From Eukaryota sp. TZLM1-RC (taxonomy: Eukaryota > Protista > Metamonada: BaSk clade), in the NCBI GenBank assembly GCA_040285825.1, contig JAUPSS010000003.1:2232001-2296000 (forward strand): 64,000 bases of DNA. The letters run 5' to 3'. Positions within the stretch are counted from its first letter, which is position 1, and each line of letters opens with the position of its first letter. Shown piece by piece: positions 1-64,000 of this stretch. Under the pieces are notes generated by a model that saw only the letters and a list, made by a program, of their open reading frames with translations, searched no databases and was not told the DNA's origin. The position numbers were made by a program, and so were the translations under genes.

Positions 1-10724: not shown

Positions 10725-11504
10725 TCAGATCACACCACCAAATCTCCTATTCCGTTCAGAGTACTCTTTTAAACACTTGTTGAAATCCTCAACACTAAAA
10801 TCTGGCCAACATTTCTTAATAAAGATCAGCTCTGCATAGCAACATTGCCATAATAGAAAGTTGGACAATCGTTGTTCACCTGAAGTTCTTATTAATAAAT
10901 CAACTTCGCTAAACTCATGGTTGTACAACTCATGACTGATTGATTTAACAGAAACTTCTTGCCCTCTTTGTACGACTCTTTTGCAAGCATCGGCTATTTC
11001 CTCCCTGGAGGAGTAGGAAAGAGCTATGCAAACAAGAGTACCAGTATTAGAAGCAGTTTCATGTTCAGCTTCCAATAACATTTCCTGGGTTTCATGTGCG
11101 AAATCCGCCATATGACCAATTGCTTTGAATCGTACGTTTTCTTTGAGGACAGTGGATCTGTCATGTTTCAGGTAATAATCCAACGACTTTAGTAAATGTT
11201 TAACTTCACTTTCAGGACGATTCCAGTTCTCCTTTGAAAATGCGTAAAATGTAACGCACGGAACTTTGAGTTTAACACAGTGATCTATGATCTTACCAAG
11301 GGTACGGGCACCCACTTCGTGACCCTTGATTCTTGGAAATCCTCTTCTTTGGGCCCATCGGCCGTTGCCATCCATGATAAAAGCGATGTGATTGGGAAGA
11401 TTGAATTTGTAAGGAGCTTTTTGAAAGTACCGTTTGATTACTAGTGTAAGGATGTAAAGGAGATAAAATCCAATAAGGAGAAGTGGAGGTATGATGGGAT
11501 TCAT
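10725..11504 (-). CDS. cis-prenyltransferase (UppS-like) with N-terminal membrane anchor
   Basis: HIAFIMDGNGRWA, YAFSKENWNRP, DLLIRTSGEQRLSNFLLWQ, C-terminal RNRRFGG; first ATG at 11504. Confidence 0.92.
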   Translation of the reverse strand: MNPIIPPLLLIGFYLLYILTLVIKRYFQKAPYKFNLPNHIAFIMDGNGRWAQRRGFPRIKGHEVGARTLGKIIDHCVKLKVPCVTFYAFSKENWNRPESEVKHLLKSLDYYLKHDRSTVLKENVRFKAIGHMADFAHETQEMLLEAEHETASNTGTLVCIALSYSSREEIADACKRVVQRGQEVSVKSISHELYNHEFSEVDLLIRTSGEQRLSNFLLWQCCYAELIFIKKCWPDFSVEDFNKCLKEYSERNRRFGGVI

Positions 11505-12149
11505 TCTAACGAATGATGTCCGTAACAATGGTGTAAGTGTCCTTTTCACTACTGCAACGAGTCTGTATGAAAGAATTTAGATTCAAAAATCTTTGACAAT
11601 TTTTGAAGTATTTTACAACAAACTTGCAAATTTTAAAGAGATCGGTCCGGAATTTCCTGAATTGATTGAGGGAAACATATGGTGCACATTCGGGGTGGCA
11701 AATTTTTCAAGCTCAGAAGTTAGTGGGATATTAAGAACAATAAGAAACAGAATAGGAGACAAGACATCGCAGGGGAAAACCCCTAATTTTTGATAAATAG
11801 AAATTTCTTCGATTCTCAACGAAACCGAAGGTTTGAATACATTTACTCAATCAATTCAATGAAATTGATTGGAAATTTACAAAACCTGAGAACAAAATTA
11901 ATCAAGGAGTGTCTAACTGATCCAATTGTATTGGCCACATTCGTAATAATTAATTATAATAATAAATTAATAAATAATGTATTTTGTATTAACTAAATAA
12001 AATTTTGTTCTAGAATTCTATTTGGCAGATTCAATTGCGTTATCAAAAACGAAGTGATGTTGACTACCTCCACTTAAACCAGGTAAATAACCTTTTTGAG
12101 ATTTCAATATTATATTATTAACAATCATATTATATATTTATTTTATCAA

Positions 12150-14475
12150 AAAAGAAACAAAACAAAACAAAACAAATTAAAACACATAAGAAACAAAATT
12201 CTCCACGCCTACTCTTGATGAATCCTTATACAGCTTGGACATCATTAAATTTAAGTACTCTGGAACACTTCTGTACAAAACAAAAATGATACGATTCTTC
12301 CATAAATTCCCTGCAAAATTCTTACCACTTGAACGACATAAATTATCAAAATCATTGAGAAAATTCAAGGCAGATTGTCCAATGTTGCCAAAAATCGAGA
12401 AGGCAAAAGGAACAAACGAAAACTTCGAGTAAAGGTTCTTATTTAAATCATTTTATATCTCAGTATATTTATCTCTTTTACGATATTTCAGCCTTGTTTA
12501 AATGACCATTAGAACTAAGTGAAACATCATCACGATAAATAAAAGCAAAGGCATCAACTGTAGTAAAATCAACAACAACTTGAGAGGAATCCACAAAAGG
12601 AGCAATTAAATCACCTCGACGTGAATTAAACAGATTATTATCGCTAAAATGCTTCAACATCGGATCTACTTTGCAACTAAAATTGTAACACTTAAACATC
12701 TCATATGTCACATCACGCTCGGAATTATGAAGAACTGACCGATATTGAAGAAATTTCTTACAAGTTACAATATGACGGAAATTGGCAGTCGGTTTTTCGT
12801 TACAAATACAATAAAAATTATCCAATAGACCACTTGGATACAGCCCTAATCTCAAACGCATGTTTTGTTTGCTAGCTTCATTTGTTAAATGAAGACCAAA
12901 TGGCCTTGGTTGCTGAGATATTAAACTAGTGCAATTCTGAATGTCTGATAAAAAGGCACCAAAGACGGGATTATTAATCTTAGTCACACTAAGTCGTTTA
13001 GAGAAATGCAGGTCTTCAAAACAAATTAAAACAAACTTCTGTAATTTCACAACAGCAAGATGAAGGTTGGTGAAAGATCTCGAAGGCACAGCAGGCAAAC
13101 TTGAAGGAAAACTCCTATTCCAAACATCAACAGGTAGTTCCTGCACCATGTTTTCAAGAGAAATAAATAAAGGATGCGATTCATTCAAAGGAATATGATC
13201 AAAACGAAGTTTCCACTCAAATAGAAAATTTTTCATACCATCAATGAAAGCACTTTTGCATAAATACTCTGCTCTTGAAAAACTAACTCCAGCAAATTTA
13301 GGACTAAAAAATGCATGATAAGGAATTTTTGATGGACAAACTTCCACTAAATCTTCCAGGAAATTGGTTCTCAGTGTATTAAATTGACGTGCAAAATCAT
13401 GAGAAATTGTAGGAAATAAAGAACGAAGAAGGTGATTAATTTTTGATCCAAAACACACATTCAGGACCGAAAACGCCAAATGCTTGTCAATTTTTAGTTC
13501 TTGAATAGCTAAAAGTTGCTCTTCGATTTTTCCTAGAATACCTGACAAAATCGATTTAACTTTTTCATTATTTCCAAAATAAGAGCCAAGAAACCGAATC
13601 GCATCTGCTTCATAATCAACATATTTGATAAAAGTTTCATTAAATGCTACCTGAACATTCTGATTACCAATAATGAAACACTTGGGCAGTTTAATATCTA
13701 ACCCAATTTGTTGGGACAGAATAACGAAATGTTGTAACCCTTGCTGTAAAAGGGACAAAGGTCCGATAAGTGATAGCACATAAATGAATGTCAGGAAAAT
13801 CCAACTTAAATTTTACTAAAACTGATTGCAGTGCTAAACAAAAGAAAAATGGACCCAGAGGATCCCCTTGTTTGACACCTCTTGACGAAACAATATTCTC
13901 AAAATGGAAAATTAGGTTAGAGGGTGATCCATAGATCAAGTTTAAATATGGCAAAAGAGGGGAATAATGAAGTTCAAATTCTTGTAATATACTTGAGCGA
14001 AAAACCGAGTTGAAAGCATTTTAAAATCAATATTCAGTAAATAATTTTCGCCTTTTTGATTAAAAAGTAAATCTGTACACAATGCAGCACAAGTTGTACC
14101 ATCAGGAATTACAATTGCAAAACGGATAAGGACGAAAGATATTATTGCGGATGACTTAACTCTCTTAATACAAATAATTGCTAACAATCTCATTAATGAC
14201 TCACCAACAGCAATGGGTCTGACACCACCATCAGGTTTACTTAAATCAACTAAACGAAATGCCGTTAATGCTTGAGGTAACCTAAAACGTCCCAAGATAA
14301 CACTATTAAAAAAGAAAACTAAATCATCCGCAATTTCTGGACATATATTGACGGCCGACTTCAAATGATCATAACTAAGTCCAGAAGGCCCAGTTGAACG
14401 ACCAGACGGAAGTCCTTCAATAGCTACACTAACTTCATCAGAAGTAATATGATTAGCAGTGAAATCAATTAACAA
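12150..14475 (-). mobile_element. Degenerate CRE-like non-LTR retrotransposon, family C (RT + RLE)
   Basis: GPSG, KPDGGVRPIAVGE, GVKQGDPLGP, RFLGS, CIC..HIVTC..RSVLHN..RD, RRGD, PFAFSIFG; (AAAAC)n tract at the 3' end ~12150-12180; several frameshifts. Confidence 0.92.
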
Positions 14476-15194
14476 TTAACAATCATATGATTTTATTTTG
14501 ATTTATTTTCTTATAATTTTATGGCAAAGTTTGTCAGGTAGGTGGTGAAAATTTTAGATAAACCTGCTGTAAGAGAAATAAGTCTAAAAGTTTTGACTAT
14601 ATTTGGTTCACCGTCTTCATAAATAAGCTTAAGACCAGCCGTCTGCCAACCAAATTGATAATGTTGTGTCACGATTAATCTGTTGAATGAATAATTAAAT
14701 AATTATTAAGAACAAAAAAAGATTTTTGAACACCAGATGAGACAACTAGTCAAGACCAGCTGCTGATGAAGAATACCTTTTACAAATTATTGTTTTCCAT
14801 TTCTCTTCTTAATATGATTTAGTGGATGCCATACATTGATTTCAAAGTATGTTATCAGCTTAGAGTTTCACGGTAAATTTTGGTAGAAACAATTGCTTTT
14901 TCTTATCATTAACATGTTTCATTGATTTTGAAATGGTACATGTTGAGCAAACAACGCATATGGACTGTAAACTACTGTAATCGTTGATTTTCGAAGCTAA
15001 TTTTTGCAATTAGTTTTGTAAATTTTTATTCAATCATAGCTGAATGAAAAACTGACAATTGTGGTGCAGGCAATGATATTATGCAAATAGTTGATTCACA
15101 GTAGCTTAAGAAGCAAGTGTTTCAGTATTCAGATTGTATTGAGTTATTGTTCTTCTAATTATAATTTTGAATTTATTTATATGATTTATTTATG

Positions 15195-15930
15195 ATTCTG
15201 CTTGTACTTTGAATATGAGACTTTGTTCCTTTATCTGGCCTCATAATATACGTCAAAATTGATTTTGTAAACGTAGTCGATAAATTACGATTACTCATTT
15301 GTTAAATTGTAAACATTTTACTACTTTTAGAAGCAAGGTTCATGATGCTGTAATAGATCAGTTATTTTGTATGTCGAAGTCTCATAGAAATGAATCCTTT
15401 TTTGAAACCTCTGTTGTCAAATCTGTTTGATACTGAAGATGTTTTTCATAGGAATAACAAAAGTGGTGTCACTTTGCCTGGATTAGATGAAATCTTCATA
15501 TTATTGGATGTAATGTCCGTTGATCCTTGTAATGCCTCAGATGAAAGTCTTGTTAATTCTGAAATTCATAATCCTGTTTCAAATGCTGAAAATTTGAAAT
15601 TCAAAAAATACAATGAACTTTTGTCCAAATTGTCCAGCCAACAGCATGCAAAATACAATTTGTATCCATTTGGATTTTCTCTTTTTGGTTCACTTGCACC
15701 AACGGCTTTACGTTTTTTGGATGATTTTGAAATGATTGTAAAGAGAAGAACTAACAAAAATTTCCACAGATTGTTTTGGCGAAATAGAATTGCGGTTTTT
15801 ATTTTTAAGGGGATGTTGAAGATGGTTTCTGATGCTTTGCTTTCTCTTGGATCTCACTATGAGGAAGTTGCATCTAGTGTTTTTGTTTTAAGAGAGATGG
15901 ATTATTTAGATGTTGATTTATGGGATTTGA
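15195..15930 (+). mobile_element. CRE-like 3' fragment, family A
   Basis: RLE motifs DVMSVDP..AE..KKY..YPFGFSLFGS..WRNRI; ends EMDYLDVDL. Confidence 0.88.
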
Positions 15931-16509
15931 ATAAAATTGATAAAAAAATTTATTTATATATGAGTTTTATTTTGTTTGACAAAACTTCTCAAAACTCTTT
16001 AAAACTCAATATAGATATATATTTGAATTATTTGGCTCTTGTGGCTCTTTGAGAGCTCAGCGATGGCTGCCGGTTGCAGTATGATGTAGTGACTTACCAA
16101 ATTGATGACAGCATTATTTTTTTTGGATGCGCAGCTTAATTTATTATATTTATAACATTTATTTATTATGTTTCAGTATTTAGCCCATAAGAATACAATT
16201 AATCAATGTTCTAGACAAACAAAGTAAAACTTGTAACTAATAATCCATTAAGACCCATGTTAAAGTCATGTAGAGTCAAATTCAACTTTTTGCAGGCTTT
16301 CATATAGGCAATCTTTACATTGGATGTTTCTTTACATGTTTGCTTACTATGATCCATTAACAACACTGATTTAACAACATTCATTTTAATTGCTATTGTT
16401 TATCTTTTATGATCAATATATTAAGTTTCAATTAATTCGGTCACTTTCATTACATTTTAAATGCTTAAAGTTTTTAAATTAGCCTTAGACCAAATATTTC
16501 ATTTCAAAC

Positions 16510-17023
16510 TTCGAAGTTTATGTGTTTAATTTCACAATTTGTACAGTATCTAAAACGTGGAGGGCCACTGTTTGATGAATTAAATTTCAGTTTGAGCCAA
16601 AAACGAGGTGACATTCAATGTGCATGGTATGTTGGAACTGAACTAATTCTTGATTGTACTACTGTGTCTCTAGGGAAAGGTGTTCTAATTCTGACAGTCA
16701 AGATTTAATCAAAGTTGTAGATCTGTTCACTAAAATCAAAATACGAAGTTTTTCATCAAAGTTCAAATATGGCAGGAGACAGGAACGTCAAAATTGTCCA
16801 GCTGGCAAATTCAATTTTTGGTATTATTGGAAGTAAAGGTCTAATCGTTTTAGATGATTTAGGAAAACTTCTCAAAGAAAGTGGTCGTACATTTGATTTT
16901 CTGATTTGGAAGAACATAATCGTGTTTTCGTTATTGAAAGATCTTCCTCGTTATATTAACTCCATTTTGAAGAATATTACGGGGTTTTATAATAAGCGAG
17001 TTGATGTAAAAGAAAAATGGTGA
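16510..17023 (+). mobile_element. Degenerate CRE-like RLE fragment (distinct family)
   Basis: KRGD..LILDCTTVS..SIFGIIG..WKNIIVFSLLK. Confidence 0.65.
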
Positions 17024-17774
17024 AGATCTCCCATCATTGAATTAATGGGGTTTTAGTAGGTAAAATTTTTGCATGTTTATTATTAGACTAAATGCTTCCA
17101 CCAGTCAAGGTTTTTGGTTGAGATTTGAAATGTTCCAGGAACGAGCACATCAAAATAAACCCCCACCACAAGTTTTTCCAAAAAGCGAAATTGTAGTTTG
17201 TCAAATGAAATAGGAACCAATTGATAGAAACGGAAGTTCCTAAATTCTCGACTTTTTTCACAACTTCCTAAATTCACAACTTGTCATTTTGACGTGTCAT
17301 CAAACATTCCACAATCGATATGCATCGGTACTTTCTGTTGATATTGCCACCATGACCACAACAACTTACAACAACAACTTCACAATTAGAGACGATCTGC
17401 TCAATTTTCTCCAACAATGCGTTTTAAGAATTTTACACTCAGTACAAGGTCTTCTTCCGAATCCTTTTTATATCTTACATGTGATCAAGGTTGTAGTCCC
17501 CGTCCGTTCTAATACTTCCATAAAGGGAAACATCACAAAGTTCAAAATTTATAAGATTGTTCAGGGAATAACACACGGTAAAATTAAATTAGAACAAAAG
17601 GGACTAAATTCAATCAATTAAGATTTTCTCTATAAAATTCTGATCTGCTTGTTTTCTCGACATTGCTTCTTTTATTCGATAAAAGAACCGAAGTAGTCTA
17701 TCAATTATAACAAATTTAACTTGTGACCGCCACAGAAAGACATCAGTTTACTTCATTTTTGATCTTGAACCAAT

Positions 17775-19125
17775 TTTCCGGGAGAATTCACTCATATTTT
17801 GAGGACTCCCCTCTCGGTATCTCTTATTTATTACAGATCCTGCAACAATTTTCAGGTCACATTTTTTGTATTTATTGGAAGTAAAATAATCTTTAATTCG
17901 AAGTCATTTATTTTGTTCTGCTGATTTGGGTGGAGTTGGTTTCACTAAAGCTTCGATGTTGTGTAAAGCAGCATTTTGGAAGGTGGTGAAAAATTTTGTT
18001 TTTGAATTTTTCCAATGGTTCCCTTAGGTCGTTCATCTAATCCATGGTGAATCAAATTTTCACTTAAATCAGCTTCAATTTGAATTAGATCACTTGCCCA
18101 GTGATATCTGTATTCAGTGTTTTCCTCAGGATGTTCAAGAAAATCCCAACCGTTCACTTCTAAATTTACGTTTTTGCCTGAAAATGCTGCAGCACCATCT
18201 GGTTGAATTATTTGAAAGCTTGGATTATGAAGTAAGATTTGGCTTATCCAAAACTGAAAATCCCACTTTCGGTAATTTTTCAAAGGATATTCGTGATAGA
18301 TCTGCTTCTGCTTTAGTTACTCAAATTCCCTCTGTTTATACACTTCTTTTGAAAAGCAATGAATGGCTTTACAACATACGTTTTCGTTGTTTTCAATAGC
18401 ACAATTTGTCTATTCAGTTAACATGTAAATGTGGTAAATCTCCTTTGTTTACTCATCTTTTGAGATGTAAACATTTTATTACATTTAGAAGTAAGGTACA
18501 TAATAATAATGTCAGGGACCAAATCTATGTAATGTGCAAATCATATCGAGTAGATTCCTTTTTAGAGCCTCTGCTATCAAAATTAATTCTTGGTGACGCG
18601 AATATTGATAGTACGCGTTACAACAGAGCTTCTATGGGTCTGACAAGAGGTGATTTGGTTGTTTCCGGCATAAATGGCTGTTAAACTGCTTTAGACGCCA
18701 TGTCCATAGACCCTTGTTATTCTTCTAACGAACATTTCATTAACTCAAATGTCAATAATCCTCTTCTTGTTGGTGAAAAATATAAAATTGCTAAATACGC
18801 GAAACAAATTTCCTCTGTAAATGAAAATTCTCATACCCATAATATAATTTATGTCCCTTTGTTTTTTCTTTGCTTGGATCTTTAGGTAAGGCTGCTATGG
18901 CTTTCCTCGAATATTTTGATGTAGTTGTAAAAAAAAGAACTGGAAGAATTTTCAATCGTGTTTACTGGCAAAACAGGATTGTATTTTCTATTTTTAAGGG
19001 AATGGTGAAATTAATTCCTGATTCACTCTCTTCCTTTGGTAAATTTTCTGAATCTTTAGTAATTATTTGTTTTAATGTAGTGGAGGACGTTGGTTTTGTT
19101 GGGTTTTGAGGACGTGGAGTTTTAG
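17775..19125 (+). mobile_element. Degenerate CRE-like copy, family B
   Basis: Colinear with 8555-9891, multiple stops and frameshifts. Confidence 0.9.
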
Positions 19126-19312
19126 TTGTGTATTTCATGATTTCATATTCCCTATTAGAAAAATAATTGTGATTTAAAAAAAATCAAGTTGCTTTGATTT
19201 GATTAAGACAAAATGATATTGGGATCCTAACTCAAGTCATTGAACTTCGAACTCAATCCCAGTCATTGAGTCCAGTGACAACACTCAATATCATTAAAAG
19301 CAACTTAAAACC

Positions 19313-19906
19313 ATGAAACTGTTGCTGGCTCTCTTATGTTGCATTTTTATCACAGCCCAATGCTCTTCATGACCTTAATGAGTATATTCTCTCACTGTTT
19401 TTGACACCAGTAATGAACTTAGTTGGGCGAATCCATTTTCAGATACTGAGTGGTTTTATCGACCTTGTTCCTCTACACAATTCAAGTGTGGACCTCATCA
19501 AAATGTTGCTCTCTGTCAAAGGGACGACAATGTAAACCTCCATAGCGCTGGTACATATGACTCACGCAAGGAAAGTATTCTTGATTCTTCCAAGGATGGT
19601 CTTGTAATTTCATATAGTGATGGTGATATTGGATGTGGTGGCATTACCAGAAGCTCTACTGTTCACTGCCTTTGTGATGTCAACGAATTGGGCATTCTAG
19701 AAGATGTTGTGGAAGTTTCTGCTTGCACCTTCAAATTTGTGTTAAAATCAAAGGATTGCTGCTCAGTACCTAAACCTCCTGATCCAGAGGAGCCAGAAGG
19801 TGGCAGATTCCTAAAAACTTATGGTCTTTACTTATCCTTGGGCTACTTTCTGTTTCTGTCGCCTTTTTCCTATTCTTCAAGCAGAAACAACGCAAGTAGG
19901 AAGTGA
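19313..19906 (+). pseudogene. MRH-domain (mannose-6-phosphate receptor/ATG27-like) membrane protein, disrupted
   Basis: One frame from ATG 19313: signal peptide MKLLLALLCCIFITAQC, three clustered stops (tga cct taa tga), then CQ..YSDGDIGC..RSSTVHCLCD..EVSACTFKFVLKSKDCC and a hydrophobic tail. Confidence 0.6.
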
Positions 19907-21079
19907 TTATCTCAATGTAATTACCATATTTGTCTTGTATAAAATTGTTTTAAAAAGCGTTTTAATTTTGTTTGCAATGAAGGTTGGTTGATATAGGTAC
20001 ACCCAAAATCTGTGGTTATGCAAAAGCTGTCAATTCACTTGTGGGAAGTTGGTCCAACCTCTTGCATTTCTTACTGAGCCTCACATTTCGTCCTCTTCTT
20101 CATTGTCAGTTTCAGTAACAGTGTGACATGAAGTAATTGTGATTGGTTGCAGTTCTACTATATGTTATACAAGTTTGGATTTTGCAAGAATTGTACAAAA
20201 TGTTGAAATGAATCATAACAACTTGTTTGTTGTAAACAGGTCTATTATTGACTATGTACGAAAGATTGCTGATTTGGGGAATTGTGAAGCTGATGATAGG
20301 GTTGTTTCCAAACAGTTCAAATATTTGTAGGAAATGAATTCCACTTCAACTGGAATTTTTGTTTTTCAATTTTATATACTTTAAGAGGTTATACCTTTTT
20401 TAGGTACCTACACTTGTCTATTTCTTAGTCAATTCACTCCCCCTGAAGAAACAAAATAGAATTCGAAATTTGTAAATCTAAAGTTGTTTTATGGATGATT
20501 CATCAGTTAATGATTCAGTATTCAGCATCATTTTTTGACACCTTCTTTTGTTGTTTATTATGCAACAAGCAGTCAATTTCATCAAACTCCTGATCAACAA
20601 CAGAATAGTTATCTAAAGCGTATTCTTCGTAATATTTTCAAAGTGATAACAACGGAGTAGAATCGAGGCTGTGTGTTCCCTTGAAAATAGAAAATATATT
20701 TCTATTCTGCCAGAAAGTTTGGTGAAAAAAATTGCCAGTTCTATTCTTACAATTTTAGAAACTACCCGTCAACAGACGTATTTGGAGATAACTGAAATCA
20801 TATATTTTCAGCTAAGAAAATGCCATCTAAGAAGTTGGGCAAAATTACTCAACAAAATTCGATGCAACTTACTTAAATGTGTTTTATCTTCAAATTCTCC
20901 AATTTCAATGTCAGTCAACTGAATCAATAGATCATATATGGAGATGATTTTAAGGTGAGGAAATTTCAGCTATGGTTTTATATATATTATTCAACAAATC
21001 ATTCTATTTGTCTTTATTGCTTTAATGAAAACCTTTCAAATGGTAAAGAAAATACAAAGAATAAAGCATTATCACGGCA

Positions 21080-21456
21080 CTATTGATTATTCACAGGTTT
21101 TTTGGTTGTTCTTGGGTGTCTGGCTCTTTTCTTTTTCTTGAGAGAGCTGAATGAAGCCTTCATAATTGTTGTCAGTGATTGATGGAAGCGATTGTGATCA
21201 CGTTGATAGACTAACGTACTGATCTTTCGACCCGTTTTCCTTCCCATGGTCGCCCTGACCAAACACACACTAACGTTCTGGTCTGTGGGAGTGGTGGTGG
21301 AAACTGTGGTTATGAAGGGTATTGTGCTTTCATACTTCGTTTCATTGTCAACCACACAGACCCCTTCTCCTTCGAATCCGAGTAGAAGTTTGAAAGTTCA
21401 TTAAGAAAGGCATTGTTGGAAAGTCTGGATGAAGGTTCATTCATTGAAGATGACAT
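21080..21456 (-). CDS. SRP14: Signal recognition particle 14 kDa protein; 32-nt intron 21304-21335
   Basis: FLNELSNFY..GSVWLTMKR / CLVRAT..KISTLV..LKKKK joined in frame by a GTATGA..ACAG intron. Confidence 0.92.
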
Positions 21457-22498
21457 TGTGGATTTGGAAGACAAAAATAAGGGTGTTGGTGGAGAAAGAT
21501 TTGGTGAGTGACAAATAGCCAATTTTAAATGAGTTGAAGGTGTGAATCAACCAACCAACACCCTCCCGGCAAACCCTTGAACTAATTGACAATTACATTG
21601 ACCTACACAATACGAAGATTCAAACTTAGGTTGTTTATACATCGTGTTTTAAAAATTGTCAACAGACATTCTAGTTTCTGCTGACAGGATTATAATTCTC
21701 AAAAATGTTGAAACAAAATAAACTATATGCTGATTTGTATCAAAGTCCTCATACTGTATGAGACTGTTGCGTTGTTCTGTTGCTTTAGATCAACTGCTTC
21801 TGTGCCTTTCAGGTTTCTCTTTATTCACTGATTCTATACAATCATAGTAAATGTCACCTTTTTGATTAGAGCCACAACATTTTTCTCACACTCATGTCAT
21901 GACAGTTCTGCTCCTGGCTTTTTATGGTTGCAAAATTCATTCAATACAAATTGTCTTGCCTTATTTAATGTTTTACGGTGCAGTTCAAAACGGCATTATT
22001 TCTGATTGAGTGAAAGCTATCCAGAGTTTGGTACCAGGAAGATTTTTCAAAAACTGAACAAATCCTGATTTTTATCAATACAACAATCGATGAATTTGAT
22101 AACATGTTCGTATACTCATTTTGATGATCACTTGGCACACTGCAAATGGATCACCCCTTACTTCAACACGTTCACAAATTTATGCTGTTTGTCTGCAAAT
22201 TTTCTGTATGAAAATGCATTAAATTATTATCTTGATCCTTTGCAGACCACCATTCAATAGTATATTACATTCTGTTTGTAAGATTGTTCAAACTGTGAAA
22301 CCTTAATGCAACGGCTTGACTATCAAATTGATAAGGATCAAAAACAAATTGTGAACATTTCGGGAAAAAATGAACTATTTGCTGTAAAATTCATGAAACA
22401 TTAATGCCAATCATTGAGTAATAGCAATATTACAACTTTATTTATTAATCACCTCATCAAGAATTAAATCTAAAAACAATAAGAAAAACTTACATAAT

Positions 22499-23632
22499 TT
22501 ATTCCAAATCCGACCCCAGCCCAAAAATAAAACCTCTATCCAACGCATAACCAAAACCATCGCTAGAATCACCAATCAAATCTACAATTTGCTTACGAAG
22601 TTTCATGTTTTCGCTAACCAAGCCCAAGGTTTCGCTTAACAAACCCCTGAGGAGTTCTCTTTCTGAAACAGTTCTTGTGGAAGAGACAAGATATTCATAA
22701 ACTTGATGAATATAAGGAATTTTAGAATTGGATGCTTTTTTTGGTCGTTTAACGGGATTTTGTTTTTCTTGCTTTTGTGCAGGCAAAATTCCGGGTGGAT
22801 ACTCCATTGAATCTAGTTTAAGAGAACCCAGCATTTCTGTTACAGAGTCTTGTTGTGTTGAATCTTCTTGGTGGACAGCTTTGATATTTTCAGAAGCATC
22901 AGATTTTGTATCAGTGATTTCTGAAAAATTGTCATCAGACTTGATTTGTGATTGCTGGTCTGAAAAACTGTTGACGTCATCATTTTGAGTAATCACGTCA
23001 TCATTTTGACCTACTGATGACGTGGACAAACGGTTCACTGATGCAAATGCATTTTGAACCAAAGCAGCGTAATTTGGAACTAACGATGACGTATCGTTTG
23101 GTGCTGATGACGTGTCACTTTTGGTTTGACTATCCCACACTTGCTCCAGACTGGCATTGACCATTGATTGATGTTTCTTCCCCTTTTCGTGAGCTATTCT
23201 ATCATTAAGACTCATGGAGATTTTGCAAACTGGACACCAATGTAGATTATCCAAGGTACTGCCACCTTTGACGTCCAATGGCTTGTTACCTCTATTCTTA
23301 TGTACAAGGCTCTTATAATGGAGAATTGCGTTATGATGGCTTCCCTTGAAGATGCGCAGTGGCGTACACGAAGGACATTTTTGGACACAATTCTGGCAAA
23401 GAGGAAAGTCCTTAGAGCATGCAGGGTCGGGAGAATGTGAACCACAAACCTTGCACGAACCTTGAACTGGTGGGTTAGAGGACCTCACCAGAGTCCAATC
23501 TGGTGATGTTGGAGGGTGTGGCTGTTGTTGTTTGGCGACATTGGATCTATGACGTTGCCCACTTAGATGATTCGGTTTGTCATGCTGTTGAACATAACAG
23601 TCGCAAACTTCACAATGAAAGTCTTCGGGCAT
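22499..23632 (-). CDS. Multi zinc-finger (matrin/U1-like C2H2) protein
   Basis: CEVC..HLSGQRH, CPSC..HYKSLVH, CPVC..HEKGKKH; first ATG 23632. Confidence 0.8.
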   Translation of the reverse strand: MPEDFHCEVCDCYVQQHDKPNHLSGQRHRSNVAKQQQPHPPTSPDWTLVRSSNPPVQGSCKVCGSHSPDPACSKDFPLCQNCVQKCPSCTPLRIFKGSHHNAILHYKSLVHKNRGNKPLDVKGGSTLDNLHWCPVCKISMSLNDRIAHEKGKKHQSMVNASLEQVWDSQTKSDTSSAPNDTSSLVPNYAALVQNAFASVNRLSTSSVGQNDDVITQNDDVNSFSDQQSQIKSDDNFSEITDTKSDASENIKAVHQEDSTQQDSVTEMLGSLKLDSMEYPPGILPAQKQEKQNPVKRPKKASNSKIPYIHQVYEYLVSSTRTVSERELLRGLLSETLGLVSENMKLRKQIVDLIGDSSDGFGYALDRGFIFGLGSDLE

Positions 23633-23721
23633 TAGTGTAATTGCAGATCCATTCAAGGTTGAAAGGGTAGTGATGTTTGCTTAGTATTTTTTTGAAAGAA
23701 ATTCTACATCAACAAACTTAA

Positions 23722-23943
23722 ATGCTGACCTTATTTGTGAATGATCGTCTTGGAAGAAAACTCAAGATCTTGTGTAACTCTGATGACACTATAGGTGATT
23801 TGAAGAAGATTATTGCAGCCAAAACCGGTACACGACCTGAAGCTATTCGACTTCAAAAGTGGTATCAGGTGTACCAGGACCAGATCACACTCGCTGATTA
23901 TGAGATACATACTGGGTTTAACTTTGAGTTGTACTATGTTTAA
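23722..23943 (+). CDS. UBL5: Ubiquitin-like protein 5 (Hub1)
   Basis: [41 protein letters not shown]. Confidence 0.97.
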
Positions 23944-24645
23944 CCCTTATGCTTCTCTTTTGAAGGTCAGTGTCTCCAACCCTGAAAGCATTAAACGTTT
24001 CTTCTCTCCATGACATCCCAATTTATGTTTTCGGATTGTGACAATGTTGTTTAATGTCAGGAATAGTATCATGGAGTTTTTCCTTGGTTTTGGTTGTTTG
24101 GCTCTGCTGGTTGTTTTAATTTAAATGTTTCGATTTAATTAACCTATTTGTTGTGGTAAACTGTAGTCTTTAAAACAACTTTATCAAGGCTTTTTAGTGC
24201 TTTATCAATTCTACAAATGTGAAGTAACTTTCATACACACAGCCATTATTCCAAAGAATCTTGAAACAATTTTTTTCAATTAACTAGTTTTGACAGAATG
24301 GTTGAGACCAATTTGGTTAGTACAAAATAATAAATTATTTACCAATTAAAATTTTAAACCAATCAAGCATGAACAAGTTGTGTCAGGTGCTTGTCAATTA
24401 CGAAATTTGGACAAATACTAAAAAAATAGACAACAATCCTTATCACCATGCAGGTATGAATGCATATTGAAATTGTTTTAGAAGAAAATAAAACAAACTT
24501 GTGCTTCTGAAAAAAGACAATTCATCATTCTTCTCATTTGACAAGTTGCTTTAAAGACAGCTGTTTTAGTTTAAAACTTGGGTTTAAAAACATTATATGA
24601 TGAAAAACAATAGTACAAATAGTACAACAAAAGTTAACACCCATG

Positions 24646-25308
24646 TCACGATGAGGTGTCACTGGCCAACGCAGCCAACCTTTGAACCATATGTCTTCTT
24701 TCCAGGGCTTCAATTAGCTTGACTGTGTTTTGGTATCTACAACGCTGAACAATCTTTGCAATAATAGTTTCCCTGCGCTTCCCTATGATAACGTGGCAAT
24801 ACGTCACATACCTGCTAGCACCTGTTTTCTTAAAATACGCTGAGAAAGTTGAAGTCGTTTCTGTAAGAGAAATGATCTGGTCAACAGAACTGTTGCGGAA
24901 ACCTATGGTGACGTGGCTCTACGTGGCATACTTTATGATTATACTCATGACATCGATGGGTAATCAATTCGAGCTAAAATAAGAATTACTGAAAATTATA
25001 AATACTTTATAATGCCTTCGCTCCTCAGCAGCCTTGTGACGTTCTCGTATCAACCTTGTTGCTTCTACGAGTGAACGAAGACGTTCTCGCCTGGTTTGAA
25101 GACGTTTTCCCTCAACTAGGGCATTCATTGTTTTAAGTCGTGTGACAAATATACCGATGCGTTGGTTGCGCCTTTTGCTTGCTGAATCTAGACGATCAAT
25201 AAGTGGTGGCTTGGGGATTGAATGAGATAACCGCAATATTTTATGAGGAGCATTTGTGCACAGAGCATGTTCAGGAGAGGTAAAATCTATATCAATGAGG
25301 GTGTTCAT
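24646..25308 (-). CDS. 4-exon basic helical protein of unknown function (introns 24974-25005, 24903-24931, 24783-24811)
   Basis: Removing three GT-AG introns (32, 29, 29 nt) gives one open frame ..RRHYK/LELITHRCHEYNHK/VSATV..KQVLA/GKRRETII..ASDTSS*. Confidence 0.7.
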
Positions 25309-25371
25309 TTTGCAAAAAGTGAAGCCGTTAGTAAAAATAGATTACCCATCATCTGACAAGAAGTGAAAGTT

Positions 25372-25402
25372 AACTTTGTCTTGTCAGTGACAAGACAAAG
25401 TT
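25372..25402. repeat. Perfect 15-bp inverted repeat with 1-nt spacer
   Basis: aactttgtcttgtca-g-tgacaagacaaagtt. Confidence 0.9.
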
Positions 25403-25899
25403 CGTATAGTCAACTCTGACAATATGATGCTAGTTGAAATCACACTAGACTGACACTGATTGGGGGGTGTTCCAAGAAAGACTAGTGTTACTAATCAATT
25501 TACATAAATAAGGTGTTCTTGCACTAAATCAATTATTTTTTTACTGTTCAATTTGATTGAATTATGCCTAACACTTAATATAACATGTGGAGATTGGTGG
25601 GACTAGATCTATTAAAACAAGATTTTCTGCTACATCAATCTACTTGATTGGTTGCCATTGGTTCTCCTTTATGATTGAAGAATAAAAGATTAGCAATAAA
25701 GATTCGAACAAGGATCCGAGAACAATTTAGTTTTGAAACATTTATTACTGAATTCCTCCATTGTGATCACACTTGCATGTGTAGGTTCGATTAGTTGACT
25801 ATTTGACATTGAAATAATTCATTTGAACCAATCTTAAGGGAATAATTGGACAATTGACTGAATTCTGGGAAGGTTTCTTCAAAACATCATTTAGCCATT

Positions 25900-26635
25900 C
25901 TCCAAGTTTATGACACTCTCTTTACTGATTCTGCTTGGACTTTGAATATGAGACTTTGTTCATTTATCTGGCCTCATAATATACGTCAAAATTGATTTTG
26001 TAAACGTAGGCGATAAATTACGATTACTCATTTGTTAAATTGTAAACATTTTATTACGTTTGAGAGCAAAGTTTTTGATGCTGTAGGAGACCATTTTTAT
26101 TGTATGCGCAAGTTTTCTAGAATCTTTTTTGGAACCTCTGTTGTCAAATCTGTTTGATGCAGAAGATGATTTCCGTAAGAATAACAGAGGTGATGTCATA
26201 TTAGCTGCTTTAGATGCACCTACATTTTAGTGGATGTTATATCAGTTGATCCTGGTAATGTCTCAAATGAAAGGCTTGCTAATTTTGAAATTGCCAATTA
26301 TTTTCAAATGCTCAAAATTCAAAATCATAAAATATAATGAACCTTTATCCAAATTGTCCATCCAACAGCATACAAAATACAATGTGTTTCCATTTATATT
26401 CTCTTTATTTGGTTCACCTGCTCCCAATGCTTTACGATTATTTGGCCAATTTTGAAATGATTGTGAAGAAAAGCCCCATTAGAAATTAGATTTCAAAAAA
26501 TTGTGTTTTCTATCTTTAAGGGGATGTTGAAGATGGTTTCTGATGCGCTTGCTTCTTCTTGGATCTCACTATGAGAGAGTTGCATTTAGTTCTTTTGTTT
26601 TGGAAAAGATGGATTATTTAGATGTTGATTTATAA
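25900..26635 (+). mobile_element. Degenerate CRE-like 3' fragment, family A
   Basis: Colinear with 15195-15930. Confidence 0.85.
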
Positions 26636-27119
26636 GTTGTTTAATACATATATGATATATCTGATTTTTAAAAGTATTGATAATAACCAACTCATTGTTA
26701 AAACGTTGCCAAAACTGTTGTAATTGACTTTCTTCCATTCTTGCAATTAAGCAATGTTTACCTCATGAGGTTTTTGACACTGTGTCTTCCATATTGGTTA
26801 CATTTTCTATTATCTCAGTTTTGAATACACAACTGAATAAACCAAATTCTTTAATTAGCTTTTCAACATAACAACATGTTTAATCCTGTGAATGTGATGA
26901 AATTATATAAGAATTTCATACTGAGTTGTGTACTCAGTTCTGAGAAGACCATAAAGAACCAAAATCACAAGATAGCAATGGTTGATTCGAACATTCATAT
27001 TTGAAAATACATACAACGTGATTAACTGCCTCTTACGAGCATTTATTGACTGTAATTATTCTATGTAAGGCTACTTGAAACTATTTCTCCACCACATATA
27101 TCACACACTAAAAAGCATA

Positions 27120-27545
27120 TTAGTCTTGAGCAATCATCATTTCAACATTAACACCGGGAACGATGTTGACACGGGTCTGAAGTGAGAGAAGTTGATAGAA
27201 GTTGTTCATACAAGATTTCTGACTAGATCGGTTGAACTGAAGAGGTCTATGACTCTCTTGTGGATACGCATTTGATAGCGATCCCAAGTCTTGGAACCTT
27301 CACCACAGGGAGTTTTGCGAGTGGTGATGCGCAAAACCTTGGTGGGCATACGGACGGGACCACGGAACTTCAATCCCTTATCACGAGCGCCAGTAACAAC
27401 GTCCTTGCACACTGGGGTAAAAGATATGAAAGGAAAATGTACCCTTCTCGATGTCGGAGGCGTTGCGTCCGGTAAGAGTGATTCTGATACGGTGGATTTC
27501 AGCTTGGAGTTCAACTCCCTTCTTGGGTTCAGTAATGGTACTCAT
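27120..27545 (-). CDS. RPS20: 40S ribosomal protein S20 (uS10); introns 27412-27442 and 27177-27211
   Basis: [53 protein letters not shown]../[12 protein letters not shown]; 31- and 35-nt GT-AG introns restore the frame. Confidence 0.97.
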
Positions 27546-29920
27546 AATGAAAGTAGAGGAAAAGAGAAGTCTTTACCCCCTTTCAAAATTCCATGTACGT
27601 TTTCCTTTCTCTAGAAGAAACTGGCCTCTTTACACTAGTGTCCTTTTTACGGGGGTGTTGTACATTTGCTGATGTACTGTTTGTGTGATTTTGATGTATC
27701 TTTAGTGTTATTACCACTATATCGCACCACCTTTGCTGGAAGCTTAATTTTACATATGTTCATAGTATCTCAGTTTTTGAAAAGCACAGTACTCATTGTG
27801 GATAGAACATTCTTGTGAGGCCATACCTGTACATTGTTCCAGTTCAATTAGTGAATATCGGTTCTCATTTCTCCCCTTTTCAACAAACCTTGACATTCTA
27901 GCTTCTCAAAACTGCATTCAATTTAGGTTTTGTTTTAAATTCTTTGTTTTCTCAAACATACCAATAAAGTTCATTATCGTTTGCATTTTACAATCACTTC
28001 TGCTATCCTCTGGATAAAACAAGACTAAAATCATGATATTATCACACTTTTATCGCCATTTTCACCAACATTGTCCCTTTCATTTCTGTCATGTTTTCAA
28101 ATAATCTACAACGTGACGACAACATTTGCCAGTTTGGTTTGTTGTGTGGATCGAATGTTGTGAGGCATGTCATTCCGATGAAAGGATTTCTCTGGTGTCC
28201 AGTCTTTTGAGCTTTTAGGAGCTCGCATAACACCGGTTTATTTTGGTTTTCCCGTTTGTATAATGCTTCGTAGAAAATTTTCAATAATAGAGATAGTAAG
28301 GAATGGGTGATAGTTATAGATTGTTGGGTTGGTTATAATGGAATCGTTTTAAAAACTATATAGCCATAGTCTGTGGTGTTCGTTGTTGCTTTTTTTATAT
28401 TTAATTGAACAAATAACTATTGATCACTTACTAGTTGAAGAACTCTGTTGGCTTGAAGATTTGGTTGTTGAAACAATATCTAAAATATATAATTTGTAAT
28501 TTTTTTCTCTTTTTTGCTGTTGGAAAAAATCCTGAATGATATGATTGTTTGGAGGTTGATTTCTACATTATTTTCAGAACACCGAGACAATCATTCAAGT
28601 GTCTTTAGTTTTACCAAGGATAAATTGAAGAAATTATTATAAGAGATGTTGATACGTTCTGTAAAGGTAATTGTATTTATTATCAGTTAACAATTTTGAC
28701 TGAAACACAAAATATGCCCTTTCTACATGATTGGAGAGTTAGTTTTCCCCTATGAACATATGAACAAAAGTTGGTGATTTTCAATAAAGAATAAACTAAA
28801 AATAGCTTCAGTTGTTTTGATTTAATTTGAGTTACAATGTTGATACGTTTCAACAGTTAAGACGAAAAGCATATTCGTTCATTAGATATTGTTTCGTTTT
28901 GATAGATAATAATGAACAGTGTCCACCTTTGTAATGTTCAATATTGAGTTCATGTAAAAGGGGAATTTAGTGAAGCAAATTTTGGCTTCAGTAATGCATC
29001 ACCAAACCAGAATAAAGACAAGTATTAGAATTGATTTTCTACAACTTCTAATACCATCAGATATTCAAAGTGAGAGCCAAATCACGATTATACAAATATA
29101 CAAAAATGGATAGCGTGGTTTCAGTCGACTGATATGAAGATCTGGCACATAAAATTGTTTTAAAGGCATCAAAACAGTTTTCATTTTTGAGTTTCAATTT
29201 TAGTTATTTATTGAGTATTCAAGTTGTTTCATTTATTAATCAGTAATTTGAGTTTTTTACTCATTTTGGAGGGTTCATTTCTAATGTAAAGATCAACAAT
29301 AGTATTTATAACATTCTCGAAAAATATACAACTTTCTGCTTAACTCTTGAAGAAGCAAGACCTTATAAAAGAACGTTCTGATATGATATTATTGTTATTA
29401 TTTCATTTGTCTCAAGAAGAAGTCAAATATGCCTTGATGTTTTATTTTTGAACTATGAAAGATCCAAGGGCGTACATGGTTGATCAAAAGTTGCATTTTC
29501 AAACAAATAACTATAAAAAGGCATTTGGGAGAGGATGGAACGACGATTTCGCAGACACAAAACTTGTTGTTTATATTATCTCAAATTTTTTTTGTATATT
29601 TTCATTATAGTTATTTTAAATGAATAGATTTGTAGTGCGTTCTTTCATTACACAAATACTCAACTATTCACATATCTTTAAAATACGTCTCTGCAAATTC
29701 ATATAGAAATTGATTATTTTTATTAAAAAAGTCAAAATATGTTGACATTGCTTAAGGACTTGCTGAGCAATGATTTTAGATATCTCAGACATGGGTTATG
29801 ATCATACAGATGATGTTGAAAAGTCGGTGTTTTATAGATTTCTTGATTAAAAATTAGTACTAGTAGATTAGATGCGAAGTCTTAAACCAGATTTTCCTCA
29901 CCCACACCAGCTCTTTCTAT

Positions 29921-32900
29921 ATGCAAATCCTGGCCAACGTCTTGGGTCACACTGACCAATACATCAATGACAATCTCTTCTTCACATGTCCTTTGTCATC
30001 CATCTCATTTGTCCCTACCCAAATTCCTGAATCATTATTGCCACATTTATTTCCTACTCAATTCGTATCTGGCCAACAACTTGAACTGGAGGAAGATAAT
30101 CAAGTTGAATTTAAAAGAGATTTAAGTCGTAATGAACAAACCGTAATTACTCGTGTAGGCCACCATTTCCTTCGCTATGCCAACTCTTTTCTCAACTCTG
30201 CTGGAGGAGTTTTATACGTAGGTGTAGGAGACGATGGTACCATTAATGGAGTTTCTATATCATCCAAGGGTATTTCTCAACTTAAAACTGCCATATCAAA
30301 TCATCTTTCCTCTTCTTATCCCCCCATACCTCCAGCTTTTGTCTCTCTTCAAGTTTATCCAGTCTACAAAGGTACCTTTCACACCAAACGCAAACTTCCT
30401 ATTCGTGGGACTCATATTCTCGCACTTGCGGTGCTGGCACATCGTGTTATTGGACCAGGAAGCGTAGTAGTAAGTAGTAAAGGTGTTGCCTGGGAACGGG
30501 TAGGATCTTCAACAAATCGTATACCAGAACGCTTTTTCCCTGCACTTCCTGACAATGATGACGTGGTACTCTCCAAACAATTCGGAGCACGTGCTTCCAA
30601 CGCATGCTTACGTGGCAGTAGACTACGATCTCGGTCAAAACCACAGAAATTGGATCTTCCCATTAATAAATATTTTGACACGTTTTGCCACGTCATCAAC
30701 AGTCATCGTGCTATCATTGTAACTGGGGGAACTGGTACGGGAAAATCGACACAATTACCTCAATTTATATTAGACTCTTATCCATCCAATCAATCAACTA
30801 ATCAATCAGCCAATCAAATTGATTGTAGACCTACCCCTACAATTCGTGTTTTATGTGCTCAACCAAGGAGACTTGCTGCCGTGGCCCTAGCTAACCATGT
30901 AGCCAAGCAGCGAGGTTGTGTGCTTGGAAGTGAAGTTGGTTATCATATTGGTATGTTTATTTTTTTATTTAGATAATTAATAATTAGTTAATTTTTTTAT
31001 TAATTTTGAATTTATTGAGTAATTGGAAATGATGGTAAATTAGTTTTAATTAATTTATTCTGAATTATTTTTCGTGTTATTAATTTGTTTTTTCTATTTC
31101 ATCCATTATTCAATGATCCAATTATTCAAGTTTTTTTATTTTTATCTCTCTCTCTTTTTTTCCAATTAATCACAGGAGGAAGAAAAGTTGCTGATGACAC
31201 CAGTAATATCGTGTTCTGTACGGTTGGCGTTCTACTTCGACTTTGTACCCAAGACGAAACCATTGGGGTTTATTCGCACATCATTCTGGATGAAGTTCAT
31301 GAAAGGTCGGTTGAAGTGGATCTTTGCTTGTATTTGTTGCGGTTACGGTTGAGTCAAGATCAAAATTTAAGGGTAATTGTGTGTTCAGCGACAGCGAACG
31401 TTGACAAGCTAGCAAGGTATTTTGGGGGCTTTAACACCTTTGTGAAAGAAGAGATCAATCAATCAAATAATCAATCAGTTATTGATACCAAAATTTTTGG
31501 AATTTTGGATATCAGTGATTCCTCTGATGATGATGATCATAATCAATCAAACCTACCCAACCTGCACCAAATCGGAAAGTTTCATCATTCAATTAATCAA
31601 TCATTTTCGACTGACACCAGAACTGCCCCTATTATTCACGTCGGAGTTTCAAATTACCCTGTTAAAGAATTTTATCTAGATGATATTTATTCTATTTGCC
31701 CCGAATTAACCGAAACTACTGAGCCAATGCAGTTTATCATTAACAAACCAAGATTCCATGGTGAAGTGTTGTTGGATGTTGTTAAGAAACTCTTCTATCA
31801 TTTACTACCCCGAATTGAATCTAACCCTAACCCTAAGTCTAATGGTCAGGTAAGTGGATCAATATTGATTTTTTTACCTGGAATCGGCTCTATCATGGAG
31901 TTTTCAGAAGGTCTTAGTCGTGCTTTCCCCAACAAATTAATTGTAACAATAGCCCATTCTAGTGTCTCTATTGAAGATCAAGGTATTGATTATTGGTCAT
32001 TGCTTTTCTGACCTCAGAAGTGATTTTCTCTCCTGCACCAAGGGGTTTAACTAAGGTTGTCTTGGCTACTGATGTTGCTGAAAGTTCCCTAACTGTTCCT
32101 GATGTGGTGGTGATTATTGACACGTGTATCAGAAAATCATTGACTTACAATCAAACATCACGTCATTCTTTCCTAAAAGAGTGTTGGATTAGCAAAGATA
32201 GTGCTATTCAACGGAAAGGTTTGATCTTTTCTCTATTTAATTAATTCTAGGCAGAACTGGTCGTGTTGCAAAGGGAGAGGTTTATAGGTTAGTCCCCAAA
32301 GCTTTTTATGATCAGTTTGATGATTTCTCCACGGTTTCCATGCAAAGTTCGCCTCTAGAAGATGTTGTTTTGAAAATTAGCGGGTTTAATGCGAATCCGA
32401 CACTAATTTTACAAGAATGTCTGGATCCACCAAATCTTTCCTTGATAGATTCGGTGTTACAATCTCTATTAGACCTAGGAGCAATTAGAATGGTGGCAAC
32501 TACAGAAAGAGTTCCCACTTTTGTAAGGACCCCCCTAGGTCAATTTTTGGCATTATTACCTCTAAGCGTTGAACTTGGTTTAATCATTGCTAGGGGAATT
32601 TGCATTGGAAAAACTGACTTAGCCATTGTTCTAGCTGCTGTTATTGTCAGATCTTCCCCAATCATTACACCAAAAGAACTTGCCCCAAAGGTATTCAACT
32701 TTTCTATTATGTTTAATTATAGGTTTTTGAAGCCTTTAAGAAGTACAGTGGTGGATATAGGTCTGATCATGTTGCCTCTATCAACGCTTATCACCAATGG
32801 GTATCTGAGTTTGAGAAGTTTTCATCAGTGCAACAAGAACAGTCTTTCCTAGAGTCTAGCTCACTTTCAGGTTTCTGGTTACGTGAAATAGATGATGTGG

Positions 32901-34349
32901 TGTATCAATTGAGAAACCTACTCTCTTTTGTTCGCATTGTAAGACAACCAAGCAAGTTGGACGGGATTAGAAGAATGAAGAGCTTGTGGAATGGTGGTGA
33001 TGAAGGTATTTTTAATTTTAGTTAGTTTTGTTAATTTCAGGATTAGGAATGGAGTTGTTGGATAGTGATTCTGAAGCAGAAGGCTTAGGTGTCGATAGGG
33101 AAGTTTTTGAGCTACATTTTGAGCCAGTTGTCGAGAATCCTGTAGAATCTTGCTTTGAAAATGAAAATGTAGAAGAAGTGATATCAAATTTTGATGGCTT
33201 TGTCCAATCACAGAGTGATTATCATGTTGATTGGTCCAATAATCGTCATGATTTGATTGGAGTTTTGATTTTATTATGCTCTACTTTTATTTCAAATTTA
33301 ATGGTTTTAAAGCCTGAAATTGATAAGAGCAAGTTCAATTTTAACAACATTGTCATTAGGGACCCTTCTGACATTTACAAAATTTTACTAACAGAAGTAG
33401 AGCTCACTCGTGATGAGCTGACAGACGTGCTAGCTCAAAATGTAGGTCAAAATGTCGAAATTGAGGAAATTCAAAATATTTATTCCTCTGCGAATGATTA
33501 CTTGATTTCTTTTTCTCCACCAATCACACATGACGTGCTAGTTCCTTCTTCATGTTACCCTTCCCAATTTGAAACTGTAATGAGACTCAACTCAACCATT
33601 TTACCTGCACAAAGAATAGAACCAGGTCCTTTCCCAGGTTTGGTTACTATTGACTATAACTAACTTTAGGTTTTCCATCCAAACCTTACTTGCCATTTTA
33701 CCCTTCTGAACCATTATCATTGCCAACGACTTCACTAGTGTATGGTTTTGGGATTGCTACGGATTTAAATATAGAATACGGTGTTTACGGAATTTGTACA
33801 AATAGCGTTTCATCCATTAAAAACGGCAGAGTTTCCCATTTTCCAAGGTATGGATCGTTGCTGCCTACCAATTGGCAATGTCCCCATTTAGTTTTTTTAA
33901 TTGTTTTTGGTAGCGAAGTCAATGTAATACCTGTCCAAAATGTACCTCGTAATTGGTTACTATATGGTCGTTTCGGTGGTGTCCTTTACCAACGAACGAT
34001 TATAGCAGATGGCGATGTGGTCTCGGAATTGGTTAATTTGAGACAAAAATATGCTGCGTTTCTTAATCTCAAAATGGAAGCTCTTTACTCCAGCTCACGA
34101 AGCCAAAAATTGGAGATGTCACGGTCAGAAACAAAGAGAATTCAGTCCGATCTTTTTGATAGATTAATTGATTGTTTGGAGAATAATTGCATCACTTTGC
34201 CACCTACGTTAATCAATCCAAGAACGAAGACCATGCCAAATCTTTCCCCGTTAGAGGTCGATCAGGCACGGGAGGTTCTTGGGTTGTTGGATATGGGACT
34301 TATTGGAGATACAGAGTCTTCATGCAGCTCTGGTAGTGAAAGTGATTAG
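29921..34349 (+). CDS. Schlafen/AlbA_2 domain fused to DEAH/RHA-type RNA helicase; 7 exons (introns 30951-31175, 31983-32017, 32219-32250, 32691-32722, 33006-33040, 33638-33669)
   Basis: N-terminal EEDNQVEFK..ANSFLNSAGGVLYVGVGDDG (Schlafen core); GTGTGKST, QPRRLAA, DEVHER, SAT, IFLPG, AHS, ATDVAESSLTVPDV, QRKG/RTGR, HA2-like TPLG and SDH; all six introns checked to keep the frame. Confidence 0.88.
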
Positions 34350-34571
34350 TTAGTCTTTTAAATAAATTAATCTTAAGTTTAATTTGAGAAAACTTATATT
34401 TTTGGTTAAGGGTATTTTCTAATTAATGATCCTGTTTTTAATAAAATGTATGTTTTCTATTACAAAATAAATTTTTTTGGTTATTTTATTTTCGAATATA
34501 TTTTTATTTTTCCAACAAAAACAAACTGGTTATTTATTTGTTATTCAAACGAAAACGTTAACAATAATATA

Positions 34572-34685
34572 TATTCATTGAACATGCACACTTAATAAAA
34601 TTAATTCATAACTAATGGGACGAAAATCAATGAATCAAGATTTTCTCTACAACATTTTTATCTGCTTGCTGTCTAGCTAAAGCAG
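34572..34685 (-). mobile_element. ~110-bp 3' end fragment of CRE-like family D
   Basis: Reverse complement of 36215-36325. Confidence 0.8.
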
Positions 34686-34694
34686 AAATAACAA

Positions 34695-35165
34695 TTAAAA
34701 TCAATTTCCTCAAACTCCACATCTACTATTGAAAATTTTCCTAAATCTTTTTTTCATAAGGCCTACCTAGTGATGACAACGGGTTAGAAACAAGACTATA
34801 CATTCCTTTAAAAATAGAAAATACAATTCTGTTTTGCCAAAAGGTTCCGTCAAGTATTCTTCCAGTTCTATTTTTGACAACAGTTGAAAAATCGTCTATA
34901 AAAAGATAACGCAGTTCTACCCACGGTTCCAAATAAAGACAAAGCAAAATGACAAAGAAGGTATTTAGTATGTGAGTTGGAATTTAAATTATTTATTTTT
35001 CAGCATACTTGATAATTTTCGCTTTTTCAGCATTTTCCAAAGCTGGATAATAAGATGGTGTCAGTATTTTCATTTGTGCCGTTTGAAAAATCAGTAGATC
35101 TGACGTCAATAATGACATTGATCCATGAAGTCCGGGAACTAGCACATCACCACGGCTGTCACCAA
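34695..35165 (-). mobile_element. CRE-like 3' fragment, family F
   Basis: RGDVLVPG..FWQNRIVFSIFKG..DVEFEEIDF; homologous to 63195-63753. Confidence 0.85.
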
Positions 35166-35399
35166 GAAAAGGTTTTCAAAAGGTTTTCTATTTCAAAATA
35201 GTGATACCTGTAGTTGTTGTTTGTCGACGTTCGTCTAAATGTTATCTCTTTACTGAATTTGAACTTATGCCTTCCTGTGATTTGTTCAGAATTTTTGAAT
35301 AGAGGTAATCAATGAATGTTATCTCTGGTGAAGTGTGGAATTAAAGTTGAAGATATTTAGATTTAGCTTCTTTTTGAACTACATTTTTATTGAACTAAA

Positions 35400-36330
35400 A
35401 TTCTATCTTATATTCAATATCCTCCAATAATATTTGCAGCTCGGCTGTTTTAAATCAAGATCTTCACTCATTGTTATTGGAAAAGGGTGTTTGTGAAAAC
35501 AAGGTGTCAGATTCTTCACTTTTTGTAACCATTGTACCACGAAGATTTGGATTGTGTGCTACTAATGAAGCATTTGTAACAAAAATGAGATTATATTTGA
35601 ACATCCCCATTAACCAATTATTATCAAAAGAAAAATGTATTTGTTCGAATTCACCTCAACTCACTTTGCGCCATGCTCTAAATTGCTCTAAATTGATAAC
35701 TTATCGTTCTTCATTACATGATGCTTTTAGAGACACTGTTTTCAATATGGCACAAACTGCAAGGATATCGTGTATCAAAGAGCCCCTGCTGAAGGAAACA
35801 CTTTCTCTGAATAATTTTGGTTCTGATGATAGAGGTGATGTATACTGTGATTGGATTGATAATTCTGAAGCTATTGTTGACTTTGTCTCATGTAATGTTG
35901 CAAACGATACTTTGGTTCACAGAAGAAAACTTAATCCTGTGGCTGCTCTGGATTTTAAAGCAAAAGAAAAACATAGAAAATATGATAAAGAAATTGAAGT
36001 TGCAAATGTCGATAGAGATACACAGCTGGTTTTTATTGCTTTCCCATTTTCGATAAATGGAAGATTATCAGTTGAAGCAGAAACTTTTTTGGATGACTTC
36101 CAAAAAATGGTGAAAGAAAAAACAATGAAAAGATTTGATATTTTTTTATGGCGTTCACGGATTCAATTTGCCATTATTAATAGATTACCGCGGTTTTTCA
36201 ATCGAATAAGAGAAGCTTTAGCTAGACAGCAAGCAAATCAAGATTTTGTAGAGGAAATCTTGGTTTAATGATAGTCGTCCCATTAGTTATGATTTAATTT
36301 AATCAAGTGTGCAAATTCAATAAATATAGC
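35400..36330 (+). mobile_element. 5'-truncated CRE-like element, family D, with intact RLE ORF (35471-36268) and 3' UTR
   Basis: CIC..HALNC..RSSLHDA.RD..EP..RGD..VDF..KEKHRKY..FPFSING. Confidence 0.9.
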
Positions 36331-36794
36331 TATATAAACTCCAAACAAACATCACTATTACTGAACCTACTCACAGCATTTCGTTCATATTCTACACCAA
36401 TAGCTAAAAGAGCTTTAGAAATCATTGTTGGAATAGACTTGAAAATGCAAAAAAAACAATTCTATTTAACCAGAAAGTGGAATTCATTGTTTTACCAGAC
36501 CTACTCAGTAACACTTTTTTGAAGTTTCCAAAAAAGTGTAACCTTGAAGGTCCAATATTGCCAAAAGGAGAAATTGCACAAACTGTTATTTCACATGTTC
36601 GATTCTACCTGATTGCGAATCATGTAAAGTTGTTGATTCCTTGAGGCCTCCAATACGTGTTCCATCACAGGTAAGTCCTCTTTCTTGCATTCCCTTTTCA
36701 ATTAGTTTTCGAATATTTACCACCAATTTAAAAAAAGGCATATGGGATGTAACACCGCTATGAAAATTTTTTTGCTTGAAGATAAATAAAATTA

Positions 36795-39355
36795 TTGTCA
36801 TCGAAATCAAAATTTCGTCCTTCAGTAATGACGAAAGAAAAAATTGTTCGAAAATTAGCTTTAAAGGGACTCTATGGTTCCGCTAAGCAATGCCTGTTTT
36901 CCTCTGAACTTGCAGAATGTAATGAAAATACTGTTGCTCAACTAAAGAGTCTCCATCCTGTTGAAAATTTTAAGTGCCCTAAACCTAATAATGTAAGTTA
37001 TTGGGAGCAAAATCCCGTAACTAATGATGAACTTATTAAATTGATTAACCACTTACCATCTGGAAAAGCGCCTGGTCCATCAATGATCACTTTTGACATG
37101 TTAAAATCCACGATAAACCAATGTCCTGAATGTATCGTTGAATGGTTTTCTTTTTCAACAAAATTTTAACATTAAAAATCAAGCTTCCATCTGAAATGAC
37201 AAGTTCACGCTTAATTGCTTTAATAAAGAATGAATCAAAAATAAGGCCGATTGCAATTGGTGAATCTTTGTCTCGTTTTATTGCTTCAGCTGTGTTTGGT
37301 TAGGATTGGTAAAAAAGCTAAAGATTTTTTTAGTCCTTTCCAATTTGGAATTAAAACAGTTGATGGTGCATCTTCTGCAGCACTCTCTTCTGATGTTTTT
37401 TTTAATTCCAATACTTCGAATTATATTTTTAATTTGGATTTTAAAAACGCTTTCAATGCAGTGAAGAGGTCGTCCATCTTGCCCTTGCTTCAAACTCATT
37501 TTCCAGAAGCTGAGTCGTTCTTTTACAATTTTGATGGCTCACAGTCAACTCTTGTTTATGAGGAATTCAATCTAATATCATCATCTGGTGTCAAACAAGG
37601 TGATCCATTAGGTTCTTTCTTTTTCTTTCTTGCTATCCATCCTTTAATGTGTGAATTAAAACAAGAATTTCCAGATGTTCATATAACTGCTTATATGGAT
37701 GACTTATCAATAATTGGTCCAATTGATTCATTGAGAACAATTGCTGAAATTGTTCAACAGCGCTATTATGAAATTGGTCTTTCTCTAAATATTTCCAAAT
37801 TTTTATTGATTGGTAGAGAGCCTGCTGATTTCATTATTGATGATCAAAGTGTTCCTTTTATCAATTATTTTGAATCAGGATTTCGTTTTTTAGGTTGTTA
37901 TTTAGGCAACTTTGATGAAATTCGAAATCAACTTTCCTCTCTTTTGGATTCTTTTGAAGAAGAATTGATGGTTCTTTCAGATTTAAATATTGAAAACATC
38001 TTAAATTTTTCTTCCTCAGAATTTGTTATTCAGGGAAATTTACTCATATTTTACGATCAACATCACCATCTATTTCTCTCGAATTTTGCAGAATTTTTAA
38101 TGAATTAAGAACAAAATTTTTGGCTAATTTGCTCGATATTGATTCTTCTTTTTGACGTAGTCATATTTTTTGTAGCACAGAATTGGGAGGCCTGGATTTT
38201 CACAAATCAAATTATTTGTGTAAAGCCGCATTCATCGGTGGAGGAAAAAATTTCGTTTTTGAATTTTTAAAACGTTTTCCTGAAAACCAGCATTTGATAG
38301 AATGTTGTGTTAGTGACTATTTAGTGTCCTTGCAGAGTGAAATTGAATGCATCTCTCCTCACATATGGTCCAAATGCTTTCCTGCTGATATTCAAGAAAT
38401 TCCACCCAGGAGTTTGATTTCCTTGAAATTTGCATATGCTAAATTGCAGGAAAAGCTATTAAAAGTTTTTGAAAACTTGGATTTCACTGTTCGTCTTAGC
38501 TTGGCTAAAGAAAAGAATCCCGTTTTTGCAAACTTTTTAATTGACCTCAAGGATAGTTGCTCAAGTTGTCTTATTTCCCAGATTCCAAATGTATATGGTC
38601 TATTATTAAATGATCATCAATGGACAACTGCCTTCAGGATGAGGTGTTTCCTGTGGCCATTTAGTGTGCCAAATGATTTGATTTGTCGTTGTGGTCAGCT
38701 CATTAATCTGAATCATTTATTTAATTGCAAATTTAATATTACATATCGCTCAGTTGTCCACGATGCTGTTAGAGACCAACTATACGCTATGTGCAAAAGC
38801 CATCACATTGAAGCTTTTGTTGAACCACTTGTGCGAAGGTTGTCATCTGAAAATGAAAATGAAAATACTTTTGGGAAACGCCGTGCTGATATAATTACCC
38901 CTGCGTCTGATGGTGTTATTAAAGTTGTTAATGTTGTCACTGTTGATGTTTGTAAAGACTCAGCAATTGACTTTGCTAAAAGAGATGAAACTCCACTTTG
39001 CTTTGCTGAAAAGAGCAAAATCAAAAAGTACAATGAACCCTTATCTCAGCTAGGACGTGTTGAGCATGTTAAGTATCAGTTGGTTCCATTTGCTGTTTCT
39101 CTTTTTGGTAACATTGGAATATCTGGCATTAAATTTCTTGAAGGTTTCAAAAGTTTAATAAAAGAAAGAGCAGGAAAAGAATTGAACTTCAATTTCTGGC
39201 ACAATAGAATTGTTTTCAGTATTTTTAAAGCAATTCCAGAAATGTTGACCAAAGCACTGTTACAATTAGGAATAGAGTATGAAAATCGCGCGCTTAAAAG
39301 ATTTGATGATGTTGATGCGTGTATTGAGGATATTGAGTTCTACTTTTTTGTTTAA
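36795..39355 (+). mobile_element. Near-complete CRE-like non-LTR retrotransposon, family E (RT + RLE), frameshifted
   Basis: GKAPGPS, RPIAIGE, QFGI, DFKNAFN, GVKQGDPLG, YMDD, RFLG, GGL, CRCG..HLFNC..HDAVRD..RRAD..AEKSKIKKY. Confidence 0.93.
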
Positions 39356-39559
39356 TGTTTTGTTAGCGTTTAAAATAAATTTAAGAATAATAGAAAAAAA
39401 AGATTCTACCTAATTGAGCGATAAGTTATGTTCGTATTTTTTGTATTTTCTTTTGATATTTTATAAAGTATAAAATTGCTGAATAAGGGAAACACATTTC
39501 CTGTTTAAATGAAAATTTTCATGTCCAATATAACTTATGCCCCTTGGTATTTCTTTCCT

Positions 39560-39796
39560 TGGATTTCTAGGTAAGGCTGCAATGGCTTTCCTTTGGGATT
39601 TTGTTGTGGTTGTAAAGGAAAGAACTGGAAGAATTTTCAATCATTTTGATTGGCAAAACAGGATTGTTTTTTCTTTTTTAAGAGAATGGTGAAGCTAATC
39701 ATTGATTCACTATCTTCATTTGAAAAATTTTCTATATCCTTGATAGTCATTGTTTTGATATGCGGGAAGCAGTTTTTGAGGATGTGTATTTTTAGT
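39560..39796 (+). mobile_element. CRE-like 3' end fragment, family B
   Basis: Matches 9655-9891. Confidence 0.8.
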
Positions 39797-39884
39797 TGGG
39801 TGATTCCTGATTTCATATTCTTCATTAGATAATTAAATATAGTGTTCATGAAAATCATTTTTGGAAATCATTCAAAAAAGTACC

Positions 39885-41745
39885 TACTTCCACTCAAAGT
39901 CTTCCGTCTATAGCAAATGGGAAAGCAATAAACACAAGTGGTCTATTTCCATCAGCTTTAGCTTTTTCGATATCCTTGTCAAATTTTCTATGTTTTTCTT
40001 GGGTCTTAAATTCAAAAGCATCTTCAGAATTAAGTTTTCTTCAAGACTAAGTGTCATTTACAACATTACATGAGACAAAGTCAACAACAGCTTCAGAGTT
40101 TCCAATCCAATCACAATAAGTATCAACTCTGTCATCAGAACCAAAATTATTGAATGGCAGTGTTTCCTTCGGCAGAGATTCTTTGATACACGAAATTCTT
40201 GCAGTTCGTGCCATATTGAAAACAATGTTCCTGACAGCATCATGTAATGAAAAACGATAAGTGATCAATTTCGAACAATTCAGAGCATGTCGCAAAGTGA
40301 GCTGAGGTGAATTCAGACAAATACATTTTTGTTTTAATAATAAATGATTTATGTGAATATTCAAATATAATCTCATTCATGTTACAAACGCTTCATTTTT
40401 GGCACACAGTACAAATGTTTGTGGCACAATGGTCAAAAACAGTGAAAAATTTGATGACTGATTTTCACAAACACCCTTGTCAAATAACAATGATTGAAGA
40501 TCTTGATTGAAAACAGCCGAGCTATATATACTATTATAAAGATCATCGTCATACATTCCAGTCAGTCGTTACTGTCAGGTTCGAAGAGTGTATTTTAAAT
40601 TAACAAAAATTTTTTCCGGAATATTGCCATTGAATGATTGGGGAAAGCATCGACTTCTTTTTTCTACTTCAATGTTGGAAATTTCTTCATTTAATGCAAA
40701 AACAGTGGAACTTTGCGTTGTCATTAATAAATCTTCCAAAACTGTAAATCTTTCAGAAAATAAAACATTGCATCTCTACATCCACCAATAAAAGCACATG
40801 AAGTCAGAATTGAGGCATTTGAGGCATTTGGGACATTGGACATTCTATTCATTGTGACAAGACTATTGCACGTAATTCATTAAACCTTGGGCCAAATGCC
40901 TAGTGATAAGAGGATTTGTAGATCGAAATTTATGACTGAAATTGGAATTGAAACAAAGTCTTATAGTGGTAAATATGATATGTTTCTGTATATCTAAATT
41001 CATCATTTGGTCCATTTTGTCGGAAATTGAGTTCCACTTTTCAAACAATTGTTTGGTAATTTCATCATTATCTCCTAAAAACGAACTCAAATGCCGAATA
41101 GCATCAATTGAATATAACTTGGCGTGAATTTCAATACCATGAACTATTGTGGAAACTGGAGAATTCGATAACAAAACACACTTAAGTAAATTAAGTCGGA
41201 GACCAAATTTGGTAAATAATTCTTTAAAACATACAGTTGCTTGTTTCACAATATTTCAATCTCCAATAAGAACATCATCATCCATATATGCAATCATTTT
41301 TAGCGAAGGAAACATCTCTTGAAATTGCAATAAAATAGGATGAATGGCCAAACAAAACAAAAGAGGTCTTAACGGATCTCCTTGTTTTACACCACTTGAT
41401 GAACTCAAAATGGAATTACCAAAATGTAAATTAGAATTTGTGCTATTTGTTGATTGGAAATACGGCATCTATTCCGGAATATATTGCAACAAAGCACCAT
41501 GAATATGATATGTTTCTGTACATCCAATTCCATCATTTGATCAATTTTCTCAGAAATTAAATTCAACTGATCAAACAGATTTTTTGGTGACTTCATCATG
41601 ATTATCTAAGAACAAACTCACATGAAGAACAACATCAGTTGAAAATAAATTGCCTGGAATTTCAATGCCATTAACCATTGTTGAAATTGAAGAACTTGAA
41701 AGTAAATAAACATTTAGGTTCAAGCGGAGGCCAATTTTGTTCAAA
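39885..41745 (-). mobile_element. Degenerate, internally rearranged CRE-like element, family D (RT + RLE)
   Basis: GVKQGDPL, YMDD; RLE part homologous to 35471-36110; post-RT segment duplicated at 41490-41745. Confidence 0.85.
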
Positions 41746-42688
41746 ACCTAATTACAAACCTTTTCTTTGAATCTACAGAAATATTAGTGAAAAAATCATG
41801 TCTGCTTGTTTTCAATTAAAAATGATATTGTACATTGGTAATTGTGCAATTTACCTTCTTTGTGTAATTTATAACAAAGATTTGAATACACTTGAAGTCA
41901 AATTTCATCTACACTGTCTTTTACGATAAGTCACAAATATTGTCTTGAAAATATTGTAAACTTCTTTAATATTATTAGTCTTAGTCTTTCTAAAATTCTC
42001 TTCATATGACATTGATTAATACTGGGAATAACATAACCATGTACACAATGATGAAACTATCAAGTATTGACAAATGATAAATTTAATTGCTTCCACTCTT
42101 TTAGTGAATTTCGCTTTGTGCTTGTTATTTCCCCCAGAATATCAGAATTTATCACAATGAGCTTTTATTATGTTTGGTCACACACTAGTAATTGTATAAA
42201 TGTCACCAATTTTTTATCTCACAAATCTAATAACTAATTACTGGAAGAACCTTGTCAGAATTGCATTTGGTTGACACTTAAAAGAAAGCATTCAAATGTA
42301 TTGATTCATTGAACCACTTGCAAATCTTAAGTTTGATATTAATACTTCTACTAAGACTCTACATTGCTTTTTCCTGAACAAAATGGTTTCTGTGAGTCAT
42401 TAAAACAAACAACCGCTTCTAAGAATATCTGGTGTATAGAAAATTGAAAAGTGTTTTGAAAGTGGTTCAATTCTATAAGCAATAGTTTCTTCAATAAAAT
42501 TTCCATATTTATTATGTTATCTTTGCTTTGAATTCAAATGCATCTACATGGTTGAATTTCCTCCTAAAATCACAATTTCAGTTCCAACATCGCAGAAAAC
42601 AATTTCAACAATGGCTTAACCGTTTGCTATCCAATCACAATCCTCTTCCGTTAGCCAGGCTAAACTCCTCCTTCCAATTTCGGAAGGT

Positions 42689-42710
42689 ATGACGTGATGT
42701 ATCACGTCAT
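42689..42710. promoter_or_regulatory. Palindromic pair of TGACGT (CRE/ATF-like) motifs ~225 bp upstream of the BTB gene
   Basis: atgacgtgat-gt-atcacgtcat, 10-bp arms; regulatory role is inference. Confidence 0.35.
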
Positions 42711-42933
42711 CTTTAGCTTAAATTCGTTTTTGTTTAATTTTTGGAAAACCAACGTGCACTGAAGCCAACACTTCAATCTTTTCATCAGAAGCAGAATTTT
42801 GCAGTGACAGTGTTGCTTTAAAAACAGCCTCGTTGACACTACAGATACCTGCAATCCTCACCATACTGAACACAGTTGACAGCCAGTTTCCTTTTATTCC
42901 AAGAAAAATTCAATTTTTGAGTCCCCACACCAA

Positions 42934-45684
42934 ATGGCCACCTTCCAATATCCACCCTCTACATTTGCCGAGAAACTCTTCCACACGACTGATTTCTCCG
43001 ATGTTACTCTTATCTATCTTGAACATGAATTTGCTCTTCATCGCAACATTCTCTCTGTCTTCTCTCGATACCTCCACCAAATGTTCACCATTCCCACCAC
43101 TGACCGAGATCTACAACGCTTAGAAATTGAAAATCTTCCCATTGATGTTACCGTTTTCCAAGACTTCATCAATGCTCTCTATTGCCAGCCTTTGGAGATA
43201 ACTAACGAGAATGTTTTCGATATCTACTACATTGCTGAATACTTCAAGGCAGCCGAAATAGTGGAGAGAGCATTCTCCTTCATCCAACACCTCTCCTCTT
43301 CTCACCTTTTGAATGTCATCCAAAGAGCCGATGAATGTGTGCATTATTCCTTCATTAAGAAGTGCTGTCCTTTGCTAGATAAGCTTCTTCTAGACCGACC
43401 GCTAGTTTTGAAGGAAGAATCCTTTGAAGTTCTTTCTATGAATCTAACCACTACTGGCTCTATCAAATGGATGCTTCTTTCTATGGTAGATTCCTATGTC
43501 AAGGGTAGCATTTCTGTTGAAGATGTTGACCAAGTTTTGAAAAATTCTTTTGAATTGATTAAACAAATTGAAATTGAATTTATTTGGAATAAAATTGTCA
43601 AAGTTTTTGGTAATTTGGAAGATTTAACTGATGTTTTGTTGGAATTTTCAGTCAATTTATTACCAAATTTTGACCCTTCAAAAGCTAAAAATGATTGGTT
43701 ATTCTGGTTATTGATAACTTCCAATCAATTTGATTCACATTTGATTGAGGAAGTGGTAAACCAGATTCCTGGTATTTTTGACCTTGGTGAACGTCAACAC
43801 GTCGAGCTCAAACCAATCACATTAATCAAACTTTCAGGTCAATTAAAGTCAATCAATCACGTGATGTGGCTGATTAAAAGTTTCGTAAAGTCATGGTCAT
43901 GTGACCAAATTTTCTCACTCAAACAGGTCAAAAATGTGTTGACTTTGTTAGAAGTCAAGGATGTTCCTTTTGACTTTCTTTATTTTGAACTTTTTTCTCC
44001 CTTGAAAATGGATGACTCTTTATTAACTATTTTAATTGAATTTTCTATTTATTGTTTTGGAAATGTTAAAGATTTAAATAGTAATCCAAATTGGTTGGTT
44101 GAGACGATTGAACTTGCTGACCGTGAAAATTTCAATAGTGAAAATTTGGAATCATTTATGCCAAAATTTAGCATCATCAATGCTGATCCCATCTCAATCA
44201 AACCTCAAACTTTTAAAAAATTGAAGTCTGACAATCAAAATGATCGTGAAGTAAATTATTGGTTACTCAATACCTTGGTCACGTCATATTCAAACCAAAT
44301 CAATCAAAGTCAAGGCAATTCTGATTGGAATGTTGAAATTTTTGGAGAATGTCTTTATTCTTTTGATTTTGATCAATTTACTTTTGCTGATTTAAATGAA
44401 ATTATTTGGATTCCTCTTTCAAAATTTGATGAACTTGCTGTAATCCTGGTTCCATTTGTTGATTTATTGCATTGTAAAGTCTTCAAAACAAATGAAGTTC
44501 AAGAAATTCAAAAAAAATCCTTTGAAAAAGTATTTTTTAAATTGAAAAGCTCTGAGATAACCAGAATGGTGAGTGTTGAGTTTCGTCATCTTTTTCAATC
44601 AATTTTGATTGATGACGTGATTGATTTAAGCGATTCAAATATCGAAGCAGCTTTAGTTGATGATTTCCTCCACGACTTTAATAATTCAAATCATTTATCA
44701 GTAATAATTTCATTTATTCAGCGTTTAAATTCCAATAAGCTTAAAGAAAAACTTATTGAAGCTGTTTCAGTTCAGTTAACAGAACCAATTTCAAAGGCAC
44801 AATTAGAAATGATTTTAGGTCTTGAAATTAACCAAGAATTAAAACACAAATTGTTTATTCATTTTGTTTCTAATATTAATTCAATTAAGGTTCAGGATTT
44901 TATTTGGATTTTGAATCTTGGTAATGAATTTTCTTCTCAAATTGACTTTGAATCATTTATTTTAAAGATAGAATTCAATACCCTGTCTGAAATGGAATTA
45001 AAAACTTTGGTAAATTACTCAATTAAATATTCAAATTCTTGGTTATTAGGCAAGGCTATTGATCATTATGAATTTGGTTCAATTCCAGAAGTTTATACAA
45101 TTTCAGGTGATTTATTATTAAACCTAAATCTCTCTAATTCAATTAATAAAAACAAGGAAGAATGGTTGGAAGTGGTTATTGTTGGTAATTGTTCATTTGA
45201 CATTATTAATCAACTATGTCAAAAGTTATTGGGCAGGGAAACCAAATTCAAGTTTTTTAATACAAATCAAAGTGGTTCTGGGATGGTGTTCTCAGAAGGT
45301 AATAGAAGGGTTTTAAATGATTGTTGTGATAGTTCTAAACCTTGTAATTTTGCAGTAATAGATTTCAATCCTAATAAGTTCAAAATTGCAATTCAAAGGA
45401 GGGTGGCGAGTGATAATGAATTTATTGGGTTTTGGACAATGGATGATATTAGGAAGGGTAACTATGGTGGTGGTACTAAGTATTGTACTGGTGGTAGTCG
45501 TGGTTGTGGTTACTTCGCCCTCCCTCAAATGAACCAAGGAGACATTCTTTACGTCAATATTGAAAACAATCAAGCTACTTTTAGCTTAAATGGAAGTAGT
45601 GTTACCAAACCAATTCCTTCTGGAACTGTATTTGGTATATGGGCTTATTGGAAGGGTAGTGAATACTCAATTGTAGATTATTAG
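42934..45684 (+). CDS. BTB/POZ-domain protein with helical repeats and C-terminal beta-rich (SPRY-like) domain
   Basis: FSDVTL..FALHRNILSVFSRYLHQMF..FINALY..ITNENV..IAEYF; 916-aa intact ORF. Confidence 0.88.
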   Translation: MATFQYPPSTFAEKLFHTTDFSDVTLIYLEHEFALHRNILSVFSRYLHQMFTIPTTDRDLQRLEIENLPIDVTVFQDFINALYCQPLEITNENVFDIYYIAEYFKAAEIVERAFSFIQHLSSSHLLNVIQRADECVHYSFIKKCCPLLDKLLLDRPLVLKEESFEVLSMNLTTTGSIKWMLLSMVDSYVKGSISVEDVDQVLKNSFELIKQIEIEFIWNKIVKVFGNLEDLTDVLLEFSVNLLPNFDPSKAKNDWLFWLLITSNQFDSHLIEEVVNQIPGIFDLGERQHVELKPITLIKLSGQLKSINHVMWLIKSFVKSWSCDQIFSLKQVKNVLTLLEVKDVPFDFLYFELFSPLKMDDSLLTILIEFSIYCFGNVKDLNSNPNWLVETIELADRENFNSENLESFMPKFSIINADPISIKPQTFKKLKSDNQNDREVNYWLLNTLVTSYSNQINQSQGNSDWNVEIFGECLYSFDFDQFTFADLNEIIWIPLSKFDELAVILVPFVDLLHCKVFKTNEVQEIQKKSFEKVFFKLKSSEITRMVSVEFRHLFQSILIDDVIDLSDSNIEAALVDDFLHDFNNSNHLSVIISFIQRLNSNKLKEKLIEAVSVQLTEPISKAQLEMILGLEINQELKHKLFIHFVSNINSIKVQDFIWILNLGNEFSSQIDFESFILKIEFNTLSEMELKTLVNYSIKYSNSWLLGKAIDHYEFGSIPEVYTISGDLLLNLNLSNSINKNKEEWLEVVIVGNCSFDIINQLCQKLLGRETKFKFFNTNQSGSGMVFSEGNRRVLNDCCDSSKPCNFAVIDFNPNKFKIAIQRRVASDNEFIGFWTMDDIRKGNYGGGTKYCTGGSRGCGYFALPQMNQGDILYVNIENNQATFSLNGSSVTKPIPSGTVFGIWAYWKGSEYSIVDY

Positions 45685-46613
45685 TGGTTTAATTAGGATT
45701 GATTTTTGTTTTGTTTAGAATAAGCATTAAGTAAATAAACTTTATCATGAATTTATTCTTTTTTACTTTAACTAAACGGTTGTTTTTGGTTTAATAATTG
45801 AAATTTACTTTTGTGCCTTGATGGATTATTGAGCAATTTCAATGGATGCAATTTAATATAAACGAAAAATTGGTTGTTGAACGAATTTGCACAAACTGAT
45901 AGTTCAACAGATATGACCAAAATTGTAATTGGCTTGGTTCAAAAGCGATGTAGTCATGGTTTCTTTTGAAAAGCAGTATAAGAAACTCCTGGAAGTGTCG
46001 ACCAGAAAATGGTCCAGAAAGTAGTAAGTGTGTTTGAAATACTGATCTTCACACCATTTCTCATTGTAATATCCAAAAGAAAGCAAAGTATCAGAAACTA
46101 TCTTCAACATCCCCTTAAAAATAGAAAACACAATTCTATTTTAATGACTTTGGAAGTACCAAAGCTGGCACAGTGACTGAGTTAACCATTGACTAAAAGA
46201 ATGTTCTCTCACTTTAGGTCGCCATGAACTACAGATTTTGCATGCAAGATTTTCATCGTAGAGTAAAGATCTATCGCTAATCAGAGGGTTTCACGTTAGA
46301 GAGGAGAAGGAACAGGAAGGGAGGAATGGGCGCGTTCTCCCCAAGTTGAATGTCAGAGGCATTGATGTCAGAACATGACAGGTCGTGATAGGATGATGAC
46401 ATGACTGTGTGAAAAGAGAGGAGATAAGATGTGAGGTTCGTTGAACGAGCTGAGTGAGGTTCAAGCCCTTTGAGAAAAATGAGTTTGAAACATTTTAAAG
46501 TGAGCATTTTACAGTTTATGATCTGTGGTTGATTTTTATGTTGAATACAATTCCCCCAAACATTCCCAATTTCAGTTTTCCCCCAAAACTCCCCCAAAAA
46601 TCCCCCAAACAAT

Positions 46614-47516
46614 ATGCCGTTGACTTTTCGCATACTTTCTGAAGTTAAATCGGCTCAACAGCTTCTATCACTTAATTTACATTGTTCGGAAGACACCAGG
46701 GCTCGCGCGTGTGCTGCTCACCATTTTCAGCCTCTCACTCAAAAAGAGATTGCAAAACAGTATAGTGTGTCACAATCCACTATTTCCCGATGGCTCAAGC
46801 AATCATTTGACTGTTCCCTGTGGGGTCCATATCGACGTAGAAGAAACAGAATACTAGACTCTTCGGAAGTTACTACCCTTCTGTCAATCGTTGATGTTGA
46901 TCCCCAGCTATTTTTACATCAAATGAAAAAGATAGCGTTAAAACTCTTTGGTGAAACTATGTCTGAAACAACACTTTACCGTATTCTTAAAGACGCAAAC
47001 TATTCTCACAAATTGTCCCAAAAAATACTGTCAAAATGTAAACAAAGTCTCACCAAAAGCTTCTCAGATCAATTTTCTTCTATTGTCGGTCCAGTTAATC
47101 ATTCTCAACTATTATTTATTGATGAACTGTCGTTTGTGCAGAAGCACTTTCACCAACGATGGGTCTGGTCTCCTGTTGGAAAACCTGTCTCAATCAATTT
47201 ACCCAAGGTTGCTGTACCACAAATTTCAGTGGTTGGTGCCATCAACAAGTTTGGCTATGTCTGTGGACATAATCCAATAGAGGCTTTTTTTGGACTGTTA
47301 CGACGACGTGTTAGAACTGATTCTTCCCGTTTTCCAGAAGCACCTGCAACTCAAATAATACTATCTGCTTTGGAAAGTCTACGATCATATGATTGTAGTT
47401 CACTGTTTGAGCACGCAGGATGGACTAATGGCCAGTTTTACCACTCACCATATCTAAATAATTCCAAATTGGCGAACTGTATTGAAATGGACATAGAAAA
47501 CGATAGAACTGAATAA
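46614..47516 (+). mobile_element. IS630/Tc1-like transposase, internally deleted
   Basis: HTH (TQKEIAKQYSVSQSTISRW), second HTH (SETTLYRIL), LLFIDE and HNPIEAFF motifs; the segment with the second catalytic D is missing. Confidence 0.85.
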
Positions 47517-47619
47517 AAATATATATTTCTTGTCCTTGTTGAGTTGATCTGTGGTTCTTTATGTGAAGTTTATTGGTTGTAAGAAAAATAATTGAAGTTT
47601 AACTAAGTATGAGAATTTT

Positions 47620-48152
47620 CTACGTTAGTGGCCATATCAAATTGATCTTACCCATCAATACTAATGGTTTTTCATTCATTCCATAAAGTTTAATATTCCT
47701 TTCTTTTGCTTGGGCGATAAAGTGAGAAGTCAGAAGTAGCACCAAGTCGTCTAAAACAAGGTGTGAATATGACTCAGCTTGTTGGATATACACATCGTGT
47801 TCCCCTTCATAAAAGAATCTATGAGTTCCCTTATACGGTGCATATAGTAAATACAATTTGAGAGCAACCCAACCATCGTTATGGACAAAGGAAAAGTAAA
47901 GAGGTTGATGGCTTTGAGTACTATCAACTTCATTAAGGTGAGGGTTGACATACGGTGCTGTATGGAAAGGACTATTGACAGAAGAAAAATCAAGTTGCTG
48001 AGCACAAGACTGTCTCCAAGGAAGTCAAAGTCTTCATCAGTGCGTGGCAATTTGATAGGGGTGCCAAATTGTTGATCATCAGATTGTCTCCAAGGGAGGT
48101 CACAGTCTTCGTCTGTTCGTGATGAGTGTATAGTGGTGTCAATTGGTGGCAT
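47620..48152 (-). pseudogene. Frameshifted hypothetical ORF with internal RTDED-x-D-x-PWRQS repeat
   Basis: Imperfect ~75-bp duplication; a 1-nt loss in the second repeat would link ORFs 47751-48152 and 47620-47856. Confidence 0.4.
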
Positions 48153-48184
48153 TAGGTTTGGGGGAATTGAATTTTGAATTCAGC

Positions 48185-48325
48185 TTAAGTGAAATTCACA
48201 GAAAAGAATTTCCAGGATTATCCAGCTGTATTTACCTATTTTATGGTAAGGCCAGTGAACTAATTTATGAATCTTATACTTTATCTTTATCTTCCGGAGT
48301 TAAGCAAGGTGATCCCCATGGGCCA
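48185..48325 (+). mobile_element. Short RT fragment of CRE-like element
   Basis: EFPGLS..FYG..SSGVKQGDP.GP. Confidence 0.75.
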
Positions 48326-48584
48326 TATAAAAAGGTCTGTACAAGTAGAACGTGTGGAATTAAAGAAGAGAAAGTTGTATAAAATTGTTTCCTTGCAATT
48401 TAGTATGGTTGGCAATTATAGTGCAAAACTTATCCCCAAACATTCCCATTTTTAATATTCCCAAAACCTCCCCCGAAACCAATACCAAATCAGTTCAGGA
48501 GCTTCCTAGCATAATAACGTGCCGATAATGTTCAAATAAACAACAAAAAACATCAACTACTTATTTACAAAATAACTTACTTTA

Positions 48585-48960
48585 TTACAGATTTTCTAAA
48601 TGAAGAGAGATATCTTTAACAGTATTGAAAAGGGCTTCCAGCTCTCGTTCCTTTAGCTCAATGTTAACAATTTCCTTCGAGTTGCCATTAGAAAGCTTCA
48701 AACCAAGTAAAACGGTAGGAACAGAAGCTCTTTTGGTTGATGAATGACTAACAGTTTTATTTAACTTCCAATCAGAGCTTTCAGGGAAAGTTTTCCTAGT
48801 ATTTTTACTGGATGAGGGAGGAACATGAGGCGTGTACATGGACTGTACCGGTTGAGGCGTTGGTGGTAGAGCAGCATAAGTTGCAGTTTGTGGAGGGCCA
48901 GTAGTGGAGCATGAACTGAGGGAGTAATAGAAAGAAGTTGAAAGAATACAGGGGAGTCCT
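48585..48960 (-). CDS. COMM-domain-like protein (5' exon unresolved)
   Basis: DWKL..SHSS..VPTVLLGLKL..VNIELKERELEALFNTVKDI..LE fits the COMM domain pattern; Pro/Thr-rich open frame upstream. Confidence 0.5.
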
Positions 48961-49133
48961 AAAGCTTGAAAAAGAAGTAAAGCGAGAGAAATAAGAACCT
49001 AGTTTATGAAGTGAGAGGAAAGTGTGGGAATAGAGAAATCCTCCCAACACCAAGTTGAGGGTCAAAAACCTCCCAGAACAGGCAACAAGAAGTCGCAAAT
49101 GGAGTGACAAGTGTAAAATTTGATAGATGAGCG

Positions 49134-51268
49134 GTGTATTCTCATTATATGACACCCACCCACTCTGTGTCATGTGTATTCACTCGGTCCTGTGCACCTA
49201 ACTCGCTGCTGACCCCTGCAGCGGTGCAACAAATTCGGACTGACCTTCCTTTGGTCACAGAGATTTGTCATGAAGCTTCTTTATTGCTTCAATCTTTACT
49301 TCTAAATTTTCCGTTGGCATCTACAACTTTAGTGGAACAGGATGTATAGTATCTGTTTATGACCGTCATCACCACTGGTTCTATTCCAAAGCCTTCCACA
49401 TCTAAAGGCCAACGCCAATTACCCCATATTTTTTACGGTGGATTTCTTTCTGAATGCCCACAAGACAGGTCTCTTGTTTCTTAATGTGAAAATTCTTGGG
49501 TGCCTTACAGAAATTCATTCAATTTTTTTCTCAATGCTTGGCAGCAGTTTCAGAATTGTAATTTTATCAATAGAAAAGGGCTTTCTCCTTACCTTGCGTG
49601 TCGGGCTCGTCAATTGGCGTCTAACGTGAAGACAAGTTTACCTAAAATTTGTCAATCCTGGACAAAACACTTTATTCGCGCTCATTGTAGAGCTCTAGAT
49701 AAAACAAATGTCTTTGCCAATAATATTCTCTCTCTTTTGCCAGATGAACCATTAGCCCAATTCGAAGAAGAAGTTGTTGATTCTGTTCTCGAACACTACA
49801 TCGATTTCAATCTGAAGAATTCAAGAGAAAGATTCTTTTTATTAAATGCATGTAAGTTTATCTTGAATATCCTTCAAAGATTTCCTACCACTGCTTCAAT
49901 ACGGTCCTCACATGATGAAATCACCTTTTCATCGAAGGAACTTGGTGAGCTTTTTTCTTTAATCTTAAAATTTCACGATACTTACTCACTTTCTTTTTTC
50001 ACATGCATTGCTGGAAGAAATTTAGAATAATACCTTTAGCTTTTCATAGAGGTTCTAAATTTCATGAAATACCTTCACATGTTTTCCACTCTGTGAAATA
50101 ATTTCCACTTATTGAAGGATTATCTTCCAAAACAAAGTTTATCAAAAATACATGTCTGAAACGAATATTCCAAAAATGTCCTCACCAAAAATTAAATATC
50201 AGCAGAAAAAGTTTGACAATAGATTTACAAAAATTGTATTGAAAACTATTGGTAATGAACTGCTTTTGATCTCTAAAGGTAAAAATAATGACTCAGAAAG
50301 CACAGATGAGCTGGATGAACCACCGAAAAAGAAACAAAGATTGAAAAAAGAAATGAAAAGTGACCCTGATGCCAACAAAACCAGATTGACCGTCCCTATC
50401 TGACCTCGCTGTTCGAAGAAGACAGCGGGATATGTATGTTCTTCCGCGAATTGGAAGTGTATCAGTTTGTCACTGATAACACTAAAGTGGTTTTTTCAAG
50501 AATCTCGACGGGTCCTTTTATTTTGAATTCCTTAAAGTTGTATGAACCTAGGGAAAATATTTCTCATAGTGTGTTGCTCAACTATTTGAAGGTCCTGAAC
50601 AATTCTGCTTCCTATGAAACTTTCAACGAGACGGTATCTCGGTTGAAAATGACACGTAAAAATTATAAGTACTGGAAAAAGAACGAACATACACCTGAAG
50701 CTCTCTGAAGGTGATGAAAAAGGCTGACCGAAAAGCACTATTCAATTCTGTGTTGATAAAACAATTTACTAATGGTATTGCTCTTGTTGAATCTTTTGTC
50801 TCTCGTATCAATGACCAATTGATTCTTGATTTTAAAACTCTTGTGCAGAATGCTACTGATAAAATTGTTGATCATAATAGATTAGGTTTGGTAAGGATCC
50901 ACATTAGCTACAAATACCCATTCAGTTTGCCAGAGATACAGAAATTGCTGCCAAACTTACTGTAAATGTCGTTAGACAGTTGTGTAAATGCCCCTTTTCG
51001 CAATAATAATGTCCAAAATTACGATACCAAAAGAGTCGCCATTGTTCAAAGTATTATAGAACTAGAAAATGTGAACACTGCTCTCTATGCTGTTAATGAA
51101 ACAGAGTCCAGTAGCTGTGCTGACTCATGCCTTGCAAACTTGTTGAATGTCCATGGTAGTGATTCCCCATATGAAGAGCCGTATGGACTTGTACTCCATC
51201 TTTTAACAAAGAATTCGCCATCATCAAAGAGGATAGATGAAGAAGGGGTGTTGTTAGATGTTGAATAA
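49134..51268 (+). pseudogene. Degraded long reading frame(s), probably transposon cargo; N-part weakly Fanzor1-like
   Basis: 49134-50030 is one frame broken by two stops; further ORF pieces 50152-51268. Confidence 0.35.
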
Positions 51269-51868
51269 CATCAAATCACGTATGATGACGTGGTAATTTT
51301 GCTTTCATTAATTAATTAAGCTGTTTCTTTGGTCACAACAGTGGAACCCAACATAACCATTAACACAATAGATATTTTTGAATGTGTAATATATCAGGCA
51401 CAAATAATAAACAATAATAATAGATAATAATAGATATATTAGTGGAAACAGAATGTTTGCATTTATGACTCTATATAGTATTACATCATATGCAGCTCGG
51501 AATATACATGAAACCACAAGAGTGAGAAAACAAAAATCTGATCAATAGTAAAACCAAAACCCCATTCAAGAGAAAACAAGTGTCTAAACCCTTGATTCTA
51601 AATGTTGTGAAATGAGAAACATCCCTCAAACAACATCTTAATTACGCGTGAATTGATGATTGATATTTCTCCACAGAATTAAGTACATTGGACAGGGAAT
51701 GAAGAATGTTATATGAAACAAGAACATCGAAGGCTTGTTGCATTGTTGGGAGGGAGGTTGGTTGTTAAGTCCTTCGTCGAATGTTGCGAATTTCGAAATA
51801 ACCTCCCGGATTGCAAATTGAATTGTTTCGTGATTAAGCGAAAGACGTACTTTGTTAAAAATGATTTA

Positions 51869-54259
51869 TTAAAAACGAATTTCAAGGGAAGACCGACTAG
51901 ACGCCATTTGTTCAAGCATAGCCTTTACTGAACCTCCGATATGGGTTTTCCGAAGATCTAAAGTGGTAAGTGTTCGATTGTATTGAAGAGCATCAGCAAT
52001 GGAAGAACCTCCTTCATCACCAATACGTGTATTGTTCATGAGATTCAAATTCGTCAGTGTTTGATTAGATTGAAGAGCACGAGCAATAGCACAAGCACCT
52101 CTATTTCCAATCATATTACCATATAGATCTAAATTGGTCAGTGCTTGATTAGATTGAAGAGCACGAGCTACTGCAGAAGCACCTTGATCACCAATTCTGT
52201 TATTCCATAGATCCAGTGCAGTTAGTGAGTGGTTGGTTTCAAGAAGTTTAGCGATTGAAAAGGCACCTACTTTACTGATCTGATTGTACCGAAGATCCAA
52301 ACTGGTAATTGTTTGATTAGATTGAAGAGCACCAGCAATGTCAGAAGCTCCCTGATCACTGATCTTATTGTTCTGAAGATCCAAACTGGTGAGGGTTGTA
52401 TTAGATTGAAGCGCGAGAGCGATGTTAGAAGCTCCCTCGTCACTAATCTGATTCTTCCGAAGACTCAGACTGGTGATTGACTGATGAGATTTAATTGCAA
52501 GAGCGATTTCAGAAGCTCCTTTGTCACCAATATTATTGTTCCGAAAATCCAAATTGGTGAGCGCTGTATTAGCTGCAAGAGCACGAGCAATGGAAGAGGC
52601 ACCTTCACCACCAATGCTATTACTGCTCAGATTCAAAACAGTGAGTGTTTGATTAGATTCAAGAGCATGGGCAAGTACAGAAGCACCTTTATTACCGATG
52701 CAATTGTTCCGAAGAATCAATGTGGTAAGGGTTCGATTTGATACAAGAGCATGGGCGATAGCAGAAGCACCTTTATCACCAATTTGGTTTCTCATCAGAT
52801 TCAAACTGACAAGGGTTCCATTTGATCCAAGAGCATGGGCGATAGCAGAAGCTCCTTTATCAGTGATCGATTTACCAGAAAGATCCAAAATAGTTATCGA
52901 ACCATCAACAATACCCTCAATACTTTTTTTAACTACATCCTTCAACTCATTCCAGTTGACGATTGATTTAATCTCATTTAATACTCTTTCCTTAGAGGGG
53001 GCGTCACCTTTAATATTCAAATCCAATGGACCTTTAACTCTGGAATTGACTAGCTGTGACTCTAATTCAACGATTCGTCTTTGCAATTCAGAATTTGTAG
53101 ATTTAAGAGTGACAATTTGCGTAGCTTGTTTGTCAACAATAGCCTTACTAGCAATCAAATCTTGCTCCAATTGAGAAACATTAGCACCGATGGCGACCTT
53201 CTCTTCTTCTAAATCAGCTATTATTGCAGATTGAGCTGTGATGTCAGATTTGAGTTGGCTTTCTGATGAAGAAGGTGAATTGTCAGATAAATGTAACATT
53301 TTTGTTGATAAATCGACAAAACACAACTTGGAAAGTAAATTAACTCCATCAGTAAGATCCTCACCATTCTTGCTCCATTCTTCATACAACTTAACTATTT
53401 CAGATTTAAAGGCTTCACAAGCTTTTAAGTGATTTTCAAATTCCATTTCAAGCCTATTTTTCAATTTTTGGTTGAACCCTGTACCACTTTCAGTTTCAGA
53501 ATGTGAATTAATCATTTCATTGCAGAGTTTAGCATACAGATTTACGTAGTGAGGTTGATGTGTGATTGCCTTAACCAAACTATCAGTGAACTCGTCCAAA
53601 AGAACATTAACTTGGTCATCATTAAGAGCTTTGCTAACTGTTGATTTTCTAGAAAAGATTTCAGTAATCTCCTCAATGATTTTGTCCTTATTGGCACCAG
53701 AAAGCTTGTTCAAAAGCTCTCTACACCGTTTGTTGGCTTCGATACAGGCATCGCTCGGCTGCTTCACTTCTTCGTTTTGAGTAACAACACCATGATCATC
53801 AGCATTGTTGAGTAAGGGCTGGCTGACTAGATCGGACTCAGATGGGCGAGTACGAGACCTTGGTCTTCTACGTCTGGAGTTTGCTCTGGCATTTGCAGAT
53901 CTTTTGTTTCTAGTGCAGTTCTGAATAATGCTATTGTGTACAGAAACCATCTCTAGCAACTGGCTAGTTAGTTCATTATGTCCTGGACATTTATCTTTCA
54001 GACTCATAAGTTCTTGTTTGGAATACTGAATTGCTCCAGATTTCAATTGATGATCTTGCATAGTCAAGTAAATAAGATCTTCGTCGCTACTAGTTTCAGT
54101 ATCACTATCATCAGAAACAACATGAGACTGTACTGAAGCAAATGACCTGTGTATTACTTGGGGTTTCTGCTGAGTCTGGTTTGCTCCATGAAGTGGGAAT
54201 ATTTGTGATGGTTCTTCCCCGGAGGTGCAAGTGCGATCAAGCTTGTTAAACTTCTTCAT
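51869..54259 (-). CDS. eIF4G-like N-terminus (eIF4E-binding motif, Arg-rich patch, partial MIF4G) + coiled coil + RI/NLRC3-type LRR protein
   Basis: YSKQELM (YxxxxL-phi); RELLNKLS..QPHYVNLYAKLC..F..KL..EFE; ~12 28-residue LRRs (LTxLxLxxNxIGDxGASxIAxAL). Confidence 0.85.
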   Translation of the reverse strand: MKKFNKLDRTCTSGEEPSQIFPLHGANQTQQKPQVIHRSFASVQSHVVSDDSDTETSSDEDLIYLTMQDHQLKSGAIQYSKQELMSLKDKCPGHNELTSQLLEMVSVHNSIIQNCTRNKRSANARANSRRRRPRSRTRPSESDLVSQPLLNNADDHGVVTQNEEVKQPSDACIEANKRCRELLNKLSGANKDKIIEEITEIFSRKSTVSKALNDDQVNVLLDEFTDSLVKAITHQPHYVNLYAKLCNEMINSHSETESGTGFNQKLKNRLEMEFENHLKACEAFKSEIVKLYEEWSKNGEDLTDGVNLLSKLCFVDLSTKMLHLSDNSPSSSESQLKSDITAQSAIIADLEEEKVAIGANVSQLEQDLIASKAIVDKQATQIVTLKSTNSELQRRIVELESQLVNSRVKGPLDLNIKGDAPSKERVLNEIKSIVNWNELKDVVKKSIEGIVDGSITILDLSGKSITDKGASAIAHALGSNGTLVSLNLMRNQIGDKGASAIAHALVSNRTLTTLILRNNCIGNKGASVLAHALESNQTLTVLNLSSNSIGGEGASSIARALAANTALTNLDFRNNNIGDKGASEIALAIKSHQSITSLSLRKNQISDEGASNIALALQSNTTLTSLDLQNNKISDQGASDIAGALQSNQTITSLDLRYNQISKVGAFSIAKLLETNHSLTALDLWNNRIGDQGASAVARALQSNQALTNLDLYGNMIGNRGACAIARALQSNQTLTNLNLMNNTRIGDEGGSSIADALQYNRTLTTLDLRKTHIGGSVKAMLEQMASSRSSLEIRF

Positions 54260-55621
54260 TGTTTTTGAAGATACTAAAGGAAAGATTGATGATTGAGATC
54301 AGAAAATCTGAAATGAAAAGTTCACCATTCCAATCATCACTTGTTTCAACGAATGATTGGGTGATTAGGGTTCACTTCGAATTTCTGTTTCCTAAATACA
54401 TAGTGATGTTGACGCAAGGTCGCAAAATTCTTAATTTGACCTTCTGACCAATGGCTGTTTGTTCATTTCAAGAAATGCTGTTGCCACAATATGGAGTTAT
54501 TGAGAACGTTGATGTAAAACCATAACCCAATTTTGTGTCAAAATATTAAATTTAGAGAATTTGAAAAATGTTGTTTGTTTCGAATAACAGATTTTTTCTA
54601 TTTTTTCCTGAACTTTTTTTATTAATTTTAATTTTGTTCAAAACCTAGAAAACAACATCTAAAAAATCCATCTCTCTCAAAACAAAAACACTAGATGCAA
54701 CTCTCTCATAGTGAGAACCATGAGAAAGCACAGCATCAGAAACCATCTTCAACATCCCCTTATAAATAGAAAACACAATTCTATTTTGCCAAAACAATCT
54801 GTTGAAACTTCTGTTAGTTCTTCTTTTCACAATCATTTCAAAATCTGCCAAAAAACGTAGAGCCGTTGGAGCAAGTGAACCAATAAGAGAAAATACAAAT
54901 GGATACATATTGTATTTTGCATGCTGTTGGCTGGACAATTTGGACAACAGTTCATTGTATTTTTTGAATTTAAAATTTTCAGCATTTGAAACAGGATTAT
55001 GAATTTCAGAATTAACAAGCCTTTCATTTGAGGCATTACAAGGATCAACCGACATTACATCCAATAAAATGAAGCTTTCATTTATTTAATCCAGTTAACA
55101 TTACATCACCTCTATTATTCTTTTGAAAATCATCTTCCGTATCAAACAGATTTGACAACAGAGGTTCCAATAAGGATTCAATTCCATGAGACCTACACAT
55201 ACAATATCATCTCTTACAGCATCATGAACTTTGCTTCTAAAAGTAATACAATGTTTACAATTTAACAAATGAGTAATTTCGCGCGAACATTTACAGATTA
55301 AATTATGGGGGAAATTATCAGGCCTGACAAAGGAACGAAATCTCATATTCAAAGTTCAAGCAGAATTAGTTAAGAGAGTAACATAAACTTGAGGAATTGT
55401 TGTTTCACACATATCTTGTAAAAGATTTGCAAAAGCGGGATTCTTTTTCTTGGCCAAGCCAAGTCTAACATCAAAATCCAAGGTTTCAAAAATCTTTGAC
55501 AATTTTTGTTGAAGCTTCATACAGCAAAACTGTAAATTAAAATGAGATCGGTTTGAAGTTTCTTGAATTTATTGAGGATAACTTTTGGTCCAAATTTGTG
55601 GTGGTAATTTTTCAAGTTCAC

Positions 55622-56724
55622 TGTTGTTGTTGAACTCAAATTGAATTAGTAGGTTTCTTTGTATTTCGACTGATGACGTGATACTCATTTATAAATCAGT
55701 TTTATTAATAAACAACAGATTTCTCTCTCTCCTTCGTGTGTTCATCTGCCTAACGGCATCAATAATTATTGGCCCTTCTTATTTCAGATGACTGTTCCTT
55801 CTGTCAACCTCCCGTCTCTTTCTTCCATGAAAGTTGAAAGTGTTCTCTTGTTCCTACAAGAGTGGAAGATCTATTCTTCTGTGACTTCTAAGAAAGAGCT
55901 TGTTCCAGCAAGACTCTTGGTCGATTCTTGTCTGTTAGAGTCCCTATCTCTCCAGAAATCCGACGTCTCTTCCAGTGACGATGTTCTTCTTAGACATCTT
56001 CAATCTGTCGTATCGTTCGCCACGTACGAAGATTTTAGTCTGGCTATGTCAGAACTGAAGCTTGATGTCCGTATTGGTGACGTCCGAGAACGTATGTCCT
56101 GTTACCTGCGACGTTTCCTCCAGGTAAAGAGTAGGGCTTCCGGACTGAAGTTACCAGACACAGCTTTTCTGAATCGATTTGCCAGAGGAATTTTTCCCGT
56201 AGGTCTTCAACGTTCTCTACTAGCGAGAATTCGAGATGATGTATTCCCAGATCTTCACTCTCTTGTCGAAACCACTACTGATGAGCTGTTGGACTGCTCT
56301 AGGGTTGCTTCATGGACTCGTGGTTTCAAAACCTCAGTGAATGATGTGGAACGTACGGCTGGCACTAAAACGAGGTCCTCTTGGCGCTCTCAGGATTTAA
56401 AAAATCAATCGTGCTTCAAGTGCCACAAGCCTGGACACATCTCCCGTGATTGTCCATCTAAAATCAAACATGAGGTAAATTATTTGTGTCACACAAACGA
56501 TGCACCAAAGAGTTTAACAAACCCAATATCTTCCCTCTATTGAGCCAGTACTGTATTTGTCCTCAGAAAAGTGGGAAAAAGTAGTGTTGTTGTTGAACTC
56601 AAATTGAATTAGTAGGTTTCTTTGTATTTCGACTGATGACGTGATACTCATTTATGAATCAGTTTTATTAATAAACAACAGATTTCTCTCTCTCCTTCGT
56701 GTGTTCATCTGCCTAACGGCATCA
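55622..56724 (+). mobile_element. Gag-only LTR retroelement (LTR family 1), 1103 bp
   Basis: 140-bp LTRs 55622-55761 and 56585-56724 (TG..CA, 1 mismatch), TSD TCAC, PPT agaaaagtgggaaaaagtag. Confidence 0.95.
55788..56543 (+). CDS. gag: Gag-like protein with CCHC zinc knuckle
   Basis: Intact 251-aa ORF, CFKCHKPGHISRDC, located between the LTRs. Confidence 0.88.
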   Translation: MTVPSVNLPSLSSMKVESVLLFLQEWKIYSSVTSKKELVPARLLVDSCLLESLSLQKSDVSSSDDVLLRHLQSVVSFATYEDFSLAMSELKLDVRIGDVRERMSCYLRRFLQVKSRASGLKLPDTAFLNRFARGIFPVGLQRSLLARIRDDVFPDLHSLVETTTDELLDCSRVASWTRGFKTSVNDVERTAGTKTRSSWRSQDLKNQSCFKCHKPGHISRDCPSKIKHEVNYLCHTNDAPKSLTNPISSLY

Positions 56725-57396
56725 TCACAAGATTACTCATTCAAATATGGACTGCAACTGGGAACTAGCAGATGAGAATCATTAGGAAATCATCGAGAAA
56801 ATTCATAAATAAATTTTTGCCACCACCCAAGAAAGCTGATTGACACAAAATTGAAGATTTAAATCAAAAACCACCCATATTTGCTGAAGAAAATAAGTGA
56901 CTCTTCAACATTGCTGGTTCTATATCCAATAAATCAGCAAACAATTCTGTTCTCAATGAATTAAAACGACAAAAATCTAATGCGATGCCAAGAGCACAAG
57001 ATCTCCAAATATGGGTTATTCTCCCAGTGTAACAAATTTTAAGCATGAAACATTTAATATGTTTTTCTAAAGAAGAAATTGAATCAAGTTCAGTTTTCAT
57101 TTTTTCCGATATCACTTGCAATTCATTCTGAATTTGAGGCACGTTTCCTAACCAACAACCAAGGAACTTAAAAGCATCACTACTATAATTAGTAAAGGGG
57201 ACAATAGAATCGTTTATCACGAGATTTTGAGCAGAAGAGCCAATGAGAAGGCATTTGCTCAATTTAGATGAAGCCCAATATTTTCATCTGAATCGGCAAT
57301 TTCTTGAGCAACCAATACTAGTAAGTCAAATAAACCAATCAAGGATATATCATCCATATAAGCAACCATTTTTATAGAAGGGTAGTTTTGTGAAAT

Positions 57397-58812
57397 TGTT
57401 GCCTAAAGTCTATTGTAGTAAAGAAAAGTCAATGAGGAAAAGTTGATTTATTTTCTAATCATAACATATAAGCCTTAGGGCGCCAACACTGCTTCTTCCC
57501 TTTTTCAAAATAAATCAGCTTATATGAATATGAAACAAAACTATAACAAATAACTAAATAACTATAACTACTAAGAACTAAATACCAAATTCTGATGTTT
57601 TCTATTGTCTACAACTATCTTTGTAGTGATTGGGATTCGCACAAACACTGGTTTTACATTTTTAAGATCGACAATTGATGTACTATGACTCTCTTACATC
57701 AATGTTAGTATAGTGTAGTAAGCAATAACTGAAAAGGGCCTCGTTCCAAGATCTGTGTGTTTGAATACTTTGTTGTGTATGTTTTAATCGCTACATAAAG
57801 CGCTCTGCTTCTTCCCTTTTTCGTAAACGAGTAACGTGGTAGTGTCGTTTAGTAAAGGTATCATGGAATCGAAGAATGGATTCGCTAATGATCATGCAGG
57901 GTCTATGTTGGATCAAAGCAACAGTAAACGAAGTAACAAACTTCAGAAATTTGAAGGCGGCGTCTTTTGTTGTTAAAGTACTGGCTTTACGACTAAAAAT
58001 ATCAGAGGAACAAAGACCGTATCTTTGCATTTTAGTACAATAACAGTGGAGGTGGAGTTTCTACTCGTAACCTCGTTTTTGGTCGACTTCTCTTGTGTTT
58101 GGCTCCATAAGGAAGAGAGCTGCTCGAATGAATAAAAGTCCATTGATTCGAGGTAAGGCTCTGTGTCCTTGTTAGGAGGATCCATCACTGGAGTCATCTT
58201 CTCCTTCCATCTCATCAAATTTAGATTATGTGAATTTCTTCATATTCTCCTAATGCAGAAGACGTGTCTAAGGTGGGATTTCCATCCGTTCCCTTTGAGA
58301 CAGGTTCTACAATTGGGAGGGGAGAGAGAGCCAGGTCCGTTCTCGTTACCTCTTCCATTGCTTTGAGGGGAGAGGGAACCGGGTCCGTTCTCGTTACCTC
58401 ATCTGTTTCTTCTTTTCTTTTGAGGGGAGAGGGAGCCGGGTCCGTTCTCGTTACCTCTTCTGTTGCTGAAGATGGAGGGACCTCGTCCACTCTTTCATCT
58501 TCTTCTACTTTAAGGGAGGGGGAGGTGGGATCCGGGTCCGTTGCCTCGTTACCCTCTATATCATGTATATGTGACGCTGGTACCTGCTGCATATTAAGTG
58601 GGGGATTAGAGTCAGAGATATCTGGTTGGAAGATGTCTGACATGCTGTAAAGTGTCTGGAGATGTTCACTAATGCTGGAGTTATGGTATACCTTTTGACT
58701 TTAAAATGGCCAATAATTATTGTTGCCTAAAGTCTATTGTAGTAAAGAAAAGTCAATGAGGAAAAGTTGATTTATTTTCTAATCATAACATATAAGCCTT
58801 AGGGCGCCAACA
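57397..58812 (-). mobile_element. Non-autonomous LTR element (LTR family 2), 1416 bp, degenerate gag-like interior
   Basis: Identical 92-bp LTRs 57397-57488 and 58721-58812, TSD AAAT, PPT gaaaaagggaagaagcag, terminal CKTSVCANPNHYKDSC knuckle remnant. Confidence 0.92.
58315..58550 (-). repeat. Imperfect tandem repeat encoding EEVTRTDP-x-PSPL inside LTR family 2 element
   Basis: Four related units (gggtccgttctcgttacctc core on + strand). Confidence 0.85.
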
Positions 58813-60019
58813 AAATACTAAACAAAACAATAATGGGCCTAAAGGATCACCTTGTTTCACACCAGAAGATAATATTAGACCAGATAAAGTAAATATTAAA
58901 TCTAATTCTTTACCATAAAAAGGGTAGAAAAAACTTGATAGCTCAGGAAAATCAGATTTAATTACTTCAAAAATTGCTTTTCGCTTTACAGAATTAAAAG
59001 TATTTTTAAGGTCAAGATTAAAAATAAAGTTATTTTTCTCTGCATTAAAAAAGTATCAGAGGCAATAGCAGCAACAGAAACACCATCAATTGTTTTGATT
59101 CCAAATTGATGAGGATTCAAAAATGTAGAAGTATTGTCTTTTACACGATCGAAGACAATAAAAGCTAATAAACGAGACAAAGATTCACCAACAACAATTG
59201 GGCGTATTCCATCAGGTTTAATTCCATTTATGGCTTTACTAATGCAATCAGACGTGCAGCAAGTAATTCAAAAGGAGGATTAATTTCCAAAACAATTAAT
59301 TGCTGAAAATAATGGGCTAGGTCATCAGCAATTTCGAGAGTACTGCAACACGCTATTTTTAACAGATCAAAAGAAATTCCAGATGGGCCTGCTGCTTTTC
59401 CCTTTCCTTTTGGTAATTTTTGAATAGCTTTAAGAATTTCAATTGCAGTAATAGGATTATCAATCCAAAAAGGACATACATCAGGCTTGCTGCACTTGAA
59501 ATTTGCTTGAGGATGCAACGTTTGAAGTTTTTCAAGGAAAACAGAATTTGTATCAGCCAAAGAATAACAGATTTAACATTGTGATTATTCAAGTAGTTAC
59601 TCAAAGGTTATCCAAAGTTCTAATTGAGAATGCAAGTTAAATAACACAGGAAATTCACAGTTGTATCTAAAACAGGGCCATTCCATTAATATGTGGAGGA
59701 TCTTCATTTTCCACTTTTTCTTTATTTTTTTGGTGTATTGTTGTCAAAAGGCTTCAAAAGTTTGCATTAATTGAGGTGTTTTTCTCAAGAAAAATACAAA
59801 CGGTAAAACTGCTGATCGATGCTTGAAATGCCGAATACCATCCTTCCATAAAAAATACCTCAAGAAATTCATCCATCGAAATGTAATGAATTTGCCTTCG
59901 TTTTGAAAATTTTTTGGGATCAGTTATGTAAGGAAAAAATGCTATCAATATTCTTTGGGAATTTTGTGGTTTTGTTTGTGGTCCTTTCGAACAAAATTTT
60001 GTAAACAATTCTAAAAATT

Positions 60020-60221
60020 TTAATTTATTGAATTTGCACACTTGATTAAATTAAATCATAACTAATGGGACGACTATCATTAAACCAAGATTTCCTCTAC
60101 AAAATCTTGATTTGCTTGCTGTCTAGCTAAAGCTTCTCTAATTCGATTGAAAAACCGCGGTAATCTATTAATAATGGCAAATTGAATCCGTGAACGCCAT
60201 AAAAAAATATCAAATCTTTTC
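60020..60221 (-). mobile_element. Young 5'-truncated family D insertion with 12-bp TSD
   Basis: Nearly identical to 36126-36325; flanked by ATTCTAAAAATT at 60008-60019 and 60222-60233. Confidence 0.9.
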
Positions 60222-60289
60222 ATTCTAAAAATTCAACTAATATAGCACCGAGAAAACATTCATTTGAGAAATTGAGCATAATTTTTTGA

Positions 60290-60904
60290 CGACAAATGCT
60301 TTGATAAAAACTGGTCTAGGGCTTTGTCAGCTTTAGGTCCGGAAGTGAAAGCGCCCAACAATCAAAATACTAAGCTAAAAATACTTCATCCCTTGGAAGA
60401 CCCTATAATGGATCAACAATTTTACGGAACTCACTGGGAAATTATCCATTGATGGCATTAGAAGTGTTTTCGGTGATAAAAAAGAGAGCACGTGGTAAAT
60501 CTGCAGGACTTTCTGGTGTCTTTATTGATCATGTAAAAGCGGTAATTATTTCTTTAGAGGATTGTTTTGTTTTATTAACCAAATTTTTAACAAAATATTG
60601 ACTGTTCAACTCAAATACCCAGAAGAATTAAGAAGTTCTTGTTTGACTACACTTGTCAAAAATTCAAAAGTGGATGCTCGTCCTATTGCAGTTTCTGAGA
60701 GCTTACAAAATGTTTTTTTCTGCGTGTTGCTTGAGCAGATTCAATGAGAAAGCAACAAATATTTTATTACCCTTTCAATATGGAATTAATACAACTGATG
60801 GAGTTTCTTCAGCGATATCTGCTACAGATGTATTATTTCCCTAAAATGAATCCAATGTTTGTATGTCATTGGATTTTAGTAATGCATTCAATTCACTCAG
60901 TCGT
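60290..60904 (+). mobile_element. Degenerate CRE-like RT fragment
   Basis: GKSAGLSG, ARPIAVSE, FQYGI, DFSNAFNS. Confidence 0.8.
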
Positions 60905-60906
60905 TG

Positions 60907-61115
60907 TGATGCCTGTGGGCTAGAGTAAGACATATGTATAGAGAGAGTAATTTATTACGACAAAATATGAGTATAGTAAATTTCAATACCATCATTAGTG
61001 AAGTGTCCACGAATGAACGACAAATAAACATTAAGCTAATATACAAGAATAAAGAGATAAGTCTCTACACTCTAATAGTGTAAAGACTAACACAACTTCT
61101 TCCCCTCCTTTCGAC
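60907..61115 (-). mobile_element. Probable 3' LTR plus PPT of a third LTR family
   Basis: Minus strand: PPT ggaggggaagaagt, then TG..~190 bp..ggcatca, interrupting the RT fragment right after NAFNS; no partner LTR. Confidence 0.55.
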
Positions 61116-61149
61116 TGTCTCCTCTGGCTCTTCTACAATTAAATACTCA

Positions 61150-61385
61150 TTACAAAGAAACAAAACAAAACAAAACTAATTAAAACACATAAGAAACGAA
61201 ATTCTCCACGGTTAAATCTTCATGAATTCTTTTACAACTTGGAAATCATTAAATTTAAGTACTTGGAAACTTTTCTACACAAAGCAAAAATGATATGATT
61301 CTTTCATAAATTTCCAGTAAAAATTGTACCGCTTGAACGACATAACTTCTCAAAATCATTGAGAAAATGCAAGGCAAAATTTGGA
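61150..61385 (-). mobile_element. CRE-like 3' end fragment, family C
   Basis: Matches 12150-12385 including the (AAAAC)n tract. Confidence 0.8.
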
Positions 61386-61516
61386 ATACATTTGTTGCTT
61401 CACAAATCAAGTTCTTGTAAGTGAATAGGAAATCGTTCAATAAAAGTTTCATTGAGGATTAGGTTTCATTGATTAGCGTACAGTTAGAGTACAACCTATG
61501 TTGTACAGAAATTTTT

Positions 61517-62779
61517 CAATCCTAACAAATAAGCTTAGTTACCGAGTGCGCACTGGCACTCGTACTCTTATCCACTTTGATCAAGACTATTCTGGGTGAA
61601 AAACGGTTTACATTGTTGTGTTGTTCATATTCATATGAGGTTTACGTCGTATCCAAAACAATTTTTACAGTAATTTTAACACTAATTCAAAAAAATACTA
61701 TCACTTATACTATCAAAACAATGAAGTTCACGACAATGAAACACACCAGTTTCTTTTTCAATCACATCAGCTTCATCAAACATCCTTCCATCTTGAATTT
61801 TCGCTGCCAAAAACTGTTCAGCTGACAAGAACTCAACTGGATGGTGTTCCTCATTGTCATCTACTTGGTTCTCTTGTTGTAATTCTATGAAAAAGCGGTC
61901 TTTCAGGCTAAAAATATGATTAGGCTCATCGGAAGCTTCTGATGTGTTCAAAGCGTTAACAAAAACCTCACTGCTTTTACAGAAGACGATTATTTCTGTC
62001 CATTCAACATGCATTTTTGACCGTTTTTTTTGTATGAAAACCCTCATAAACACGCCAATTTCGTTCACAAGCAGATAGCTGACCGTTTTTGTGACTTTCT
62101 GCTCTTTTTCTCTGTCAGTTTCGCTTTAAGTTGACCCAGAAAATTAGCGGGTGGATTAGTACATTTTTTGATCTGATGAGAACCTGATATATGTAGTTTA
62201 AGACGGGATTTGGAAGCAGTAAAGGTATGTTGGCAGCTTTTGCAGCGATTGGTTTCATGACTTCCTTCGTCGTTTCTAATGGGATGGCTTGCTACATCAT
62301 AGAAGTCCAATATGTCCAACTCCGGAGAGGAGTCTATGTGTTGAATGTTACTCATATGTGGTGGAGAGTGGACAATGGTGTTGGTGGGGTGAAGAATTAA
62401 TGTTCCATTCTACTAGTTTTTTTATGCATTATGCTTTCTAATACTGACATTAATAATTAATAAAATAATAAAATTTATTTATTTATTTATTTTCTACGAA
62501 GAATCAAATCAAATCAAAACAATTTGAAACACGTAAAAAACAAAATTCTCCACGAAAACTCTTGATGAATCCTTATACAGCTTGGACATCATTAAACTCA
62601 AGTACTTAGGAACACTTCTGTACAAAGCGAAAACGATACGATTCTTCCATAAATTCCCTGCAAAATTCTTACCACTTGAACTTATTAATTGAATTATTAA
62701 TTTAATAACAATCAAAAATAATTCGAAAAAACGTCACACTAAAAATCGTCGCACTCGGTAACTTAGAAAATAAGGATTG
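61517..62779 (-). mobile_element. Non-autonomous hAT-like DNA element with BED zinc finger ORF
   Basis: Imperfect TIRs CAATCCT..AGTTACCGAGTGCG at both ends; ORF 62065-62355 CKSC..F..RLKLH..IKKC; no TSD seen. Confidence 0.65.
62500..62682 (-). mobile_element. CRE-like 3' end fragment, family C, nested in the hAT-like element
   Basis: SSGKNFAGNLWKNRIVF..VENFV matches 12177-12335. Confidence 0.85.
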
Positions 62780-63155
62780 AGCATGCACACCTAATTAAAT
62801 TAATTCATAACTATCAGGACGAATATCATTGAACCAAGATTTCCTCCATAAAATCTTGATTTGCTTGCTGTCTAGTTAAGGTTTGTTATTCGATTGAATA
62901 ACCGAGATAATCCATTAATAATGGCAAATTGAATTAGAGAACGCCATAAAAAAATATAAAATCTTTTCACTGTTTTTCTTGAACCATTTTTTGGAAGTTA
63001 TTCAAAGAAGTTTCTGCTTCATCTGATAATCTTCCATTTATCCAAAATGGGAAAGCAATAAAAACGAACTGTGTATTTCTATCAGCATTGACCTCTTCAA
63101 TATCTTTATCATATTTTCTATGTTTTTCTGTTGCTTTAAAATCAAGGGCACTCAC
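62780..63155 (-). mobile_element. CRE-like 3' fragment, family D
   Basis: ALDFKA.EKHRKY..AFPF.ING plus the family D 3' UTR. Confidence 0.85.
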
Positions 63156-63194
63156 TTTTTTTAAAGACTTTTGATTTATTTAAACAAAAATGTT

Positions 63195-63753
63195 AAAAAC
63201 CAAAAATCTATTTCCTCAAACTCCACATCTATTATGGAAAATATACCTTCAGCCGTTTCTTCATTATGTCTTCCTAGTGATAACAACGACCTAGAAACAA
63301 GGCTATGCATCCCTCTAAAAATGGAAAATACAATTCTATTTTGCCAAAAGGTTCGGTCAAATATTCTTCCAGTTCTATTTTTGACACTAGTAGAGAAATC
63401 ATCTAGAAATGATAAAGCAGTTTTACCCAAGGTTCCAAATAAAGAAAAAACAAAAGGACACAGAAGGTATTGAGTATGTGAGTTGGAATTCAGATTCTTG
63501 ATTTTTTCTGTGTACTTGATAATTTTCGCTTCTTCAGCTCTACGTAAAGGTGAATTATAAGATTGTGCCAGTTTTTCATTTGAGCTGTTTGATACATCAG
63601 TAGATCTAGCATCAATAATAATCATTCATCCATCAAGTCCGGGAACTAGCACATCACCACGGCTGTCACCAAAAGAATTTTTGTCAGATTCATCAGCCAG
63701 ATTGGAAAGCAAATGTTCTAAAAAAAGATTCAATCCGGTAGGACTTAAACTAG
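63195..63753 (-). mobile_element. CRE-like RLE fragment, family F
   Basis: RGDVLVPG..AEEAKIIKY..PFVFSLFG..WQNRIVFSIF..DVEFEEIDF. Confidence 0.88.
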
Positions 63754-64000
63754 TGTTGTTGTTGAACTCATATTGAATTAGTAGGTTTCTTTGTATTTCG
63801 ACTGATGACGTGATACTCATTTATGAATCAGTTTTATTAATAAACTTAGATTTCTCTCTCTCCTTCGTGTGTTCATCTGCCTAACGGCATCAATAATTAT
63901 TGGCCCTTCTTATTTCAGATGACTGATCCCTCTGTTAACCTGACGTCTCTTTCTTCCATGAAAGTTGTAAGTGTTCTTCTGTTCCTATAGGAGTGAAAGA
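63754..64000 (+). mobile_element. Second copy of LTR family 1 (5' LTR 63754-63892 and degenerate gag start), cut by window end
   Basis: LTR nearly identical to 55622-55761, same leader ataattattggcccttc. Confidence 0.92.

Follow-up and report, generated by a model that had tools for sequence, protein, structure and literature searches.

Our analysis indicates that positions 29921–34349 of the window (the whole stretch of 64,000 nucleotides that was analysed, from the protist Eukaryota sp. TZLM1-RC) hold an intact, spliced protist gene in which two modules lie in one reading frame. The first is an AlbA_2 domain of the Schlafen type, a predicted metal-dependent endoribonuclease, and the second is a helicase which, as judged from its sequence, belongs to the SF2 DExH/RHA helicases and to the DHX29/DHX57/DExH8 group. 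This architecture defines a small family, present in several anaerobic protists, whose helicase cores form one clade. The product is predicted to be a bifunctional enzyme, and its most likely role lies in the surveillance of RNA or in defence against viruses or transposons, which we regard as probable but well short of assured.

Gene structure

The protein encoded in the window was searched exon by exon, and the database orthologues P0001 and P0002, whose gene models come from annotations that used mapped RNA-seq reads as training data and PASA as a check, were used as full-length stand-ins. The gene model derived from the sequence consists of seven exons and six introns on the plus strand, to which all features described here belong. 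The ORF at 29921–30976 contains both the AlbA_2 domain and the start of RecA1, in one frame and one exon. Exon 1 (29921–30950) includes the start codon, a short N-terminal stretch, the AlbA_2/Schlafen domain, a linker and the RecA1 start with motifs I and Ia, and it ends in phase 1; by tblastn, residues 1–312 of P0001 correspond to 29924–30952, and the alignment breaks between 30952 and 31175 at intron 1 (30951–31175, 225 nt). Exon 2 (31176–31982; P0001 residues 312–528) carries the remainder of RecA1, with motif Ib (TVGVLLR), DEVHER at 31289–31306 and SAT at 31385–31393, followed by an NQS/D-rich insert and by the beginning of RecA2, which contains motif IV (FLPG). After intron 2 (31983–32017, 35 nt), RecA2 continues in exon 3 (32018–32218) with motif V, TDVAESSLTVPDV, at 32068–32106 and, from 32209, the opening residues of motif VI (QRK-G), a motif that is interrupted by intron 3 (32219–32250, 32 nt). 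Exon 4 (32251–32690; P0001 residues 594–752) completes motif VI (G-RTGR) and encodes the winged-helix and the start of the HA2-like ratchet, and intron 4 (32691–32722, 32 nt) separates it from the remaining ratchet-like region in exon 5 (32723–33005; 63% identity to P0001 residues 740–828). Intron 5 (33006–33040, 35 nt) precedes exon 6 (33041–33637), which holds an acidic linker and the start of the C-terminal region at approximately 26% identity and matches only P0001 and P0002. Intron 6 (33638–33669, 32 nt) is followed by exon 7 (33670–34349), with the C-terminal domain, an SGSESD end and the stop codon.

The splice sites were placed by reading the sequence, and all six introns are of the GT-AG type. 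In tblastn, P0001 covers all seven exons in order and breaks exactly at these sites; the seven exons are all open, and their canonical splice sites agree with the orthologue to the residue. The six introns that the earlier note had proposed to link the helicase core were thus borne out, and its placement of the Schlafen domain and helicase motifs I and Ia in one frame of exon 1 agrees with the ORF, with Pfam and with phmmer against the PDB. A gene-model artefact was rejected because both domains share one exon and because two homologues with the same architecture, P0132 (4395 nt) and P0153 (5400 nt), are uninterrupted ORFs. The NQS-rich inserts in exons 1 and 2 derive from AATC repeats. The gene neighbourhood, which is eukaryotic, is uninformative on function; retroelement ORFs lie nearby (RVT_1 at 37251–38108).

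The Schlafen AlbA_2 domain

The N-terminus matched the Pfam profile PF04326 (SLFN_AlbA_2) at residues 58–200 (30092–30520), with an E-value of 1.4e-12 and a score of 48.6 bits (cut-off 25.3), over profile positions 1–116 of 118. The HMMER search suggested in the earlier note therefore confirmed the intact Schlafen core that had been read there in EDNQVEFK and GVGDDG. The catalytic E-x4-E-x-K reads E58-D-N-Q-V-E63-F-K65 (E58 at 30092–30094, E63 at 30107–30109, K65 at 30113–30115), and GVGDDG includes D104 (30230–30232). These four residues and the Walker A residues of the helicase are invariant among 10 family sequences that are 25–60% identical. SLFN11, in which the E-x4-E-x-K residues are E209, E214 and K216, requires this motif (PMC9482658), as do bacterial Schlafens (PMC13056530, PMC13462974).

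The predicted model of exon 1 also points to an AlbA_2 fold. When it was used as a Foldseek query, the top 29 matches were all Schlafen, SAMD9 or bacterial AlbA_2 structures, and VIA-align gave Z scores of 8.1–10.1 for 17 of them, the best match being the SAMD9 tRNase domain (Z 10.1). Model residues 40–176 were placed onto SLFN11 residues 191–322, a superposition that is approximate at the residue level, given a mean pLDDT of 55.7 for the model and values of 65–92 for its AlbA_2 part. The match is to the C-lobe of the vertebrate SLFN core (SLFN11 191–322) only. The N-lobe is not present, with just 40–57 or so residues ahead of the AlbA_2 domain, and neither is the zinc finger, as the segment corresponding to the zinc site lacks Cys. 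A single AlbA_2 lobe that lacks both may behave differently from the vertebrate SLFN cores. A word-indexed search with residues 40–215 returned no standalone AlbA_2 relatives, a blank of little weight in a search restricted by length window and word index.

The helicase core

The earlier note described a complete DEAH core. Its completeness was upheld, as motifs I, Ia, Ib, II, III (SAT), IV, V and VI could all be read in the sequence, but the label was not, as the motif II box is DEVH and the protein is better termed a DExH helicase. All of the motifs quoted there were found (GTGTGKST, DEVHER, SAT, AESSLTVPDV and QRKGRTGR, the last being split by intron 3). In motif I (Walker A, GGTGTGKST, 30725–30751), G269, G272, G274, K275 and S276 are invariant. 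The full-length family members show no variation in DEVHER, SAT, FLPG or motif V, and throughout the family every helicase motif is conserved without change. Pfam detected DEAD in exon 2 and Helicase_C in exon 3. NCBIfam gave HrpA/HrpB matches only, all sub-threshold, and the STAND/AAA matches were weak, lay on the Walker A segment and fell below the cut-offs, leaving the DExH helicase as the sole NTPase.

Among solved structures, DHX29 was the top-scoring match for each of exons 1–4 taken singly. The RecA1 start in exon 1 (residues 240–343) matched DHX29, DHX15 and others with E-values of approximately 1e-11 in a phmmer search of the PDB, and exon 2 matched DHX29 with an E-value of 1.5e-15. 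Spindle-E came close behind in exon 3 (2.8e-11, compared to 1.1e-11 for DHX29) and in exon 4 (residues 502–634, 2e-11, compared to DHX29 residues 981–1114, 1e-14). Residues 464–806 of P0001 align to DHX29 847–1185, covering the winged-helix and the ratchet, and this alignment together with that of exon 4 substantiates the HA2-like region proposed previously. Exon 5 alone had no match in the PDB, although its P0001 counterpart still aligns to DHX29 until residue 1185, and the Pfam HA2 models did not match the window exons.

A likeness to Spindle-E/TDRD9 had also been proposed, and this held for motif V, where AESS-x-TVPD matches Spindle-E rather than DHX29 and is the only Spindle-E-like motif. 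It did not hold for the protein overall. P0001 scored 255.7 bits against DHX29 and 219.5 bits against Spindle-E, and neither the exons nor the homologues had a Tudor match in Pfam. In the helicase tree, in which the window's own protein was not among the rows and animal TDRD9 rows were absent, the family falls beside helicases of the plant DExH8-like and DHX57-like kinds. The helicase is thus, by these comparisons, nearer to DHX29, DHX57 and plant DExH8 than to Spindle-E/TDRD9. A Tudor/TDRD9 orthologue was provisionally rejected on the missing Tudor domain and the higher DHX29 score, with a tree that had no animal TDRD9 rows.

The C-terminal region

As the earlier note had stated, the long C-terminus contains no recognised domain: the roughly 420 C-terminal residues encoded by exons 6 and 7 have no Pfam match. 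Exon 7 shares 38–41% identity with the C-termini of P0001 and P0002, including the shared last six residues, and a local HMM of the C-terminus of the three orthologues matched nothing else among 254 proteins, so that the region appears to be common to the closest relatives only. Compared with OB_NTP_bind regions, the C-terminus gave an hhalign probability of 6.8%, and there was no Pfam match in the window or the homologues; language-model features gave a weak pointer to OB_NTP_bind (0.80), which is a lead only. The AF2 model of orthologue residues 800–1275 had a pLDDT of 37, too low to be of use.

Distribution of the family

A search over 1.84 billion clusters recovered approximately ten proteins with the same architecture. 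The carriers are two metamonads of the skoliomonad group, whose proteins are the orthologues (45–67% identity per exon), Carpediemonas membranifera, a Carpediemonas-like assembly, Mastigamoeba balamuthi with two paralogues, and environmental eukaryotic contigs. AlbA_2, DEAD and Helicase_C were found together in P0001, P0002, P0057, P0004, P0005, P0006, P0132, P0206, P0026 and P0063. GEM-RC1 and RCL had one copy each among the matches, and a profile search for more family members added none. The helicase cores of the family form one clade with an SH-aLRT support of 94. In the databases, members are labelled "hypothetical", "ATPase AAA-4" or "tdrd9-like", the last being the automatic annotation of the Mastigamoeba members.

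The architecture had been put forward as one not recognised from the literature. A literature search found no paper on a Schlafen-DExH helicase fusion, in agreement with that view, but the protein is not unique, since the database proteins above share its architecture.

Comparison with known systems

The vertebrate group III Schlafens (SLFN11, SLFN13 and SLFN14) likewise combine an N-terminal E-x4-E-x-K Schlafen domain with a C-terminal helicase-type NTPase in one polypeptide, and the predicted fold of the protist domain superposes on their catalytic C-lobe. In contrast to these proteins, the protist protein has a single AlbA_2 lobe with no N-lobe, zinc finger or SWAVDL-type linker domain, and its partner helicase belongs to SF2 (DExH/RHA) and has its motifs intact. 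The SLFN11 helicase domain is of the SF1 type (PMC9482658), which agrees with the earlier statement that vertebrate Schlafens carry SF1-like and not SF2 helicases. Judged by helicase type, the fusion is independent of that in the vertebrate Schlafens.

DHX29, DHX57 and plant DExH8 (ZC3H31) show the highest similarity across RecA1, RecA2, the winged helix and the ratchet, and fall in the same tree group. Their N-termini carry UBA/RWD, dsRBD or CCCH zinc-finger domains where the protist family has AlbA_2, and most of them show OB_NTP_bind, which Pfam and hhalign did not detect in the protist family. Spindle-E/TDRD9 proteins share the broad DExH clade and motif V; the protist protein differs in having no Tudor domain, and it scores lower overall against Spindle-E than against DHX29.

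SAMD9/SAMD9L and the prokaryotic effectors pSlfn, Cash and SLFN-pAgo resemble the protist protein in that a single AlbA_2-type tRNase is fused to differing sensors or regulators, a modular effector and sensor logic described in PMC13056530 and PMC13462974. Their partners are a STAND NTPase, Ig-like, Csx15 or Argonaute/GHKL modules, and none is a DExH helicase; the STAND P-loop NTPase with a repeat sensor of SAMD9/Avs9-like nucleases is absent from the protist protein. C. elegans PUCH (TOFU-1/TOFU-2/SLFL-3/4) is a Schlafen nuclease with substrates other than tRNA that takes part in an RNA pathway of genome defence (PMC10567574), but it assembles as a trimer from individual Schlafen-domain proteins and has no helicase, and no sequence-specific relation to it was found.

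Discussion

In this protein, a linker of approximately 40 residues connects the predicted AlbA_2 endoribonuclease to the N-terminal end of a helicase that is predicted to be an ATP-driven DExH/RHA enzyme. In the mechanism that we propose, the helicase would bind single-stranded or structured RNA and translocate 3′-to-5′, like DEAH/RHA helicases. From there, the RNA may be fed to the nuclease on the same polypeptide. Alternatively, as in SLFN11, SAMD9 and bacterial Schlafens, in which a trigger is sensed by a partner domain, the helicase may license cleavage of tRNA or other RNA by the nuclease; because there is a single AlbA_2 lobe, such licensing would probably take place through oligomerisation. 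In this way the enzyme may both unwind RNA of transposons or viruses and cleave it, as the earlier note suggested. Where they have been characterised, Schlafen nucleases serve as antiviral effectors and are coupled by fusion to domains that act as sensors (PMC13056530, PMC13462974), and the patchy taxonomic spread of the family and the two Mastigamoeba paralogues are defence-like traits. PADLOC returned no defence-model match. A more specific form of the proposal, which we offer tentatively and consider rather unlikely as a whole, is that of a eukaryotic innate-immunity or genome-defence effector in which the DExH helicase serves as a sensor that unwinds RNA of viral or transposon origin, in direct coupling with Schlafen cleavage, convergent with SLFN11-type proteins, ancient or laterally spread among anaerobic protists, and present as several paralogues in the genome.

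The alternative that survives best is a role in housekeeping RNA metabolism, in which a DHX29/DHX57-like and possibly ribosome-associated enzyme would act in routine tRNA or rRNA processing, RNA decay or translational control and have no part in defence. The best solved helicase match is DHX29, a 40S-binding translation-initiation factor; tRNA is a substrate of Schlafen nucleases, and there is a structure of SLFN14 in complex with nucleic acid, according to PDB titles; and the catalytic residues are strictly kept in the orthologues at the identities given above. The very few eukaryotic lineages in which the family occurs are unlike the distribution of core RNA-processing factors, the C-terminus diverges quickly (26–41% identity) and is not recognisably shared beyond the closest relatives, and paralogues exist. 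We consider this role unlikely, though deserving of serious weight, and less likely than surveillance or defence.

By analogy with PUCH, in which a Schlafen-domain nuclease processes piRNA precursors (PMC10567574), the protein could instead be a Spindle-E/TDRD9-type helicase of Piwi/Argonaute transposon silencing, whose Schlafen domain would process guide precursors or slice transposon RNA. Motif V, the rank of Spindle-E as second-best solved match and the nearby retroelement ORFs would suit such a role, but the absence of a Tudor domain and the overall similarity to DHX29 and the plant DExH8/DHX57-like helicases make it improbable. That the AlbA_2 domain is non-cleaving and merely an additional RNA- or DNA-binding module, as in nuclease-deficient SLFN5 or mouse SLFN2, would be compatible with its one lobe and absent zinc finger. 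Schlafens without nuclease activity do exist but miss one of E/E/K (PMC9482658), whereas these residues and the Asp are invariant here down to 25% identity, and we judge a non-cleaving domain to be quite improbable. A chance juxtaposition or decaying copy that yields no fused protein, to which the repeat-derived inserts might point, is hardly credible in view of the open exons with matching splice sites, the presence of both domains in exon 1 and the recurrence of the architecture in about ten other proteins.

Schlafen nucleases are now viewed as an ancient antiviral effector that has been repeatedly fused to various sensors in bacteria and animals, and to our knowledge almost nothing is known about Schlafens in protists. 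The family described here joins a Schlafen RNase to an SF2 DExH helicase, with both active sites strictly conserved in distant protists. If the protein is a defence or surveillance enzyme, then Schlafen-based immunity would reach free-living unicellular eukaryotes, and the family would represent both a natural "unwind and cut" RNA enzyme and a case of convergence with the vertebrate SLFN11-type proteins.

Gene Structure and Domain Content

The gene at 29921-34349 on the forward strand appears as five consecutive long open stretches with the frame shifting between them, and reading the sequence by eye gave seven exons separated by six introns, all with canonical GT-AG borders. On the forward strand, exon 1 occupies 29921-30950, exon 2 31176-31982, exon 3 32018-32218, exon 4 32251-32690, exon 5 32723-33005, exon 6 33041-33637, and exon 7 33670-34349. 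The introns measure 225, 35, 32, 32, 35, and 32 nt in order, and those within 31983-33669, which are five of the six, are all of 3n+2 length (32 or 35 nt). The six introns had been proposed in the earlier note and were borne out by the sequence reading together with a tblastn search of P0001, a database orthologue, against the window. Residues 1-312, 312-528, 527-594, 594-752, 740-828, 874-1048, and 1048-1257 of this protein corresponded to exons 1-7 in order, and the breaks between these segments coincided with the predicted splice sites. In an alignment of the C-termini, the exon 5/6 and 6/7 joints were continuous in P0001 and in a second orthologue, P0002, and the last six residues were identical in all three proteins. 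The gene models of both orthologues come from an annotation pipeline that was trained on mapped RNA-seq reads and included a PASA check.

Two in-frame, NQS-rich low-complexity inserts with AATC-type repeats were also seen: the one at 30785-30830 separates motifs I and Ia in exon 1, and the one at 31455-31610 separates RecA1 from RecA2 in exon 2. In the exon 2 region P0001 is shorter than the window protein by about 54 residues, and part of the exon 2 insert may be an unrecognised intron.

For domain assignment, each exon was searched singly in its own frame, and statements on the full-length protein are based on the database orthologues. Exon 1 (343 codons) matched nearly the whole Pfam SLFN_AlbA_2 profile over residues 58-200 (E 1.4e-12, 48.6 bits, cut-off 25.3), and from residue 240 onward a PDB search showed similarity to DEAH/RHA helicases, among them DHX29 and DHX15, at the beginning of their RecA1 domain (E ~1e-11). 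These matches agree with the earlier reading of a Schlafen core and helicase motifs I and Ia in one frame of exon 1. Since a single exon, read in a single frame, encodes both the AlbA_2 domain and these motifs, the fusion is independent of any splice prediction. Exon 2 matched Pfam DEAD and DHX29 (E 1.5e-15), and exon 3 matched Pfam Helicase_C, DHX29 (E 1.1e-11), and Spindle-E (E 2.8e-11). Exon 4, in which motif VI is followed by the winged helix and the beginning of the ratchet, matched residues 981-1114 of DHX29 (E 1e-14) and Spindle-E (E 2e-11). Exons 5, 6, and 7 gave no match in the Pfam search, and exon 5 gave none in the PDB search.

ORFs just downstream of the gene, at 35471-36268, 37251-38108, and 38183-39355, look like a retroelement insertion, and the second of these has a reverse transcriptase match (RVT_1, E 3.9e-15). 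A probable DNA transposon lies at 46614-47516, where a 300-aa ORF contains HTH_23, HTH_32, and Tc3-type transposase DNA-binding domains. In a 796-aa ORF at 51869-54259 on the reverse strand, a partial MIF4G domain occurs together with many LRR_6 repeats. Ordinary genes encode a 916-aa BTB/POZ protein (42934-45684) and, on the reverse strand, a cis-prenyltransferase (10725-11549, E 9e-78) and a U1-type zinc-finger protein (22499-23656).

Predicted Nuclease Domain

Exon 1 was aligned with nine homologues of 25-60% identity, and residues E58, E63, K65, R85, N92, G95, G96, G101, D104, G110, and T198 were invariant in all of them. The E-x4-E-x-K motif is intact, as the earlier note had it, and is the same motif as in human SLFN11, in which E209, E214, and K216 are required for tRNA cleavage; a Schlafen without one of the E/E/K residues is nuclease-deficient (PMC9482658). 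The same motif is given as catalytic in bacterial Schlafens (PMC13056530), and an E-x4-D pair is required in the CRISPR-associated Cash (PMC13462974).

The AlphaFold model of exon 1 has a low mean pLDDT (55.7), with values of 65-92 in the AlbA_2 part. The best 29 Foldseek matches to this model in the PDB were without exception structures of Schlafens, the SAMD9 tRNase, or bacterial AlbA_2 proteins, and 17 of the 29 gave VIA-align Z scores of 8.1-10.1. In this moderate-confidence model, residues 40-176 align by VIA-align to SLFN11 191-322, SLFN13 187-318, and SAMD9 159-318, and the structural-alignment offset places E58 and E63 on SLFN11 E209 and E214. The window protein matches the catalytic C-lobe only; it lacks the zinc-finger cysteines and is too short ahead of the domain to include an N-lobe, and it resembles the single-domain arrangement of the SAMD9/prokaryotic type. 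Its AlbA_2 domain would probably need pairing or oligomerisation.

Helicase and C-Terminal Region

The window gene preserves helicase motifs I, Ia, Ib, II, III, IV, V, and VI, none of which varies among the full-length family members, and the helicase core is complete as previously described. The individual motifs quoted in that description were all found, and motif II reads DEVH. When the orthologue P0001 was compared with solved structures, DHX29 scored 255.7 bits, followed by Spindle-E (219.5 bits), DHX36 (197.5 bits), MLE (197 bits), and DHX9 (195.5 bits); DHX29 was also the top solved match for exons 1-4 of the window gene searched singly. Among database proteins without the fusion, plant DExH8 and DHX57-like helicases come closest.

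A likeness to Spindle-E/TDRD9 had been suggested, and it holds at the level of one motif. Motif V of the window gene (AESS-L-TVPD) is like that of Spindle-E (AESS-I-TVPD) and unlike that of DHX29 (AETG-I-TIPD), and the shared AESS-x-TVPD supports the motif-level remark. Assignment to the TDRD9 type is unlikely: a Tudor domain is absent, and the overall similarity gives it no preference.

The roughly 420 residues encoded by exons 6-7 are similar to P0001 and P0002 only and carry no domain assignment. The structure prediction for the P0001 C-terminus has a pLDDT of 37. Comparison by hhalign with the OB_NTP_bind-containing tails of DHX57-like helicases gave a probability of 6.8%, and a language-model feature search of the C-terminus gave a weak pointer (0.80) to OB_NTP_bind.

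The Fusion Family

A search of exon 1 against 1.84 billion representative proteins returned two close full-length relatives, the orthologues P0001 (1275 aa, annotated as hypothetical, from Eukaryota sp. GEM-RC1) and P0002 (1425 aa, Eukaryota sp. TZLM3-RCL). These two organisms belong to the skoliomonad group of metamonads (PMC11316075), and exon 1 is ~50-54% identical to each counterpart. Judged by these best matches, the window would come from a third lineage of the skoliomonad/barthelonid group. Other members are P0057 of Carpediemonas membranifera, annotated "ATPase AAA-4"; two Mastigamoeba balamuthi paralogues labelled "tdrd9-like" (P0006 and P0063); and P0132 from NCBI assembly GCA_002919055.1, a single uninterrupted 4395-nt ORF with actin, cofilin, and kinesin genes as neighbours. 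Environmental contigs supplied P0004/P0153, P0005/P0154, P0026, and P0206. P0153 is a single ORF of 5400 nt, and its scaffold is compact, eukaryotic, and rich in GC (65-70%); the family is therefore also present in a GC-rich eukaryote. This scaffold (L002, ENA ZHAN23-2_SAMN33693013_METAG-scaffold_3023) is apparently intron-poor, with Nkap, Tsr1, CCT, and PARP genes as neighbours. The third-best match of exon 1, P0003 (NCBI, 2337 aa, 401-kb contig), is of a different build, with at least 12 tandem partial AlbA_2 units at ~180-residue spacing and no helicase.

The domain order AlbA_2, DEAD, Helicase_C was found in every family member except P0206, whose ORF stops after the DEAD region and is followed by a second gene on the contig. 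In a profile search, family members scored at least 926 bits compared to 461 bits for the next helicase. A maximum likelihood tree of the helicase core (quick search, 56 rows, 556 columns, with no rows for animal TDRD9, DHX29, DHX36, or the window's own protein) united all eight full-length helicases that carry AlbA_2 in a single branch (SH-aLRT 94). Plant DExH8/ZC3H31-like helicases and further protist helicases share a starred group with this branch, which adjoins the DHX57/RWD-helicase group. Given the single branch, the simplest reading of these sequences is that the fusion arose once.

No description of the fusion was found in the full-text literature on Schlafen with DEAH, DExH, AlbA_2, protists, or Mastigamoeba, nor in recent surveys covering the diversity of Schlafens and SAMD9. 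The statement in the earlier note that the architecture was not recognised as described thus stands for the literature searched, but the architecture does occur in public protein sets, where the names given to it are uninformative, and the family is therefore an uncharacterised rather than an unseen one. What is new is the protist gene and the SF2 DExH partner; fusion of a Schlafen nuclease to a sensor or helicase module is already known.

Possible Mechanism and Role

The sequence comparisons establish one predicted polypeptide with two conserved active sites, in a conserved family. By analogy with what is established for the two parent families, the DExH/RHA core would bind single-stranded RNA and move 3′ to 5′ by NTP hydrolysis, and the AlbA_2 domain would act as a divalent-metal endoribonuclease. 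In one version, structured RNA would be threaded by the helicase and the same RNA cut by the tethered nuclease. In another, modelled on the sensor-plus-Schlafen-effector logic of SLFN11, SAMD9, pSlfn5, and Cash (PMC9482658, PMC13056530, PMC13462974), RNA binding by the helicase would be the trigger, and the nuclease domains would then assemble and cut tRNA.

The main alternative for the role of the family is a housekeeping function linked to translation or the ribosome, for which the DHX29-like helicase leaves room. Given the patchy taxonomic spread of the family, the fast divergence of its C-terminus, and the paralogues in Mastigamoeba, a role in defence or surveillance is the more likely of the two.
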